Shown: piece after piece, positions 1-64,000 of the stretch | Numbering within the stretch: the first letter of the stretch is position 1 | Layout: each line of letters begins with the position of its first letter | Assembly: GCA_965208025.1 (NCBI GenBank) | Contig: OZ242302.1 | Span: 176,696-240,695 of the forward strand | Length of the DNA stretch: 64,000 nt | From: Rhodothermales bacterium | GTDB taxonomy: Bacteria; Bacteroidota; Rhodothermia; Rhodothermales; Bin80 | Reading direction: 5' to 3' | The notes under the pieces: generated by a model | The model's database searches: none | Seen by the model: only the letters and a program-made list of their open reading frames with translations | What the model was told of the DNA's origin: nothing | Translations under genes and position numbers: made by a program

Positions 1-600
1 GAGCATTATGGGAACATTGATTTTATTGTTCATGCAATCGGAATGGGGGTCAATGTTCGTAAACGCCGTCCATATGAGAAGTTGAACTATGATTGGTATG
101 CGAAGACATTGGATATCTCCGCGGTCAGTCTTCATCGGATTGTACACCATGCCATGGAGAGTGAAGTTCTCAATCATGGGAGTTCAATTCTAACGATTTC
201 CTATATCGGCGCTCAGCGCTCATTCTCCCATTATTCAGAGATGGGGGATGCGAAAGCACTGTTGGAAAGCATTGTTCGTACCTGGGGCGCACGACTTGGA
301 CAACATCATATTCGGATTAACTCCATCTCCCAGAGCCCAACGCGTACGACCGCTGGACAGGGAATTTCTGGGTTTGATGCTATGTTTGAGTTTGGAGATC
401 AGATGTCTCCTTTGGGGAATGCCGACGCTGAGAGCTGTGGCGATTATGCAGTGACCTTACTCAGTGATCTTACTCGAATGGTGACCATGCAGACACTTTA
501 TCATGATGGAGGTTTCAGTAGTATGGGAATTTCTGGTGCGATGGTTGAACCAATGATGAAGATGATGAATAGCGAAAACAGTGATTCTTCAGATACCTGA
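1..600 (+). CDS. fabI: Enoyl-ACP reductase (5'-truncated by window edge)
   Basis: Frame +1 is open from base 1 (EHYGNIDFIVHAIGM...). It has the FabI catalytic motif YSEMGDAK, RINSISQSP and the C-terminal TMQTLYHDGGFS typical of Bacteroidota-type FabI. Confidence 0.9.
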   Translation, partial: EHYGNIDFIVHAIGMGVNVRKRRPYEKLNYDWYAKTLDISAVSLHRIVHHAMESEVLNHGSSILTISYIGAQRSFSHYSEMGDAKALLESIVRTWGARLGQHHIRINSISQSPTRTTAGQGISGFDAMFEFGDQMSPLGNADAESCGDYAVTLLSDLTRMVTMQTLYHDGGFSSMGISGAMVEPMMKMMNSENSDSSDT

Positions 601-1366
601 TTCAAGAAAATTGGCTCATTGGCTTATTGCTATTGGCACCATCGTTGCACTTGTTTGCACATCAGGGAGTGTGTATGCAGTGCAGGAAAATGTGAGTGAA
701 GCAGTCAACTTGTATTATGTGGTGGGGCGAACGGCTAGTCTGTATCACGATCAAGACTTGACTCGGCGCAATAAGAAACTTCAATTCAGAGAGCCAGTCA
801 GGGTAATTGCCAGCGAAAGATTGGTAAAAAAGGTTCGTACCATGACTGGTGAAGAGGGGTATATACGTGCAAGTGAGGTTTCAAATATATGGATTCTTGT
901 CTCCAAGCGTCGTAAGGAGGTCACCCTACATAGAGGGATGCGAATACTATCAACGTTTACGGCAGATTTTGGATATAATTCATTCTCCGATAAAGTCATT
1001 CGTGGGTCCAATGAGGACCCCGATCACTGGAGAACCCCGGAGGGAGTTTTCTATGTGGTTAGAAAAAATCCTCAGAGTCAGTTTTACAAAGCTTTTTTAC
1101 TGAATTACCCCAATCGCGAAGATGCTGAGCGAGGAGTTCAGGATGGACTGATCAGCCAGCGACAATTCAATGCCATCATGAGAGCTGATCGGAATGGAAC
1201 TGCTCCACCAATGGAGACTCCCCTTGGAGGGATGATTGAGATTCATGGGCACGGTACAGACCGAGCCTCCAATTGGACACAGGGATGTGTTGCTGTTCAT
1301 GATAAGCACATGGACCATATGTGGGCTTATGTTCGGGTGGGAACCCCCGTTGTCATTGAAAAATAA
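581..1366 (+). CDS. L,D-transpeptidase (YkuD/ErfK family) with N-terminal signal/TM and SH3-like segment
   Basis: RTPEG motif, LLNYPN, catalytic His/Cys motif IEIHG...WTQGC, and C-terminal VGTPVVI. Confidence 0.85.
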   Translation: MILQIPDSRKLAHWLIAIGTIVALVCTSGSVYAVQENVSEAVNLYYVVGRTASLYHDQDLTRRNKKLQFREPVRVIASERLVKKVRTMTGEEGYIRASEVSNIWILVSKRRKEVTLHRGMRILSTFTADFGYNSFSDKVIRGSNEDPDHWRTPEGVFYVVRKNPQSQFYKAFLLNYPNREDAERGVQDGLISQRQFNAIMRADRNGTAPPMETPLGGMIEIHGHGTDRASNWTQGCVAVHDKHMDHMWAYVRVGTPVVIEK

Positions 1367-1954
1367 CAGTCCTCTTGGTTTCATTGAGCAATCTTGATGG
1401 AATGCCACATTCTCGTGGGGATCATCCATGAACGATGAGATATGCTCCTTCACCATCTTACGAAGATCAAGCGTTAATTGAGATTGCATAGGCATAGAAG
1501 TGACACGACGATCTGGCTAACAGGATGGAATCCTGAGTTAGAACTGTCAATGTGCAAAAATAAAAACGCACCGTTCATTGAAAACTTGGTGGAAATCAGG
1601 CGGTTCACACGTTAGAACCTCAGATTCCGTACATTCCTGCATAACTATTCATTATGCAGTCTAATGTAAGAACAAATCAGGATGATCATCAGTTAGGACA
1701 AGATTCAGACATGTTGTGGGGCAATCGGATCTATTTCAGTTCTCAATCCCTTCTGCTTCAAGTGATCAAAGATTTGACAGAACATAGTATCAGCTTAGCC
1801 CAAAGTCATCTTTACTTTTTGACCAATTTCTTTTCGCGGTATTCAAAGGGGCAGATTGGAATGCTGGTTTATTTCGTGACGTCTTTCAACCTATTCGCTC
1901 TTACCGCAGTTGAATCTTAACAAAGGGGTGAGGCGTACAGTAATCAAGTATAAG

Positions 1955-3334
1955 ATGGGAAACGTGAACAGACTCTTTACACTCTTATTACTTTCCTTGG
2001 TCGCTACTGGCTCTATTGCGCAGGACCGAGCTCCTAAGCCGTTGGAATTGGATTCCGTTATCACCAAGGGGACAGTTTTTGTGGTTCCAGTCAATGGGAT
2101 GATTGACAATGGATTGGCTCGGTACATTGAGCGAGCTGTTGCTGATGCGATGAACGAGAATGCAGTCCTGACGATTTTCCAGATTGATACTTTTGGGGGG
2201 CTTGTGGATGCTGCGGATAAAATTAGAAAAACTTTATTAGATGCACAGATGCCCACCGCTGCGTTCATTGATAAAAATGCAGCATCTGCAGGTGCTCTGA
2301 TCTCTTATGCTGCAGATCGTATTATCATGGTGCCTGGTGCCTCAATTGGAGCGGCTACTGTTGTGGAGGGAACGAGTGGAGAGGAGGCGCCTGATAAATA
2401 CCAGAGTTATATGCGGGGGTTGATGCGTTCAACAGCGGAAGCAAACGGACGTGATCCTGACATTGCCCAATCCATGGTGGATCCATCCATTGAGATTGAG
2501 GGTGTCTCAGAGGAGGGGAAAGTACTGACGCTTAGTTCGTCCGAAGCCCTCAACCTAGGCGTTGCAGACCAAGTTCTGGGTTCCACTGAGGAAGTGATTG
2601 CTGCCTACGGGTTGGAAACCCCTGATCTGGTCGCACATAGCGAAACGGGCACCGAGCGCTTGCTGAGATTTCTTGGATCCCCCGTTGTTCAGTCCATTCT
2701 GATGCTAATGATGTTGGGAGGGCTGTATTTTGAGTTGCAAACTCCTGGGGTAGGGTTCCCTGGCGCTGTTGCGCTCCTCGGAATTGCACTCTTCTTTGCC
2801 CCACACTATCTGTTGGGATTGGTGGAGATTTGGGAGGTTCTTGTTTTTGTGCTTGGAGTTGGGCTGATCATCGTGGAGTTATTTTTATTTCCAGGGTTTG
2901 GGGTTGCTGGGATTTCGGGAGTCGTATTGATATTTTTCTCCCTGATTGCTGCACTGGTTGGGAATGTAGGACTCTCATTTCCTCCAATTGGTGCAATGAT
3001 GCCAAGTGTATACACATTAGCAGTCACCATGATACTTCTGGTCGCGAGCGCGGTCATGATTGGCCGCATGTTCCCTGAATCTCAAGCTGCGAATGTGCTC
3101 GTATTAAAACCGGAACTTAGTAGTAGTGAGGGATACACCAGCGCATCTTCTCACATGGAGTATCTTGGGAAAGTAGGTCCAACAATTACAGATCTTCGCC
3201 CCTCTGGTGCCATGTTGATTAATCAGGAACGGGTGGACGTCATTACCGCCGGCGAATATATTGATCAAGGAGTAATGGTTCGCGTCGTTCGTGTAAATGG
3301 AAATCGAGTTGAAGTAAGAACTCACGAGGTATAG
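1955..3334 (+). CDS. NfeD-family membrane-bound serine protease homolog (long form)
   Basis: Signal peptide, ClpP-like domain (DTFGG, AASAGALI, PGASIGAA), TM bundle with ELQTPG, and C-terminal OB-fold TDLRPSG. ATG at 1955 is preferred over the TTG at 1910. Confidence 0.88.
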   Translation: MGNVNRLFTLLLLSLVATGSIAQDRAPKPLELDSVITKGTVFVVPVNGMIDNGLARYIERAVADAMNENAVLTIFQIDTFGGLVDAADKIRKTLLDAQMPTAAFIDKNAASAGALISYAADRIIMVPGASIGAATVVEGTSGEEAPDKYQSYMRGLMRSTAEANGRDPDIAQSMVDPSIEIEGVSEEGKVLTLSSSEALNLGVADQVLGSTEEVIAAYGLETPDLVAHSETGTERLLRFLGSPVVQSILMLMMLGGLYFELQTPGVGFPGAVALLGIALFFAPHYLLGLVEIWEVLVFVLGVGLIIVELFLFPGFGVAGISGVVLIFFSLIAALVGNVGLSFPPIGAMMPSVYTLAVTMILLVASAVMIGRMFPESQAANVLVLKPELSSSEGYTSASSHMEYLGKVGPTITDLRPSGAMLINQERVDVITAGEYIDQGVMVRVVRVNGNRVEVRTHEV

Positions 3335-3336
3335 AC

Positions 3337-3819
3337 GTGGAAATTCTTGTTCCCATTGTGTGCATTTTGGCGGGACTCCTCTTGATCACAGTGGAGGTCT
3401 ACCTTGTTCCCGGATTCAATGTGATTGGGATCTTGGGAGCTTTACTCATGATCTTCGCAGTGGGATATACATATACCGAGTCAGGTTTGCTCGGTGGAAC
3501 GATTGCATTATCAAGCACTCTGGGTAGTGGTATTATTCTTTTTGTTGTGCTTTGGCGATCGGGAGCCTGGGATCGGTTTATACTTTCTACCACGCTCAAG
3601 ACAGAGTCCAACGCGGCAAGTCGCGAAAGTGACGAAAGGGCACGTTATTTGGGAAGGACAGGCATCGCAATGACACCTCTTCGTCCTACTGGGATCGTAG
3701 AGATTGATGGAGAACGGGTTGAGGTCTCAACCGAAGGCGAATTTATTGCGGCAGGAAGTAATATTCGCATCGTTGCGATGGATCGACGCAGGTTCTTTGC
3801 TCGTTTAGAAATGGTATAG
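3337..3819 (+). CDS. NfeD-family protein (short form)
   Basis: Three TM helices (EVYLVPGF) followed by OB-fold GIAMTPLRPTG...GEFI. Confidence 0.85.
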   Translation: MEILVPIVCILAGLLLITVEVYLVPGFNVIGILGALLMIFAVGYTYTESGLLGGTIALSSTLGSGIILFVVLWRSGAWDRFILSTTLKTESNAASRESDERARYLGRTGIAMTPLRPTGIVEIDGERVEVSTEGEFIAAGSNIRIVAMDRRRFFARLEMV

Positions 3820-3826
3820 AACATCG

Positions 3827-6589
3827 CTACCATTGGAGTTGGGCTGAGACGGTGGCTGTGCGCCCAATCAGATAACTCGTTTCTTCAACAAGGATCTGGT
3901 CGTCAGTTCCAAACTGGTTACGCTCTTGTAGGTATTTGTATGCGGGGTTTCTGCGGTCAAATGCATTGAGCAGATCTATTCGAAGCTGAAAGGTTCGGTT
4001 GGATCGGTCATTCACGTTTACGGCAATCCCTAAATCTAACTGACTAAATGGGGCAAGCGTATGTCCCTCGGCGGTTGGATCCTCAAATGAAAAATCATCA
4101 AATGTGGCTGCATACTCAATGTTGGATCCCAACAGATCATAGTACGCCTGTTTGAAAGCCCATTTACGTCCCCACGCTCCATGCCACCGAATGATTCCCT
4201 CCAGTGCTGGGATTGGCTTAAAGGCGAACTTAAACTGAAACTGTTGCGGTACATTCCAGGGGACAGGAATAAGTGTCGGTTCATTATTGCGGAATGTATA
4301 CTCACGTTTTGACTCACTCCGCTCAAAGCGCATCGCAAAATTAAGTTTTTCACCGTTTCGACGCAATTCCAGAGAGGTCCCATAGACCAAACCGCTGGTC
4401 TCACTTGCAAACTGATCAATCATATTGATGAAGGTTGTATCTGGTTCTTGATTCCAGAGCATGGGATAATCCACCCGGTAGAGGCGGCGCTGGTCCTTGT
4501 AGTAATATTCAACCCCCAGCTGCCAATTTGTCCAAAGCTGTGCAGAGAGGTCAATGGTGTAATGGTTGGAATGAGGCGCCTGGAGAGTTTCGTCCACTGG
4601 GATCCAAAAACGAGTTGTAGGGACAATAGAACTCGGACTGATCGTAGCAATCTCAAACTGATTCAAAAATTGATAATATACACCAGTTGCCAAACGGAGC
4701 GAAACGCCATAACCATCCCGATAAGGAGACTTCAACAGTAATGCCGTACGAGGCTCTAAATGCCATCTTTCTTGCGTGCGAAGCAGTGTAACCAAAAATC
4801 CAGACGTCAACTCTACCCAAGGACGAGGAATCCATTGGTGCTGGAAATAACCCGACAACATGAAAGAGTTTCTTTCATGTTCAAGCCGTCGAGGGAAGAC
4901 ATGTTGGATACTAAACTGGTGATCAATCCAGGATAGATCTAAACCCGCTTGAAGGATTCCCTGTGCATAGTTTTTGGTAATGGAAATGCCAAGATCATCG
5001 TTGGAAATCCCATTTTGATCGCTCGTCTCAACGGAATTATACCTGAACAAGTTGAACGCGGCATGCACACTATTCTGACGATCAAGTCCGCCATAGTTAT
5101 GAGAGAATGAATATATTCCCTTACGCCAGGAAAAACGCCAAGTGAACGAATCGGATATCGTATGCTGCCAATAGACACGTAGATTATGATTTTCCCACGC
5201 ATGTCGATCCGGCGGAATCAGTCTGTTGGTGGTATCCTTTGGAGCGGATAGGAGGCGTCCCTCAAATTTACTGTTTCCCGTATAGAGAGAGCCGCCTAAT
5301 TCACTTCCATTATTTAGGTCTATCTTTGTTGCGGCATGGAAATCATTGAAATTAATGTTCGGTAACGAAGGAAGGGGGGGCTTCTGAAGTCGATCCACGA
5401 GAGTATAGTATCCCTGCTCAAATGCCCGTTTAAGTGGATAGATGCTGGCCCGAATGAGAAATTCATCTGGACGGTTCCAATCACGCAGCAACTCATCAAC
5501 ACTTTCGCTGCGTAAGTTACTCCACCAGTCATTCCATATACTCGTTCTAAAGGCTCCCATCAAAGATAGATTCGCCTCCTGCAGGTTCATCTTTGTGGTG
5601 ATGCGGGCATTGAATGAAATTGGATCTACTTGCATTTCAACTGCCCGTTTAGAATCCAGAGAGTGTTCGGCGTTTATGATCCCCGCCAAAAAGCTCCCAT
5701 GTTCTACGTTAAAACCAGCTTTGCGGACAGTGATCTGATCAATGGCAAAGGGGTTGAAAATTCCAAAAAGTCCCAAATGAATGGGCTCAAACACGACATT
5801 TCCATCCAACCTGAATTGATGCTCACCAATCCCGCTTCCCTGAATATGAATATCACTCGTAGTGAGATCAATGTAGAGTCCAGCCACATCGCGAAGGCTG
5901 CGAACGATGTCGGGGGTGCCAAGTCCAGTGATCTGTCTTAGATCTTCGGGTCTTCGGGTATCCATCTCAAATGGCCGATCACTGATCATGAATGGAAGTG
6001 GAGCGGGTAGGGGGGAGGCGGTGACCTCCAGGGGGAGCCCCTGAATCACCCATTCGGTCATGTGAATGTCAAGAGACTGAACAGAATCCGCAGGGAATGT
6101 GAGCTGCAGATCTTCCGAAAGGAAGCCCACATGGCTGACCTGAATTTTTACCGAATTTTGAGGGGTGGTGGAAAGGATGAACTGACCATCCAAATTTGAA
6201 GTGGTGCCTTGTGATGTTTCTACGATCCTGATATGTGCCCCCCGTAGAGGCTTACCGCTTTCAGCAGAATAGACCGTTCCAATAAGCGTGGAAACCTGAG
6301 TGTCAGAAGGTTGAAGTAAGTAGGTACCGCTGGATTGACGAAAATAGGTCACCCCCGTTCCGCTCAGTAAATACTCAATATCCGCATCTGCGGTACTTGC
6401 TAGTGGTTCGCTCCAGATGGTGTAACGATCCTGGAGTGTGTTGGAAGAATAAGAAAGATCAACCCCCCAATGAGATTGGAAGTTCTGAACAGCGTCAAGA
6501 AGAGGGTGGAGAGCTTGAGCAACCGAAGTCGGGACACTTCCAAAGAGTGCGGCAGACAAAACGGCCAAGCAACAAATTAGAACGCGCAC
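3827..6589 (-). CDS. TonB-dependent receptor/transducer with N-terminal STN-like and carboxypeptidase-regulatory-like domains
   Basis: Signal peptide; G.V.SAESGKPLRGAHI...GTTSNLDGQF...SHVGF domain; plug (LDGNVVFEPIHL, AGFNVEHGSFLAGII); C-terminal beta strand ending in W; downstream of ECF sigma and FecR. Confidence 0.85.
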   Translation of the reverse strand: MRVLICCLAVLSAALFGSVPTSVAQALHPLLDAVQNFQSHWGVDLSYSSNTLQDRYTIWSEPLASTADADIEYLLSGTGVTYFRQSSGTYLLQPSDTQVSTLIGTVYSAESGKPLRGAHIRIVETSQGTTSNLDGQFILSTTPQNSVKIQVSHVGFLSEDLQLTFPADSVQSLDIHMTEWVIQGLPLEVTASPLPAPLPFMISDRPFEMDTRRPEDLRQITGLGTPDIVRSLRDVAGLYIDLTTSDIHIQGSGIGEHQFRLDGNVVFEPIHLGLFGIFNPFAIDQITVRKAGFNVEHGSFLAGIINAEHSLDSKRAVEMQVDPISFNARITTKMNLQEANLSLMGAFRTSIWNDWWSNLRSESVDELLRDWNRPDEFLIRASIYPLKRAFEQGYYTLVDRLQKPPLPSLPNINFNDFHAATKIDLNNGSELGGSLYTGNSKFEGRLLSAPKDTTNRLIPPDRHAWENHNLRVYWQHTISDSFTWRFSWRKGIYSFSHNYGGLDRQNSVHAAFNLFRYNSVETSDQNGISNDDLGISITKNYAQGILQAGLDLSWIDHQFSIQHVFPRRLEHERNSFMLSGYFQHQWIPRPWVELTSGFLVTLLRTQERWHLEPRTALLLKSPYRDGYGVSLRLATGVYYQFLNQFEIATISPSSIVPTTRFWIPVDETLQAPHSNHYTIDLSAQLWTNWQLGVEYYYKDQRRLYRVDYPMLWNQEPDTTFINMIDQFASETSGLVYGTSLELRRNGEKLNFAMRFERSESKREYTFRNNEPTLIPVPWNVPQQFQFKFAFKPIPALEGIIRWHGAWGRKWAFKQAYYDLLGSNIEYAATFDDFSFEDPTAEGHTLAPFSQLDLGIAVNVNDRSNRTFQLRIDLLNAFDRRNPAYKYLQERNQFGTDDQILVEETSYLIGRTATVSAQLQW

Positions 6590-6643
6590 GAAAAAAAGGC
6601 AGAGCCAGCTTTATCAAGGATGATGTAGCGTGCGCAAGGGTAG

Positions 6644-7570
6644 CTAACGAGGCGCTAACTCAAATCCACCGCGAACCACACGATACTCGCAATTTAACGC
6701 GCAAATGTCGCGAATGATTTCTTCAGCACTTTCGGGGGCTTCCTTGAGGATCCCAATGGGAAGAGATTCAAGATCGGATGATACAAAAGAAATCTCTACA
6801 TCATAACGTCGTTCAATCTCCTTGGCGACATTTCCGAGTGGTTCAGAGGAGAACTTGAATTCACCATCAGCCCAATTGTATGTCTCGCCTGAGGTTTGGT
6901 AGCGAAGGGGGGACTGACCATCCGGTTGAATACGGGCAGATTCGCCTGCCAGCAAAGTAACTGCAGACTCAGGTGCGGCATGAGGAATCACACGAACCTC
7001 TCCCGACTTGACCTTCACATCTGTGCCAGCATCAATCTCGTCGGGCCAGGCACGAACATTGAACGAGGTTCCAAGCACTTGAGTTTGTGCATCAAAAGAT
7101 TCTACCGAAAATGGAATAGAACTTGGTAGAACTTCCAAATAGATCTCACCCTGCTTCAAGATCAGTTCACGAGATGTTTCGCCAAATTTTTTATTGTATT
7201 CAAAATGAGTGCCACTATTGAGGAGTACCGTACTCCCATCAGGCAATTGATACGACAGTTGCTCTCCAAGTGGTGCAGTCACAGAAACAGGCTGTTGCAA
7301 GAGCAAAAAGCCAACGGCCAAGATCAAAGCAAAACAGGCGGCCAGTGACGTAACACTCCGCCAAGTCATCAATCGTTTCAATCGGAATCTTGTGGCGTGA
7401 TCAATATGGGGCCACATATCTCTACATACATGCTCAAACTCGTCATCAGAAGGCTCATCTGCGTAGTACGCAGTGGAGAGATCCCAAACTCTCAAGGTAG
7501 AGGGAATTTCGGAATAATCCAGATGAGCCAGAATTTCGTCTGGCAGAGATGGTCTAGGGGTTGTGCTCAT
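6644..7570 (-). CDS. FecR-family anti-sigma/transmembrane sensor
   Basis: One TM helix, then LPDGSTVLLNSGT, GEIYLEV, VLGTSFNV and EIERRYDVEI FecR signatures. Confidence 0.9.
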   Translation of the reverse strand: MSTTPRPSLPDEILAHLDYSEIPSTLRVWDLSTAYYADEPSDDEFEHVCRDMWPHIDHATRFRLKRLMTWRSVTSLAACFALILAVGFLLLQQPVSVTAPLGEQLSYQLPDGSTVLLNSGTHFEYNKKFGETSRELILKQGEIYLEVLPSSIPFSVESFDAQTQVLGTSFNVRAWPDEIDAGTDVKVKSGEVRVIPHAAPESAVTLLAGESARIQPDGQSPLRYQTSGETYNWADGEFKFSSEPLGNVAKEIERRYDVEISFVSSDLESLPIGILKEAPESAEEIIRDICALNCEYRVVRGGFELAPR

Positions 7571-8189
7571 GTAACTGCCGGTCTTTGTGCAAGTTATGAA
7601 GCTTTTGACGAAGATCTCGCAAGGCAAGCATCACATGCGTGTTTACAGTCCGTGGAGTAAGGTTCATGATGGAAGCAATTTCTGCATGGGTGAGCCCTTC
7701 AAAACGGCTGAGCATGAAAGCTTGGCGGCGACGAGGGGGTAGGCCATCAATCCACTGGCGAACATGCTCCTCCAACATATCAAAGTCAACCTGTTCATCT
7801 GGACCTGGTGTGTTTTCAATGGCAACCTCATCAGCTTCTACACCGTCGGAATAGTGGGAGTCACGTAACAAGTTGAATGCCCGGTTACGAACCATTGTGT
7901 ACATGAGAGCAAGTAAGGATTTACTTGGGTCAAGCGTGGCTCTCTTTTCCCAAACTTTGACAAACGCATCCTGTACAATATCTCGTGACACATCTTCATC
8001 TTTTGTAAACCTCCAGCAAAACCGGATCAGAGTGACATGCAATTCCTCAAATAATTCCTGAAAAGCCCCTCGGTCTGAGTTAGCCAAGCGCCTACTGATG
8101 TCGGACAACTTGGCAGATCGAGAAAGTGAGGATTCCCTTTTATCACTATTGTCACTCAGTTCAAGTTTTGGTTTAACATGTTTATTCAT
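7554..8189 (-). CDS. ECF RNA polymerase sigma-70 factor (FecI-like)
   Basis: Region 2 DIVQDAFVKVW and region 4 LPPRRRQAFMLSRFEGLTHAEIA...TVNTH. Confidence 0.92.
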   Translation of the reverse strand: MNKHVKPKLELSDNSDKRESSLSRSAKLSDISRRLANSDRGAFQELFEELHVTLIRFCWRFTKDEDVSRDIVQDAFVKVWEKRATLDPSKSLLALMYTMVRNRAFNLLRDSHYSDGVEADEVAIENTPGPDEQVDFDMLEEHVRQWIDGLPPRRRQAFMLSRFEGLTHAEIASIMNLTPRTVNTHVMLALRDLRQKLHNLHKDRQLHEHNP

Positions 8190-8325
8190 TTACACATGTC
8201 TGGGGTTGAATAACGAATGGAAAATCAAAAATCTGCACAAATCGCCAAATTTCAGTTGATAAGCAAGCTCATATATTAAAGTAAAACATTAACAACATGA
8301 ATCTATGATTATACTATATAGATAG

Positions 8326-9678
8326 TTAAACCATCACCCCAGCGAGGGTAGCAGTCATCAGATTCGCCAGAAACCCGGCGAGGACGGCCCTGATTCCCAA
8401 TTCGGCAATGAGTGAACGCTGATTGGGTGCAAGTGGAGTAACGCCTCCAATTTGAATTGCAATAGAGGAAAAATTTGCAAAACCGCACAAAGCAAATGTG
8501 GCTATCGTAATTGCTTTCTGAGAGATCATCCCTGCCTGCATAGAGTCAGCCAACTGTAAATATGCGACAAATTCATTGGCAACGATCTTGTACCCAAGCA
8601 TAGATCCTATGGACAGAACATCCTCCGCAGGGATCCCGATCATCCAGGCAATCGGTGAGAATACCCAGCCCAGGATTTTGCCCATGGTTAATTCAATCCC
8701 GAAGAGGCCACCTCCCATGCCAAGAATATAGTCCATCATTGCTAACAAAGCAATGAAAGCCAAAAGGATTGCAGAAATATTCAATACAAGTTTCAGTCCA
8801 TCGCGAGCACCACTGGCAGCAGCATCAATTACATTCTTCGAATCCGTAATCTTCGGAAGTTCTACCTTTCCGAGTGTACTGGGTTGGTTGGTTTCTGGAA
8901 CGAGAATTTTGCTGAGTATGATTGCGGCTGGCGCGGACATAAGACTTGCGCCAAGAAGATGTTCTGCGAATCTCAACTGTGCAACATCAATAGGTATACC
9001 TTGAGTTGCGGCAAACGGAACAGCCAGAAAAGCGATGTAAGCTGCCATCACTCCACCTGCCATCGTAGACATCCCTGCACTCATCAAAGTCATCATTTCT
9101 GAGCGTGTAAGATTTGCTAAATATGGTCGGATCACCAGAGGTGCCTCGGTTTGACCGACAAAGATATTGGCTGCCACACATAACGACTCCGCTCCGCTGG
9201 ATTTTAACAATTTGACTACGATTCTCGCCATGAATTGAACGATTCGCTGCATGAGGCCAAGATGATACAAGATGGCCATAAGAGACGCGAAGAAGATGAT
9301 GGTTGGTAGCACTTGGAACGCAATTGCAGTTCCCCAGCTTTGTCCGATCAGCAGAGGTGTGCCTGGCTCCACACTTCCACTTGGGGGGAGAGCGATGTCC
9401 CCAAGCACGAACTGAGCCCCCTCGGTTGTGAATTGCAACATTTTCACAAAAATAGAACTGACTCCCGAAAAGAAGAATTTGGGCCAGCCAAGTGGAGCAA
9501 AAAAATCGCCCATAGCATTTCCCTTGAGAACGAATAGAGCGATCAATATCTGTGCCAAGATTCCGATGACAATCAGACGCCAACTGACTAAACGCCGATT
9601 TTCGGAAAAGAGCAACGCCACACCGATTAACATTGAGAGCCCGATCATGGCCCGAGCAGCAGAGACCGTAAATTCCAT
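8326..9678 (-). CDS. nupC: Concentrative nucleoside transporter (CNT/NupC family)
   Basis: FQVLPTIIFF, ANIFVGQTEAPL, NEFVAY and LCGFANFSSIAIQIGG motifs. Confidence 0.92.
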   Translation of the reverse strand: MEFTVSAARAMIGLSMLIGVALLFSENRRLVSWRLIVIGILAQILIALFVLKGNAMGDFFAPLGWPKFFFSGVSSIFVKMLQFTTEGAQFVLGDIALPPSGSVEPGTPLLIGQSWGTAIAFQVLPTIIFFASLMAILYHLGLMQRIVQFMARIVVKLLKSSGAESLCVAANIFVGQTEAPLVIRPYLANLTRSEMMTLMSAGMSTMAGGVMAAYIAFLAVPFAATQGIPIDVAQLRFAEHLLGASLMSAPAAIILSKILVPETNQPSTLGKVELPKITDSKNVIDAAASGARDGLKLVLNISAILLAFIALLAMMDYILGMGGGLFGIELTMGKILGWVFSPIAWMIGIPAEDVLSIGSMLGYKIVANEFVAYLQLADSMQAGMISQKAITIATFALCGFANFSSIAIQIGGVTPLAPNQRSLIAELGIRAVLAGFLANLMTATLAGVMV

Positions 9679-10342
9679 GAAGTATTAGGATGGTAGTTGG
9701 ACCGAAGAGTAAGATGGAATCCTCAGTGATCAATGGATATGTCGGTGAATCAATCCCACACCCATAAGGAATAGGTCCATTTACTGTGGGAATTTATCAA
9801 TGAGCGCCAAACCAGTTCCTGTTCAACAAGTGAAGTCAATACAGGATCATTGACACAAAGAAAGTTTGGGTGTTGCGTTTCTTTCAGTACAGGATGTCAG
9901 AGATTCCCCGTCCAGAATTGATGTAGGATATGATTTGAACAAAGTCAGGCTGCTGCTAGTCGGGACAATAAATGGACAATTATTCACACAAATTCTAACT
10001 CATCCGCATTCCACAAGAAGAAAAGGTGCCAATTGGCAAGGGAGATAGGCAACTATTGTGACTCAAATCATCAGAGAAATGTGTCTGATTACAGGTGATC
10101 ATCTCTATGGCTCGTTTGATCATAGAGCAAATGGATCATGTCCTACACCATTTGCATTCAGAGTAAACGTTCATTGCCAGAATGCGCGAAGAGGATGGAG
10201 TGCGTTGGCATCTTTGCATGAAATAAGGGGCCATGATTCAGTGCGGATCCTCTGAACAATTCTTGCCAAGAAATTATTAACTGATCACGTTGATATTTTG
10301 CATAAATTTGCACCTCAATGAATCTATCGTTTTATCTCGAGC

Positions 10343-12625
10343 ATGGTAAAATTTGATGCTGAGCGTGTCTTATCGGGTCTGAATCCACGCCAAAAAGAAG
10401 CTGTTCAGACGACTCAAGGCCCTGTACTCGTTGTGGCGGGCCCCGGATCAGGGAAAACACGTGTTCTCACATGCAGAATTGCATGGCTACTCGCGACAGA
10501 CACTGCGGCACCGAACCAAGTCCTCGCACTCACCTTTACGAATAAGGCAGCTCGAGAAATGCGAGAGCGAGTTCAGACCCTCCTGCCCCGAGGCGCCTCG
10601 AAAGGGATGTGGGTAGGTACGTTTCATTCACAAATGGTTCGCCTTCTTCGGGTGGAAGCAGAGCACATAGGATTCACATCAGACTTTACCATCTACGATA
10701 CAGACGATGCTGAGCGAATTCTTAGACAACTCATTGATGAAAATAAATATGATCCCAAGAGGATCAAACCCCGAACGGTTCAAGGCTATATCTCAGAGGC
10801 GAAAAATGCCATGCATTCCCTGGATGATATGCAATCACGCGCGAAGTCCAGCCCTGCAAAAGCAGCAGTGAAACTATATGAGCCCTACAACCATGCTCTT
10901 AAGGCGGCCAACGCATTTGACTTTGATGATCTGCTTCTCAAACCCTTGGAACTCTTCAAAAAATATCCAGAGATCCTCCGTAAGTATCAATCCAAGTGGT
11001 CCCATGTTCTCATTGATGAATATCAGGATACGAACCATGTTCAATATCGGTTAGCCTATGCTCTCGCCGCCGCTCATCGTAACCTGTGTGTCGTAGGTGA
11101 TGATGCCCAAAGCATTTATTCTTTTCGAGGCGCTGATATCCAGAATATATTCTCATTTGAACGAGACTTCAAGGAAGCAAAGGTGATTCGCTTAGAGCAG
11201 AATTACCGTTCGACAAGTACGATACTTGATGCCGCCGATTCTGTAATCTTGAATAACAAAGAGCAGATCCAAAAGAAGCTTTGGACACAGAATGAGGTAG
11301 GAGAAAAAGTCAAAGTTATTGAGGCTTTAGAAGATCGGAATGAGGCTTCGGAAGCGGTCAAGATGATCCGTGATAAAAAAGCGAGAAGTGATCTTCGGTA
11401 TGAGGATTTTGCCATCCTCTACAGGACAAATGTTCAGAGTCGTACATTTGAAGATGCCCTACGGAAAGCAGGAATCCCTTACAGAATAATAGGTGGAATA
11501 TCATTCTACCAGCGGAAAGAAATTAAGGACGCAGTGGCATATTTGCGACTTCTGGTTAATCCCGATGATATCGCCAGTTTTCAGCGCATTGTCAATTTTC
11601 CGACCCGAGGGATCGGAATCAAATCTCAACAGGTGATATTGGAATATGCTCGCCAGCCAGAATCCAACCTGGGGCAGACGTTGAAAGAGATTCACAACTT
11701 ACCAATTCCTAAACGTGCAAGGAGTGCACTGAGAGAATTTACCGATCTGATCAAAACGCACACCGAAAATGTAAAGGCAGATATGGATCCGAGTGAGGTT
11801 GCTGCCTCACTCTTTCGCAAATCTGGACTCATGAAGGAAATTGAGTCGGACGACCTGCATAGCGGTCAATACAGGTTGGAGAATATTCAGAATCTCCTGG
11901 TGGCAATTCAGGACTATGCGTCGGAGGATGAATCTCACACCTTGAGTAGCTACTTGCAACGGCTTGCTCTCATCACTGATGCAGATACGGATAACTCCAA
12001 ACAGGACCGCGTAACGCTTATGACACTGCATGCTTCTAAAGGATTGGAGTTTCATGTTGTATTTATTGGTGGATTAGAAGATCAATTATTGCCTCTGATT
12101 CGCGGAGAGAAAATTACTCAAACTCAACTTGAGGAAGAGAGGCGCCTCTTGTATGTTGGGATCACCCGGGCAAAATCATTGTTATTCCTGGGATGGGCGC
12201 GCGCACGTTCAAGATATGGAGGGCCTCCAACCTATCCTGAGCCAAGCCCCTTCTTGGCAGAGATGGACCCTAAAGTGCTCCTTCTTCCTCCCGAGACAAA
12301 GAAAAGACTCAGACGCCCAAACGGATCAAATCATGTGCTCAAGGGGGGCATAGAGGAATCAAAAAAACCTACACAGGCAAAAAAAAGCACTGGCACAACC
12401 CAAGCCCCAAGTCTCTCAACCCAAAGAAAATCTGATCAAGCACCTAAACCAAAGAATCTGTCTAGCTTCAAGATAGGTTCAAAGGTTTTCCATAAGGAGT
12501 ATGGAGATGGAGAGGTCATTCATAAGGAAGGTCAAGGCGATTCCATCGTTGTATCGGTTCTATTCATTGATCATGGTTTGAAGCGTCTTTTTGTTAAATT
12601 TGCCCCCATGGTTGTGATGGGTTGA
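10343..12625 (+). CDS. pcrA: ATP-dependent DNA helicase UvrD/PcrA
   Basis: AGPGSGKT, TFTNKAA, DEYQD, VGDDAQSIYSFRG, LEQNYRS, TLHASKGLEF, EERRLLYVGITRA and a C-terminal Tudor-like domain. Confidence 0.93.
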   Translation: MVKFDAERVLSGLNPRQKEAVQTTQGPVLVVAGPGSGKTRVLTCRIAWLLATDTAAPNQVLALTFTNKAAREMRERVQTLLPRGASKGMWVGTFHSQMVRLLRVEAEHIGFTSDFTIYDTDDAERILRQLIDENKYDPKRIKPRTVQGYISEAKNAMHSLDDMQSRAKSSPAKAAVKLYEPYNHALKAANAFDFDDLLLKPLELFKKYPEILRKYQSKWSHVLIDEYQDTNHVQYRLAYALAAAHRNLCVVGDDAQSIYSFRGADIQNIFSFERDFKEAKVIRLEQNYRSTSTILDAADSVILNNKEQIQKKLWTQNEVGEKVKVIEALEDRNEASEAVKMIRDKKARSDLRYEDFAILYRTNVQSRTFEDALRKAGIPYRIIGGISFYQRKEIKDAVAYLRLLVNPDDIASFQRIVNFPTRGIGIKSQQVILEYARQPESNLGQTLKEIHNLPIPKRARSALREFTDLIKTHTENVKADMDPSEVAASLFRKSGLMKEIESDDLHSGQYRLENIQNLLVAIQDYASEDESHTLSSYLQRLALITDADTDNSKQDRVTLMTLHASKGLEFHVVFIGGLEDQLLPLIRGEKITQTQLEEERRLLYVGITRAKSLLFLGWARARSRYGGPPTYPEPSPFLAEMDPKVLLLPPETKKRLRRPNGSNHVLKGGIEESKKPTQAKKSTGTTQAPSLSTQRKSDQAPKPKNLSSFKIGSKVFHKEYGDGEVIHKEGQGDSIVVSVLFIDHGLKRLFVKFAPMVVMG

Positions 12626-12756
12626 TCAAGTTTCCATTAGTTTACTTTGCCCTAACGTGCGATGATTCTTGATTGATCCATTGAGGAGTGCAGGTTCAGT
12701 TGATCCTAAATTCCTGTTTTTAACCTATCTTCTTTAACTCTCCTAAAATCAACATC

Positions 12757-14730
12757 ATGTCTGATTCTCCTTCTGAACCCAAACATTCACCAGAACTCTA
12801 CTATCCACCCGCTCACATTCGTGGCGAAGCCCATTGCTCCTCTATGGAAGCTTATCTGGCCAAGTATCAAGAGTCGATTGCTGATCCTGATAAATTTTGG
12901 AGTGCAGAAGCTAAGGAGCGGATTGACTGGTTCACGCCGTTTACTCGTGTTCGGACGGTATCCTTCAAGTCTTCCGATGTACACATCCGATGGTTTGAAG
13001 ATGGAGCCCTGAACGCATCCTATAATTGTCTGGATCGCCATCTCCCTACTCGGGGGGATCAGACGGCGCTGATTTGGGAGCCAAACAACCCTGAGGATCC
13101 CTCTCGAGATATTTCTTATCGTGAACTTCATGCAGAGGTGTGCCAACTCAGCAATGTTCTTACTTCTCTGGGGGTCCAGAAGGGTGATCGGGTTACCATA
13201 TATATGCCTATGATTCCAGAGGCTGCAGTGGCTATGTTGGCTTGTAGCCGAATTGGGGCCGTGCATTCCGTTGTTTTCGCCGGATTTTCACCTGAATCGT
13301 TGGCGAATCGGGTGATTGATTGTGATTCAACCTTCATCATTACTGCGGATGAGGGGTTCCGGGGTGGGAAAAGGGTTCCACTCAAAAAAAATGTTGATGA
13401 GGCAATCAAACGCTGTCCTGATGTGGAATCTGTGTTGGTCGTTCAACGAACAGGGGCTGAGATACCTTGGGATGATCGTCGAGATTATTGGTACCATGAG
13501 CATGTTCCCAACGCCAGTACGGAGTACGAACCCCAGTCTATGAATGCTGAAGATCCATTATTTATCCTATATACATCGGGTTCAACGGGAAAGCCCAAGG
13601 GCCTCTTGCACACCACTGGCGGATACTTAGTGTATACATCCATGACACACAAGTTTGTCTTTGACTATCATCACGGAGATATTTTCTGGTGTACGGCAGA
13701 TGTTGGATGGATTACAGGTCATTCCTATATCGTTTATGGGCCTCTGCTGAATGGAGCTACTCAGATATTTTTTGAGGGCATACCGACTTTTCCTGATGCG
13801 TCTCGATTCTGGAAAGTAGTGGACAAATATCAGGTCAATCAATTCTATACTGCTCCGACGGCCATCCGAGCATTGATGAGCCTGGGGGATGCTCATGTAT
13901 TAGGAACGGATCGTTCATCCCTTCGGGTCTTGGGATCCGTTGGAGAGCCAATCAACCCAGAAGCATGGCGATGGTATCATGAAGTGGTTGGGAATGGACA
14001 ATGTCCGATTGTGGACACTTGGTGGCAAACCGAGACAGGTGGAATCTTGATTACTCCCATGCCGGGGGCAACCCCTACCAAACCAGGCTCTGCTACCTTA
14101 CCCTTTTTTGGGATTCAACCGGAGATCTTAGATCATTCAGGGCAACTGCTAAGCGGGGAAGCGGAGGGCATCCTTGCAATACGAGGATCTTGGCCAAGTC
14201 AGGCTCGAACGGTATACAAAGATCATGATCGATTCGTGAGTACCTACTTCTCCGCATTTGAGGGGAAGTATTTTACGGGGGATGGATGCCGTCGTGATTC
14301 GGATGGGTACTACTGGATTACAGGCCGGATTGACGATGTCCTCAATGTAAGTGGTCATCGGATGGGAACTGCCGAAATTGAAAGTGCTTTGGTCTCCCAT
14401 CGGAGTGTTGCTGAGGCAGCGGTCGTCGGGTTTCCTCACGCCATCAAAGGGCAGGGGATCTATGCGTATGTAACATTGAATGCCAACGAGTCCGCCTCGG
14501 ACTCACTTCATTCCGAGTTGGTTTCTCATGTCCGAGAACAGATTGGCCCGATTGCGAAGCCCGACTTTGTGCAGTTTTCTCCTTCATTACCCAAGACCAG
14601 AAGCGGGAAGATTATGCGCCGAATTCTCCGCAAGATAGCAGAAAACAATTTTGACCAACTGGGCGATACCTCTACACTTGCCGATCCTTCTGTTATAGAT
14701 TCATTGATAGAGGAGCGACAGAATCGATAG
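12757..14730 (+). CDS. acs: Acetyl-CoA synthetase
   Basis: [21 protein letters not shown] and [12 protein letters not shown]. Confidence 0.96.
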
Positions 14731-15649
14731 ATTGGTTCATGGCAATCTGAACTGCTCCTTCGGCGGGAGTAGCATTTGGAAGTGCAAAAACTCCTGCGGG
14801 CCAGATTTTTTTCATGGCTCTGCGAAAAGTGTTGACATAATACTCGTTGTTGCTCAATCCCCCAATGATCGTGTATCTGGGTGTGAGGTTTGGGTACTTC
14901 GCCAATAGCCATTTGGACTGACGCGCAAGTAATTCGGTTTCTTTCTGTACAAGGGAGATTGCAACTGCATCCCCCTGGTTTGCGGCGTTCAGAATCAATG
15001 GGGCAACCCTTGGAAATTCCCAGTCATCTCTTGCCAAGGTAGAGATTAAGGAATATCGATCATGGATGCCGAAAGTGCTATGAACGAGTTTGGTCAGGAT
15101 AGTTTCTGGGCCACCGTCCAGGGCATGAGCTACCGCGGTAAGAGTCCTGCGGCCCATAGAGTATCCACTACCCTCATCTCCAATTAAATACCCCCAGCCT
15201 CCTACATGAGCGGTCTCTGCGAAGCTGATCCCAGTTCGCGCCATGACACCGCTTCCCGTTCCGGCGATAAAAAGGAGTCCGGTTTCACCAGTGAATGCGC
15301 CCTGAAGTGCGATGATTCCGTCATGAGAAATACTCATTTGATAGGGGTGAGTGGCATTCACACGCAGACGAATGTCATGGATGAGCGCTTCTTGTACTCT
15401 AGGAGGGCTGGCGCCTGCAACCCCGGCATGAACCGCACAAAGGGATTTCTCGGGTATTTTTTTCAGCGCATCGTTGATCAGACAGGATAAAACAGTACCG
15501 GTCTGTTTCTTGCCTTGTCGAACCACATTTGCAGGACCGCCGAAAAGCTCAAAATCTGTCTCAACGGACTGAGAGGAGGCATAGAGACGAGTCTGAGTAG
15601 CACCAGCATCTATTCCAAAAAACCAATCATTCAAAATCATATGGTACAA
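14693..15649 (-). CDS. BadF/BadG/BcrA/BcrD-type sugar kinase (N-acetylglucosamine/MurNAc kinase-like)
   Basis: GIDAGATQT phosphate loop, IAGTGS and [13 protein letters not shown]. Confidence 0.85.
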
Positions 15650-17429
15650 GAAGAGTAGTTCTCAAATACTGGGCTGGAAGAGAAAATACAAGGAGACCTC
15701 TGATATCGGAAATATATCTACCCAATGGTTCACGAGGGTTCAAATCACGCCTGCGTATGAAATACTCACCACTTGGTTCAATCCAGGTCCAAAATTCCCA
15801 TGTATTTGGCGCTGTTTCTGCACGCGCACCTCCCCACATCATTGTAGATTCATGTCCAGAGATCGGGGTAATCAGGGATGAACGCTTCCTTGGATGGGTG
15901 AGGCCGTCAAACGTGAAATGGCTCGTATCCGTGTATACTCGTTCCCAAAGCCACTGACTTTGATCCGAACCAAATTTTGTCGTTAGTTCTTGTACGGCTT
16001 TGTACAGTGTCTGATTCCTGTTTTCGTCATTGGAACGCATCAATTCATGAAAAATGGTAGCGCCAATACTCTGGGCTTCAAAGTGGTAATCCCAATTTCT
16101 TAGATAAGTAAGTGCTGATTGCACCAGAGGCGGGGCATCCGTTGGTACTTGTAATGAATCAAGCCAGTTTAGCAGGGTACTCTCGGCCCATAAGCTGTAT
16201 GTATCAGAGGTCCACTCCGAGGGCTGATCCCAATTTTGAGTGGTACTATTGAGATACAATGCGGTATGCTCTATTTGAGGATCATTACCGATTACGATCC
16301 CCTGATCACCAAGGGGGAACTGAAAATTTGGAGTACCCAGTACGCTCCAGAAACTGTCCGATGAAACCAAGATGCCATCGCCTCGCCATAAATGAAAGGT
16401 AGGTGGGGAATTGGAAAGCAACGAAAACCATGCATCAACATCCGTTTTTGGGCTGAGTCCGTTCCAGGACAATTCAGTGGGTGATCCAAGAGTACTGAAT
16501 GTACTGTCTGTCCGCTGGAAAGAAACGATTTCTTCTTGACCCGTCAACGTAAGGCGTCGGATCTGTTGGGGGCTTCGGCGAGCGGTCCCCATCGTTCTGG
16601 GAGAGAATAGGAGAACCGCCCACGCATGAGAATTCGTTTTGCCCGTGGGAAAGAAGGGGGTACCAATGAGGGATGCACCATGTATCACAACTTCATCAGC
16701 TACATGCAAGACAACATCTTGAAACGTGGGAGAAATCCCCTTCCCCTGTACTTGACGTTGGTAGAGCAGGGGGCCGCGAGATGTAGAGATGACCAAAGCA
16801 CTGCTATGTTCAAATCCATTCAGATGAAGAGCAGATTGAAGTATTTTTGAACCGCTACAAATTGGATCTCCAAGGCTGCAAACAGAATCAGGAGCAACAC
16901 TCATCCAGGCGATCAGGCGTTCGATGGCAAGAGAGTGCCAGGGTTGCCAAGGTTCTGGTTCAATTTTTTGTAGGAAAAACTCATGCATGTACTCAACATC
17001 TTCCCATGCGAGTTGGATTCCTTCTCCATGCGCTCGGATCAGATTCGCATTCCGTTCACCTAAGTCATTGTAAATCTGGTAGGCCAACTCGGGCAGACCT
17101 AATTGATGAATCAGCCGGTCTGCTTCAACCACCTCAGTACCGTACCATTCCGATAGCTTACCAAGGGCAGCCTGTCTCCATAGGGCGATGGTCCATCCAC
17201 TCAGTTGTCCTTGTACATACCCAAGTCCAACCAAAGCATCTGAGAAAGAATTTGAGTGGATTTCAGCCGTATTGAATTCTCCCCAGCTAATTTTTACGGG
17301 GGACTCTACTAGATCAACGCTCAATTGGGGCGGTAGACGAGATTGCCAATCATATGCAATTCTCCAGACTCCGCGGATAGCGACAAAGCAAATGATGCTG
17401 ACCAATAGCACAAAACCGACTGTTTTCAT
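15627..17429 (-). CDS. Divergent penicillin acylase (Ntn-hydrolase S45) family protein
   Basis: N-terminal anchor; alpha-chain motifs GLGYVQG...LWRQAALGKLSEWYG and PEPWQPWHSL; LRNWD...GATIF. The canonical GSNNW is not seen. Confidence 0.7.
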   Translation of the reverse strand: MKTVGFVLLVSIICFVAIRGVWRIAYDWQSRLPPQLSVDLVESPVKISWGEFNTAEIHSNSFSDALVGLGYVQGQLSGWTIALWRQAALGKLSEWYGTEVVEADRLIHQLGLPELAYQIYNDLGERNANLIRAHGEGIQLAWEDVEYMHEFFLQKIEPEPWQPWHSLAIERLIAWMSVAPDSVCSLGDPICSGSKILQSALHLNGFEHSSALVISTSRGPLLYQRQVQGKGISPTFQDVVLHVADEVVIHGASLIGTPFFPTGKTNSHAWAVLLFSPRTMGTARRSPQQIRRLTLTGQEEIVSFQRTDSTFSTLGSPTELSWNGLSPKTDVDAWFSLLSNSPPTFHLWRGDGILVSSDSFWSVLGTPNFQFPLGDQGIVIGNDPQIEHTALYLNSTTQNWDQPSEWTSDTYSLWAESTLLNWLDSLQVPTDAPPLVQSALTYLRNWDYHFEAQSIGATIFHELMRSNDENRNQTLYKAVQELTTKFGSDQSQWLWERVYTDTSHFTFDGLTHPRKRSSLITPISGHESTMMWGGARAETAPNTWEFWTWIEPSGEYFIRRRDLNPREPLGRYISDIRGLLVFSLPAQYLRTTLLVPYDFE

Positions 17430-17530
17430 GATAATTTGTGCTTATGACTGAAAATTCGGATCCATTATTCGGCGCAATTGTTGCATAATACTTACCTTAA
17501 CAGATATTTTCCACGAGAAGTAGATTTCTG

Positions 17531-19171
17531 ATGTTCCAGCGTTCAAAAATAGTGTTTGGAGTCTTAGTTCTTGCAACAGGTATTCTGTTGGGCATGCAAC
17601 TGGAATCCGTCCTGTCGGACGACACCAGAGCAGCACTAAAAAAGCTTGAGCATGCCTTCCTGATGATCAATGAACGCTATGTTGAAGATGTAGATTCCGG
17701 AGTTCTTGCAGAACACGCTTTGGAAGGAATGTTGGAAGAATTGGATCCCCATTCTGTCTACATTGATGAGAAGACCATGCGGCGTGTTGAGGAAGATTTT
17801 AGTGGAGGCTTTGAGGGAATTGGGATTTCATTTGAGTTCATTGAAGGATCTGAAGGTCGTGATACGCTCACGGTTCTCAGTGTTATTCCCGAAGGACCTA
17901 GCGAGAAATCGGGACTTCACTCGGGGGATCGGATCATTGAGGTGGATGGACAGAGTACGATTGGCTTTGAGACGGCCGATGTTCAACGCACCTTGAAGGG
18001 GCCTCGCGGCACTTCAGTAGAGATTCTTGTGATTCGACCAGGGTATTCAGACCCAATTAATTTTTCAATCATCAGGGATCGTATTCCATTATATGCTGTG
18101 GATGTGGCTTATATGATTGATGATGTGACCGGCTTCATCAAAGTGAATCGCTTTTCGGGAACGACACACAGTGAGTTTCGTAACGCTGTTGATCGGCTTC
18201 AATCTCAGGGGATGAAGCGCCTGATGTTGGATTTACGCGGAAATTCAGGGGGATACATGGAAATGGCGGTTCAACTCTCAGATGAATTTCTTCCCGATGA
18301 TGCACTGATTGTGTCCCAAAAAGGTCGAATTCGAGATGCCAATCATTCATTCTACGGTACCGCTCGAGGACTTCTCGAGGATGAACCGATCATTGTTTTG
18401 GTGAACGAGGCATCTGCTTCCGCCAGTGAAATTGTTGCTGGTGCACTTCAGGATCATGATCGCGGACTCATTGTTGGTCGAAGAACCTTTGGGAAAGGGC
18501 TTGTGCAACAACAGCACCTCCTTCCAGACGGGAGTGCAATGCGTGTCACCATTGCCCGTTATTATACACCATCCGGACGGTTGATCCAAACTCCTTATGT
18601 GAACGGAGATCGTGAGGACTATTTGAATTCAAAGCGAGAATTGCACTCAAATACTGAATTACTGAGCACGCAGGAAATCATCAATAGTGTTCCAGATTCT
18701 CTTCTTTACGAAACTGCTGGAGGGCGTGTCGTGATCGGTGGCGGAGGAATTCTTCCAGACTTTATCGTGGAAGTTGATACCGCGTCGCAGTTTGTCCGTG
18801 AAGTATTAAGTCAAGACCTTACCAATACATATGCCCGGATGTGGTATGACCGAGAGGGCGAAGAACTTACTGCTGAGTGGAGTGATCATCGGGATGATTT
18901 TTTTGATTCATTTGAGGTGGATGAGCTTGAGTTTCAACGCTTCCTTGATTATGCCCGTGTCAGGGGCGTTCGGATCGGATCGGATGAATCAGACGCATTT
19001 ACTAAAGCGGATGTTGAAGTGGATCGGTCTTATCTTGAAGCTCGAATTAAAGCCAGATTAGCTGTGCGACTGTTTGATCTTGAGGCATTTTATCCTGTAA
19101 TGCACCCAGAAGATCGGACATTACAAGAGGCGCTGAAACTCTGGCCTGAGGCAAAAAAATTAACCGGTTAG
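17531..19171 (+). CDS. Carboxyl-terminal processing protease (S41A)
   Basis: LDPHS, PDZ domain (GIGI), LDLRGNSGG, SASASEIVAGALQD, TFGKG and YYTPSGR. Confidence 0.93.
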   Translation: MFQRSKIVFGVLVLATGILLGMQLESVLSDDTRAALKKLEHAFLMINERYVEDVDSGVLAEHALEGMLEELDPHSVYIDEKTMRRVEEDFSGGFEGIGISFEFIEGSEGRDTLTVLSVIPEGPSEKSGLHSGDRIIEVDGQSTIGFETADVQRTLKGPRGTSVEILVIRPGYSDPINFSIIRDRIPLYAVDVAYMIDDVTGFIKVNRFSGTTHSEFRNAVDRLQSQGMKRLMLDLRGNSGGYMEMAVQLSDEFLPDDALIVSQKGRIRDANHSFYGTARGLLEDEPIIVLVNEASASASEIVAGALQDHDRGLIVGRRTFGKGLVQQQHLLPDGSAMRVTIARYYTPSGRLIQTPYVNGDREDYLNSKRELHSNTELLSTQEIINSVPDSLLYETAGGRVVIGGGGILPDFIVEVDTASQFVREVLSQDLTNTYARMWYDREGEELTAEWSDHRDDFFDSFEVDELEFQRFLDYARVRGVRIGSDESDAFTKADVEVDRSYLEARIKARLAVRLFDLEAFYPVMHPEDRTLQEALKLWPEAKKLTG

Positions 19172-19257
19172 TAAATTAATGCGCATTGTTGTATTGAATT
19201 CTCATTTGAAAACACTAAATTTATATATCTGTTTATCTGTCCAACCGACCAATTCAT

Positions 19258-19286
19258 TTGGAAGAATTGAAATTTGATAGTATATT
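19258..19286 (+). promoter_or_regulatory. Putative sigma70 promoter of exbB-exbD operon
   Basis: TTGGAA-N17-TATATT about 50 bp upstream of the ATG at 19337. TATATT also precedes the 49.3-kb operon and the tRNA cluster. Confidence 0.4.
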
Positions 19287-19336
19287 GGGCAGGTAATGAA
19301 AAATTTTATTCTAAACAATTTATGGGGGATTAGTCC

Positions 19337-20026
19337 ATGAAGCTTTTCGGAATCATCATGCAATCGCAAGATGCAGCTGTTGCAGACGAGGGTATGATCA
19401 ATGTATTGGTGAATTACTTTAATCAGGGCGGTGAGTTTATGTGGCCCGTTCTGATCATTCTGATCATTGGTTTAGCCATAGCCTTTGAGCGTGTGATCCA
19501 GTTAATCTTAGCGGATGTGAATACACGTAAATTTATCATTCAAGTCAAAGAAGCTCTTCACGAAGGTGGTGTATCTGCCGCCGAAGAAGTGTGTGTTGCT
19601 ACACGTGGGCCAGTCGCTTCGGTATTTCAGGCCGGTTTGATGCGCTCTAACGAAGGGATAGAAGCTGTGGAAAAAGCCGTCGTTGCTTATGGCTCTATTG
19701 AAATGAGTTTTCTGGAACGAGGACTCGTTTGGTTGTCACTATTTATCGCCTTGGCTCCGATGTTTGGCTTTTTGGGAACCGTCATTGGTATGGTGGCTGC
19801 CTTTGATGCAATTGAGGCTGCTGGAGATATCTCTCCAAGTTTGGTTGCCCGGGGCATCAAAATTGCACTGCTCACAACGGTATTCGGCTTGATTGTTGCG
19901 ATTATCCTGCAGTTCTTTTACAATTATGCCGTATCTAAAATTGACAGGATTGTCGTGGACATGGAAGAGGCTTCAATAGAGCTCATTGATTCCTTAGTGA
20001 TGAAAGAGTCAGACTCCTCCTCATAA
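19337..20026 (+). CDS. exbB: MotA/TolQ/ExbB proton channel
   Basis: GGEFMWP, APMFGFLGTVIGM and IALLTTVFGL. Confidence 0.9.
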   Translation: MKLFGIIMQSQDAAVADEGMINVLVNYFNQGGEFMWPVLIILIIGLAIAFERVIQLILADVNTRKFIIQVKEALHEGGVSAAEEVCVATRGPVASVFQAGLMRSNEGIEAVEKAVVAYGSIEMSFLERGLVWLSLFIALAPMFGFLGTVIGMVAAFDAIEAAGDISPSLVARGIKIALLTTVFGLIVAIILQFFYNYAVSKIDRIVVDMEEASIELIDSLVMKESDSSS

Positions 20027-20069
20027 GGACGATTGGTGAACAGGATTATCCTCACTTAACAATGATATC

Positions 20070-20333
20070 ATGTTGAACATTGCCTTGTATATTGTTTTTG
20101 GCCTAATTGGTATCGGACTGCTCGTCATGCTTGCATCTGGTATTCGAAGTCTCATGTTTGGCAAGGTGAAGACGCTTTCACTTGCGCTCATGGCTGTTCC
20201 ACCTATCTTATTCTTGATCCTTGGATTCGCATTGCCTACATGGACCGATGCCGGAATCATGACGATCGTGATCTCTCTGGTTCTGACATTAGTTGCTCTA
20301 CTGGTGTCAGGTGTTAAAAATCTTGTTTCCTGA
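20070..20333 (+). CDS. Small 3-TM hypothetical protein of FCB exbB-exbD operons
   Basis: Highly hydrophobic 87-aa ORF in the position between exbB and exbD usual for this group. Confidence 0.7.
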   Translation: MLNIALYIVFGLIGIGLLVMLASGIRSLMFGKVKTLSLALMAVPPILFLILGFALPTWTDAGIMTIVISLVLTLVALLVSGVKNLVS

Positions 20334-20351
20334 CCTTTAACTCCTCGATCA

Positions 20352-20912
20352 ATGAGTATACTTGCAAAGAAAAAGAAGCGTGAAGGAGCTGAGATTCCGA
20401 CGTCCTCTATGGCGGATATTGCTTTTCTGCTTCTGATATTTTTCTTGGTCACAACTACAATTGATGTAGATACCGGGATTGGTATGACCTTGCCTCCAGA
20501 GCCAGATGAAACAACACCACCGCCACCCGTCAGTGACCGCAACATGTTGAAGATCCTGATCAATGCTCAGGGGCAGGTCCTCTTAGAGGATCTTCCTTCT
20601 TCCGTTGGGCAGATTCGAAATGAAGTCCTGACTCATGTTCAGAATAATGGCGTAAATGCTCGCTACTCTGATTCTCCCTCGAAAGCGGTTGTTTCAATCA
20701 AAACAGATCGCCAGACGCCTTACAATTTATATATCCAGACCTTGGATGAGGTTTGGATGGCATACTTTGAAATCTGGGATACCGAAGCACGCTCAATGGG
20801 GTTTGCCAATTACGTTGAGTATCGTTCAGAACTTGAATCAGGCGATGAGAATGAGATTCGCGAGAAATGGCCTGCACAGGTCTCTTTGGCGGAACCCGAT
20901 CCAGGAGAATAA
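20352..20912 (+). CDS. exbD: Biopolymer transport protein ExbD
   Basis: SSMADIAFLLLIFFLVTT TM motif with conserved Asp. Confidence 0.9.
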   Translation: MSILAKKKKREGAEIPTSSMADIAFLLLIFFLVTTTIDVDTGIGMTLPPEPDETTPPPPVSDRNMLKILINAQGQVLLEDLPSSVGQIRNEVLTHVQNNGVNARYSDSPSKAVVSIKTDRQTPYNLYIQTLDEVWMAYFEIWDTEARSMGFANYVEYRSELESGDENEIREKWPAQVSLAEPDPGE

Positions 20913-20926
20913 TATTATAGATCATC

Positions 20927-21379
20927 ATGGCTCACTTTACAAAAAAATCCAAAGCTAAGCCCGAGATATCTACGGCATCTCTACCAGACATTATCTTCAT
21001 GCTTCTCATCTTCTTCATGGTTACGACCGTGTTGCGTGAGCAGGAAGTACAAGTCCGAACCATTTTGCCTGAAGCCGAGGCGCTGACAAAGATTGAACAA
21101 AAGCGGTATGTTTCTTATGTCTGGATGGGCCCCGAGAAACTTCCTGGCAATCGTGTTGGCGAGACCAAAGTCCAGATTGATGATGCTGTCATTGAGGATA
21201 TGGTCAATGTTCGCTCTATCATGTATCGTAAGCTTAGTGAACAGCCGAGATTGATAGTATCACTCCGTGTTGATGAAGAATCGGAGATGGGGGTTGTAAC
21301 TGATGTTCAAGGGGAGCTCCGAAAAGCTGGCACCCTGCGCATCAGCTACTCATCCAGACGGGACATCTCTAATATCTGA
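20927..21379 (+). CDS. exbD: Biopolymer transport protein ExbD (second)
   Basis: ASLPDIIFMLLIFFMVTT motif. Confidence 0.9.
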   Translation: MAHFTKKSKAKPEISTASLPDIIFMLLIFFMVTTVLREQEVQVRTILPEAEALTKIEQKRYVSYVWMGPEKLPGNRVGETKVQIDDAVIEDMVNVRSIMYRKLSEQPRLIVSLRVDEESEMGVVTDVQGELRKAGTLRISYSSRRDISNI

Positions 21380-21383
21380 CGTT

Positions 21384-21454
21384 GACTTGGTGGTGTTTAC
21401 ACGGGTGGATTGGAGTTGAGTTGAATCCGGCCCTGTGTGCATGTGTCACCAGTC
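21384..21454 (+). other. Long imperfect stem-loop after exbD
   Basis: GACTTGGTG pairs with CACCAGTC, and ACACGGGTGGATT pairs with AATCCGGCCCTGTGT, with bulges. Confidence 0.45.
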
Positions 21455-21517
21455 TTCAATTCCTTCGCTCTGGCAGGTAGGTACAGAGTTCCTTAACGAA
21501 CTCCCATTGATTCCAGC

Positions 21518-22525
21518 ATGTACACGATCACCTTAGTGCCCGGCGATGGAATTGGTCCAGAAGTAACTGAGTCGGCTTGTAAGGTAATTGCTGCTACTGG
21601 CGTACATGTTTGCTGGGAACGTTTTGAGGTAGTAGGGCAAGCTGCGCTTGATCAATTTGGAGATCCTCTGCCCAGTGACCTGCTTAATTCAATCCAGAGC
21701 AATCGAGTTGCATTGAAAGGGCCCGTCACTACACCCATTGGGGAAGGGTTTCGTAGTGTAAATGTATCTCTACGTCAGAAATTAGATTTATTTGTAAATC
21801 TCCGACCATGTAAACGGTTGCCAGGGATTCAAACCCCGTTTTCGGATGTTGATCTGGTAATATTTCGGGAAAATACCGAGGGGTTATATTCTGGAATTGA
21901 AAGCTACGACGAACGTCTGGAAATTGCAGATTCTATTGCACGAATTACGCGGAAGGGATCACAACGAATTCTGCGTTACGCATTTGAATGGGTCACTGAT
22001 CATCAACGAAAGCGATTAACCGCCGTGCACAAGGCGAATGTCCTCAAGCTGTCCACCGGCCTTTTCCTCAAGGAAGCGCGTTTGATCTCAAAAGAATTCC
22101 CTGATGTATTGTTTGACCAGTTCATTGTTGACAATATGGCAATGCAATTGGTTCTTCGCCCCCAGGTGTTTGATTGTATTGTAACGACGAATCTCTTCGG
22201 AGATATATTGAGTGATTTATGTGCGGGGCTCGTTGGAGGTCTCGGGTTAGTTCCAGGGGCAAATATTGGTGATGATGTGGCAGTTTTTGAGGCGGTTCAC
22301 GGAAGTGCACCTGATATTGCGGGGCAATCCAAAGCCAACCCTACCGCGCTCATCCGAACTTCTGCTCTTCTTTTACAACACATGGGCGAGAGGGAAGCTG
22401 CCCGACGGATTGAAGATGCAGTGAGTCATATCTATGAAGAAGGTAGCATTCTGACCCCAGATGTAGGCGGAAGCGCATCTACTGAATCCATGACGGACCG
22501 AATTATCGAGCTACTTTCCGATTAA
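21518..22525 (+). CDS. Isocitrate/isopropylmalate dehydrogenase family (NAD-IDH-like)
   Basis: PGDGIGPEV, SVNVSLR, FRENTEG, HKANV, NLFGDILSD and FEAVHGSAPDIAG. Confidence 0.9.
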   Translation: MYTITLVPGDGIGPEVTESACKVIAATGVHVCWERFEVVGQAALDQFGDPLPSDLLNSIQSNRVALKGPVTTPIGEGFRSVNVSLRQKLDLFVNLRPCKRLPGIQTPFSDVDLVIFRENTEGLYSGIESYDERLEIADSIARITRKGSQRILRYAFEWVTDHQRKRLTAVHKANVLKLSTGLFLKEARLISKEFPDVLFDQFIVDNMAMQLVLRPQVFDCIVTTNLFGDILSDLCAGLVGGLGLVPGANIGDDVAVFEAVHGSAPDIAGQSKANPTALIRTSALLLQHMGEREAARRIEDAVSHIYEEGSILTPDVGGSASTESMTDRIIELLSD

Positions 22526-22548
22526 TTTTCAATCATTTTTGCTACTCA

Positions 22549-22956
22549 ATGGGCTATCTCCACTCACTCTTCATAGTATTGTCCGGGGCAGCTTTTTCTA
22601 TCCTGCTCTTTTCCACATTCTCATTCTTGGGAGGAGCAGGCCAGCTTATAAAGACTTGTATGGTTGTGATCGGGCCAGTCCTATGGAGTTCTCTCTTGCT
22701 AAATCGCCATCCGAACCTACAGATCCGTGCTCTCACGATCTCTCGGATCATCGTGATTGTACTGTTAAGTCTCTACTATTACTTCCATTGGAAGGCAGGT
22801 ATATTTTCGCAAGAATCTCAAACAAATCGTTGGGCGCTTGACTTCCTATTGATTGTATTTTCACCGATCCTGGGATATATTTTTCTCTCCCTGTCCGTAC
22901 GAGTATTAGCTCGAAAACTGAGCGTGTTGCGTAATGTTGATCGTTTGCGTGATTAA
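22549..22956 (+). CDS. Hypothetical 4-TM membrane protein
   Basis: 135-aa ORF with four hydrophobic stretches and AT-rich sequence, directly upstream of the RM array. Confidence 0.55.
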   Translation: MGYLHSLFIVLSGAAFSILLFSTFSFLGGAGQLIKTCMVVIGPVLWSSLLLNRHPNLQIRALTISRIIVIVLLSLYYYFHWKAGIFSQESQTNRWALDFLLIVFSPILGYIFLSLSVRVLARKLSVLRNVDRLRD

Positions 22957-23070
22957 TTCCAGCCTATCGGAAGTGATTATTCAAGTCAATGTACGGATCA
23001 TCATTGTTGCAGGATAATTTACGGATATCAACTTACGCGGAGAATTTAGCGTAATCTAAATGCGATTTGG

Positions 23071-26052
23071 ATGCCAGTTGGACGAACTACAGAGGAATCC
23101 TTCAACGGCGCACTTGGCCGCTCTTTGCGTCGCGCGCGTGCGATTTGGTCTGAAAGGCCGGAGTGTGTGAAGGTAGAGGAGACGAATCTTTTGCATGCCC
23201 ATCCAGGTCTCAAGCCTGACCTGCTGATTCATGATGGTGTCGTCCCGCCCGTGATTCTTGAATGTTCATTTGATGCGCGGGATGCCGATCAAGATGCAAT
23301 CCAGCGACTTGGGTTAGAGATTCGTCAAGGACGCTATCGGATCGGGACGACGGTGGCACTACGGATTCCGTCAAGCTTTCGCGAGGTGCCGGGATTCAAG
23401 ATTCAGGATGCATTATTGCAAGGGGCATCGCTTTCGTACGCGGTGCACCAATTGACAGAGCGTCAGGGGCAGACTTCGGTTGGAGAAGTATTTCGTCGAC
23501 GCTGGCCCCAACAGGGCTTTATGGAGGGTACGGTCTTTGATCTTGCCGCCCTACTGCCCTCCATTGGAGTACCGCAGGAAACGTTGGAGGAGATTGGGGA
23601 TCGGATTGCGGTTCTGGTCAAGGAAGCCTCCAGCGGCCTGGAACTCGCCTTATCCACCAAGGAGCAGCAGGAGGTCGCTCGCCATTTGCATCAGCGTTCG
23701 CCGCTCAAGGGATTACGTACCATGATGGTCCTGTGGCTGAACGCACTGCTCACGCAGCAACGTCTGGCGATGCAGGGGGCCAACGAAGTGTCGCACATCG
23801 ATCTGTTGCGAGATTCCCTTCCTGATTTGCGTGTTCAGATTGAGTCATGGCGCGCCATTAATCGTCGGAACTGGAATTCGGTCTTTGAACCAGCGATCCA
23901 GATGCTTCAATTGTCTGCCAAATTTAATCCTCTGGAGACCGCACGGATGCTCTTCAAACTGATTGGTGCGGTTGGGCAAATTGAGACCGCGCAGTTAGGA
24001 TTGCACATTAGCGTGGGGGCGGAGTTGTTTCCCAAACTGAGTGAGGACCGCAAAGAGGCGGCAGCGTTTTATACGCAACCTGCCACGGCAGAGCTTCTGT
24101 CAAGTCTGACGATTGATCCATCGCGTCTCACAGCCGATGAATGGCGGGATTCGGATCTATTCCATACGCGCCGATTGAGTGATTTAGCCTGTGGAACGGG
24201 CACGCTTCTTCGGGCAGGCTATCTGCGAATCATCCAGCTTCATGAACAAGCGGGGGGGAGTCAGGAAAGCCTTCGTCGTCTTCATGCGTCGGCGATGGAA
24301 GGGGGCTTGATTGGCACGGACATCAGTCCCATAGCGGCCCATCTGACGACCTCATCACTGGCAGCATTGGGGTATGGGGATCCCTATGGAGATACACAGA
24401 TCGGGTGGGTTAATGTAGGTGGGGGAAAGGGACAGACGGGTGCGCTGGAATACTTTGCCACGCCGAAGGTGGTGGATTTATTCAATGTTGGGGGTGGCAC
24501 CTCTCGTGGGAATGGTGATCAGGAAGAGAATTCTGTTGAGGTATTGGATGGATCCATTGACTGGATTCTGATGAATCCTCCTTATTCAAGAACACGAGGT
24601 GGACAGCGTGTATTTGATGTGGCAGGTCTTTCATCGTCGGAGCGAAGAGATTGTCAGCGCCGGTGGAAGATGCTGGTCAAGTCGGAGCCGGTGAATAATC
24701 AGGCGGGATTGGCGGCATCCTTTTTGGCTTTGGCACGTCGCAAGTGTAAGCCGGGCGGACGGATCGGATTTGTTCTCCCCCTCTCGGCGGCATTTGCCGA
24801 ATCCTGGGCAATCACGCGTCAGATGATAGAGCAAGAGTTTGAAGATGTGTTGGTGATCGGGATCGCGAGTGGGCAGGCGCTCGGGAAGCGTGCACTTTCT
24901 GCCGACACTGGGATGGAAGAGATGTTGTTTGTAGCCACAAAGCGAATGAACCACAATGGAGGGGAACCCAACAGGGAGGCGAGTTCACCTCCGATCCATT
25001 GCATCACTCTTCGAGAGCCTGTGCGACGTGTTGGCGAAGCAGGCGAAGTCGCTCGTGCGATTCAAAGTGTGATTCATCGAACCAAGGCATCAGGCAGCAA
25101 GAGTTCGCCTGTTCATGTTGGAGAGGATGAGATTGGACAGTTATGTGTGCAGCGGATCAGGAAGTCTGGTGATCCGTGGAGTTCACTGGGGGTATTGCAC
25201 GCGGATCTGGCACTGACGGCCCATGCACTGTTGGAAGGGAGCCTACAATTTAATGGGGAGGAAGTATCCGTGGGTGTAGAGATGTGCATGATTCAAGATC
25301 TGTTTGATTTGGGACCAACTCATGATCTGATTGGCCATCTTCCAGGGAAAGATCGTAGAGGGGCATTTGAATTGAGCCCAGTGTATGACGAAGTGGATGC
25401 AATTGGGCAGGACCGTGCACTTTGGAGAGCGGATGCAGGTACACAGAGGCAGTTGATCATTCCGCTCACACATAAGGGGATCACACCGGCAGGGGGCGGA
25501 TCAGAGGAAAAGCGGAAGCAGATGCGACAGTTCCGCAGCACATTGTTCTACGCTCGCAACATGCGTTGGACCTCGCAGGCATTGCTGGCCGCAACCACAT
25601 CGCATCGTGGGATGGGAGGTCGGGCTTGGACATCACTCCAACACAAAGATGAGCGGGTGTATAAAGCTTTTGCCCTATGGGCAAATTCCACGCTTGGCTT
25701 TCTGGTTCATTGGACACAGGGACAGAGAACCCAAAGTGGACGGGCTACCACGCAAATCAAGGCATTGGCCAAGATTCCCTGCCCACGGCTAGATCAAATC
25801 CCAGAGACTCGTCTGGAACGAGTGGTGAAGAGATTTGCTGAGTTAGCCAAGGAAGAGTTACTGCCAGCCTGCCAAGCACATGCAGACGAGGTACGAAAGG
25901 AGATTGATGATGCAGTCCTTGAAATGCTTGCACTTAACCAGAATGAAATCCCTAAAATGATCAGTACACTACGGTGGCTCTGGTGCAATGAACCATCTGT
26001 ACATGGACAAAATCAAAAAGCAAAAAAATTGTTGAAAGAGAGGGGCAGCTAA
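23071..26052 (+). CDS. Type IIG-like fused restriction-modification enzyme, copy 1
   Basis: N-terminal PD...E motif (KPDLLI...ILECSF), FYTQP, SAM-binding DLACGTG (24181), catalytic NPPY (24574), GRIGFVLP and a C-terminal TRD-like region. Confidence 0.82.
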   Translation: MPVGRTTEESFNGALGRSLRRARAIWSERPECVKVEETNLLHAHPGLKPDLLIHDGVVPPVILECSFDARDADQDAIQRLGLEIRQGRYRIGTTVALRIPSSFREVPGFKIQDALLQGASLSYAVHQLTERQGQTSVGEVFRRRWPQQGFMEGTVFDLAALLPSIGVPQETLEEIGDRIAVLVKEASSGLELALSTKEQQEVARHLHQRSPLKGLRTMMVLWLNALLTQQRLAMQGANEVSHIDLLRDSLPDLRVQIESWRAINRRNWNSVFEPAIQMLQLSAKFNPLETARMLFKLIGAVGQIETAQLGLHISVGAELFPKLSEDRKEAAAFYTQPATAELLSSLTIDPSRLTADEWRDSDLFHTRRLSDLACGTGTLLRAGYLRIIQLHEQAGGSQESLRRLHASAMEGGLIGTDISPIAAHLTTSSLAALGYGDPYGDTQIGWVNVGGGKGQTGALEYFATPKVVDLFNVGGGTSRGNGDQEENSVEVLDGSIDWILMNPPYSRTRGGQRVFDVAGLSSSERRDCQRRWKMLVKSEPVNNQAGLAASFLALARRKCKPGGRIGFVLPLSAAFAESWAITRQMIEQEFEDVLVIGIASGQALGKRALSADTGMEEMLFVATKRMNHNGGEPNREASSPPIHCITLREPVRRVGEAGEVARAIQSVIHRTKASGSKSSPVHVGEDEIGQLCVQRIRKSGDPWSSLGVLHADLALTAHALLEGSLQFNGEEVSVGVEMCMIQDLFDLGPTHDLIGHLPGKDRRGAFELSPVYDEVDAIGQDRALWRADAGTQRQLIIPLTHKGITPAGGGSEEKRKQMRQFRSTLFYARNMRWTSQALLAATTSHRGMGGRAWTSLQHKDERVYKAFALWANSTLGFLVHWTQGQRTQSGRATTQIKALAKIPCPRLDQIPETRLERVVKRFAELAKEELLPACQAHADEVRKEIDDAVLEMLALNQNEIPKMISTLRWLWCNEPSVHGQNQKAKKLLKERGS

Positions 26053-26412
26053 CTCTCTGGATTTAACTTTTGGTTGATTACGTGTTGATAGAGGCAAGTC
26101 ATCCACAATGATTAGAATCTCAGTTCTGAAGTTTAGATATTATCCTCATCTACTATGGTAATTTTATTTCCAGAATTTTGCCGTTAATTTATGCTGTTTT
26201 AGGGTTTGATGATGATCATAAGGGGTATTTCAGACTCCATCAATATATTTCAGAACTCACTGAGACTTATTTAATTCAAAATATACGGGGCGCGGACCAC
26301 TTGCAAGATCATCCACATTCTACATGAATTCTGGTACAACCACACGATACGTGATTAAATTGTCCAAGGCATAGGCACTTATATTCATCATGAATTTTTC
26401 CAGATCTTTTTG

Positions 26413-29394
26413 ATGCCAGTTGGACGAACTACAGAGGAATCCTTCAACGGCGCACTTGGCCGCTCTTTGCGTCGCGCGCGTGCGATTTGGTCTGAAAGGC
26501 CGGAGTGTGTGAAGGTAGAGGAGACGAATCTTTTGCATGCCCATCCAGGTCTCAAGCCTGACCTGCTGATTCATGATGGTGTCGTCCCGCCCGTGATTCT
26601 TGAATGTTCATTTGATGCGCGGGATGCCGATCAAGATGCAATCCAGCGACTTGGGTTAGAGATTCGTCAAGGACGCTATCGGATCGGGACGACGGTGGCA
26701 CTACGGATTCCGTCAAGCTTTCGTGAGGTGCCGGGATTCAAGATTGAGGATGCATTATTGCAAGGGGCATCGCTTTCGTACGCGGTGCACCAATTGACAG
26801 AGCGTCAGGGGCAGACTTCGGTTGGAGAAGTATTTCGTCGACGCTGGCCCCAACAGGGCTTTATGGAGGGTACGGTCTTTGATCTTGCCGCCCTACTGCC
26901 CTCCATTGGAGTACCGCAGGAAACGTTGGAGGAGATTGGGGATCGGATTGCGGTTCTGGTCAAGGAAGCCTCCAGCGGCCTGGAACTCGCCTTATCCACC
27001 AAGGAGCAGCAGGAGGTCGCTCGCCATTTGCATCAGCGTTCGCCGCTCAAGGGATTACGTACCATGATGGTCCTGTGGCTGAACGCACTGCTCACGCAGC
27101 AACGTCTGGCGATGCAGGGGGCCAACGAAGTGTCGCACATCGATCTGTTGCGAGATTCCCTTCCTGATTTGCGTGTTCAGATTGAGTCATGGCGCGCCAT
27201 TAATCGTCGGAACTGGAATTCGGTCTTTGAACCAGCGATCCAGATGCTTCAATTGTCTGCCAAATTTAATCCTCTGGAGACCGCACGGATGCTCTTCAAA
27301 CTGATTGGTGCGGTTGGGCAAATTGAGACCGCGCAGTTAGGATTGCACATTAGCGTGGGGGCGGAGTTGTTTCCCAAACTGAGTGAGGACCGCAAAGAGG
27401 CGGCAGCGTTTTATACGCAACCTGCCACGGCAGAGCTTCTGTCAAGTCTGACGATTGATCCATCGCGTCTCACAGCCGATGAATGGCGGGATTCGGATCT
27501 ATTCCATACGCGCCGATTGAGTGATTTAGCCTGTGGAACGGGCACGCTTCTTCGGGCAGGCTATCTGCGAATCATCCAGCTTCATGAACAAGCGGGGGGG
27601 AGTCAGGAAAGCCTTCGTCGTCTTCATGCGTCGGCGATGGAAGGGGGCTTGATTGGCACGGACATCAGTCCCATAGCGGCCCATCTGACGACCTCATCAC
27701 TGGCAGCATTGGGGTATGGGGATCCCTATGGAGATACACAGATCGGGTGGGTTAATGTAGGTGGGGGAAAGGGACAGACGGGTGCGCTGGAATACTTTGC
27801 CACGCCGAAGGTGGTGGATTTATTCAATGTTGGGGGTGGCACCTCTCGTGGGAATGGTGATCAGGAAGAGAATTCTGTTGAGGTATTGGATGGATCCATT
27901 GACTGGATTCTGATGAATCCTCCTTATTCAAGAACACGAGGTGGACAGCGTGTATTTGATGTGGCAGGTCTTTCATCGTCGGAGCGAAGAGATTGTCAGC
28001 GCCGGTGGAAGATGCTGGTCAAGTCGGAGCCGGTGAATAATCAGGCGGGATTGGCGGCATCCTTTTTGGCTTTGGCACGTCGCAAGTGTAAGCCGGGCGG
28101 ACGGATCGGATTTGTTCTCCCCCTCTCGGCGGCATTTGCCGAATCCTGGGCAATCACGCGTCAGATGATAGAGCAAGAGTTTGAAGATGTGTTGGTGATC
28201 GGGATCGCGAGTGGGCAGGCGCTCGGGAAGCGTGCACTTTCTGCCGACACTGGGATGGAAGAGATGTTGTTTGTAGCCACAAAGCGAATGAACCACAATG
28301 GAGGGGAACCCAACAGGGAGGCGAGTTCACCTCCGATCCATTGCATCACTCTTCGAGAGCCTGTGCGACGTGTTGGCGAAGCAGGCGAAGTCGCTCGTGC
28401 GATTCAAAGTGTGATTCATCGAACCAAGGCATCAGGCAGCAAGAGTTCGCCTGTTCATGTTGGAGAGGATGAGATTGGACAGTTATGTGTGCAGCGGATC
28501 AGGAAGTCTGGTGATCCGTGGAGTTCACTGGGGGTATTGCACGCGGATCTGGCACTGACGGCCCATGCACTGTTGGAAGGGAGCCTACAATTTAATGGGG
28601 AGGAAGTATCCGTGGGTGTAGAGATGTGCATGATTCAAGATCTGTTTGATTTGGGACCAACTCATGATCTGATTGGCCATCTTCCAGGGAAAGATCGTAG
28701 AGGGGCATTTGAATTGAGCCCAGTGTATGACGAAGTGGATGCAATTGGGCAGGACCGTGCACTTTGGAGAGCGGATGCAGGTACACAGAGGCAGTTGATC
28801 ATTCCGCTCACACATAAGGGGATCACACCGGCAGGGGGCGGATCAGAGGAAAAGCGGAAGCAGATGCGACAGTTCCGCAGCACATTGTTCTACGCTCGCA
28901 ACATGCGTTGGACCTCGCAGGCATTGCTGGCCGCAACCACATCTCACCGTGGGATGGGAGGTCCCACCTGGACGGCTCTGGTTCACAATGATTCTCGTGT
29001 ATGTGTGGCTTTTGCCCTGTGGGCAAATTCTACGCTTGGCTTCCTGATTCACTGGACACAGGGACAGAGAACACATAGCGGACGCGCACGGACACAAATC
29101 AAGGCATTGGCCAAGATTCCCTGTCCACGGCTTGATCAAATCCCAGAGACTCGTTTGGAACGAGCGGTGAAGAGATTTGCTGAGTTAGCCAAGGAAGAGT
29201 TACTGCCAGCCTGCCAAGCACATGCAGACGAGGTACGAAAGGAGATTGATGATGCAGTCCTTGAAATGCTTGCACTTAACCAGAATGAAATCCCTAAAAT
29301 GATCAGTACACTACGGTGGCTCTGGTGCAATGAACCATCTGTACATGGACAAAATCAAAAAGCAAAAAAATTGTTGAAAGAGAGGGGCAGCTAA
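26413..29394 (+). CDS. Type IIG-like fused restriction-modification enzyme, copy 2 (mosaic)
   Basis: Collinear with copy 1 at offset 3342, with the same motifs. Segment 28944-29165 matches copy 3. Confidence 0.82.
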   Translation: MPVGRTTEESFNGALGRSLRRARAIWSERPECVKVEETNLLHAHPGLKPDLLIHDGVVPPVILECSFDARDADQDAIQRLGLEIRQGRYRIGTTVALRIPSSFREVPGFKIEDALLQGASLSYAVHQLTERQGQTSVGEVFRRRWPQQGFMEGTVFDLAALLPSIGVPQETLEEIGDRIAVLVKEASSGLELALSTKEQQEVARHLHQRSPLKGLRTMMVLWLNALLTQQRLAMQGANEVSHIDLLRDSLPDLRVQIESWRAINRRNWNSVFEPAIQMLQLSAKFNPLETARMLFKLIGAVGQIETAQLGLHISVGAELFPKLSEDRKEAAAFYTQPATAELLSSLTIDPSRLTADEWRDSDLFHTRRLSDLACGTGTLLRAGYLRIIQLHEQAGGSQESLRRLHASAMEGGLIGTDISPIAAHLTTSSLAALGYGDPYGDTQIGWVNVGGGKGQTGALEYFATPKVVDLFNVGGGTSRGNGDQEENSVEVLDGSIDWILMNPPYSRTRGGQRVFDVAGLSSSERRDCQRRWKMLVKSEPVNNQAGLAASFLALARRKCKPGGRIGFVLPLSAAFAESWAITRQMIEQEFEDVLVIGIASGQALGKRALSADTGMEEMLFVATKRMNHNGGEPNREASSPPIHCITLREPVRRVGEAGEVARAIQSVIHRTKASGSKSSPVHVGEDEIGQLCVQRIRKSGDPWSSLGVLHADLALTAHALLEGSLQFNGEEVSVGVEMCMIQDLFDLGPTHDLIGHLPGKDRRGAFELSPVYDEVDAIGQDRALWRADAGTQRQLIIPLTHKGITPAGGGSEEKRKQMRQFRSTLFYARNMRWTSQALLAATTSHRGMGGPTWTALVHNDSRVCVAFALWANSTLGFLIHWTQGQRTHSGRARTQIKALAKIPCPRLDQIPETRLERAVKRFAELAKEELLPACQAHADEVRKEIDDAVLEMLALNQNEIPKMISTLRWLWCNEPSVHGQNQKAKKLLKERGS

Positions 29395-29497
29395 CTCTCT
29401 GGATTTAACTTTTGGTTGATTACGTGTTGATAGAGGCAAGTCATCCACAATGATTAGAATCTCAGTTCTGAAGTTTGGATATTATCCTCATCTACTA

Positions 29498-30655
29498 TTG
29501 TAGTGTTTCATTAGTTCTTTTACATTAGACTTTGATAGATTCCAGAATCTGATCAGCAGATTTTGTCCAAATGAAAGGCTTGGGATCCTCATTGTAAACT
29601 TTCAGATACTGTTTGATCGCATCTTCCAGTTCTTTTGTGCTACGATGCGTTCCTCGCCGAATTTGGTCATTGGTAATCTTGGTAAACCAGCGTTCCACAA
29701 GATTCAGCCAAGAAGAACTGGTCGGCGTGAAATGAAGATGGAACCGCGGACGGCGAAGTAGCCAGTTATGAATCAGCGCTGTTTTGTGAGTGCTGTAATT
29801 GTCTAATACAATATGAACCTCCATCTCCTCAGGAACCGATCGGTCAATGACACGCAGGAATTTGAGAAATTCCATCAAGCGATGTCGCCGATAACACCGT
29901 CCAGTTACCTCTCCAATAGCTACATTCAGCGCCGCAAACAGAGAGGTAGCCCCATTCTGTTTGTAATCGTGAGTGCGCCGTTCGGGTAACTCTGGACGAA
30001 AGGGTAAGATCGGTTCGGTTCGATCTAAAGCCTGAATCTGGGATTTTTCATCTACGCACAGCACCACAGCACGCTCGGGGGGAGATAGATAGAGTCCTAC
30101 AATGTCCCGTACCTTTTCAATGAACAGGGGATCCTTGGACAGCTTAAAGGTCTCTACACGGTGGGGCTTGAGACCAAACGCACGCCAGATTCGGCTGACG
30201 GTGCTTAGACTCATGCCAGTAGCCGCTGCCATCTTGCGTGTGCTCCAGTGGGTTGCATCCCGGGGAGTAGACTCCAAGGTCTTCGTGATGACCCGTTCTA
30301 CATCTTCATCCAACACGGTTCGGGGTTTGCCAGGTCGAGGCCGATCAAGTAACCCGTCAGAGCGCAATTCTAAAAAACGTCTCCGCCATTTTCCAACCGT
30401 TACTCGGGAGGTCCCCAAGATCTCGGCGATTGTCTGATCACTATGCCCCTCTGCTGCCTTCAAAATGATCCGACTACGCAATGCAAGTGCCTGTGCCGTG
30501 GTTGGTCGACGTACCCAACGGTTTAATTCAGCCCGTTCAGCATCACTCAGTACGGGAGTTTTACGAGTATAATGATTTGCCATGGGTTTCAATTAAGTTC
30601 GAACCCAAGATACGAAAAACTGATTTACTGACAATGATATAAAGACACACTACAT
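29498..30655 (-). mobile_element. IS630-family insertion sequence (1158 bp)
   Basis: Imperfect terminal IRs (TGTAGTGTTTCATTAG.../...ATAAAGACACACTACA). TA is duplicated at 29496-29497 and 30656-30657, and the empty site CATCTAC-TA-TGGTAATT is at 26154-26155. Confidence 0.95.
29525..30583 (-). CDS. IS630-family DDE transposase (possibly 10 codons short)
   Basis: HTH N-terminus, HWSTRKMA, VDEKSQIQAL, LDNYSTHK, SWLNLVERWF and PKPFIWTK. Confidence 0.93.
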   Translation of the reverse strand: MANHYTRKTPVLSDAERAELNRWVRRPTTAQALALRSRIILKAAEGHSDQTIAEILGTSRVTVGKWRRRFLELRSDGLLDRPRPGKPRTVLDEDVERVITKTLESTPRDATHWSTRKMAAATGMSLSTVSRIWRAFGLKPHRVETFKLSKDPLFIEKVRDIVGLYLSPPERAVVLCVDEKSQIQALDRTEPILPFRPELPERRTHDYKQNGATSLFAALNVAIGEVTGRCYRRHRLMEFLKFLRVIDRSVPEEMEVHIVLDNYSTHKTALIHNWLLRRPRFHLHFTPTSSSWLNLVERWFTKITNDQIRRGTHRSTKELEDAIKQYLKVYNEDPKPFIWTKSADQILESIKV

Positions 30656-30913
30656 TATGGTAATTTTATTTCCAGAATTTTGCCGTTAATTCATGCTGTT
30701 TTAGGGTTTGATGATGATCATAAGGGGTATTTCAGACTCTATCAATATATTTGAGAACTCACTGAGACTTATTTAATTCAAAATATACGGGGCGCGGACC
30801 ACTTGCAAGATCATCCCATTCTACATGAATTCTGGTACAACCACACGATACGTGATTAAATTGTCCAAGGCACAGACCCTTATATTCATTATGAATTTTT
30901 CCAGAACTTTTTG

Positions 30914-33910
30914 ATGCCAGTCGGACGAACTGCAGAGGAATCTTTCAACGGAGCACTTGGCCGCTCTTTGCGTCGTGCGCGTGCGATTTGGTCTGAAAGG
31001 CCGGAGTGTGTGAAGGTAGAGGAGACGAATCTTTTGCATGCCCATCCAGGTCTCAAGCCTGACCTGCTGATTCATGATGGTGTCGTCCCGCCCGTGATTC
31101 TTGAATGTTCATTTGATGCGCGGGATGCCGATCAAGATGCAATCCAGCGACTTGGGTTAGAGATTCGTCAAGGACGCTATCGGATCGGGACGACGGTGGC
31201 ACTACGGATTCCGTCAAGCTTTCGCGAGGTGCCGGGATTCAAGATTCAGGATGCATTATTGCAAGGGGCATCGCTTTCGTACGCGGTTCATCAATTGACA
31301 GAGCGTCAGGGGCAGACTTCGGTAGGAGAAGTGTTTCGTCGACGCTGGCCTCAACAAGGCTTTATGGAGGGTACGGTCTTTGATCTTGCCGCCCTACTGC
31401 CCTCCATTGGAGTACCGCAGGAAACGTTGGAGGAGATTGGGGATCGGATTGCGGTTCTGGTCAAGGAAGCCTCCAGCGGTCTGGAACTCGCCTTATCCAC
31501 CAAGGAGCAGCAGGAGGTCGCTCGCCATTTGCATCAGCGTTCGCCGCTCAAGGGATTGCGTACCATGATGGTCCTGTGGCTGAACGCACTGCTCACGCAA
31601 CAACGTCTGGCGATGCAGGGGGCCAACGAAGTGTCGCACATCGATCTGTTGCGAGATTCCCTTCCTGATTTGCGTGTTCAGATTGAGTCATGGCGCGCCA
31701 TTAATCGTCGGAACTGGAATTCGGTCTTTGAACCAGCGATCCAGATGCTTCAATTGTCTGCCAAATTTAATCCTCTGGAGACCGCACGGATGCTCTTCAA
31801 ACTGATTGGTGCGGTTGGGCAAATTGAGACCGCGCAGTTAGGATTGCACATTAGCGTGGGGGCGGAGTTGTTTCCCAAACTGAGTGAGGACCGCAAAGAG
31901 GCGGCAGCGTTTTATACGCAACCTGCCACGGCAGAGCTTCTGTCAAGTCTGACGATTGATCCATCGCGTCTCACAGCCGATGAATGGCGGGATTCGGATC
32001 TATTCCATACGCGCCGATTGAGTGATTTAGCCTGTGGAACGGGCACGCTTCTTCGGGCAGGCTATCTGCGAATCATCCAGCTTCATGAACATGCGGGGGG
32101 GAGTCAGGAAAGCCTTCGTCGTCTCCATGCGTCGGCGATGGAAGGGGGCTTGATTGGCACGGACATCAGTCCCATAGCGGCCCATCTGACGACCTCATCA
32201 CTGGCAGCATTGGGGTATGGGGATCCCTATGGAGATACACAGATCGGGTGGATTGATGTAGGTGGGGGAAAGGGACAGACGGGTGCGCTGGAATACTTTG
32301 CCACGCCGAAGGTGGTGGATTTATTCAATGTTGGGGGTGGTACTTCTCGCGGGAATGGTGATCAGGAAGAGAATTCTGTTGAGGTATTGGATGGATCCAT
32401 TGACTGGATTCTGATGAATCCTCCTTATTCAAGAACACGAGGTGGACAGCGTGTATTTGATGTGGCAGGTCTTTCATCGTCGGAGCGAAGAGATTGTCAG
32501 CGCCGGTGGAAGATGCTGGTCAAGTCGGAGCCGGTGAATAATCAGGCGGGATTGGCGGCATCCTTTTTGGCTTTGGCACGTCGCAAGTGTAAGCCGGGCG
32601 GACGGATCGGATTTGTTCTCCCCCTCTCGGCGGCATTTGCCGAATCCTGGGCAATCACGCGTCAGATGATAGAGCAAGAGTTTGAAGATGTGTTGGTGAT
32701 CGGGATCGCGAGTGGGCAGGCGCTCGGGAAGCGTGCACTTTCTGCCGACACTGGGATGGAAGAGATGTTGTTTGTAGCCACAAAGCGAATGAACCACAAT
32801 GGAGGGGAACCCAACAGGGAGGCGAGTTCACCTCCGATCTATTGCATCACTCTTCGAGAGCCTGTGCGACGTGTTGGCGAAGCAGGCGAAGTCGCTCGTG
32901 CGATTCAAAGTGTGATTCATCGAACCAAGGCATCAGGCAGCAAGAGTTCGCCTGTTCATGTTGGAGAGGATGAGATTGGACAGTTATGTGTGCAGCGGAT
33001 CAGGAAGTCTGGTGATCCGTGGAGTTCACTGGGGGTATTGCACGCGGATCTGGCACTGACGGCCCATGCACTGTTGGAAGGGAGCCTACAATTTAATGGG
33101 GAGGAAGTATCCCTTGGAGTAGAGATGTGCACGATTCAAGATCTATTTGAATTGGGACCAACCCATCACCTGATTGGACATCTCTCGGGGCAAGAGAATA
33201 TTGGGGCATTTGAGTTGAGTCCAGTATATGACGAAGTGGATGCAATTGGGCCGGACCGTGCACTCTGGAGAGCGGATGCGGGTACTCAAAGACAGTTGGT
33301 CATCCCGCTCACGCATAAGGGGATCACACCGGCAGGGGGCGGATCAGAGGAAAAGCGGGAGCAGATGCGACAGTTCCGCAGCACATTGTTCTACGCTCGC
33401 AACATGCGTTGGACCTCTCAGGCTTTGCTGGCCGCAACCACATCTCACCGTGGGATGGGAGGTCCCACCTGGACGGCTCTGGTTCACAATGATTCTCGTG
33501 TATGTGTGGCTTTTGCCCTGTGGGCAAATTCTACGCTTGGCTTCCTGATTCACTGGACACAGGGACAGAGAACACATAGCGGACGCGCACGGACACAAAT
33601 CAAGGCATTGGCCAAGATTCCCTGTCCACGGCTTGATCAAATCCCAGAGACTCGTTTGGAACGAGCGGTGAAGAGATTTGATGAGTTAGCCAAGGAGAAG
33701 TTACTGCCTGCCTGTCAGGCACATGCAGATGAGATACGAAAGGAAATTGATGATTCAGTTCTTGAAATGCTTACACTTAACCAGAATGAAGTCCCTAAAA
33801 TGATCAGCACACTACGGTGGCTCTGGTGCAATGAACCATCTGTGCACGGACAAAATCAAAAAGCCCTCTCCTTGATCACAGAGCGAGGAGCGCCGAGAAA
33901 TATGATTTAG
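30914..33910 (+). CDS. Type IIG-like fused restriction-modification enzyme, copy 3
   Basis: Collinear with copy 1 at offset 7843, with the same motifs. It diverges from about 33113 onward and has a different C-terminus. Confidence 0.82.
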   Translation: MPVGRTAEESFNGALGRSLRRARAIWSERPECVKVEETNLLHAHPGLKPDLLIHDGVVPPVILECSFDARDADQDAIQRLGLEIRQGRYRIGTTVALRIPSSFREVPGFKIQDALLQGASLSYAVHQLTERQGQTSVGEVFRRRWPQQGFMEGTVFDLAALLPSIGVPQETLEEIGDRIAVLVKEASSGLELALSTKEQQEVARHLHQRSPLKGLRTMMVLWLNALLTQQRLAMQGANEVSHIDLLRDSLPDLRVQIESWRAINRRNWNSVFEPAIQMLQLSAKFNPLETARMLFKLIGAVGQIETAQLGLHISVGAELFPKLSEDRKEAAAFYTQPATAELLSSLTIDPSRLTADEWRDSDLFHTRRLSDLACGTGTLLRAGYLRIIQLHEHAGGSQESLRRLHASAMEGGLIGTDISPIAAHLTTSSLAALGYGDPYGDTQIGWIDVGGGKGQTGALEYFATPKVVDLFNVGGGTSRGNGDQEENSVEVLDGSIDWILMNPPYSRTRGGQRVFDVAGLSSSERRDCQRRWKMLVKSEPVNNQAGLAASFLALARRKCKPGGRIGFVLPLSAAFAESWAITRQMIEQEFEDVLVIGIASGQALGKRALSADTGMEEMLFVATKRMNHNGGEPNREASSPPIYCITLREPVRRVGEAGEVARAIQSVIHRTKASGSKSSPVHVGEDEIGQLCVQRIRKSGDPWSSLGVLHADLALTAHALLEGSLQFNGEEVSLGVEMCTIQDLFELGPTHHLIGHLSGQENIGAFELSPVYDEVDAIGPDRALWRADAGTQRQLVIPLTHKGITPAGGGSEEKREQMRQFRSTLFYARNMRWTSQALLAATTSHRGMGGPTWTALVHNDSRVCVAFALWANSTLGFLIHWTQGQRTHSGRARTQIKALAKIPCPRLDQIPETRLERAVKRFDELAKEKLLPACQAHADEIRKEIDDSVLEMLTLNQNEVPKMISTLRWLWCNEPSVHGQNQKALSLITERGAPRNMI

Positions 33911-34067
33911 AACTCCTTAAACATCACGCTGGTGCCTCTGAATTAGCATTCCGCAACGTACACCAGTGGATATCCTGATTTATGATGGATAGGAATGTCA
34001 TATGAGGTTCGTTGATTATCCTACTTTTAGATTGTATGTAGAATGGTAATGAGCACCCGAAAAAAAC

Positions 34068-35096
34068 TTAATCAGATGAGAAATCTCTAAATTTTTTCAT
34101 GGGAAGATCAGAAAAGTGTCTGCGTCTCATCAGCAGGTAGTCAATAAGAATGCGCCCTCGGTACAAGGGTAAAGCATTTGTACTGATTGGAGGGGAATAA
34201 AGAGAGCGTATTTGGTGAGCAGACCAATATCCACGGAACACCGCCGCCGCCTTCTTCCATTTACCTGATAGGAGCCAACCAAGCCCAATGAAATAATCAA
34301 GAATTACTCTCTGAAACAATATTCGTCGGAACTGGGCAGGGGGAAGATTTTTGTATAGAGTCAGAATATTGTTTCGGATGTTGAGGAAAAGTTTGCTATA
34401 GCTCTGTCTGGATAAGGTGGCTGCCCCAATGTGGTAGACCTTGCTTTGTGGGACTACTCTAACTTCATAACCTGCTTGACGGAGCCGCCAGCAAAGATCA
34501 ATTTCCTCCATATGGAGTCCAAATGTATCATCCAGAAAGCCGACTTCTTCCACAGCACTGCGACGAAGCAGGAGGGAGGCTCCGCTTGCCCAATCAATAT
34601 TTGCTGGCTGATCATACTGTCCAAAATCTTTCTCAATTGATTCAAAAATGCGTCCTCGTGCAAATGGATAGCCAAGACGGTCTAAGTATCCGCCGCAAGC
34701 TCCGGCATATTCGAAATGATCCATGCGATCAAATTGTAAAATTTTTGGCTGAATCGCAGCGATTTTTAACGATTTTTCGGCGCATTCAATCAATGGATGC
34801 AACCAGTCCGCAGGAACGGCAACGTCATTGTTGAGGAGTACTACATATTCACAATTGGTGTCACGGATTGCTTCGTTGTTCGCTCGACTGTACAACCAGT
34901 TATCTGGAAGGGATAGAACTTGAACTTCTGGAAACTGATCTTTTACCCAATCAACTGAACCATCAGAGGAGTGATTGTCCACGAATATAATCTGCAAATT
35001 ATCCCATTTAGTTTGGACGACCGAAGGCAAACATGCCTTGACGATCGGGAGTCCATTATAGGAGACAATGATCACTGCGACAGATGGTGTCCTCAT
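34068..35096 (-). CDS. Glycosyltransferase family 2
   Basis: VIIVSYNG, VDNHSSDGS, LLNNDV, FEYAGACGG and HMEEIDLCWR. Confidence 0.9.
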   Translation of the reverse strand: MRTPSVAVIIVSYNGLPIVKACLPSVVQTKWDNLQIIFVDNHSSDGSVDWVKDQFPEVQVLSLPDNWLYSRANNEAIRDTNCEYVVLLNNDVAVPADWLHPLIECAEKSLKIAAIQPKILQFDRMDHFEYAGACGGYLDRLGYPFARGRIFESIEKDFGQYDQPANIDWASGASLLLRRSAVEEVGFLDDTFGLHMEEIDLCWRLRQAGYEVRVVPQSKVYHIGAATLSRQSYSKLFLNIRNNILTLYKNLPPAQFRRILFQRVILDYFIGLGWLLSGKWKKAAAVFRGYWSAHQIRSLYSPPISTNALPLYRGRILIDYLLMRRRHFSDLPMKKFRDFSSD

Positions 35097-35118
35097 GGGT
35101 AGTTCAGCGGGATTTGAA

Positions 35119-35484
35119 CTAGAAATCTGAAACGAACCGCGCCTCTTCTCCGATACGCTCAATTACTTTGTTCAACACCAATAGATAGGTATCAGAATCC
35201 AGAGAATAGGATCCCAACTGATCATTATAATCGTTCATGGTAAGACCATGGCGCGTGAGGATTGAATCAAGGGAAACAGGATCTCCCCCCAAGCCCAGTT
35301 CTGTTCGTGCATTGGTCAGATGAATGTCGACAAATATCTCAATCATCACGCTATCAATTGACGAAGTCCCTACTCCCTCGGGAGGGGTAGAACAGGCTGG
35401 AAAGAGAAACAAAAAACTTACAACGAGGAAGTAGTTATACGTTCTCACCTTGGACATCTTCAAGAGTGCGGAACGTGTAAGCAA
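35119..35484 (-). CDS. Putative lipoprotein (DUF4296-like)
   Basis: Lipobox-like FPAC followed by MIEIFVDIHL...SILTRHGLT. The exact start is uncertain. Confidence 0.55.
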   Translation of the reverse strand: MLTRSALLKMSKVRTYNYFLVVSFLFLFPACSTPPEGVGTSSIDSVMIEIFVDIHLTNARTELGLGGDPVSLDSILTRHGLTMNDYNDQLGSYSLDSDTYLLVLNKVIERIGEEARFVSDF

Positions 35485-36562
35485 TCACTTCCATTTGCCG
35501 CATGAATTCGCGTTTGGAAAAATTAGGGGCGAAGACCATACCATCAATCAAGTAAAGTCGTTGGCTCGGTTCATCATAAAAGGCATACGTCACAAAAGGC
35601 CCACCCATTCCAAACGGAAATTTACGCCCACTCTCTTCGCCGACCATATGCCATAGTCCGCGAAATTCAATAGCGAAGCGTTCATTGAAGTTGATTTCTT
35701 CCGCCGTCATGGGACGGCGGCGATCAATCTCAATCCATCCGCCAGAAGTGCCACCAATATAGTATTGCGTAAGGGTATCACGGGCCCGAATGATCCAGTC
35801 AGCAGTAAGCTTTGATGGATCTCCGTTTTCCTCATAGTAAATGAAGACGCTTCTCCATGTATCTGATAAGGTACGGCGAAGCCAGACGAACTGGGTAGTA
35901 TCTATGGCGACGAAGTAGTCATGTTGGCCATTGACCGCAAACCCATGCCCATTCATTAAGGATTGTTCAAGATCGTGCTGGCGGCCAATGTCAAACATGT
36001 CACGATGAAGTCGAGCTCTTGAGATCGCATTAAAATGGTACTTAAGTTGATCTGAATATTGCTCAATAGAAGTTACGAGCTCGCTAGATGAAGCGGCGGC
36101 AAGGTAGTAGACCAACTGGTTTCTGCGCCAGTGATCAGATCGAGCCACGAGTGCAGGAGATCCATTGATAATGATCTGGCGAAGTGAGTCATTCCTGAAG
36201 ATCGTATTCAGGTACTCGCTCTCAGGGCTATCTGTTTCGCGCGTCGAATCAGCAATTAAGCCGACAAAGAGAATATTTTTACGCTCCTTCGCCATGTCGA
36301 GTGCTGCCTGAGATGTTAAACCAATTGGTTCTAAATCAAATTCCGGTTCAACCGAAGGAAGAGTTTCTATCGCTCCCCCAACATGATCCTGCAGAGCTTG
36401 GCCTACCGTTCCAACCCATAAAGAGGAGTCAATCACCACGGTAATCTGACCTTCAATTCCAGTGGCATCAGGACGGAAATCACTTCCGAACAGTCCAGCA
36501 TCTCCACACCCTACAGAGGGAAAGGCAATGGCCAATAGGAATACAATAGGTCGCATGATCAT
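35435..36562 (-). CDS. Putative lipoprotein (DUF4837-like)
   Basis: Lipobox SVGC, LPSVEPEF, RGLWHM, MGGPF and APNFSKREFMRQMEVI. Confidence 0.7.
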   Translation of the reverse strand: MIMRPIVFLLAIAFPSVGCGDAGLFGSDFRPDATGIEGQITVVIDSSLWVGTVGQALQDHVGGAIETLPSVEPEFDLEPIGLTSQAALDMAKERKNILFVGLIADSTRETDSPESEYLNTIFRNDSLRQIIINGSPALVARSDHWRRNQLVYYLAAASSSELVTSIEQYSDQLKYHFNAISRARLHRDMFDIGRQHDLEQSLMNGHGFAVNGQHDYFVAIDTTQFVWLRRTLSDTWRSVFIYYEENGDPSKLTADWIIRARDTLTQYYIGGTSGGWIEIDRRRPMTAEEINFNERFAIEFRGLWHMVGEESGRKFPFGMGGPFVTYAFYDEPSQRLYLIDGMVFAPNFSKREFMRQMEVIAYTFRTLEDVQGENV

Positions 36563-37383
36563 GTGGAAGATTGAGGTAATTTTAGCGTGCGCACAAATTG
36601 TGCCAAAAGCCGTTGGCGCTCGGTGGAGGAAAGTGATTCATTCGTCCAGAGGTTCTCAATTTCCTTGATCACAGCCGACCCCACGATATACCCATCCGTG
36701 TGCTCTGAAAGTTTTTTGGCATCTTCCTGTGTCTGAATCCCAAAGCCTACGAGAAGAGGATTTTTCGTAATCACCTGACTCGCACGCTCCAAATAAGCAT
36801 TGATGGCACTCACCTGTCCGTGAACTCCAGTACCCGTGAGTCCAGTGATAGAAACACAGTAAACAAATCCATCAGAAAGACGGTCAATTTCCTGTATGCG
36901 CTCCGAAGAGGTATTCGGCGCGACTAGAAAAACCATATTCAAGTTGTACTTCCTGGCATGTCCCCGAAGAAGGGGGAATTCGCCCGGGGGGAGGTCTGGA
37001 ATGATCAACCCATCCACTCCCGCAAGGGTAGCTTGTTCACAAAATTGTTCAACGCCAAATCGCAGGATTGGGTTGATATAGCCCATGAGTAGGAGGGGAG
37101 TCTCACTGCGCTTCCTAAATTGAACGACTGCCTCCATGGTATTCTGCATTGTAGCTCCAGCGTTCAACGCGCAAGTGCTTGAATGTTGAATCGGGAGCCC
37201 CTCTGCCAGAGGGTCACTGTGTGGCATCCCCAACTCTATGAAGTCTGCCCCACCCGCATCAACAGCATCCAATAAATGATTGGTCAATGAGGGATGGGGG
37301 AATCCGCTCGTAAAGAAAATGCCCATGGCTTTTTCCCCATTTGCCCTGAGCATATTCAGACGATTTGAAAGACGAGAACTCAT
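36559..37383 (-). CDS. trpA: Tryptophan synthase alpha chain
   Basis: [28 protein letters not shown] and VGFGI. ATGA overlap with trpB. Confidence 0.95.
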
Positions 37384-38570
37384 ATATAATCCATGATGGT
37401 CTGCATATCCTTGTCTCCTCGACCAGAGCAATTCACCACAATGATGGATTCAGTTGGAACATCAGTGACAATCTTCTCTAATGCAGCAATTGCATGAGCA
37501 GTTTCGAGTGCGGGGATGATTCCCTCGGTTTGAGAAAGAAGAGTAACTCCCCTGAGTGCTGCCTCATCGGTTTCGGTAAGGTACTGAACCCGTCCAAGAT
37601 CCTTTAACCAGGAATGCTCAGGGCCAACGCCAGGATAATCTAAACCTGCGGAAATAGAATGGGCAAGTTGGATTTGACCATCATGATCTTGCAGCAGGTA
37701 ACTCATGGATCCGTGCAAAATCCCAACCGAGCCTTCGGTGAGCGTGGCGGCATGGCGACCATCAAGCCCCTCTCCGGCTGCCTCAATTCCAAACATTTTG
37801 ACATCAGGATCATCAATGAATGGATAAAATAATCCCAATGCGTTGGATCCTCCACCAACACAAGCGACGAGCACATCGGGGGTTCTTCGGCCGATCTTTT
37901 CTTCCAGCTGATGTTGAACTTCCTCTCCAATCACACTGTGAAAAGTCCGAACCATCATGGGGTATGGATGAGGACCGACAACCGAACCGATGATGTAGAA
38001 GGTATCAAGTGGGTTCGAGACCCAGTCACGAATTGCTTCATTCGTTGCATCTTTGAGCGTTTGACTGCCACTCGTTGCCGGTTTTACTTCGGCTCCTAAG
38101 AGTTGCATTCTGGCTACATTCAATGCCTGACGCTTCATATCCTCGGCCCCCATGTAGACTACACACTCTAACCCAAATCGGGCAGCGACCGTGGCAGTAG
38201 CGACGCCATGTTGACCTGCACCGGTTTCGGCAATGATCCTCGTCTTGCCCATCTGACGGGCAAGTAAGATCTGTCCAATCGTGTTATTGATTTTATGTGC
38301 GCCAGTATGACACAAATCTTCACGTTTCAGAAAGATTTGTCCTCTCCCAAGGGTTGAGCTTAAACGATCTGCAAACGTTAACGCGGTCGGACGCCCCACA
38401 TACGTCCTGAGTAAATTGATATACTGATCACGAAACTTCTGATCCGACCAGGACTCCTCAAAAGCAGATTGAACTGCAACCAGTTCTGGGATCAGAATCT
38501 CTGGAACAAATGCTCCCCCGTACGGCCCAAATCTTCCATTCTGATCGGGAGCGTTATAGCTGGTGGGCAT
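37380..38570 (-). CDS. trpB: Tryptophan synthase beta chain
   Basis: [29 protein letters not shown] and SGRGDKD. Confidence 0.97.
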
Positions 38571-39195
38571 CCGCTTCAATTGATTGAAAGAAGTTGGTCA
38601 CTAAATCAAAATTTTTGTTTCCTGGAGAGTCCTCAAGTCCACTTGAAAGATCAATCCCCCAAGGGGATACAGCCTGAACTACTTCTTTGACATTATCCGA
38701 ATTTAAGCCGCCGGCGAGTATGATAGGGTAGTTCTTTGCCAAGTCTGCCGCAATACTCCAATCAAAGCACATTCCGGTTCCACCAGATAATTCAGGATGC
38801 CAGGTATCCAATAAAAAAGCGACCACGCTGTCTTGATAAGCGGAAAGAAGTTTTGATAGTTTACGGACTGTGTCGTTGGGGCGAACTGACACCGCTTTAA
38901 TAACAGGGAGAGCCATACGTCGGCAATAAGCAGGGGACTCATCTCCATGTAGCTGGATTATATTGAAACCAGCAATCTCACAAGATTGATTGACGGTTGC
39001 AGCATCCACATTTACGAAGACCCCGACGGTCTGAGGACCATAGAGCCAATCGTTGATCTCTTTGACTTTCTGGGGGGCAATATAGCGCGGGCTGGGTGGA
39101 TGCTGAATAAATCCGAGATAGTCTGCACCCGCACCTGCACAAAATCTTGCATCCGGCAGATTCGTGAGTCCACAGATTTTTATTTTGAAAAGCAT
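38554..39195 (-). CDS. trpF: Phosphoribosylanthranilate isomerase
   Basis: KICGLT, QLHGDE, GGTG, LAGGL and DLSSGLE. Confidence 0.95.
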
Positions 39196-40001
39196 CAGGA
39201 CTCGTCAGTTGGCAAGAGCGATTCTACCTCCCCGCGAAGCGTTCGAAGGGCTAACCCTGGATCATCCGAGCGCATGAATGTTTCTCCGATCAACACTGCA
39301 TCAATACCATGCTGAGACAGGTAGGCGATATCTTTTGGTGATCGTAATCCGCTCTCAGACACCTTAGTAATAGACGGTTCAACCAGTTCAAATACACGAA
39401 GAGAGTGTTCAATATCTACTTCAAACGTATGAAGGTTTCGATTATTCACTCCAAGGATGGAAATCTGGTCAAAATCAATCTTGTCCAACTCCATTGGATC
39501 ATGGACTTCAACCAGACAATCCAGGTCTAACATTTTGGCTACATCTAACAGGTCAGCCAGTTGGTGCGAATCCAGGATGGCTGCGATAAGAAGTACCGCA
39601 TCTGCCCCATGAGCGCGAGCTTCGTATAACTGATAGGGATCAATAATAAAATCTTTCCGCAAGACTGGAACGCCGGTAAATATTGAAACACTTCTCAGAT
39701 CGCAAAGGGATCCGCCAAAGTGATCGGGTTCAGTCAGGACACTGATTGCATCTGGTTGACCATTTGAAAAGCTCTTGCTCAGTTCATGTATTCGAAATGG
39801 TTTCCTTAGGAGACCTTTTGAGGGAGAGCGTTGTTTGATTTCGGCAATAATCCCAATCCCTGGTTCTTTCAATGCTGCCAGAAAGTCCTTAGTTGAGGAT
39901 GGGGATTCGTTCTTCTCTCTCAGATCGTTGAGCGAAACTTCACGCTTACGGACGCTCAAATTATCCCGAACATCTGTCACAATGCGGTCCAGTATCGTCA
40001 T
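39195..40001 (-). CDS. trpC: Indole-3-glycerol phosphate synthase
   Basis: IAEIKQRSPSKG, SVLTE, LRKDF, GVNNRNL and SESG. Confidence 0.95.
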   Translation of the reverse strand: MTILDRIVTDVRDNLSVRKREVSLNDLREKNESPSSTKDFLAALKEPGIGIIAEIKQRSPSKGLLRKPFRIHELSKSFSNGQPDAISVLTEPDHFGGSLCDLRSVSIFTGVPVLRKDFIIDPYQLYEARAHGADAVLLIAAILDSHQLADLLDVAKMLDLDCLVEVHDPMELDKIDFDQISILGVNNRNLHTFEVDIEHSLRVFELVEPSITKVSESGLRSPKDIAYLSQHGIDAVLIGETFMRSDDPGLALRTLRGEVESLLPTDES

Positions 40002-41011
40002 GAGCGATTGCTATATTCACAGAGCATTTCTAGTCGTTCAAGGGCCGCACCAGAATCAATGCTTTCCTGTGCGATCTTGATACAGTCGTTATCCAGATAC
40101 TGGTCGGACACCCATAAACCAAGGGCACTATTCAGCAGAACCACATCTCGGCATGGACATTTTTCTCCTTTGAGGACAGAGCGAATGATTGAGGCATTTT
40201 CATGTGGATCGCCCCCGATAATCTGAGTAAGGTCAGATTTTTTGAGATCATAGGCTTCTGGTTCAATCCGATACCTACGCAGCTTTTGATCTCCCTCACG
40301 GTACTCAATCACTCGTGTTGGGGCTGCAATGGAGGCCTCATCTAAGCCGTCTGTAGAATAGAGGGTCAGAAAATGTTTGGCGTCCAAATTTTGCATCACG
40401 GCAGCAATCATTTCAGCGGTCTCATAATCAAAGGCACCGATCACTTGTCGCCTTACACTTGCAGGGTTACACAATGGTCCGAGGATATTGAAAGCTGTCC
40501 GAGCGCGTAGTGCGGTTCGAACTGGCATTACATGCCGCATGGCAGGATGATAGTGACGGGCAAAAATAAATCCGATCCCTATTTTATGTAGGCATTCAGA
40601 GACTTCATCGGCTCTAAGGTCAACCTTGACTCCAAGTGCTTGAAGAACATCAGCACTCCCAGACCTGGAAGAAACACTTTGGTTTCCGTGCTTCGCAACT
40701 GTGACACCTGCTCCAGCGCAGACGAATGCTGCGGCAGTGGAGATATTAAATGTGTTTTTGCCGTCACCTCCAGTCCCGCACACATCAATTGCATCTGGAT
40801 CTTCGCATTGAACAGGGATGAAGTATGATCGCATAACCTGAACAAGCCCTGTCAATTCCTCAACCGTTTCACCGCGGGCTCGCATCCCCATCAGGAATCC
40901 ACTAATCTGAATTGGATCCGCTTTTCCCTGCATGATGAGATGCATAGCATCTGAAGCTTGATCTCTGGAGAGTGTATCTCCCCGAGCCAGGATCTGTAAA
41001 TATTCATTCAT
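39998..41011 (-). CDS. trpD: Anthranilate phosphoribosyltransferase
   Basis: DVCGTGGDG, NISTA, KHGN...SGSAD and GLDE. Confidence 0.95.
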   Translation of the reverse strand: MNEYLQILARGDTLSRDQASDAMHLIMQGKADPIQISGFLMGMRARGETVEELTGLVQVMRSYFIPVQCEDPDAIDVCGTGGDGKNTFNISTAAAFVCAGAGVTVAKHGNQSVSSRSGSADVLQALGVKVDLRADEVSECLHKIGIGFIFARHYHPAMRHVMPVRTALRARTAFNILGPLCNPASVRRQVIGAFDYETAEMIAAVMQNLDAKHFLTLYSTDGLDEASIAAPTRVIEYREGDQKLRRYRIEPEAYDLKKSDLTQIIGGDPHENASIIRSVLKGEKCPCRDVVLLNSALGLWVSDQYLDNDCIKIAQESIDSGAALERLEMLCEYSNRS

Positions 41012-41586
41012 GATCCAATCCCCAGATGTTTGAGCCAATTTTTGATCAGTTGAGGACCCTCTCGAGTCATGATGCTTTCAGGATGAAACTGTACTCCCTC
41101 AACAGGATGAGAGATGTGCTGAACTCCCATGATCACACCATCTGCCGTGGTCGCGGTCACATTGAGACAATCGGGGATGGATTCTGGATCTAACACCAAT
41201 GAATGATAACGAGTAGCTTCAAACTGATCGGGAACATCTTGAAACAACGGATTTCCAGTATGATGAACCACACTGGTTTTTCCATGCATCAGGGTAGGGG
41301 CATGGGTCACTTCTGCTCCATACACCTCTCCAATGACTTGGTGTCCGAGACAAATTCCAAGGATTGGGACCCAGCTACCCAATTCTCGGACGACCGAATT
41401 ACATACCCCCGCATTAATGGGACGTCCAGGCCCAGGAGAAATCACGATCCCATCGGGCTTGATTGCGGCAATCTGTTCGGGAGAGAACATATCATTCCTC
41501 TCCACACGGATATCCGAGGTAGAGCAGCCAATCAACTGAACGAGGTTGTAGGTGAACGAATCGTAATTGTCTATGATATAGATCAA
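41008..41586 (-). CDS. trpG: Anthranilate synthase component II (glutamine amidotransferase)
   Basis: IDNYDSFTYNL, SPGPG, GICLGHQ and QFHPES. Confidence 0.95.
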   Translation of the reverse strand: MIYIIDNYDSFTYNLVQLIGCSTSDIRVERNDMFSPEQIAAIKPDGIVISPGPGRPINAGVCNSVVRELGSWVPILGICLGHQVIGEVYGAEVTHAPTLMHGKTSVVHHTGNPLFQDVPDQFEATRYHSLVLDPESIPDCLNVTATTADGVIMGVQHISHPVEGVQFHPESIMTREGPQLIKNWLKHLGIGS

Positions 41587-42599
41587 ACCTTATACGTCGT
41601 GATGAGGCCGGTGAGTTCTCGTACTTTTTCCATACAGTTCTCGGCCTGTTTTCGTGCGTTCATGCCACCCTGATATAATACATCCTGAATGTAATCGGGA
41701 TCTTTAAGCAATTCCCTTCTTTTTTCTCGCGCCTCTGCAAAGTACTCTGTAACAAGTTCAATTAACACCTTCTTTGCGTGTCCATACCCGTACCCTCCTC
41801 GCTGATAGGCTTCTCTAATTTCTGATTGTTGTTCTTCCGATGCAAACAATCGGATAAGAGCAAACACATTATCTTGGTCAGGATCTTTGGGATCTTGAAG
41901 CGGAGTTGAGTCGGTCACAATTCGCATGATCCGATCTTTTAACTCTTTCCCTTCATCAAAAATGCCAATAGTATTTTCATAGCTTTTAGACATTTTGCGT
42001 CCATCAATTCCAGGAACAATGGCAACCTCTTTCATTATGTGTGCCTTGGGGAGTGGAAATAGTGGTTGATTGGGAGACCAGATCCGGTTGAACCGCTGCG
42101 CTGTATCCCGTGCGATCTCAATATGCTGTTTTTGGTCCGCCCCTACGGGAACCAGAGTTCCGCCATAAATGAGAATATCGGATGCCTGCAAAATTGGATA
42201 ATTAAACAAGCCACCGTTAGCAGAGAGTCCTTGAGCCACTTTATCCTTGTAGGATGTGGCCTTTTCCAACTGCGACACAGGTGTGAGGCAGAGGAAGATC
42301 CAAGTGAGTTCATTCAGATGCGGAACGTCACTTTGTACAAATAAATTGCCTCTGGATGGATCAAAGCCAAGCGCAAGGTAAGTGATGGCCGCATCCAGGG
42401 TGTAGGCCTTCAGCAGATCAGCATCCCGCACCGAAGTCATCGCATGGTAGTTAACGATGAAATAATACGACGGATGATTTTTGTGGAGTGAAATATGCTG
42501 TCTCATTGCACCAAAGTAATTTCCGAGATGCAATGTACCAGAGGATTGAATTCCAGATACGACAATGGTTTGATCTGGTGGAAAGGGATAGTCAGCCAT
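41583..42599 (-). CDS. trpS: Tryptophanyl-tRNA synthetase
   Basis: HLGN (HIGH-like), YPILQASDIL, VPVGADQ and KMSKS. Confidence 0.95.
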   Translation of the reverse strand: MADYPFPPDQTIVVSGIQSSGTLHLGNYFGAMRQHISLHKNHPSYYFIVNYHAMTSVRDADLLKAYTLDAAITYLALGFDPSRGNLFVQSDVPHLNELTWIFLCLTPVSQLEKATSYKDKVAQGLSANGGLFNYPILQASDILIYGGTLVPVGADQKQHIEIARDTAQRFNRIWSPNQPLFPLPKAHIMKEVAIVPGIDGRKMSKSYENTIGIFDEGKELKDRIMRIVTDSTPLQDPKDPDQDNVFALIRLFASEEQQSEIREAYQRGGYGYGHAKKVLIELVTEYFAEAREKRRELLKDPDYIQDVLYQGGMNARKQAENCMEKVRELTGLITTYKV

Positions 42600-43084
42600 C
42601 AAGCAATGGATGATGAAGCCAAAGTACGTCGTTCATTGAGTCGGATGAAGGAGAGTCTGGAATTGCTACTCTCATGAAGACGTCGAAGTACGGCCTCTGT
42701 GCGAAGATGGTGCTCAACGGGTTGTTCTGCGTCAAGTAACCTGCGAAATGAGTCCTCATAATCCCTCAGAAGTGAAAGGGCATTTTCGCACGGTAGCCTA
42801 AATGACTCAGGTTCCAGTGACGTACCATTGAAGGCAGTTTCCCCGCAACTGAAAACAACTTCCTTCAACTTTCCAATGTCAAGACGCAAATTCTTTAGAA
42901 GTGATTCAAGTTCCTCCTGATTTGACTCGGATTCAAGGCAGGAGTGGAGGTTAGAGTAGCTGTGCTTGAGTTTCACAGATTCTTCAATCAATATGTTCAG
43001 CCTTTGCGCGGTTTCCTTACGACTGATCGTTTTTCCTGCCCAGCCCTTCCGAAGCAAAGCTGTTTTAATTTCCTTAATGGTCAT
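42599..43084 (-). CDS. Hypothetical protein, helical (possibly ferritin-like four-helix bundle)
   Basis: 161-aa ORF whose stop overlaps the trpS start; amphipathic helices rich in Glu/Leu. Confidence 0.6.
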   Translation of the reverse strand: MTIKEIKTALLRKGWAGKTISRKETAQRLNILIEESVKLKHSYSNLHSCLESESNQEELESLLKNLRLDIGKLKEVVFSCGETAFNGTSLEPESFRLPCENALSLLRDYEDSFRRLLDAEQPVEHHLRTEAVLRRLHESSNSRLSFIRLNERRTLASSSIA

Positions 43085-43116
43085 GAAATCAGAATTAACT
43101 ATCGAAATATCGTTAA

Positions 43117-44613
43117 CTAATGAAGCCCATGTGAGGCAATGAGCAGTGCTTGCCAGAGTGCCTGCGCCTTGTTTTTTGTCTCTTCGTATTCAAGAGCAGG
43201 ATCACTATCAGCCACAATTCCGGCCCCCGCTTGAATAAAGATTTGGCCATTCTGGACAATCATTGTTCGTATGGCAATACATAAATCCATGTTCCCAGAA
43301 AAATCAATATAACCAACTGCACCTGCATAGATCCCTCGACGTGTTGGTTCAAGTTCGTCAATAATTTCCATCGCACGAACTTTCGGAGCGCCGCTAACAG
43401 TTCCGGCTGGAAAGCAGGCCCGAAGAACGTCCATGGCAGAGACATCCGTGCGCAACTGACCAGAAACTGCACTCACGATATGCATGACATGAGAATAGCG
43501 TTCAATGTATGCGTATCGGTCAACTTTGACCGTACCGAGTTGACTAATTCTTCCAAGGTCATTCCTCCCCAGATCAACCAGCATCAGGTGCTCGGCCCGC
43601 TCCTTGGAGTCAGATAGCAAGTCTTGTGCAAGCAATTCATCATCGGCTTGCGTTTGCCCCCGAGGTCGGGTTCCAGCAATAGGGAGGAGCTCGGCACACT
43701 CTCCTTCAACACGTACAAGAACTTCGGGCGAGCTACCAATGAGAGAGACCTCTCCTAAGTCAAGGTAGAAAAGATAGGGAGAAGGATTGACTTGACGAAG
43801 AGCTCGGTATAAATTGAATGGATCTCCATGGAATGAAAGTGAAAATCGTTGAGACAGAACAACCTGAAATATATCTCCTTCATAGATATTTTGCTTTGCC
43901 TGACGAACCACCGCTTCAAAATCTTCACGTTCAAAATTAGAGTCCATACTGTTTACATCAAGGCGTACAGGTTCGGGGCGTTCAATTGGAGATCGGAGAT
44001 TATTTTCAAGATGATCTATACGCTCATTTGCTTGTACGTAACTTTCGTCCAGATTGGAGTCAGGCGTAATAAATACACTTGCAATCAGCACAATCTGATG
44101 CTTGACTCGGTCAAAGGCGGCGATGGTATCATAAAAGCACCAAATTGCGTCTGGAAGATGAAGGTCATCGTTCGCTGGGTTGGGTAAATGCTCTATAAGT
44201 CGGACGTTATCATATCCCATATACCCAACTCCTCCACACCGGAATCTGGGTAATCCAGATAATTCCACTTCAACAAACTCTCCCATTAGTCCATGAAGAA
44301 CTTCAAATATGTCAGAACCAGCCTTAGTTTCACGTTCCCCCGTACGCGTGTACTCAATAGTTACTTCATGCCCATTAGATCGTACAATTTGGTAGGGATT
44401 ATGTCCGAGAAATGAGTAACGGGCCATATTCTCGCCTCCTTCTACGCTTTCGAGAAGGAATGCACGATGATTGTTATGCTTTCTGAGTGCTAATAGAGCA
44501 CCTACGGGTGTAAGTAAGTCGGCACTTAAACGTCGGTTAATCGGAACGACAAAGCGATGGACTCCTTTCGCTCGTTCTTGATCAACGATAAAATGAAATT
44601 CTTGACGCGTCAT
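43117..44613 (-). CDS. trpE: Anthranilate synthase component I
   Basis: LLESV, NPSPY, PIAGT, EHLMLVDLGRND and FPAGTVSGAPK. Confidence 0.96.
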   Translation of the reverse strand: MTRQEFHFIVDQERAKGVHRFVVPINRRLSADLLTPVGALLALRKHNNHRAFLLESVEGGENMARYSFLGHNPYQIVRSNGHEVTIEYTRTGERETKAGSDIFEVLHGLMGEFVEVELSGLPRFRCGGVGYMGYDNVRLIEHLPNPANDDLHLPDAIWCFYDTIAAFDRVKHQIVLIASVFITPDSNLDESYVQANERIDHLENNLRSPIERPEPVRLDVNSMDSNFEREDFEAVVRQAKQNIYEGDIFQVVLSQRFSLSFHGDPFNLYRALRQVNPSPYLFYLDLGEVSLIGSSPEVLVRVEGECAELLPIAGTRPRGQTQADDELLAQDLLSDSKERAEHLMLVDLGRNDLGRISQLGTVKVDRYAYIERYSHVMHIVSAVSGQLRTDVSAMDVLRACFPAGTVSGAPKVRAMEIIDELEPTRRGIYAGAVGYIDFSGNMDLCIAIRTMIVQNGQIFIQAGAGIVADSDPALEYEETKNKAQALWQALLIASHGLH

Positions 44614-44745
44614 ATTGACTTATACGCATAATAGAACAATTCCATACCATCAAATTAAGAAATTATTGATCCATGGAATAATCACGTCCTAGTGGATAAA
44701 TTGATGAATAGAATTCATAAATTTGCCTAAACAAAATCAGACAAC

Positions 44746-45927
44746 ATGGCTAATCTTGTCTATCGGAAAACGATTGAACGATTTCTTTACATACTTTCCC
44801 TCGCCGGTGTCGGCTTAACCCTTCATATAGCACTTTGGTATGGAGGAGAGAACAGCGGTAGTGGAGATCCATTCTGCGGAGTTGAATCGAACTGTGCTGG
44901 TGTCATTGCCAACGATCCTGCTCCGTTTGGAATTCCAAGTGTATGGTGGGGCGTTCTGTTTTACACCTTGATCGGAGTCGGGACTCTGCTGATCACTCGA
45001 AATACAGGTGGATGGGGAAAAAGGCTGATGACTGGCCGAGTCATCCTGGTAGGTTTAGCTTGGTTGTATTCCCTCTTCCTTACAGCCTTGCAGGTCATTG
45101 CCATTGATGGATGGTGTCAGCTATGCTTCTTTTCGTTCTCCATTGCGACACTCATTGCAGTATTTACGTTCTCGGGTCTATTTTTGAGATCTAGCCCCAA
45201 TGCTCCAGTGCAAGCGCCAGCCAATGAGAAGATATTTCATGGAGCGGTTGCACTGCTTCTACTTGTCTTTCTCGTTTGGGATTACACAAATGTTTCTGGA
45301 ACTGATGATTCAGTTGGGTTAGCTGTGGATAGTGAAGAGACCATTGATCCAGCGTTATGTACCTATGATCCTGCGACCCCTGCCTTTGAGAATGTAGATC
45401 AACTTGTCATGGACTATGATCCTATCAAGGGTGCGGTGGATGCGCCGATTCTGGTGATGGAGTTTCTGGATCCCAATTGTAATCATTGTAAGACGGTTCA
45501 TCCGCATATAAATGCACTTGCGGAGGCATATCCCGACTCGGTGCGGGTTGTATACAAACCACTGCCGATCGTTGGTGGCCCGACTCATTCACTTGATGAA
45601 ATTGCTGCTCTCTACTACGCGAATGAAGAGGGAGTATTTGAGGAAATGCTTGATTTAGTGTTTGAGAATCAATCGCCTGCCACTGGACTTTCCATTGATC
45701 GTCTTGCCGATTTTGCCGATGATCTCGGTTTGGATGAAGCAGATTTTCGCAGGGCCATTAGTGATCGTAGATATTCGTCTATGATCGTTCAGACGCAGCG
45801 AATTTTTGATGGAATGGGATTCACGGGAGTCCCCGTAATTATCATTGGTGGTCGTGAGATTAGCAGTTCTAGCCGTAACATTGGGTGTCTTCAGCATTTT
45901 GTTGAACAGGCCAAACTTCAATTATAG
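44746..45927 (+). CDS. VKOR (vitamin K epoxide reductase) - DsbA/thioredoxin fusion
   Basis: Loop cysteines FCGVESNC, TM CxxC (WCQLC), periplasmic DPNCNHC and cis-Pro GVP. Confidence 0.88.
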   Translation: MANLVYRKTIERFLYILSLAGVGLTLHIALWYGGENSGSGDPFCGVESNCAGVIANDPAPFGIPSVWWGVLFYTLIGVGTLLITRNTGGWGKRLMTGRVILVGLAWLYSLFLTALQVIAIDGWCQLCFFSFSIATLIAVFTFSGLFLRSSPNAPVQAPANEKIFHGAVALLLLVFLVWDYTNVSGTDDSVGLAVDSEETIDPALCTYDPATPAFENVDQLVMDYDPIKGAVDAPILVMEFLDPNCNHCKTVHPHINALAEAYPDSVRVVYKPLPIVGGPTHSLDEIAALYYANEEGVFEEMLDLVFENQSPATGLSIDRLADFADDLGLDEADFRRAISDRRYSSMIVQTQRIFDGMGFTGVPVIIIGGREISSSSRNIGCLQHFVEQAKLQL

Positions 45928-45932
45928 CCTAA

Positions 45933-47918
45933 ATGATTTCTAAAGAGACTGAGAATCTTTGCATTGACACCATACGGATGTTGGCGGTTGATGCTGTTCA
46001 ATGTGCACATAGCGGTCACCCAGGTATGCCCATGGGGGCTGCCCCGATGGCGTATGTCCTCTGGACCGAATTTTTGCGCCATAACCCGGCCGATCCCAAC
46101 TGGTTGAATCGAGACCGATTCGTTCTTTCCGCTGGACATGGATCCATGCTTCTATATGCGATCCTTCATCTGACGGGCTATGATCTTTCATTGGATGAGA
46201 TCAAGGATTTTCGGCAATGGGGAAGCAAAACCCCGGGGCATCCTGAATATGGACTGACCCCAGGAGTAGAAACCACGACGGGGCCACTTGGGCAGGGATT
46301 TGGGAATGGGGTCGGGATGGCAATTGCGGAAGCTCATCTCTCGGCCCGTTTTAATCGTGAAGGGGCAAATCTCATTGATCACTATACCTACGGAATTGTC
46401 TCCGATGGAGACCTGATGGAGGGGATTTCGCACGAGGCCGCCTCGTTGGCGGGTCATCTGGGTTTAGGCAAACTGATTTACCTGTGGGATGATAACCAGA
46501 TTACGATTGATGGGGATTTGCGACTTGCTTCCTCAGAGAATATAGCGGATCGCTTTACTGCTTATGGTTGGCAGGTTGTTCAAGATGTTGACGGTCAAGA
46601 TTCTGACGCTATTCGCGGGGCGATCACAATCGCTAAGGCATGTGAGGGTCAACCTTCTCTTATCTGCGTTCGCACAACCATTGGACATGGCAGTCCGAAT
46701 AAGGCGGGAACTGCTGCTGCACATGGTGCTCCGCTGGGTGCAGAAGAAGTAATTCTGACCAAAGAGGCCCTGGGATGGGAGGCAGACTCTCTCTTTCACG
46801 TACCGAAGGAAGTCCGTGCTGTAATGGACTGTACTTCCAGGGGAGCAGAGCATCAGAATGAGTGGCTCTTGACCAAATCCGATTATGCGCGTATGTATCC
46901 TGCAGATTTGGAGTTATTGGATTCCTATCATGATCAAGTACTCCCGAAGGGTTGGTCTGATGAGTTAACCTCCCTTCCTATGGACGAATCCATCCCCACC
47001 AGATCAGCCAGCGGACTCGCACTCAATGCACTTCTGAAGAGAATGCCCTGGCTAATAGGGGGGTCGGCAGATCTCACGGGGTCTAACAAGACAAAGGGGG
47101 AGGGGCAGATTCCATTGACGCGAGAAGAATTATCTGGTACCTACATTTATTATGGAGTCCGTGAGCATGCAATGGCTGCGATCAGCAATGGCATGGCTCT
47201 CCATGGCGGGTTACGTCCTTATTGTGCGACGTTCTTGGTATTCAGTGATTATTTAAGGCCATCCATGCGTCTCAGTGCATTGATGGGGATACCAGTGATC
47301 TATATTTTCACGCATGATTCTATCGGAGCAGGGGAGGATGGGCCTACACATCAGGGGATAGAGCAAGTCATGTCTCTTCGAGCGATCCCGAACCTTCTTG
47401 TCCTGCGACCCGCGGATGCGAACGAAACCCGATTCGCATGGTGTGAGGCCATCAAAAGAAAAGATGGCCCTACGGCTCTGATCCTTACTCGGCAGACCGT
47501 TTCTCCTGTAACTGGAGATTTCGATCTGGTTGCCCGCGGTGCATATATCGTCATCAAGGAGAGTAAACCTGATCCTGATGTCGTACTCATCGGAACGGGA
47601 AGTGAATTACAACTTGCGGTTACGGCCGCATCCCTATTGGAGTCCGAGGGGATTGCTACACGCGTCGTAAGTATGCCATCTTGGGAGTTATTTGCCTCTC
47701 AGCCCAAATCATATAGGGAAGAGATTTTACCCCAATCCGTTTCCGTGCGCATTTCGGTTGAAGCAGGAACCTCTCTTGGCTGGCAGCGCTACGCAAGCCA
47801 CATGATCAGTATTGATCATTTTGGCGCTTCCGCCCCTGGCAACATCCTCTTTGAGCAGTTTGGCTTCACTGTTCAGCACATCGTGAATATGGCGCGCTCT
47901 GCTGTTATCGGAGATTAA
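45933..47918 (+). CDS. tkt: Transketolase
   Basis: [28 protein letters not shown] and EDGPTHQ. Confidence 0.97.
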
Positions 47919-47920
47919 TC

Positions 47921-48325
47921 ATGCGACGCTATGGTTTTGGCCTGCTTTTCGTGTTACTGATCCGAGCCAATGCGACTGGCCAGTTTGCAGGGGAGGAATA
48001 TTGGAACGATCTATTCGTCCATGAGGGAGTCCGATTTCTATACGTTTTCTATCCCAAGGCAGACACGATAAATGATGGGGTTGTCATGATGCTACAGAAC
48101 CAGAATAACTACGGTATAAACTATCGCTTCACGATCATATTTGAATCTTGGGAGGGTACGGCATCTAAAGATGTTGAGGGATCTTTGAAGCCTTTGGAAA
48201 TGAAAACAGGAGACTCAGAAAATCTATTTTGGATCCCTTTTGATGATGGACGTTCGCTTGGTGCCATCAGGATGCGGAATTATCATATTGCTCCCGATGA
48301 CCAATCCACTTCCTACCTTCAATGA
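47921..48325 (+). CDS. Hypothetical secreted protein
   Basis: Signal-peptide-like start and beta-rich body; begins 2 bp after the tkt stop. Confidence 0.6.
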   Translation: MRRYGFGLLFVLLIRANATGQFAGEEYWNDLFVHEGVRFLYVFYPKADTINDGVVMMLQNQNNYGINYRFTIIFESWEGTASKDVEGSLKPLEMKTGDSENLFWIPFDDGRSLGAIRMRNYHIAPDDQSTSYLQ

Positions 48326-49019
48326 ACATCCTTCTACAAACAAGAGGATCTCTCTTTCAGCTCAGAGTTTCGTAACGAGTATTTACCTGCTGGAGGATAC
48401 GTTTTTCCAATCTCAGGCGAATACGGTAAAGGTGTTGCCCAGCATTGATTGGATGAATACACTAAGCGAATTATCTGGTGAGTAATCCGCTCTATTCAAG
48501 TATGGTCGGGAAAGGATGGGAAAGTGCTAGATTGGATAGCGATTTAATTTCAACGTTGCGTTGGCTTTTGTTATTCTTCTTGTGTGTGGATTGCAACCTG
48601 TACTGGTAACTAGGTAAGATCTCCCCCGCTGCTCATCTGGATACAGGGTTGTAGTGATGATACTCAGCCCATATCTGTTTCGGCATTACCCACCTACACC
48701 AGAGTGGAGAAATGATTGACCTGACCCTGTTCAAAAACACATTACGATGGGTAATTATCGAATGGATCATGCTCCAACGAGTCTGATTCGCTACAATCTC
48801 GTGAAACCAATGAAGCAATTATGGGACCGAGTGGCTGGACCAAGCACTTACATGTTGGATAGATAAATCATGACCATTTTGGATGTGTTTAGTCCAGAAA
48901 TTTCTGGTTTATGGTAGGCCCGCAAGCTTTATATCCCCAACATCTCGTACTCAATTTGAAATGAGGCCGCAATCTCATCAGCAGACCATTCAATCTGTGA
49001 ATTTTTCGTGAAGAAAATA

Positions 49020-49033
49020 TGGTAGCGCTTCCA
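49020..49033. promoter_or_regulatory. Candidate LacI/GalR-family operator
   Basis: TGGTAGCGCTTCCA is a near-perfect palindrome with the central AGCGCT typical of LacI-family sites, about 230 bp upstream of the TBDR operon. Confidence 0.5.
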
Positions 49034-49193
49034 CACTAAATTGAGATAAGGATACATAATACATACTAAACCACCTGATAAGTATGAACATAGGATCCTT
49101 TAATATGATTGTCATCTCCCGTTCATATCCGTGATTTTTTTCGGATCAACTAGACCTCGGTTACAAAATTGTGCCTAGGAATCATCAAATAAC

Positions 49194-49221
49194 TTGCAAA
49201 TGTTCCGATAATAATTATATT
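49194..49221 (+). promoter_or_regulatory. Putative sigma70 promoter of TBDR operon
   Basis: TTGCAA-N16-TATATT, about 45 bp before the ATG at 49265. Confidence 0.4.
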
Positions 49222-49264
49222 GAGCGTCATTCACTTCTTCAACTTCAACTTACCGTCTGAGATA

Positions 49265-52200
49265 ATGAACTATCGTTTCTCAATTTTCTTCTTGATGATG
49301 CTTTTTTGGTCGGGTGCTGTTGCGGTCGCACAGACTGGAAAAATTTCAGGCATGGTGGCAGATGCCAATAACGAGCCGCTGCCCGGAGTTAATGTGATCA
49401 TTGATGGAAGCGCTATCGGTGCTGTCACCAATATAGATGGCATATTTTCCATTTTGAATGTACGTCCAGGTATTCATACGCTTCGTGCTACATTTGTCGG
49501 ATTTACCCCTGTTACGGTGGAAGAAATCCGAGTGGCAATTGAACTCACTACCGAGGTGAATATTGTGATGCAGGAAGACACGGCCGAGTTAGACGAAATT
49601 GTCGTTGTTGCGGAGCAGCCAATCATCCAACGTGATATCGCAGCTTCCCAGAGAAACATTGATTCCGAAGAACTTCAAAATTTAAAGTACCAATCGGTCG
49701 CGCAGGTGCTTACATCTCAGGTTGCGTTTAGTGACATTTCCAGTGTTGAGGACAGACCGCAGATTCGAGGCTCTTTCTTTGATCAATCACTCTATATCGT
49801 TGACGGTGTGAATTACAACGATCCACTCACCAATACTCCTCACTATCAAACAAATTTGGATGCTGTTGAAGAGATCAAGATTCAAACAGGTGGATTTAGT
49901 GCAGAGTACGGAGATGTTCGGTCGGGGGTCATTAATGTTGTGACACGCGAAGGTGGAGATCGCATTACTGGAACGATCAATGCGCAGCTCAGTCCAGCGG
50001 CCTATAAGCATTTTGGTCCAGGCCCATTTGATTTCAATTCTCCAATTGTAGCGCCGTTCGTGGATCCAGGATTAGGAGCTTTTGAAGGAGGTAATTCATT
50101 CTTTGACGGATGGGATCAGGTCGCCGCCGATCTTCCAGAGAGCGAGGCACATGCTGGTGCTCCAATGGAATTATATGCTCGTTATCTTTGGAGACATCGC
50201 TCGCAAGATGCGATTGACGAGTTAAAACGATTGCAAGATCAGGGAATCGTTCAGTTTGCTGAGGGACTCAACCCAGATGATTTGGTTTTTCATCAGACGG
50301 GGGTAAATCCAGACTATCGCTTAAGTGCCACACTTGGTGGCCCTGTTCCATTTTACCGTCCGATGAAATTCTTCTTTAGCTTTGACAGGAGAGAGTCTGA
50401 GTACGCCTATCGTTTTCCAGAGTCAAGTTTTCTGTCAAATAATTTCCGTGGTAAGCTGACCACCAATTTCGGAGGTGGAAAGAAACTCAATTTACATGGG
50501 AATTATAGTGTTGAGGTTGGAGGTGATGGCGGGCAAGGGGCTGGAATTGGTGGATTCATTGCAAGCAATCCCTTCACTTCAACGGGGTCTACGAATAAAT
50601 ACTGGTATCCTCACTGTGCTGTACCTGCGGATCGTACCCGTCAGATCTATGGAGGACAATGGACACACGCTCTATCCGCAAATACTTTTTATGAACTCAA
50701 GTTGACGCACGATCGAGTTGATTACGCCATGGATCTTACCTTTCGTAACACAGCTCCCATTCCTGGATCGGGTGGGGTTACGAGTTCCTCAAAAACAAGT
50801 GGTTCAGGGATTGATGGAGGACGTATAGGGACGGAGCAGGAGGCAATGGATCGTGCGGCTTCAGGTCAGGAAGGCTGGGAAAATTGGCGTGAATGGGCGC
50901 TTCTTCGGATCGGACAGCACTGGTACGACGAGGCACCCAAAGGATACGGTCCTGTCAACTGGCGAGATGTGACAGGCGAGTATCGAATGGAGTCCTGTAA
51001 TCTGCGTCTAGATGCATCCGACTCTCGCGGCTGGGATGCTGTGGCCAATTTCACGAGTCAAGTGAATGAATCCAATCAGATTCGCATGGGAGTGCAGTTT
51101 CGTTCAGAAGATTTTGATACGTACTATGAAGCCATTGACCCATCGGTCAACTCTGGTAGTGTTTGGGATTCTCAGGCAGCTCACTACATCGGAGCGGCGT
51201 ATCTCCAAAATAAATTAGAATTTCAAGGATTTGTGGCTACGGTTGGTGCACGGTTAGACGTACTTAGTTCAGGTGATTATCCTGCTGTTCTGGATGGATG
51301 TGATCTTTTTGGGACAGGCGATACCTCTGAGTGCTCTATGGAGGGATCATCTGGCCCTTACTCCGATGGCCTTGCGGCTGGAAATACCACCGTAGAAGTT
51401 GAAGATGGCCGCCTGTTAGACAGCCGAGAAACCGTTGTCCATGAGTCGCTGGGACCTAGCCGAATCACTCAAGCTCGCGTATCTCCCCGCATTGGTCTTT
51501 CGCACCCGATTGGAAGCGTTGCCAAGGTATTTGTGAATTACGGACACTTTTACCAATGGCCCAATGCAATTCAAATGTACCGAACCCGGCTGGATACTCG
51601 CCGTGGTTTTCGCGTGATAGAGTTTGGTAATCCCTCATTAAAACCAGAGCGGACGATTCAGTATGAGGTAGGGTACGAACAGAACTTGTTTAATAGCATG
51701 AATTTGCGGATGACAGGCTATTACAAAAATATTAATGGAGAAATTAGCAATATTAACTTCTACCCACTGAGCTACGGAGGCGGGGCTTACAATATTCCAG
51801 TGAATCGGCGTTATGCTGATGTGCGTGGAATTGAAGCGTTTTTAGAATTACGACGCGGAATCGTGCCGTATCTCAGTGGTTGGTTTAGCTTTAATTATCT
51901 TGTGTCCAGTGGAGCAAATTATGGGTTTGACCGCTTTTTTGAGGATCCCATCCGCCAGCCTCGGCTGTCAAATACTCAGGTATCAAACCCTGATGTCCGC
52001 CCGATCATTAAAGGAAGTTTGAGCTTTCAATTACCTGAAAATTTCCGCGGTCCGCAACTTGGTGATGGATCTCTATTGGGTGGGTTGAATTTGTCGCTCA
52101 CTTACACTTGGCGAAGAGGGCGGCAGTTTACATGGAATCCAGCACAAGTTCCTCTGGTTGAGGATAATCTTCGTTGGAAGCCCTATCAAAGATGGGATAT

Positions 52201-52555
52201 GCGGTTGACAAAGTCTCTTTTCCGTACGGGCAGTTATGATACATCGTTCTATATTGATGTGACAAATCTGTTTAACGTCCGAAATATGTCGTCCTTCTCG
52301 GGCAGTGATCTTGACAACAATGTTGGATGGGCTTGGGATGGCCATAAATGGTGGAAAAGCGAGAGAAGAGATTACATGGAGTCGCTCGGATATTCCGCCG
52401 AAAATCAGGTACCAGCAGATCCAGATGGAAACTTCAATAATACGATTGGTCGGCCTGGCGATTGGGATAATGACCAGATAGACCTGCCTGCCTTTTCCCC
52501 CTGGACGTTCCTGGAGCGACGTGATATATTCTTCGGAATTCGTGTCAGTTACTAA
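49265..52555 (+). CDS. TonB-dependent receptor (large, CarboxypepD_reg N-domain)
   Basis: Signal peptide ending AVAQ, TGKISG..PLPGVNV, plug QIRG/IVDGV/TGGFSAEYG..SGVINVVTREG, SPRIG, GNPSLKPERT and C-terminal FGIRVSY. Confidence 0.92.
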   Translation: MNYRFSIFFLMMLFWSGAVAVAQTGKISGMVADANNEPLPGVNVIIDGSAIGAVTNIDGIFSILNVRPGIHTLRATFVGFTPVTVEEIRVAIELTTEVNIVMQEDTAELDEIVVVAEQPIIQRDIAASQRNIDSEELQNLKYQSVAQVLTSQVAFSDISSVEDRPQIRGSFFDQSLYIVDGVNYNDPLTNTPHYQTNLDAVEEIKIQTGGFSAEYGDVRSGVINVVTREGGDRITGTINAQLSPAAYKHFGPGPFDFNSPIVAPFVDPGLGAFEGGNSFFDGWDQVAADLPESEAHAGAPMELYARYLWRHRSQDAIDELKRLQDQGIVQFAEGLNPDDLVFHQTGVNPDYRLSATLGGPVPFYRPMKFFFSFDRRESEYAYRFPESSFLSNNFRGKLTTNFGGGKKLNLHGNYSVEVGGDGGQGAGIGGFIASNPFTSTGSTNKYWYPHCAVPADRTRQIYGGQWTHALSANTFYELKLTHDRVDYAMDLTFRNTAPIPGSGGVTSSSKTSGSGIDGGRIGTEQEAMDRAASGQEGWENWREWALLRIGQHWYDEAPKGYGPVNWRDVTGEYRMESCNLRLDASDSRGWDAVANFTSQVNESNQIRMGVQFRSEDFDTYYEAIDPSVNSGSVWDSQAAHYIGAAYLQNKLEFQGFVATVGARLDVLSSGDYPAVLDGCDLFGTGDTSECSMEGSSGPYSDGLAAGNTTVEVEDGRLLDSRETVVHESLGPSRITQARVSPRIGLSHPIGSVAKVFVNYGHFYQWPNAIQMYRTRLDTRRGFRVIEFGNPSLKPERTIQYEVGYEQNLFNSMNLRMTGYYKNINGEISNINFYPLSYGGGAYNIPVNRRYADVRGIEAFLELRRGIVPYLSGWFSFNYLVSSGANYGFDRFFEDPIRQPRLSNTQVSNPDVRPIIKGSLSFQLPENFRGPQLGDGSLLGGLNLSLTYTWRRGRQFTWNPAQVPLVEDNLRWKPYQRWDMRLTKSLFRTGSYDTSFYIDVTNLFNVRNMSSFSGSDLDNNVGWAWDGHKWWKSERRDYMESLGYSAENQVPADPDGNFNNTIGRPGDWDNDQIDLPAFSPWTFLERRDIFFGIRVSY

Positions 52556-52607
52556 ACTTAGATGAAATTTTCATGGTCAGTAGTCTGTTTGACTACGATC
52601 CTTTCTT

Positions 52608-54836
52608 ATGACCAATTATAACATAATGAGATATAGCAACCCAACCTATCCAATTCTTCTCATCTGTTTGTTGATGGTGGGTATTACGGAATCAGTCAGT
52701 GCTCAGGAAGCTCGTAGTTTGGTTGTAGGCCCCGTGCTCTATTCCACTAATGAGGCGATGACCGATGATGCTTTGAGTTGGCCCAGAGATCGACCCGTTA
52801 GCGGGGCTAGAAAGGCCATGCTTGACGTGAATGCTGTGATTATTGGTGTGGAGCGCACTTGGACGGATGCCAGTAACGTGACCCGTGATATTCAAGTTGC
52901 TCAGATCGGCCGTCGGAAGTTTTCCGATATTGAATTGGTTACTCCAGCCGTTTCTGGGGCATTCAGTCGAACATTCCGAACACCATACCCAGCAAAAATT
53001 TTGGATGGAAACGAGTGGACACCTCAATTAGCGAAGGATGATCCGGTTGATTCAAATCTACCCTCGGATATCGTCATACGCAGTCATTTGAATACATGGA
53101 CAGGTATCGATATAGAGCGATGGATCTATGGATTCACGAATGATGATCATGACGATTACATTATCATGGAGTACCGATTTACGAACGTTTCAGGGGAGGT
53201 TCGGAACAACGTTTATTTTGGTCTGCAGGCTCAGACTCATGCGAACACTTATTATCCTGCTGACCTTTGGGGTAATTACTACGGAGCCACATATGCCAGT
53301 TATGCTGGAGGAGATCTTTCTGCGGACTCATTGCGCTTATGGTATTCTTGGGACGCGGATCAGACCAGTAACACCTCCGTAGATACCCGAGGTAAACCAG
53401 GGGGGCTTTGGGGGAATTTTCAGGAACCACAATTTTTTGGTCATGTGGTACTCCACGCCGATACCTCACCGTCCGATGAAACTGACGATCCTTCCCAGCC
53501 GCGAAAGGCAGGTTGGTCACAGCGCGAGTTAGCCCCTGACCTAAATGTGGCTGGACATGAAGATATTTACGCCTACCTGAAAGATGGATGGGATTCGGCA
53601 AATCCAGGTGCTTATGGCGTGACCGTAGACGAAACAAGTGCTCTCACGCCAGAAGGGCCTTATCGGATACTTGATCCCAATCTTGGTCCAACAGGCGATC
53701 CGAGTGTGGACATCAATAACACCACTCAGTTTGATCCATTAACTGAGCAAGAGAAAACGGCTCTGTTTAGTTTCGGCCCCTATACTCTTAATCCAGGTGA
53801 AGATATTCGGATTGTCACAGCATATGTGGGTGGTAGCATTCCTTACCGCTGGGCAATTGATGCAGGCGCCGCGTACCAAAGCGGTAACCCTCAGCAATTA
53901 CCCTTAGTCCCTCTTCCATATGATCTGCCCAATTATGATGGTAAATATATTGATCCTCTGAATCCAGATGAACTGAATGCGATTCGCGCTTACGTAAACG
54001 GTCAGGTTGTTGCTCCCCGAGGCTCAACTCTTGATAAAACCACCAAGAATGCTGTACTCAATTTAAGCCGTCCCCTGATGTTTTTGAATGCCAGCAAAGC
54101 GGTTCGTACTTGGAAGGGGGGCAATGTGAAATATGGACAGGGATCATTTAATATTCCATTCGCTCCTGCATCTCCATCCATTACTGGATTTTCGGAGGGA
54201 GATCAGGTACGTCTGAACTGGGGGAATGAGGCAAATGAAGATATGCGTTCCTCGTCTGTGGTGAGTTATCGTATTTATCGTGAAGCCACTCGACCTGCCG
54301 CGCTTGCATCCCCCACAGACACTACGTTTATACTTCATGAAGAATTGCCCGCGGGGACCCGTGAGTATATTGATACACGAGTGACCAGAGGTGAAGACTA
54401 TTACTATTACATCGTAGCCGTCAATAGCGATGGAATAGAGGGGAGTCGATTCTTGAATCGAACTGGTGTAACGAGTGACAAATTTCTTGAAGCACTCACT
54501 CCAACCCGCACCCCCGACGATAATTGGCAGGAGAATGTGGTGGTGGTCCCCAATCCATTCCACTCCCGTGGCGCATTTAATTACGAAGAGGCGCGACGTC
54601 TGACGTTTCTCAATCTACCTGCATATGCCAATATTCACATCTACACTGTCACTGGAGATCGAGTTCAAACCATTGAACATCGCTCTGGCACTGGAGATGC
54701 GGATTGGGAACGACAGCAAACATTTAGCACGACTCAAATTGTGAGTGGGATCTATATTTATGTTGTGGAAGAGCTGGACGAATTTGGAAGTCCCACAGGC
54801 AACCAAGTCGTCGAAAAGTTCGTGGTCATTAAATAA
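52608..54836 (+). CDS. Secreted protein with FN3 domain and T9SS-type C-terminal sorting-like domain
   Basis: Signal peptide; FN3 (APASPS..VRLNW..YRIYR..YIDT.V..G..YYYYIVAVN); CTD-like tail VVPNPF..LTFLNLP..IHIYTVTG..SGIYIYVV..KFVVIK. Confidence 0.75.
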   Translation: MTNYNIMRYSNPTYPILLICLLMVGITESVSAQEARSLVVGPVLYSTNEAMTDDALSWPRDRPVSGARKAMLDVNAVIIGVERTWTDASNVTRDIQVAQIGRRKFSDIELVTPAVSGAFSRTFRTPYPAKILDGNEWTPQLAKDDPVDSNLPSDIVIRSHLNTWTGIDIERWIYGFTNDDHDDYIIMEYRFTNVSGEVRNNVYFGLQAQTHANTYYPADLWGNYYGATYASYAGGDLSADSLRLWYSWDADQTSNTSVDTRGKPGGLWGNFQEPQFFGHVVLHADTSPSDETDDPSQPRKAGWSQRELAPDLNVAGHEDIYAYLKDGWDSANPGAYGVTVDETSALTPEGPYRILDPNLGPTGDPSVDINNTTQFDPLTEQEKTALFSFGPYTLNPGEDIRIVTAYVGGSIPYRWAIDAGAAYQSGNPQQLPLVPLPYDLPNYDGKYIDPLNPDELNAIRAYVNGQVVAPRGSTLDKTTKNAVLNLSRPLMFLNASKAVRTWKGGNVKYGQGSFNIPFAPASPSITGFSEGDQVRLNWGNEANEDMRSSSVVSYRIYREATRPAALASPTDTTFILHEELPAGTREYIDTRVTRGEDYYYYIVAVNSDGIEGSRFLNRTGVTSDKFLEALTPTRTPDDNWQENVVVVPNPFHSRGAFNYEEARRLTFLNLPAYANIHIYTVTGDRVQTIEHRSGTGDADWERQQTFSTTQIVSGIYIYVVEELDEFGSPTGNQVVEKFVVIK

Positions 54837-54846
54837 ATAGAATACC

Positions 54847-55893
54847 ATGAAAAATATTAAGACTTCATTATTGTGTGCGGTTCTGCTTTGTCTACTGAAT
54901 GCCTCGCCTGTTTTCTCCCAGGCTGTGAAGTATGCACAATCTGGATTAGGCTTCCTTCAAATTGCCCCATCCGCTGATGTTGCGGCTCTTGGTGGTACAT
55001 ATGTCGCCACTACTGGAAAGGCCTCTTCAATTTATTCAAATCCTGCGAGTCTTGCCATGGTTGAGGGCGTTGACGTATCAGCAGGTTACGTCCAATGGAT
55101 TGCGGATATTGCCTTGTATAGCCTTGCAGCGGCCACGCACGTAAATAATGTGGGTGTGTTTGGTGTTAGTCTCATATCCATGGATTATGGAACTTTGAAA
55201 GGGACTCGTCCATGGCAGGCAGGAGATGATCCAGGCTTGCGGGATCAAGGGTTTATTGATTTAGGCAGCTTTACTGTAAACGACTTTGCATTGGGTCTCG
55301 CCTATAGCCGTGAAATTACCACACAATTCTTTGTTGGTGCAAATTTACGCTATGTCCGCCAAGACTTGAGTCCAGATATTAATGTTGCAATTATTGATGC
55401 AATCACTGGAGATATCATTGACAATAGTGAAAATGTAGTCTCAAACATTGTGTTTGATTTTGGAACGCTGTACTACCCTGGATTTCATGACTTACGTTTT
55501 GGGGCTACGTTACGAAATTTCTCAAATCAGAGTGACTATTACGATCAGCGGTTTGAACTCCCTCTGACCCTTGACTTTGGTATCGCTATGGATGTGCTCA
55601 AGTTGTTTAATTCGTCTGGTTCAGGCAACAGTCAGTTAACTTTTGCTGCTGATTGGGTTCATCCTCGAGATTACACTGAACGTCTTCATGTCGGTCTTGA
55701 ATTTGGCTTTATTAATACGTTCTTTCTTCGTGGAGGTTATAAGTTCAACTATGATGAGGAAAGTGTAACGGCTGGATTAGGGGTAAATCTAAGTACTGGT
55801 GGATATGGTCTCAGGGCGGATTATTCCTATTCGGCTTTTGGTGATTTCTTTGGCGCTGCCAACCGACTCTCTGTTTCGCTCTTGCTTAAGTAG
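54847..55893 (+). CDS. PorV/PorQ-family outer-membrane beta-barrel
   Basis: FLQIAPSA..AALGG, SIYSNPASL, alternating barrel strands, FLRGGY and DYSYS.FG...RLS C-terminus. Confidence 0.8.
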   Translation: MKNIKTSLLCAVLLCLLNASPVFSQAVKYAQSGLGFLQIAPSADVAALGGTYVATTGKASSIYSNPASLAMVEGVDVSAGYVQWIADIALYSLAAATHVNNVGVFGVSLISMDYGTLKGTRPWQAGDDPGLRDQGFIDLGSFTVNDFALGLAYSREITTQFFVGANLRYVRQDLSPDINVAIIDAITGDIIDNSENVVSNIVFDFGTLYYPGFHDLRFGATLRNFSNQSDYYDQRFELPLTLDFGIAMDVLKLFNSSGSGNSQLTFAADWVHPRDYTERLHVGLEFGFINTFFLRGGYKFNYDEESVTAGLGVNLSTGGYGLRADYSYSAFGDFFGAANRLSVSLLLK

Positions 55894-56308
55894 AACACTG
55901 CTTAAAATTGCTGAATAATTACAGGGGGCGGTCCCCTACGATTGCTTACATCCTTGGAGTAGATCTATTTGTACTCCTGGTTGCTCTTGGGGTGGTTCGT
56001 TCGGTATTGGAAGTTGGGTGTTATACTTCCGGGTTGATTCCGTTAATTTCTCTTCGTGCCATTCCCTTGATTGATCGTATTTCATCTTGGCTAGGTTTAC
56101 CCGTTTAGCAGTTACACTTATTTTTGTGTGTTTCAATTTTCAAACTGATTCCTGTTCTCCTGGGCTCACTGGATCAACTTTCCACCAAGTATTCGCCGTT
56201 CAAAGAAGTTAACTTAATTTCTTGATGATCTGGAGTTAGACCGACAGACATCGGTCATTCTGCCTGCAGAATCGCTTTTATCGGATGAAGTAGTTGTTGG
56301 TTTTGACT

Positions 56309-56421
56309 ATTTCATCTCGTAGGGTGGTTAACTTTCAATAATTTTGCCCCACCGTAGGCGCTTTCTTATCAAGATATCAGGTGGTTAAGGCACTTCCTTC
56401 AGTATGTTCTCGCCCCCTTAT
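56309..56421 (+). repeat. 113-bp target-site direct repeat (left)
   Basis: Identical to 58345-58457 and abuts the IS inverted repeat exactly. Confidence 0.95.
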
Positions 56422-58344
56422 CCTGACTTCGACGGTTTGCAATTTTCTGAAAACAAAGAGAGCCTTATTTTTCAGTGGATACAGGTCTTTTGAAAAGAGT
56501 GTTCAGACAACTTTGAACACTACAAACACCGTCGGTTTTACCGCTTTTTGCGGTCTGAATACCAGACGTTAAGCAATCACTTGGGAGGCGGGTTACGGGT
56601 CTTTCTCCAAGGGTACGGTCTGGCGCTGAATCGTCAACCCCATCGCTTTGTAAAGCCGAACTTTTGTACTGCTCGCCGCCGACGGGATCGCAAAATGACG
56701 CTGGGTCGTCTTGTCTCGTACCACGGACACCTCTACTTCACGCAACTGAGCCAAAATCTGTCCCTCACTGATGGGCGCCTCCGCGCCATGTCGCGTGTTG
56801 TAGATTCGACGCAGAATGCGCAGCATCGCAAAGGTGGCAAAGCATATGGCAATGTGCGCGCGGACGCGGCGCTCAGTCCAGTGAAACACCGGACGAACCG
56901 CCATGGTATGCTTTAACACACGAAAGCCTTCCTCAATCTGCCATAATCCCCCGTATGGCCGCTGCATTCAGCTTCACCGCATTCCGGTTCACGTTCAAGT
57001 AACGACCCTTCTGACCCGATCCCTTGACCCCAGATGCCAAACGCTTCTGGGCTTTCGTTACCGCCTTCTCTCGTTCGTGTGCGTCCTTGGCCGCACGATT
57101 TGGACAATATCGCACGATGAGCCGCCTCCCCCCAATCCGCACTTCGCTTACCTTGCGCCCATCCGCGGTGGACTGCCACTTGAGGGTGCCCGTAACCTTA
57201 CGCAATTCCTCCGCCTTCATTGAGCGCAAACGGGCCGCAACCACATAGTCATGCCCCATACTTTGCAGTAAGGCGACATTGTCCGCACTCAGCATCCCAG
57301 AATCCGCCACAACCACCACACGGTCCAATGCAAAACGGGCCTTCAACGAGGTGATCGCTGGCTCCAGTGTCTTTACGTCCGCGGTGTTGCCTTCAAACAA
57401 CTCATAGCCGACGGGCAGTCCGTCATGGGTCTGCATCAGGGCCAAGACCACCTGCACACGAGTATGCTTCCCATCTTTACTGTATCCCTTCTTGCGGAGT
57501 CCGTCGGGCTTGTCCGAAGCAAACGCCAGCGTGGTCACATCAAAAAACAGTACATCCAGCTTGCTTCCGAGTAAGTCGGTCACCTCCCGGGCCACGATCG
57601 ACTGCAACTGCGCAATGCGCCGATCATCTACCGCATCCATCATGCGGTAAAACTTGTGGACCGGGACTTCCACGCCATCTTCCTTGGACAGTTGCCGCGC
57701 ATGCGCCAGTTTGCTGTCGCCAGGGGATCCTAGACGTAACAATACGGCTTGCCTGAATAGACGCGCAGCCATTGCATGCCGTTTGGAAAACAACTGATCG
57801 AACCCCATCCGCATATACAAGGCCCCAAACACCTCATGAAAGCCCACACAGATCCGCTTGACCTCCTCCAGCTTGCGGATATCTTCCAGCGGGATGGGCT
57901 GGTCGGACGGTTTCCTACGTCGGGCCTCCAATGCGGCATGCGCACTATGCTCCGACGGAAACAAGGACGGCTTGATCTCTTCTTCAATCCGCAATCGTTC
58001 CTGTTCCGCAATGTGCAGGAGGGCCTCCAATGCCGGGCCTTCGGGGGCCGTGCCCATATAGCGCACGATCCTCTGCCGCACTTTACCATCCTTTGTGCGG
58101 TCATTGCGCACGATCTGGACAGCAATGTTTTGGGTCGTCTTTCGTTTGAGTTTGCGGACGAACATGATACAGGTAAGATACGGCACAGGATTCAAATATC
58201 CAAATCAAAAAACAGACTGAACACTACATATTGAGAACTCGAAAAACAGGGCTAAAATGGCCCCAAATACCCCAAAAAAGCCCAAAAATCACTCAAAAAT
58301 GGCTATTTTGCCCTCCAAGTCAACACCTACCTGTCGAAGTCAGG
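56422..58344 (-). mobile_element. IS1634-family insertion sequence (1923 bp)
   Basis: Perfect 12-bp IRs CCTGACTTCGAC/GTCGAAGTCAGG, 113-bp flanking DR, higher GC than flanks and an IS1634-type transposase. Confidence 0.93.
56593..58165 (-). pseudogene. IS1634 transposase, frameshifted by apparent internal deletion near 56955
   Basis: ORF1 has FFDVTT, GYSKDGK, FEGNTAD and VADSG. The catalytic LWQIEEGFR..K..RPVFHW..RVRAH lies in another frame. Confidence 0.88.
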
Positions 58345-58457
58345 ATTTCATCTCGTAGGGTGGTTAACTTTCAATAATTTTGCCCCACCGTAGGCGCTTT
58401 CTTATCAAGATATCAGGTGGTTAAGGCACTTCCTTCAGTATGTTCTCGCCCCCTTAT
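58345..58457 (+). repeat. 113-bp target-site direct repeat (right)
   Basis: Identical to 56309-56421. Confidence 0.95.
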
Positions 58458-58654
58458 TCTGTCTCGGATACAGCTTCAGAGTTTAGCTCCAGATGATTTG
58501 GATCAAGAAAATGAGAAAATATGGTGTGAATCCATTCTTATTTAAGTAAGTATTACGTGAAAATGTGAAGAATTCAGCATTGCTGGGCTCTCTTCATTAA
58601 TTCTCTTGAATCTGTATTACTGTTAAAACTTCTAAGTCAGGTCAAACAAAGTGA

Positions 58655-59725
58655 ATGCTAAGCACCGGGATTGAGCGTCTCAAACTGGCACATTTTAAGT
58701 ATCAGGTTCCCAAGGAACTGATTGCCAAGTATCCTGCTGATCCCAGAGACTCCTCCCGATTGATGGTCATTGATCGTGCTAAGGAGTCCATAGAGCATCG
58801 TCATTTTCGTGATATTGGTGAGTACTTTTCCAATGGCGATGTATTAGTTGTGAACGACACGAAGGTATTTCCCGCTCGATTGCACGGAAAAAAAGAGAAA
58901 ACTGGCGCAGATATTGAAGTATTTCTACTGAGAGAACTGAACTCCCAAAGTAGACTCTGGGATGTAATCGTAGATCCTGCGCGGAAAATCCGAATTGGAA
59001 ATAAACTCTTTTTTAAGAACGGCCTTGCTGCCGAAGTCATTGATAATACCACCTCTCGTGGTCGTACGATTCGTTTTGACTGTGATGGTGATAACGAAAT
59101 GCTGTATCGTATGATTGATGAAGAAGGATCAACCCCCTTACCCCCTTACATCAAGAGAGAGGTTGAAGAAGCCGATGATGCACGGTATCAGACGGTTTTT
59201 GCGGAGAATCGGGGAGCCGTTGCTGCGCCAACTGCGGGACTTCACTTCACGACTCGGCTGGTGAATGAGTTGATTCAGAATGGAGTTCAGATCGTACCCA
59301 TTACACTTCATGTAGGATTGGGCACCTTTAGCTATGTAGGGGTAGAGGACTTGACCAAGCATCGGATGAACTCTGAATACTACTCAGTTTCGGAGACCAC
59401 TGCCACTTCGGTAAACCATGCCCTTGATTCAAGTATCAATCATGTGACCATTTGCGGCACGACGGTGGTCCGTGCAGTGGAAACGAGCCTTACCGTTTCG
59501 CGTCACCTAAAAGCCAAGTCGGGCTGGACGGATAAATTTATATACCCTCCCTACGAATTTGCCGTAACCGAGCGCCTCATCACCAATTTTCATATGCCTG
59601 CAAGTACGCTCATGATGCTCACTGCAGCATTCGCTGGATATGAACTTCTCAAAGAAGCCTATGCGATTGCGATAGAAGAGAAGTATCGGCTCTATTCCTT
59701 CGGTGACGCCATGTTGATTCTATAG
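58655..59725 (+). CDS. queA: S-adenosylmethionine:tRNA ribosyltransferase-isomerase
   Basis: NDTKVFPARL, PLPPYI, AAPTAGLHF, LHVGLGTF, TNFH and SFGDAM. Confidence 0.96.
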   Translation: MLSTGIERLKLAHFKYQVPKELIAKYPADPRDSSRLMVIDRAKESIEHRHFRDIGEYFSNGDVLVVNDTKVFPARLHGKKEKTGADIEVFLLRELNSQSRLWDVIVDPARKIRIGNKLFFKNGLAAEVIDNTTSRGRTIRFDCDGDNEMLYRMIDEEGSTPLPPYIKREVEEADDARYQTVFAENRGAVAAPTAGLHFTTRLVNELIQNGVQIVPITLHVGLGTFSYVGVEDLTKHRMNSEYYSVSETTATSVNHALDSSINHVTICGTTVVRAVETSLTVSRHLKAKSGWTDKFIYPPYEFAVTERLITNFHMPASTLMMLTAAFAGYELLKEAYAIAIEEKYRLYSFGDAMLIL

Positions 59726-59728
59726 CCT

Positions 59729-60409
59729 ATGGTTGCTGTTGTGATCCCGGCAGCAGGATCAGGTTCACGTTTGGGAGGAGTGCCTAAACAATTGCGAGTT
59801 ATGGGCCATGACTCTGTGCTTTACCATACCGTTCGAACGTTTGATCACCATCCTGCGATCACTCAAATTGTGGTCGCCGCTGCTTCCAATGCGCTTGAGA
59901 TCACCAAAGAGATTCTAATGCCTATGGAAAAACCTTGTCAGGTTGTTTCTGGAGGGGCAACCCGGCAGGAGTCCGTACAGGCGGGGTTGAATGCTCTCAA
60001 TGAACCCGTCCAGATTGTGTTGATTCATGATGCAGCTCGCCCATTTGTCTCTGAGCAACTCATTACCAAGGTCGTTGCGTCAACCGAGACCCATGGAGCA
60101 GCGGCAGTCGCACTGCCTGTCGCAGATACTGTACGCTATGGAGAGAGAGGATTCTTTACCGAATCCATCTCTCGGGAGGGACTCTACGCAATGCAGACGC
60201 CGCAAGGGTTTAAGTATGATCTGCTCATGGATGCATTCCAACGGGCCAAAGACAATATCTCGGCAGCTACGGACGATGTTGCACTTCTGTATCATATTGG
60301 TAAAAAAGTGAAGATTATTGATGGAGATCAAATGAATTTTAAAATCACTACCCAGTCGGACTGGGAGTGGGCGCTGAAAATGTGGAAAAACATGAATTCT
60401 ACCACATGA
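59729..60409 (+). CDS. ispD: 2-C-methyl-D-erythritol 4-phosphate cytidylyltransferase
   Basis: PAAGSGSR..PKQ, GGATRQES, HDAARP, QTPQ and KITT. Confidence 0.95.
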   Translation: MVAVVIPAAGSGSRLGGVPKQLRVMGHDSVLYHTVRTFDHHPAITQIVVAAASNALEITKEILMPMEKPCQVVSGGATRQESVQAGLNALNEPVQIVLIHDAARPFVSEQLITKVVASTETHGAAAVALPVADTVRYGERGFFTESISREGLYAMQTPQGFKYDLLMDAFQRAKDNISAATDDVALLYHIGKKVKIIDGDQMNFKITTQSDWEWALKMWKNMNSTT

Positions 60410-60894
60410 ATTTCAGGGTTGGCATTGGGTATGATGTTCATCAACTGATTGAAGGACGTCCTCTCATATTAGGTGGAATTACGATCCCGCACTCACTGGG
60501 ATTAGCTGGTCATTCGGATGCGGATGTATTGTTGCATGCCATTTCTGATGCTCTCTTAGGTGCAGCAGCCTTGGGAGATATCGGTGTTCATTTCCCAGAT
60601 TCAGATGATAAATGGAAGGGAGCCAACAGTCGGGAACTTCTGCGTAGTGTGAACATGCTCCTATCAAGAGATGGTTATCATGTAGTCAATGTTGATGCTA
60701 CCGTTGCGCTCGAGCGGCCGAAGATTCGCACGTATATAGATCGGATGAGGCAGGTAATTTCTGAAGATTTGGGAATTCAAGTCAGTCAGGTTTCAGTGAA
60801 GGCAACCACATCGGAAGGATTGGGAATGGTGGGACATGAGGAAGGGGTTGCCGCGTGGGCGGTTGGTCTACTCTCTGCCAATAATAGGTCCTAG
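60406..60894 (+). CDS. ispF: 2-C-methyl-D-erythritol 2,4-cyclodiphosphate synthase
   Basis: GYDVH, GHSDADV, GDIG and KATTSE. ATGA overlap with ispD. Confidence 0.95.
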   Translation: MNFRVGIGYDVHQLIEGRPLILGGITIPHSLGLAGHSDADVLLHAISDALLGAAALGDIGVHFPDSDDKWKGANSRELLRSVNMLLSRDGYHVVNVDATVALERPKIRTYIDRMRQVISEDLGIQVSQVSVKATTSEGLGMVGHEEGVAAWAVGLLSANNRS

Positions 60895-60901
60895 CCTTCC
60901 A

Positions 60902-61525
60902 ATGGAAGAGATCTTTTCCCAACTCCTTGGTAGAATCACCGAAGTACCCGTGATATGGGGGTACATGGTGGTTTTCTTGATTGCATGGCTAGAAAATGTT
61001 TTCCCCCCCATACCGGGAGATGTGCTTGTCGTATTTGGGGGATATTTGGCTGCTATTGGCCCAATGTCTCTCTTTGCTGTAATCCTTTATAGCACACTGG
61101 GAGGAACGATCGGATTTATGTGCATGTACTATGTGGGACGCTTTGGAGGCCCGAAACTCCTTGAATCAAGAGCACTCCGCTGGCTACCCGTAGAGTCGGT
61201 TTCCCGAGTACAAAATTGGATTCGTTCTAGGGGATACACCGTTATAGCGGCAAATCGGTTTTTGAGTGGCGCCCGTACCGTGATTTCCTTTACGGTTGGA
61301 TTGAGTCAAATGCCCCCTTGGCCCGTGGGGCTTTTTGCTTTATTGAGTGCAACTGTTTGGGTGTCTATCATTGCAATGTTGGGCTATCTGGTAGGAGATG
61401 AGTGGGAACGCGTTGTAGACTATCTATCCCAATATGGGAAACTGATTTCAGGGCTAATCCTCCTCTTTCTAGGATGGCAATTATATAAGGCGATCAAACG
61501 AAATCGTCTAAATCACGTTAAATAA
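60902..61525 (+). CDS. DedA family membrane protein
   Basis: ENVFPPIPGD, RFLSGAR and TM pattern. Confidence 0.9.
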   Translation: MEEIFSQLLGRITEVPVIWGYMVVFLIAWLENVFPPIPGDVLVVFGGYLAAIGPMSLFAVILYSTLGGTIGFMCMYYVGRFGGPKLLESRALRWLPVESVSRVQNWIRSRGYTVIAANRFLSGARTVISFTVGLSQMPPWPVGLFALLSATVWVSIIAMLGYLVGDEWERVVDYLSQYGKLISGLILLFLGWQLYKAIKRNRLNHVK

Positions 61526-61574
61526 CAATATTTTACGTATATTGATCGGCTGTAGTGTAATTGAAATTCTCTTC

Positions 61575-61647
61575 GCTGGCGTAGCTCAGCTGGTAGAGCA
61601 GCTGATTTGTAATCAGCAGGTCGGGGGTTCAAGTCCCTTCGCCAGCT
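61575..61647 (+). tRNA. tRNA-Thr(TGT)
   Basis: GCTGGCG/CGCCAGC acceptor stem, anticodon arm CTGAT-TTGTAAT-CAG and GTTCAA T-loop. Confidence 0.95.
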
Positions 61648-61709
61648 CTTCATGATTCACCAAACAGTGGCACAAGAACCAGATAATCTCATACAATGAC
61701 TGGATTGTG

Positions 61710-61791
61710 GGGCAGGTACCCAAGTGGCCAACGGGGGCAGACTGTAAATCTGCTGGCTCAGCCTTCGGAGGTTCGAATCCTTCCCTGCCCA
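61710..61791 (+). tRNA. tRNA-Tyr(GTA)
   Basis: GGGCAGG/CCTGCCC stem, GCAGA-CTGTAAA-TCTGC, long variable arm and GTTCGAAT. Confidence 0.95.
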
Positions 61792-61796
61792 CACCA

Positions 61797-61869
61797 GCGG
61801 GAGTAGCTCAGTTGGTAGAGCATTAGCCTTCCAAGCTAAATGTCGCGAGTTCGACCCTCGTCTCCCGCT
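61797..61869 (+). tRNA. tRNA-Gly(TCC)
   Basis: GCGGGAG/CTCCCGC stem, TTAGC-CTTCCAA-GCTAA and GTTCGA. Confidence 0.95.
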
Positions 61870-61880
61870 CAATCATCACT

Positions 61881-61952
<72 letters not shown>

Positions 61953-61985
61953 CAAATCAATCACAAATAATTATAGATTTCCATC

Positions 61986-63176
61986 ATGGCAAAGGAAGTA
62001 TTCCAGCGTACGAAGCCGCATGTGAATGTCGGCACGATCGGACATGTGGATCACGGCAAGACGACCTTGACCGCAGCGATCACTCGGGTCTTGAATGATC
62101 GTATCGGAGGGACGGAGATCCGTTCGTTTGATTCCATTGATAACGCGCCCGAAGAGCGGGAGCGTGGGATCACGATTGCGACGGCGCATGTGGAGTATGA
62201 GACCTCGGAACGGCACTACGCCCATGTGGACTGTCCAGGACACGCGGACTATGTAAAGAACATGGTGACGGGTGCAGCGCAGATGGATGGAGCGATCCTG
62301 GTGGTGGATGCGTCGGATGGCCCGATGCCCCAAACCCGCGAGCATATCCTGTTGGCGCGTCAGGTAGGGGTTCCCTACATTGTGGTCTTCATGAACAAGG
62401 TGGATCTGGTTGATGATGAGGAGCTCCTGGAGTTGGTGGAGATGGAGATCCGGGATCTTCTGAGCGCATATGAATTTCCAGGGGAGGATCTTCCGATTGT
62501 TCAGGGTTCCGCACTGGGCGCATTGAATGGGGAGTCGGAGTGGGAAGAGACCGTGCTCAAATTGATGTCCGCGGTGGATTCCTATGTTCCCACACCGGAT
62601 CGGGATAAGGATAAGCCATTTTTGATGCCGGTGGAGGATGTATTCTCAATCACGGGGCGTGGAACGGTCGCGACGGGTCGGGTAGAGCGGGGGATCGTAC
62701 GTACAGGGGAGAAAGTGGAGATTGTAGGGATTCGTCCTGAGACAACGACGACGACGGTCACGGGTGTGGAGATGTTTCGTAAGATATTGGATGAGGGGCA
62801 GGCAGGAGATAATGTAGGGTTGCTCTTGCGCGGGATCTCTAAGGATGGAGTAGAGCGAGGGCAGGTGATCGTGCATCCGAACTCAATTGAGCCGCATCAG
62901 GAGTTTCGTTGTGAGGTATATGTACTGAGCAAGGATGAGGGAGGTCGTCACACGCCATTTTTCCCAGGGTACCGCCCCCAATTTTATTTTCGGACGACAG
63001 ATGTGACAGGAGATATAGAGTTACCTTCTGGGACGGAGATGGTGATGCCGGGCGACAACACGCAGTTCCGCGTGAAATTGATCCAGCCGGTAGCAATGGA
63101 GAAGGGATTGCGTTTTGCGATCCGTGAAGGAGGGCGAACAGTCGGTGCAGGTGTAGTCACCGAAATTCTTGACTGA
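61986..63176 (+). CDS. tuf: Elongation factor Tu
   Basis: [20 protein letters not shown] and GRTVGAG. Confidence 0.99.
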
Positions 63177-63190
63177 ATTCTTGCCAATTA

Positions 63191-63263
<73 letters not shown>

Positions 63264-63278
63264 CAAATTAATCCACCC

Positions 63279-63476
63279 ATGAAAAAAATTATTCATAAAA
63301 CTCGAAACTACCTTGAAGAGGTAGCGACTGAGATGCGCAAGGCCAGTTGGCCCCAACGTAGAGAACTCATCAATCATACGGTGATCACCCTCGTAGCGAG
63401 CTTTGTGCTTGCATTGTTCATATTTGGTGCTGATCGAGTGATTAGTTATGTTCTTGACGTGATTTATCCAGGATAA
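63279..63476 (+). CDS. secE: Preprotein translocase subunit SecE
   Basis: EMRKASWPQRREL plus a TM helix, located between tRNA-Trp and nusG. Confidence 0.92.
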   Translation: MKKIIHKTRNYLEEVATEMRKASWPQRRELINHTVITLVASFVLALFIFGADRVISYVLDVIYPG

Positions 63477-63491
63477 CTGCTGCAATACAGA

Positions 63492-64000
63492 ATGAATCAC
63501 CCACAGAAAACTAAATTCAAGTGGTATGCCCTGCAAACATTTTCCGGGCATGAAAAAAAAGTAAAAGAATTCATCATCGAGACCATTGAGCGTGAAGGTT
63601 TAGCAGACCAACTCGGTGATATTCTGATTCCTACGCAAAATATCTTCGTGATGCGTGGAGGAAAAAAACGTACGCGGGAAAAAACTGATTTCCCTGGATA
63701 CATGCTGGTGAATGCGGCGCTTGACAAGCAATTGGCGTATGTGTTCAAAGAGCAAGTATTCAAAATCAAGAGAGAAGCCATTAAATGGTTGCCCTCCCGG
63801 GACCGCCCAGAGCCCCTCCTGCAAGAAGACATCAATCGGATTCTAGGTCGACTTGATGAAGCAAGGGAGACTGGTGATAAACCGGAAATTCCCTTCGCTA
63901 CTGGGGATGCAATCCGAGTGATTGATGGTCCATTCAATAATTTTTCGGGGGTTGTGGACGATGTGTATCCCGACAAGATGAAAGTTCGAGTCATGGTGTC
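63492..64000 (+). CDS. nusG: Transcription termination/antitermination factor NusG (3'-truncated by window edge)
   Basis: Translated by hand (absent from the ORF track): KWYALQTFSGHEKKV, FPGY and KOW motif GDAIRVIDGPFNNFSGVV. Confidence 0.95.
   Translation, partial: MNHPQKTKFKWYALQTFSGHEKKVKEFIIETIEREGLADQLGDILIPTQNIFVMRGGKKRTREKTDFPGYMLVNAALDKQLAYVFKEQVFKIKREAIKWLPSRDRPEPLLQEDINRILGRLDEARETGDKPEIPFATGDAIRVIDGPFNNFSGVVDDVYPDKMKVRVMV

Follow-up and report, generated by a model that had tools for sequence, protein, structure and literature searches.

The second of three tandem paralogous genes in a Rhodothermales genome is a mosaic. It carries bases of the first copy, then a short block of bases of the third copy, and then bases of the first copy again, a double switch that was confirmed and lies far beyond chance. 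The exchanged block falls within the predicted recognition domain (TRD) of the encoded protein. We consider it probable that gene conversion acting on part of the TRD of copy 2 has reshuffled specificity modules, the effect on specificity being argued from analogy and from the position of the block in the TRD. The window analyzed here is the whole stretch of 64,000 nucleotides within which three near-identical genes for a single-chain protein of ∼993 aa lie in tandem. Coordinates of the genes, the spacers, and the tract are collected in Table 1.

Table 1. Features of the tandem array and of the mosaic tract in copy 2 (window coordinates)
Feature	Position	Strand	Description
Copy 1	23071..26052	+	993 aa; patch A D752/R763, patch B R851/T893 (from ORF, translation, and state typing)
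Copy 2, mosaic gene	26413..29394	+	993 aa from ATG; start in ORF list TTG 26410; patch A D752/R763 (copy-1-type), patch B P851/R893 (copy-3-type)
Copy 3	30914..33910	+	998 aa from ATG; start in ORF list TTG 30911; patch A H752/I763, patch B P851/R893
Spacer, copy 1/copy 2	26053..26412		360 bp
Spacer, copy 2/copy 3	29395-~29502 and ~30656-30913		Same spacer, split by the IS
IS630-type DDE_3 transposase	29525..30592	-	355 aa, in the second spacer; PF13358, E 9.6e-20
Patch A core	28666..28701	+	Codons 752-763; copy 2 copy-1-type D...R, copy 3 H...I; unconverted in copy 2
Left junction block	28924..28943	+	20 bp common to the three copies; codons ~838-844, right after the conserved RNMRWTSQ block
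Maximal tract	28924..29179	+	256 bp; 100% identity to copy 3 (33425-33680), 84% to copy 1 (25582-25837)
Minimal tract	28944..29165	+	222 bp, first to last copy-3-type diagnostic site; 41 differences from copy 1; codons 844-918
Patch-B switch, first half	28963..28968	+	Codons 851-852; copy 2 Pro-Thr, copy 1 Arg-Ala
Patch-B switch, second half	29089..29091	+	Codon 893; copy 2 Arg, copy 1 Thr
Right junction block	29166..29179	+	14 bp common to the three copies

The three copies were aligned with MAFFT, and statistics were computed on the 2950 ungapped coding columns (26413-29362). Only 43 of these 2950 bases distinguish copy 1 from copy 2, namely, the 41 sites of the tract together with 26724 and 26746. 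Read 5′ to 3′ in copy 2, 51 consecutive sites at which copies 1 and 2 agree against copy 3 extend from 26787 to 28923; 5′ of the tract, copy 2 has the copy-1-type TCGCAGGCATTG, versus TCTCAGGCTTTG in copy 3. They are followed by 41 consecutive sites (28944-29165) at which copies 2 and 3 agree against copy 1, and from 29180 agreement with copy 1 against copy 3 resumes, extending past the stop codon and along the spacer as far as the IS insertion near 29502. A previous sequence-only reading of this DNA had described copy-1 bases up to 28923, copy-3 bases at the diagnostic sites that it compared, synonymous ones included, and copy-1 bases again from 29180 through the stop and spacer, and the three-way alignment bears out each of these segments. 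In total, 113 sites are informative (72 copy-1-type and 41 copy-3-type), and all 41 copy-3-type sites are contiguous. A run of 41 was reached in 0 of 200,000 label permutations, where the longest run was 14, and the exact probability that all 41 would be contiguous is 6.7e-30. Copies 2 and 3 have 0 differences in the 256-bp tract and 50 in the 517 bp (9.7%) of adjoining flanks (28590-28923 and 29180-29362); the expectation for the tract is ∼25 differences, and the probability of finding none is ∼5e-12 to 2e-11.

Copies 1 and 2 differ in 30 codons of the tract, 12 of which change the residue and 18 of which are synonymous only. The synonymous-only codons indicate that the tract is an imported divergent segment rather than a set of selected point mutations, and convergent point mutation was rejected on these codons together with the mixed substitution spectrum. 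A single unequal crossover is ruled out, because copy 2 is copy-1-type on both sides of the tract; the sequence-only reading had accordingly called for conversion or two crossovers. It had also placed the junctions in short identical blocks and the tract over a variable patch B, both of which hold: the blocks are identical in the three copies, as expected under homologous recombination, and the patch-B codons lie inside the minimal tract. Copy 3 retains the tract, so the transfer on this chromosome looks non-reciprocal, as gene conversion gives. The reciprocal product is found in no copy, and the same picture would result if sister chromosomes exchanged the tract by a reciprocal double crossover and then segregated. 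The tract was also considered as the target of a diversity-generating retroelement and this was rejected, since the 41 changes comprise 12 substitution types with only 14 changes from A, and the source of the tract is copy 3; no reverse transcriptase was found among the 11 ORFs scanned between 19337 and 36562. Neighbors of the array are an isocitrate/isopropylmalate dehydrogenase, a small membrane ORF, and a GT2 glycosyltransferase, and the final ∼45 nt of copy 3 lie outside the repeat unit. A scan of the spacer for promoters and terminators returned 2 promoter-like sites, with 1.6 expected, and no terminator, and was uninformative.

Residue coupling at the two variable patches was counted over 159 unique homologues. 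Positions 851/893 of patch B hold R with T, P, or S in 107/159 sequences and S or P with R in 46/159, the other pairs accounting for 6 and R at both positions for 0. Positions 752/763 of patch A hold D or G with R in 76/159 and H with a residue other than R in 81/159, with 2 exceptions. The states are thus R851...T893 versus P/S851...R893 at patch B and D752...R763 versus H752...I/L763 at patch A, and, as read from the residues, each cassette moves or removes an arginine. Switching was scored on a scaffold tree built from aa 1-720 only, on which the minimum number of changes was 39 for patch A and 28 for patch B. Across 28 independent pairs, 851R and 893R changed in opposite directions in 22 to 23 and in the same direction in 0, with no difference in 5 to 6 (p ∼5e-7). 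The equivalent comparison of 752H with 763R gave opposite changes in 29 to 30 of 31 independent pairs and the same change in 0 (p ∼2e-9). The state of patch A shows no dependence on that of patch B (median p 0.73). Patch B thus belongs to a pair of family-wide two-state cassettes, which goes beyond the view of the sequence-only reading and makes the tract more than a local accident.

In other genomes, paralogues with 95 to 100% identity over aa 1-720 are told apart by patch A alone (genomes G002, G003, and G005), by patch B alone (G010, G008, and G020), or by both. Close paralogues carry distinct patch combinations in 14/14 genomes examined; a per-genome test gives 6.9e-5, a value that overstates the case because it treats related genomes as independent. 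All four combinations occur in one strain (P0016, P0130, P0131, and P0133, each on a contig of 4,148,270 bases). In G020, the paralogues L034 and L034b differ only at codons 851-860 and 892-895 and are identical between them. The window's own genome has a further, 51%-identical paralogue (L004) that types as (D...R, R...T), like copy 1, and for this reason the sets are non-redundant among close paralogues only.

The predicted layout of the protein, from sequence and models, is Type IIG/IIL-like: an N-terminal PD-(D/E)xK-like domain, a helical spacer, a gamma-class N6-adenine methyltransferase (MTase), and a C-terminal TRD. The methylase motifs are DLACGTGTLL (371-380) and NPPY (502-505), of which D371, C374, G375, G377, and N502-Y505 are invariant in 39/39 aligned sequences, and they stand in the gamma-class order, motif I before motif IV. 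A whole-chain AF2 model (pLDDT 85.6) was searched with Foldseek, in which the best match was BpuSI (PDB 3s1s, E 9e-19), followed by CamA, PglX/BrxX, and DrdV. VIA gave CamA (7lt5) at Z 24.8 over residues 328-960, which supports the MTase fold, and DrdV (7lo5) at Z 21.6 over 55-950. A model of the C-terminal part alone (aa 640-993, pLDDT 92) matched the BpuSI TRD over aa 705-983 (Z 13.8, rmsd 3.6, 227 aligned), with further TRD matches to PglX (Z 9.4), CamA (9.2), HsdS 1yf2 (8.4), and MmeI (5.6). The models place both patches inside the TRD-matching region and, with them, the conversion tract inside the TRD. Linear interpolation of the VIA ranges puts 851/893 near MmeI 751-774/806-810; this is arithmetic on range ends rather than an alignment and carries no evidential weight.

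Sequence identity to the structural neighbors BpuSI, DrdV, and CamA is 11 to 14%, and a cluster look-up gave no names for close homologues. Pfam at its default threshold returned no family for any of the three copies, and the curated models fell below their cutoffs (PF02384 N6_Mtase, 15.6 versus 20.4 bits; PF07669 Eco57I, 14.3 versus 25.3). The PADLOC IIG models (REase_MTase_IIG) matched partial stretches only (E 8e-4 to 1e-3). Searching the PDB with a profile found BrxX alone (E 0.66) and no MmeI match, and phmmer of the TRD against the PDB gave matches at chance level only, hence no residue-level alignment with MmeI. Two named systems were rejected. The MADS methyltransferase MAD2 was the sole NCBIfam match (NF047738), at 12.5 bits against a cutoff of 720, and no MADS genes neighbor the array (the PADLOC mad2 match, E 2.9e-7, covers the MTase core only). 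BREX PglX/BrxX is alike in fold only, and no BREX genes flank the array. The array protein is Type IIG/IIL-like rather than a proven member.

The candidate nuclease motif reads P49-D50...E64-C65-S66, with predicted strands at 51-53 and 61-66, and the DrdV alignment takes in the N-terminal domain (from model residue 25/55 onward) as part of the longer match. S66, invariant in 39/39 aligned sequences, occupies the position of the canonical PD-(D/E)xK lysine. Cutting of DNA by the array protein is putative, and the protein may be a methylase only, as suggested by the replacement of the lysine by S66 and by the loss of cleavage in MmeI K82A. The term "RM copy" used in the sequence-only reading is therefore apt for the fold and the methylase motifs, which fit a Type IIG/IIL-like enzyme, and less so for the nuclease motif, in which the lysine is an invariant serine.

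The closest guide to what the cassettes might do is MmeI. In Morgan & Luyten (2009, PMC2731914), the changes E806/R808 to K806/D808 and E751/N773 to R751/D773 each switch one base of the recognition sequence, and the switches combine. The same text predicts natural recombination of part of the TRD for MmeI-type enzymes and reports a Microcystis pair of MmeI-family paralogues that are 98.5% identical outside the TRD. The MmeI-family Type IIL enzymes (PMC2731914; Callahan et al. 2016, PMC4833311) and the array protein are alike in joining, within a single chain, an N-terminal nuclease-type domain to a gamma-class adenine methylase and a C-terminal TRD, in having co-varying and often charge-swapping TRD pairs whose discrete states combine independently, and in including paralogues that are nearly identical except for the TRD. 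The array protein differs from MmeI in that it lacks detectable sequence similarity, matches the TRD fold only at Z 5.6, and has ExS rather than ExK; moreover, the exchange is seen directly in the array as a 222-256 bp tract within the TRD, between tandem copies, and each of the two sites has strictly two states. Specificities were measured for MmeI, whereas distinct specificities of the array proteins are a prediction.

By analogy with the co-varying pairs of the MmeI family, each cassette probably determines a single position in the recognition sequence. Under the favored explanation, copy 2 would be essentially a recent duplicate of copy 1, into whose TRD homologous, non-reciprocal recombination brought 222 to 256 bp from copy 3, with ends in the 20-bp and 14-bp common blocks. 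The converted segment is not arbitrary, as it carries one of the two discrete family-wide two-state TRD cassettes, and through the conversion a third specificity, (D,PT), would have joined (D,RA) and (H,PT). As a single TRD directs every activity of the polypeptide, such a swap would alter modification and, provided that the enzyme cuts, restriction at the same time.

Parsimony suggests that the transfer ran from copy 3 to copy 2. The opposite history is unlikely: copy 2 may once have been copy-3-like through the whole TRD, copy 1 having overwritten both sides while selection kept the patch-B island. Paralogues in the genus that are 98 to 100% identical except at the patches are what homogenization with selection-protected islands would give, and the two short differing sub-blocks of L034/L034b in G020 resemble erosion down to the selected residues. 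This history, however, takes two conversion tracts, one of at least 2.5 kb and another of at least 0.3 kb, where the favored one takes a single tract. A relic island would also be expected to have diverged from copy 3, but there is no difference across the maximal tract.

A comparably improbable reading accepts the mosaic as real and takes the cassettes to tune some other property of the TRD, such as escape from phage DNA-mimic inhibitors, oligomerization, or partner binding. The structural neighbor PglX/BrxX is bound by the Ocr inhibitor (according to PDB entry titles), binary alleles kept across species are typical of arms-race surfaces, and the link from cassette to specificity consists of analogy and location in the TRD. 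The gain of an arginine at one site with its loss at another is, however, the pattern of the MmeI changes in base-pair recognition, both patches lie in a fold that reads DNA in BpuSI, CamA, HsdS, and MmeI, and the non-identical combinations kept by genomes fit distinct targets.

It is very unlikely that copy 1 is instead the altered gene, i.e., that copies 1 and 2 were both copy-3-type at patch B and copy 1 later imported R...T from outside the array, a possibility raised by the sequence-only reading. R...T is the majority state of the family, and donors are common in nature. However, the copy-1 patch is 100% identical in the window's own genome to itself alone, followed by copies 2 and 3 (84%) and L004 (68%), and no donor above 84% was found in that genome and 23 other genomes of the genus, where the best match was 82%. 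Both patch-B alleles have their best match outside the array, at 79 to 82%, in G010. Import into copy 1 also leaves unexplained why copies 2 and 3 are identical in the tract and 9.7% divergent in the flanks, so that an exchange between copies 2 and 3 would still be needed.

The junctions were followed in contigs from public sequencing runs, which hide the linkage of both junctions, copy number, and rare variants. In one study, three runs yield a 266-nt contig that matches 28914-29179 without a mismatch. It carries the copy-1-type bases at 28917 and 28923 together with the whole tract, has fewer than 31 letters on the left side of the left junction, and ends exactly at 29179; the following contig begins exactly at 29166. 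Contig ends at these two positions are the de Bruijn graph break expected if copy 2 exists as assembled. The right junction is bridged by a 167-nt contig from a run of a second study (29059-29225, 0 mismatches, depth only 4). The assembly may itself derive from the three best runs, and among the contigs of the public runs each junction is carried separately, with no record spanning both. An assembly artefact, in which near-identical repeats or co-existing metagenome strains were merged into one consensus, is scarcely credible: relatives' records are titled metagenome-assembled genomes, the copies are >98% identical over 2.2 kb, and the two junctions share no single contig record, yet contigs of three runs join the copy-1-type bases to the tract, breaks fall exactly at 28943/28914 and 29179/29166 as expected if all three copies exist, the second study crosses the right junction without a mismatch, the contigs report no alternative letters, and equivalent patch-only differences occur in 13 other genomes.

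Gene conversion of part of the TRD in copy 2 can also be set beside other systems, as far as the accessible parts of their descriptions allow. The movement or replacement of TRDs in Helicobacter pylori ("DoMo") in Type I, IIG, and III systems (Furuta et al. 2011, PMC3077401; 2014, PMC3983042) is alike in that recombination at conserved flanks moves recognition modules while the rest of the gene stays constant. In DoMo, it is an entire TRD of a separate S subunit, with defined repeats at its flanks, that changes place between TRD1 and TRD2, whereas in the array a fragment of a single TRD (∼75 to 85 codons) of a fused enzyme moves between tandem paralogues, with two states per module. BpuSI, DrdV, and CamA are alike in whole-chain or MTase-plus-TRD fold, and tandem arrays and cassette dimorphism do not appear in the available parts of their descriptions. 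The Neisseria pilE/pilS silent cassettes and the Mycoplasma pulmonis hsdS shufflons (cited in PMC3077401) similarly use short tracts between paralogous sequences to vary a functional surface. In contrast to these, the array copies are full length, have their own starts, and lie in direct orientation, with no invertase and no silent cassettes; there is also no sign of high-frequency switching, as no variants occur in the contigs, which hide rare ones.

Change of RM specificity by recombination of whole recognition domains is already known. The array would add exchange of part of a domain, resolved to the base pair, between neighboring genes, and this exchange follows a general rule in an uncharacterized family: two binary cassettes, coupled pairs, dozens of independent switches, and non-redundant sets within genomes. 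It would be a natural counterpart of the "plug-and-play" engineering of MmeI. More tentatively, and at somewhat less than an even chance, this uncultured Rhodothermales genus may use a natural "two-bit" target code, in which one scaffold bears two independent two-state arginine-relocation cassettes (752/763 and 851/893), duplication builds arrays, and short conversions within the TRD assort the cassettes, giving every copy its own combination. Should each cassette read a single base pair, the arrays would encode sets of recognition sites differing at one or two positions, and the methylated motifs of the copies are predicted to differ at one position per cassette. If this is true, the family would offer a new scaffold for engineering DNA specificity, a second, sequence-unrelated and naturally validated platform for the rational re-targeting of methylases or restriction enzymes, and it would be a clear case of tandem duplication and micro-conversion building a multi-specificity defense or epigenetic repertoire.

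In a three-way MAFFT alignment of the tandem copies, copy 2 carries 51 copy 1-type sites in succession from 26787 to 28923, followed by 41 copy 3-type sites in succession from 28944 to 29165, and is copy 1-type again from 29180 on through the stop codon and spacer. The sequence-only reading had reported this mosaic as a gene-conversion tract, and all its statements on the copy 2 sequence were correct in the alignment. The double switch also held up statistically. Among 2950 ungapped coding columns, 113 sites were informative (72 copy 1-type and 41 copy 3-type), and all copy 3-type sites fell in a single contiguous run. A run of 41 was reached in 0/200,000 permutations, the longest permuted run being 14, and for all 41 to fall together the exact probability is 6.7e-30.

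Features of the copy array and related loci (window positions unless a genome is named)
Feature	Position	Strand	Remarks
Copy 1 ORF	23071-26052	+	Patch A D, patch B RA
Copy 2 ORF	26413-29394	+	Patch A D, patch B PT
Copy 3 ORF	30914-33910	+	Patch A H, patch B PT
Nuclease-like motif, copy 1 codons 49-66	23216-23268		P49-D50...E64-C65-S66
Left junction block	28924-28943		Identical across copies 1, 2, and 3
Right junction block	29166-29179		Identical across copies 1, 2, and 3
IS630-type transposase ORF	29525-30592	minus	DDE_3 and HTH domains; element 29503-30655, splits copy 2-copy 3 spacer
Direct repeat, 120 nt	56309-56428 and 58345-58464		Pair at 98% identity, spaced 2036 bp; no relation to array
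L008, orthologous locus	G010:C1:1603240-1609206		Single-copy, closest relative
L040, sister subfamily	G020:C1:1526000-1541000		Four copies
L041, sister subfamily	G023:C1:2903000-2914000		Three copies

The array consists of three direct tandem copies of a ~3-kb ORF with a 360-bp spacer between copies, flanked by housekeeping genes (a dehydrogenase, a small membrane ORF, and a glycosyltransferase). Contigs from public sequencing runs also carry an uninterrupted spacer, with a loose end at 29502; the uninterrupted form is the copy 1-copy 2 spacer. The L008 neighborhood contains a dehydrogenase, a small membrane ORF, a gene, and a GT2.

Within the 256-bp maximal tract, copies 2 and 3 show 0 differences, compared to 50 differences in 517 bp (9.7%) of the adjoining flanks. 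At the flank rate, ~25 differences would be expected in the tract, and the probability of observing none is roughly 5e-12. Copies 1 and 2 differ at 43 positions, 41 of them in the tract, where 18 codons differ only synonymously, 12 change a residue, and the changes are spread over 12 substitution types. Because of the synonymous-only codons and the range of substitution types, the tract is read as an imported divergent segment. Selected point mutation was rejected as its origin on the former ground and adenine-targeted mutagenesis on the latter. The sole copy 2-specific differences outside the tract are at 26724 (R104, CGC>CGT, synonymous) and 26746 (Q112E). A paralogue in the closest relative, L027, has the copy 2 residues at both sites and the copy 2 codon at 104, and these differences may be retained from an ancestor or may stem from a second micro-conversion.

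The simplest history suggested by these comparisons would begin with tandem duplication of the copy 1 unit; outside the tract, copies 1 and 2 differ at 2 of about 2700 sites. Copy 3 would then have donated patch B to copy 2 in a single short, non-reciprocal transfer, resolved within the shared blocks of 20 bp and 14 bp. The chief competing history, in which copy 1 homogenized copy 2 on both sides and selection kept an island at patch B, seems unlikely. Import of copy 1's patch from outside the array is very improbable, as no donor was found in the window's own genome or in 23 others of the genus and the identity of the copy 2 and copy 3 tracts would be left unexplained.

Artifactual joining during assembly was considered by comparing four public runs, as contigs, over 28300-29700. 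In three runs of one study, which may be the assembly's own source, a 131-nt contig terminates at 28943, a 266-nt contig equals 28914-29179 with 0 mismatches, and the following contig begins at 29166. These breaks are obligatory k-mer graph branch points if the three copies exist as assembled. The 266-nt contig includes copy 1-type bases at 28917 and 28923 plus the entire copy 3-type tract, and falls short at the left junction of the 31 letters per side required for bridging. The second-study run, filed under another organism code, has a 167-nt contig (29059-29225, 0 mismatches, depth 4) that extends across the right junction by >46 letters in both directions. No contig of the four runs spans both junctions, and thus single-molecule linkage rests on the assembly itself. 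An assembly artifact is regarded as extremely unlikely.

The converted tract coincides exactly with patch B, one of two patches in the C-terminal target recognition domain (TRD) that are dimorphic family-wide in an alignment of the three window copies and 31 congeneric full-length homologues. The patch A core (residues 752/763) reads PTHD..G.D.RGAF or PTHH..G...[I/L]GAF, and the patch B core (residues 851/852 and 893) reads GGRAW...SGR[A/S]TTQ or GG[P/S]TW...SGR[A/S]RTQ. Divergence between copies 1 and 3 is 1.0% (22/2175 nt) over aa 1-725 and 11.9% (89/750 nt) over aa 726-975, with a sharp step at window ~28590-28612 (codons ~726-734). The array scaffold is homogenized, with the TRD-coding quarter an older, separate haplotype; the array thus carries two TRD haplotypes on one scaffold, of which copy 2 is the copy 1/copy 3/copy 1 recombinant.

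Residue coupling was analyzed in 159 unique homologues (169 before duplicate removal), including ~50%-identical proteins from MAGs of other phyla. Arginine at 851 accompanies T/P/S at 893 in 107 sequences and S/P accompanies arginine in 46, with 6 other pairings; two arginines never co-occur. At 752/763, D/G pairs with arginine in 76 and H with a non-arginine residue in 81 (other, 2). On a FastTree tree of aa 1-720 only, which leaves out both patches, a minimum of 39 state changes was needed for patch A and of 28 for patch B. Among 28 phylogenetically independent pairs differing at 851R, 893R changed oppositely in 22-23, in the same direction in 0, and showed no difference in 5-6, giving a sign-test p of about 5e-7. 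For 752H and 763R, 29-30 of 31 pairs were opposite and 0 the same (about 2e-9). The two patches are mutually independent (median p 0.73), and all four combinations occur, in 55, 51, 24, and 22 sequences.

Paralogue pairs in other genomes are 95-100% identical over aa 1-720 and differ at one or both patches only: at patch A in G002, G003, and a tandem pair in G005, and at patch B in G010 and G008. G020 holds a tandem triple typed (H,RA), (H,PT), and (D,RA), with the patch B difference shrunk to codons 851-860 and 892-895 and identical sequence between. In a related strain, four ≥90%-identical proteins (P0016, P0130, P0131, and P0133), recorded on a 4,148,270-base contig, jointly cover all four combinations. 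L008 is (H,RA), the fourth combination, missing from the window's array. Close paralogues carry distinct combinations in 14/14 genomes examined, with a probability of 6.9e-5 under independence that overstates the case because the genomes are related. L004, a 51%-identical paralogue from the genome of the window, has the copy 1 type, a point against any strict rule. Tandem arrays are also formed by a sister subfamily (~30% identity). Differences among the L040 copies are confined to small stretches at the C terminus; in L041, identity between copies 0 and 1 is 100% for roughly the first 600 aa and drops to 35-78% across the entire TRD, a whole-TRD swap. Several matches to homologues in G005, G012, G020, G008, and G003 were reported with one in-frame stop; the extracted sequences have their first stop at or near the normal C terminus, and the reported stops are probably end effects.

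No curated family model matched the array proteins at threshold. The sequence contains gamma-class adenine-methylase motifs (DLACGTG and NPPY), and an AF2 model from 39 sequences (pLDDT 85.6) had the Type IIG enzyme BpuSI as top Foldseek match (E 9e-19), then CamA, PglX/BrxX, and DrdV. In VIA, CamA gave Z 24.8 (residues 328-960) and DrdV Z 21.6 (residues 55-950). Modeled on their own, aa 640-993 (pLDDT 92) matched the BpuSI TRD (Z 13.8, rmsd 3.6, 227 aligned, aa 705-983) and also the TRDs of PglX, CamA, Type I HsdS, and MmeI. Motifs and fold matches thus give a Type IIG/IIL-like layout of nuclease-like domain, helical spacer, methylase, and TRD. The canonical PD-(D/E)xK lysine, a defining Type IIG/IIL feature, is absent, its place taken by S66, invariant in 39/39 sequences. 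In MmeI the motif is D70...E80-x-K82, and K82A kills cleavage. The invariant serine makes restriction activity uncertain for the whole family.

Movement of whole TRDs by recombination is well documented in Helicobacter pylori DoMo (PMC3077401; PMC3983042), whereas the exchange here is sub-TRD in scale. A non-exhaustive search of the open-access literature found no prior description of such two-cassette sub-TRD exchange. What is new is a sub-TRD exchange resolved to a single base, in an enzyme family with neither a curated model nor detectable sequence similarity to MmeI, with a two-cassette binary organization and with tandem arrays of non-redundant combinations.

In the MmeI family, co-varying TRD residue pairs, often arginine charge swaps, each set one base pair; single swaps inactivate, double swaps re-target, and changes at different positions combine (PMC2731914), with contact details confirmed in PMC4833311. 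The authors of PMC2731914 predicted natural recombination of partial TRDs and described a Microcystis pair 98.5% identical outside the TRD. The array family resembles this model: its states are binary and strictly coupled in pairs, an arginine is relocated, the patches combine independently, and both lie in the TRD fold. Because one TRD serves both restriction and modification in the MmeI family, specificity can shift without host death (PMC2731914). Since the pattern fits the MmeI model, we consider it somewhat probable that the tract in copy 2 represents a specificity-cassette swap.

Follow-up and report, generated by a model that had tools for sequence, protein, structure and literature searches.

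PorV-like barrels bind the C-terminal domains (CTDs) of T9SS proteins. In the SusC/SusD (RagA/RagB) systems and the utilisomes of Bacteroidota, a gene for a large TonB receptor with an N-terminal extension is followed directly by that of a surface partner, and many paralogous copies per genome are found in carbohydrate loci; SusD itself is an alpha-helical lipoprotein (PF07980/PF14322). In the type B cargo/PorP-SprF pairs (SprB/SprF, Fjoh_3952/3951) a barrel gene lies directly 3' of the cargo gene, and the available portions of two reports describe the cognate barrel as the anchor of the uncleaved cargo (PMC12618676, PMC12635249). Cognate barrels likewise retain uncleaved cargo at the surface in PorZ/PorQ, and in the PorZ/PorQ and PorU/PorV attachment complex the CTD is kept on a PorV-family barrel, according to the accessible part of its description (PMC10202324).

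The cassette studied here, located in a 64,000-nucleotide stretch of a Rhodothermales genome (the window), shares features with each of these systems. It consists of three co-directional ORFs encoding a TonB-dependent receptor, a partner protein and a PorV/PorQ-family barrel, separated by gaps of 52 and 10 bp in the ORF list (Table 1), as an earlier note on this DNA had described. The three products likely form one outer-membrane uptake unit, in which the partner would be exported via SprA by a variant CTD and kept, through that uncleaved domain, on the cassette's own barrel, with its beta-supersandwich domain probably offered to the neighbouring receptor. Tethering of the partner to the barrel is proposed by analogy with the known cognate-barrel pairs. 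Our main reading, to which a probability of roughly 60% is given, is that the barrel holds the partner at the surface as the glycan-capture partner of the receptor, the receptor contact being the inferred step.

Table 1. Features of the cassette and its upstream region (positions in the window).
Feature	Position	Strand	Remarks
Near-palindrome TGGTAGCGCTTCCA	49020..49033	.	231 bp 5' of receptor ATG
TonB-dependent receptor	49265..52555	+	1096 aa from ATG at 49265; ORF also listed from 49220
Partner (middle) protein	52608..54836	+	742 aa, C-terminus KFVVIK
Beta-supersandwich N-domain of the partner, elaborated by short helices	52704..54161	+	model and fold matches
Partner FN3 domain	54162..54503	+	fold model
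Cassette-class T9SS-type C-terminal domain (VVPNP...SGIY...KFVVIK)	54519..54833	+	fold match, profile
PorV/PorQ-family outer-membrane barrel, cassette paralogue	54847..55893	+	348 aa

Five such cassettes are present in the genome, besides the housekeeping PorV, PorQ, PorU and SprA. The same gene order recurs in these paralogous loci and in most homologous ones, so that chance adjacency was rejected and the conserved triplet predicted by the earlier note was recovered. In the closest subfamily the receptor lies 5' of the partner at 56/56 scorable loci and the barrel 3' at 68/68. Across three overlapping synteny sets (scorable GTDB, metagenome and phylum-sample rows), the receptor was directly 5' of the partner in 69/74, 46/52 and 93/100, and the barrel directly 3' in 70/85, 50/79 and 78/100, respectively. 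Concordant histories of the three genes had also been anticipated and were largely observed: the paralogue relationships (A,B),(C,D),E are identical for all three genes of the five cassettes, and trees of 134 triplets have 76-91 of 131 splits in common (patristic rho 0.91-0.95). Shared trees of this kind would also follow from plain co-duplication of the operon. MI/APC covariation on the 134 paired triplets (Meff about 80) was uninformative, its top pairs being subfamily-diagnostic columns, and complex prediction of the partner N-domain with two segments of the receptor (205-580 and 948-1074 of the mature chain, half of the barrel being omitted) gave a score of 0.01 and a mark of 0.32, which speaks neither for nor against contact. 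A literature search found no description of a receptor-partner-barrel triplet.

The receptor carries CarboxypepD_reg, Plug and barrel domains in Pfam. Its model (pLDDT 89.7) shows an N-terminal extension, a plug, 22 barrel strands ending in an aromatic last residue and large extracellular loops, which is the build of a TonB-dependent transporter, and every Foldseek match of the model was to this class. Against the SusC/RagA model (TIGR04056) it scored 126 bits, below the cut-off of 368, and it belongs to a non-SusC subfamily specific to these cassettes. The only PF07980 match of the genome lies elsewhere, confirming that the locus is free of SusD. Compared with SusC/SusD, the cassette thus has a receptor that fails the SusC model and an added barrel gene as the likely anchor, and its partner, in contrast to SusD, is mainly beta, is not a lipoprotein, has a T9SS-type tail and matches no Pfam family. 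Five loops of the receptor model are 35-106 residues long, two of them conserved across subfamilies, which might suit a barrel-tethered partner serving as a structural or assembly factor, a shield or an adhesin for these loops and not in capture; a FadL-like barrel that holds a surface protein and has a role in assembly is described for the Bacteroidota BAM (BamG/BamH) in the available text of one report (PMC12611786). Such a role is rather improbable, given that loops L3/L4 and the partner N-domains differ between subfamilies in step with the catabolic genes nearby, as parts determining specificity would, and that the barrel reaches only 21 bits against the BamG cut-off of 250. The BamG/BamH identity was rejected.

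No Pfam or NCBIfam family was assigned to the partner at E<=0.1, its profile had no match below E 0.01 among PDB sequences, and an ESM Atlas search with one homologue returned unnamed or FN3-named clusters only. The full-length model (pLDDT 92.6), from which the domains were read with DSSP, contains a beta-supersandwich, an FN3 domain and a PorZ-like tail. The earlier description of an unrecognised N-domain followed by FN3 and a CTD-like tail therefore stands, the latter two being visible in the fold model only. A cleavable signal peptide was read by eye, with Gln33 as the mature N-terminus; Gln occupies the mature start in 98 of 101 aligned partner rows and a lipobox-like word occurs in 5 of 100. 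By sequence the partner is a non-lipoprotein, and another anchor is therefore needed.

Among the fold matches listed, beyond which further families are possible, the N-domain resembles 5nz7 (Z 18.8, rmsd 4.0, 270 aligned), 8rf9 (Z 18.5) and 1lf6 (Z 17.5). The fold is that of the N-terminal beta-supersandwich domains of GH94, GH15 and GH65 and of galactose mutarotase-like proteins, although identity is 5-12% and the partner is fused to FN3 and a CTD and lacks the (alpha/alpha)6 catalytic barrel, only seven short helices being present in the N-domain of the model. The supersandwich fold by itself is no demonstration of sugar binding. Instead of serving as a binding lid, the partner could be an enzyme, akin to a lyase, an epimerase or a mutarotase, that is held at the surface by the barrel and converts or trims glycan beside the receptor. 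Galactose mutarotase-like proteins (3mwx, Z 13.2), the GH174 fucanase and lyases are among its fold neighbours (Z 11.6-13.2), His251 is nearly invariant, the close subfamily keeps Glu156, Glu348 and several Arg, Lys and Trp residues, and the stand-alone homologues with type A tails described below resemble ordinary secreted cargo. The best matches (Z 16-19), however, are accessory N-domains of phosphorylases and glucoamylases, no N-domain Glu reaches 85% conservation across both subfamilies, where the invariant positions are Trp, Gly and Pro, and the identical architecture is found in xylan, GH16 and other loci in which the hydrolases are encoded by separate genes. An enzymatic partner is accordingly considered unlikely.

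The partner CTD has the type A seven-strand beta-sandwich fold in the model and superposes on the PorZ CTD (5m11; Z 12.6, rmsd 2.2, 91 aligned, 23% identity). No match of the partner to TIGR04183 or PF18962 was obtained, which places it outside the type A matches of the genome, where about 55-56 ORFs match the type A model (TIGR04183). A cassette-tail profile, trained on a set lacking three of the cassette types that it recovered, selected exactly 5 of 6950 ORFs, namely the five cassette partners. As judged from these profiles, the cassette tail is a distinct class of secretion tail. Seven stand-alone partner homologues, without receptor and barrel, have canonical type A tails; they represent about two independent events, six of the seven being one orthologous locus. 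These homologues show that an adjacent receptor is not required for the N-domain to work, a point against the main reading. By eye, a Thr/Ser-rich linker precedes their type A tail, whereas cassette tails follow directly after the FN3 region without such a linker. The tail swap suggests a handle on retention versus release.

Cassette-type tails also occur without an adjacent receptor or barrel (L099/L100/L159; L119/L177/L178/L191), which likewise counts against the main reading. The partners that have no barrel next to them, the PorU sortase of the genome and the failure to find a Gld/Por motor could be accommodated if the barrel were only an export shuttle, or not used in export at all, and the partner were either cut and set free to act as a hemophore-like scavenger or remained periplasmic. 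This is quite improbable in view of the duplication of one barrel per cassette, which fits stoichiometric retention, while recycled shuttling requires one PorV according to the available part of PMC12618676. The linker-free cassette tails differ from the type A-tailed stand-alones, and the 55 other type A matches indicate a genome equipped for SprA export.

Surface retention of the partner on its own barrel is in keeping with what was found for the barrel family. The barrel scored 187 bits against the PorV/PorQ family model NF033709 (cut-off 90) and matched the PorV structure 6h3i_F (E 6.9e-18), and it fell below the cut-offs of the equivalogs PorV (66/250 bits), PorQ (97/220) and PorV2 (44/325). 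The housekeeping PorV and PorQ are other genes, which pass their own cut-offs; together with PorU they lie elsewhere in the genome, on which basis a housekeeping PorU/PorV or PorZ/PorQ module was rejected. Cassette barrels, at 5 to 11 copies per genome, cluster in the tree by cassette type across five genomes on branches separate from PorV, PorQ and PorV2, in contrast to the otherwise similar PorZ/PorQ and PorU/PorV complexes. The locus-specific PorV homologue of the earlier note is thus upheld as distinct from PorV and PorQ but is not universally local: for some receptor-partner pairs of the sister subfamily the barrel is further off, shared or outside the fetched stretch. As to CTDs of type B and to PorP/SprF, no NCBIfam or Pfam match of the partner or barrel was found at E<=0.1. 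The cassette differs from those pairs in its type A/PorZ CTD fold, its PorV/PorQ-family barrel, its link to a TonB receptor and its hosts without detectable GldKLMN.

SprA, PorV, PorU (sortase) and PorQ are all present in the genome, and none of 25 genomes without SprA contained full-length partner homologues (E<=1e-40). Of the core T9SS genes named in the earlier note, SprA was therefore found and the porKLMN/gld homologues were not. GldM/PorM was not detected in the 98.9% complete genome with a model whose threshold is exceeded in 29 of the 121 genomes surveyed, a control that covers this subunit; GldK, GldL and GldN gave nothing over cut-off. With no GldM, GldL or GldN and no GldK over cut-off, the export step is therefore left without a known energy source. 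In Flavobacterium, the motor ejects barrel-cargo complexes, as far as the available text of PMC10994853 describes it. It is conceivable, though somewhat less than an even chance, that Rhodothermia, Ignavibacteria, Calditrichota, KSB1 and Marinimicrobia have a second architecture for nutrient capture, not described before, in which a TonB receptor, a T9SS-exported lid and a private barrel form a 1:1:1 outer-membrane complex. Its retained secretion signal would be of a new class, its export would use SprA without GldKLMN, and it would account for about half of the PorV-family genes there. If true, this would show how abundant relatives of Bacteroidia from the sea, from sediments and from hosts give TonB importers non-SusD surface partners and why they hold 10-20 PorV-family genes; PorV-family barrels and tails of type A fold would be added to the known range of cognate-barrel anchoring, and motor-less T9SS export would be testable in cultured Rhodothermus.

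The cassette had been viewed as an alternative to SusCD. It appears to run parallel to that system instead, since SusC/SusD-type pairs are present in the genome and some cassettes adjoin them, even in the same loci; replacement of SusD in a SusD-less organism was rejected. It offers a new marker for glycan-uptake loci overlooked by SusC/SusD-based searches. Sugar-catabolic neighbours were found at 27 of 45 close loci compared with 8 of 50 sister loci, while none of those tested for occurred in the window or its six closest relatives. The substrate is presumed to be carbohydrate, likely small oligosaccharides or glycosides that would be handed on to oxidative, 3-keto-type cleavage enzymes in this subfamily of the cassette.

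Upstream of the receptor, the near-palindrome TGGTAGCGCTTCCA, which we take to resemble LacI-family operators, is one of three exact and four loose sites in the 3.77 Mb genome. Conservation of this operator is weak, because just 2 of the 64 regions examined upstream of homologues have a comparable palindrome (>=10 of 14). Neither promoter-like (18 versus 14.1 expected) nor terminator-like signals (4 versus 7.5 expected) exceeded chance.

Xylan loci and GH16 loci contain other cassettes. The xylan locus of Rhodothermus marinus includes Rmar_1070-1072, listed as a TonB-dependent receptor, a hypothetical protein with a por-type CTD and a hypothetical protein (PMC6987092, Table 1), where the third gene is not named a PorV-family barrel and the trio is not named a unit. 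This gene order is mirrored by the cassette positions in the same-order genome G003, which lacks two of the listed genes. By gene order, the R. marinus xylan locus thus appears to hold a cassette, of the 1,140-residue class, as 'hypothetical' genes.

The gaps between the three open reading frames, 52 and 10 bp, are those that the earlier note had reported, and the middle protein (the partner) has the C-terminal end read there. The receptor is assigned to the TonB-dependent family by Pfam, its predicted model has 22 barrel strands (pLDDT 89.7) and all of its Foldseek matches are TonB-dependent transporters; it falls below the SusC model (126 bits vs a cut-off of 368). Two of its cysteines, Cys451 and Cys578, sit at extracellular loop ends (loops 3 and 4), co-vary and likely form a disulfide. 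The barrel scores 187 bits on the PorV/PorQ family model (cut-off 90) and lies below the PorV, PorQ, PorV2 and BamG models. The close relatives that bear names are Rhodothermales genomes.

Features of the window with their coordinates
Feature	Position	Strand	Basis
TonB-dependent receptor, 1096 aa, start ATG 49265	49265-52555	+	Pfam and predicted model
Partner, 742 aa, C-terminal KFVVIK	52608-54836	+	ORF
PorV/PorQ-family barrel, 348 aa	54847-55893	+	family model
Near-palindrome	49020-49033		
VKOR-DsbA fusion gene	44746-45927	+	
DDE transposase, two ORFs	56593-58195	-	
Three tandem genes, 993-999 aa	23071-26052, 26410-29394, 30911-33910	+	

The triplet order is kept in most rows of three synteny sets, which overlap and contain related, non-independent rows. 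The receptor lies directly upstream of the partner in 69/74 scorable GTDB, 46/52 metagenome and 93/100 phylum-sample rows, the last being 100 matches picked among about 150 listed, with 308 more beyond. The barrel lies directly downstream in 70/85, 50/79 and 78/100 rows, respectively, at another place in the locus in 10, 16 and 14 more, and was not seen in 5, 13 and 8. The receptor is thus linked to the partner more tightly than the barrel is, which would suit a transporter with its lid. Within the window's own subfamily both orders hold throughout (56/56 and 68/68 scorable rows), as the triplet conservation proposed earlier would have it. Homologues were found in Rhodothermales, Balneolales, Ignavibacteriales, Calditrichota, KSB1 and Marinimicrobia/Fidelibacterota. 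For 134 complete triplets (95% deduplication), the gene trees have 91, 76 and 83 of 131 splits in common; strong conflicts number 5-8 and patristic rho is 0.91-0.95. This agreement shows that the three genes were inherited together, not that their products touch.

No Pfam or NCBIfam match was obtained for the partner, and its predicted model (from 94 sequences; pLDDT 92.6, pTM 0.90) bears out the earlier reading of an unrecognised N-domain, FN3 and CTD-like tail, in that order. Mature residues 1-486 are predicted to form a beta-supersandwich resembling the domain at the N-terminus of GH94 phosphorylases and glucoamylase (best match 5nz7: Z 18.8, rmsd 4.0, 270 aligned), mutarotase-like proteins being more distant (Z 13.2). 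The mutarotase likeness could suit a tethered enzyme, an unlikely reading with the (alpha/alpha)6 catalytic barrel absent from the model. The C-terminal domain matches the PorZ CTD (5m11: Z 12.6, rmsd 2.2, 91 aligned). We consider it quite improbable that the partner is a structural or assembly factor. The first mature residue, after a signal peptide identified by eye, is Gln in 98/101 rows, and 5/100 show a lipobox-like word; the partner is therefore not a lipoprotein.

The partner's tail is not among the 56 matches to type A, the ordinary T9SS cargo tail class, in this genome. A profile built from 149 cassette tails, all of other genomes, exceeds 25 bits on exactly five of the 6950 ORFs here. 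These are the five partners (63-131 bits), and three belong to cassette types that the training set lacked. Judged by these profiles, the cassette tail is a class of its own. Seven phylum-sample homologues lack both receptor and barrel, and all seven end in canonical type A tails, which score 89-104 bits on a type A profile that was drawn from this genome and included three mis-picked ORFs; one checked passes PF18962. Six (L273, L290, L296, L298, L303 and L305, adjoining recA and purH-like genes) are one orthologous locus, L278 being the seventh, so the tail swap counts as about two events; contrary to this pattern, a cassette-type tail occurs in two other lineages without adjacent receptor or barrel. 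The seven stand-alone homologues may represent a released form and offer convenient access to what the N-domain does. For the cassette partner itself, a released or periplasmic protein is the least probable reading.

Ten PorV-family matches were found in this genome: one, next after PorU, passes the PorV model and another that of PorQ; a third is PorV2-like, two are paired and five each close a receptor-partner-barrel set. Pairwise scores relate these cassettes as (window, B), (C, D) and E, identically for all three genes. Partners of the 1,130-residue class and the window's 700-residue class have the CTD (probability 99.9) and FN3 (98) in common, and the N-domain weakly (90). Strict triplets hold 31 of 60 barrels of at least 150 bits in four complete same-order genomes, and probably six more (hand-counted, four weaker matches left out). 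In a quick tree of 70 barrels, which does not show a single origin, cassette barrels of different genomes cluster with others of their type and lie away from PorV, PorQ and PorV2. Loci L321, L334, L348 and L359 (four genomes) have a variant order of cassette-tailed protein, 540-560-aa gene, receptor and barrel, their barrels forming an own branch. At L207 (G000:C1:1340692-1344195) a propeller-type protein with FlgD-like tail precedes two tandem PorV-family barrels, an arrangement kept in four other genomes.

Published work describes CTDs bound by PorV loops inside SprA (PMC10994853), the PorZ CTD staying on PorQ and cognate barrels proposed to shield CTDs from cleavage (PMC10202324), and type B cargo retained by barrels whose genes follow immediately (PMC12618676, PMC12635249). 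By analogy, the cassette barrel would read the cassette tail, the partner would remain at the cell surface and its supersandwich would act as the receptor's capture partner, to which we assign a probability of roughly 0.6. Tethering, common to the capture, enzyme and structural readings, is highly probable. The triplet belongs to neither the SusC/SusD nor the type B systems, and no description of it or its tail class was found by full-text searches of open-access literature, judged mainly from listings and abstracts. Receptor plus surface partner and cognate barrel anchoring are each known already; their combination is not known to be described.

SprA and PorU exceed their cut-offs in this genome, as the expectation of a core T9SS requires, whereas GldM, GldL and GldN were not found and GldK matched weakly; SprA, PorU, PorV, PorQ and more than 50 type A cargo genes are present, yet no GldM/L/N/K is detectable. 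The distribution table of PMC12611786 and supplementary data of T9SS surveys may be relevant to this absent motor. Among 121 sampled genomes, 96 have SprA, 29 have GldM over cut-off and 67 are SprA-positive and GldM-negative. Partner matches at E<=1e-40, among the matches listed, occur in 33/67 of the latter, 0/29 GldM-positive and 0/25 SprA-negative genomes, a hand-read pattern confounded with taxonomy and covering the 700-residue class.

Cassettes adjoin SusC/SusD pairs: in this genome, cassette D is flanked by such a pair and a GH16, and a same-order genome (G003) has one inside a LacI-GH10-SusC/SusD-GH67-GH3 locus. The cassette would thus work beside SusC/SusD, not instead, contrary to the alternative previously envisaged. 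The gene order of that xylan-type locus matches Table 1 of PMC6987092, where the three cassette positions are labelled 'TonB-dependent receptor, hypothetical, hypothetical'. Among loci of at least 10 kb, sugar-type neighbours (at least one of Gfo/Idh/MocA oxidoreductase, DUF6807, TIM-barrel isomerase, 3-keto-disaccharide hydrolase, YiaK, sulfatase and GH51) occur in 27/45 close-subfamily vs 8/50 sister-subfamily loci, the latter instead having an IPT/TIG protein after the barrel (33/50) and GHL10 (11/50). The close-subfamily set resembles the oxidative glycoside-cleavage clusters described in 10.1101/2024.03.25.586180. Some sister-subfamily cassettes have an inserted gene for a probable 270-320-aa lipoprotein; this and the IPT/TIG protein (L116, L241, L246, L260, L096, L101) are possible accessory surface proteins.

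None of the sugar-type neighbours tested occurs at the window or its six closest relatives, and the flanking transketolase (upstream) and transposase (downstream) are uninformative on substrate. The near-palindrome, LacI operator-like in appearance, is rare in the genome and poorly conserved. The VKOR-DsbA fusion gene adjoins trp genes and the transketolase. The transposase belongs to a multi-copy insertion element, this copy being about 80 bases short compared with about ten others. The tandem genes are near-identical (96-99%), with no Pfam match and weak PADLOC methyltransferase/type IIG matches, and three more distant copies occur in the genome.
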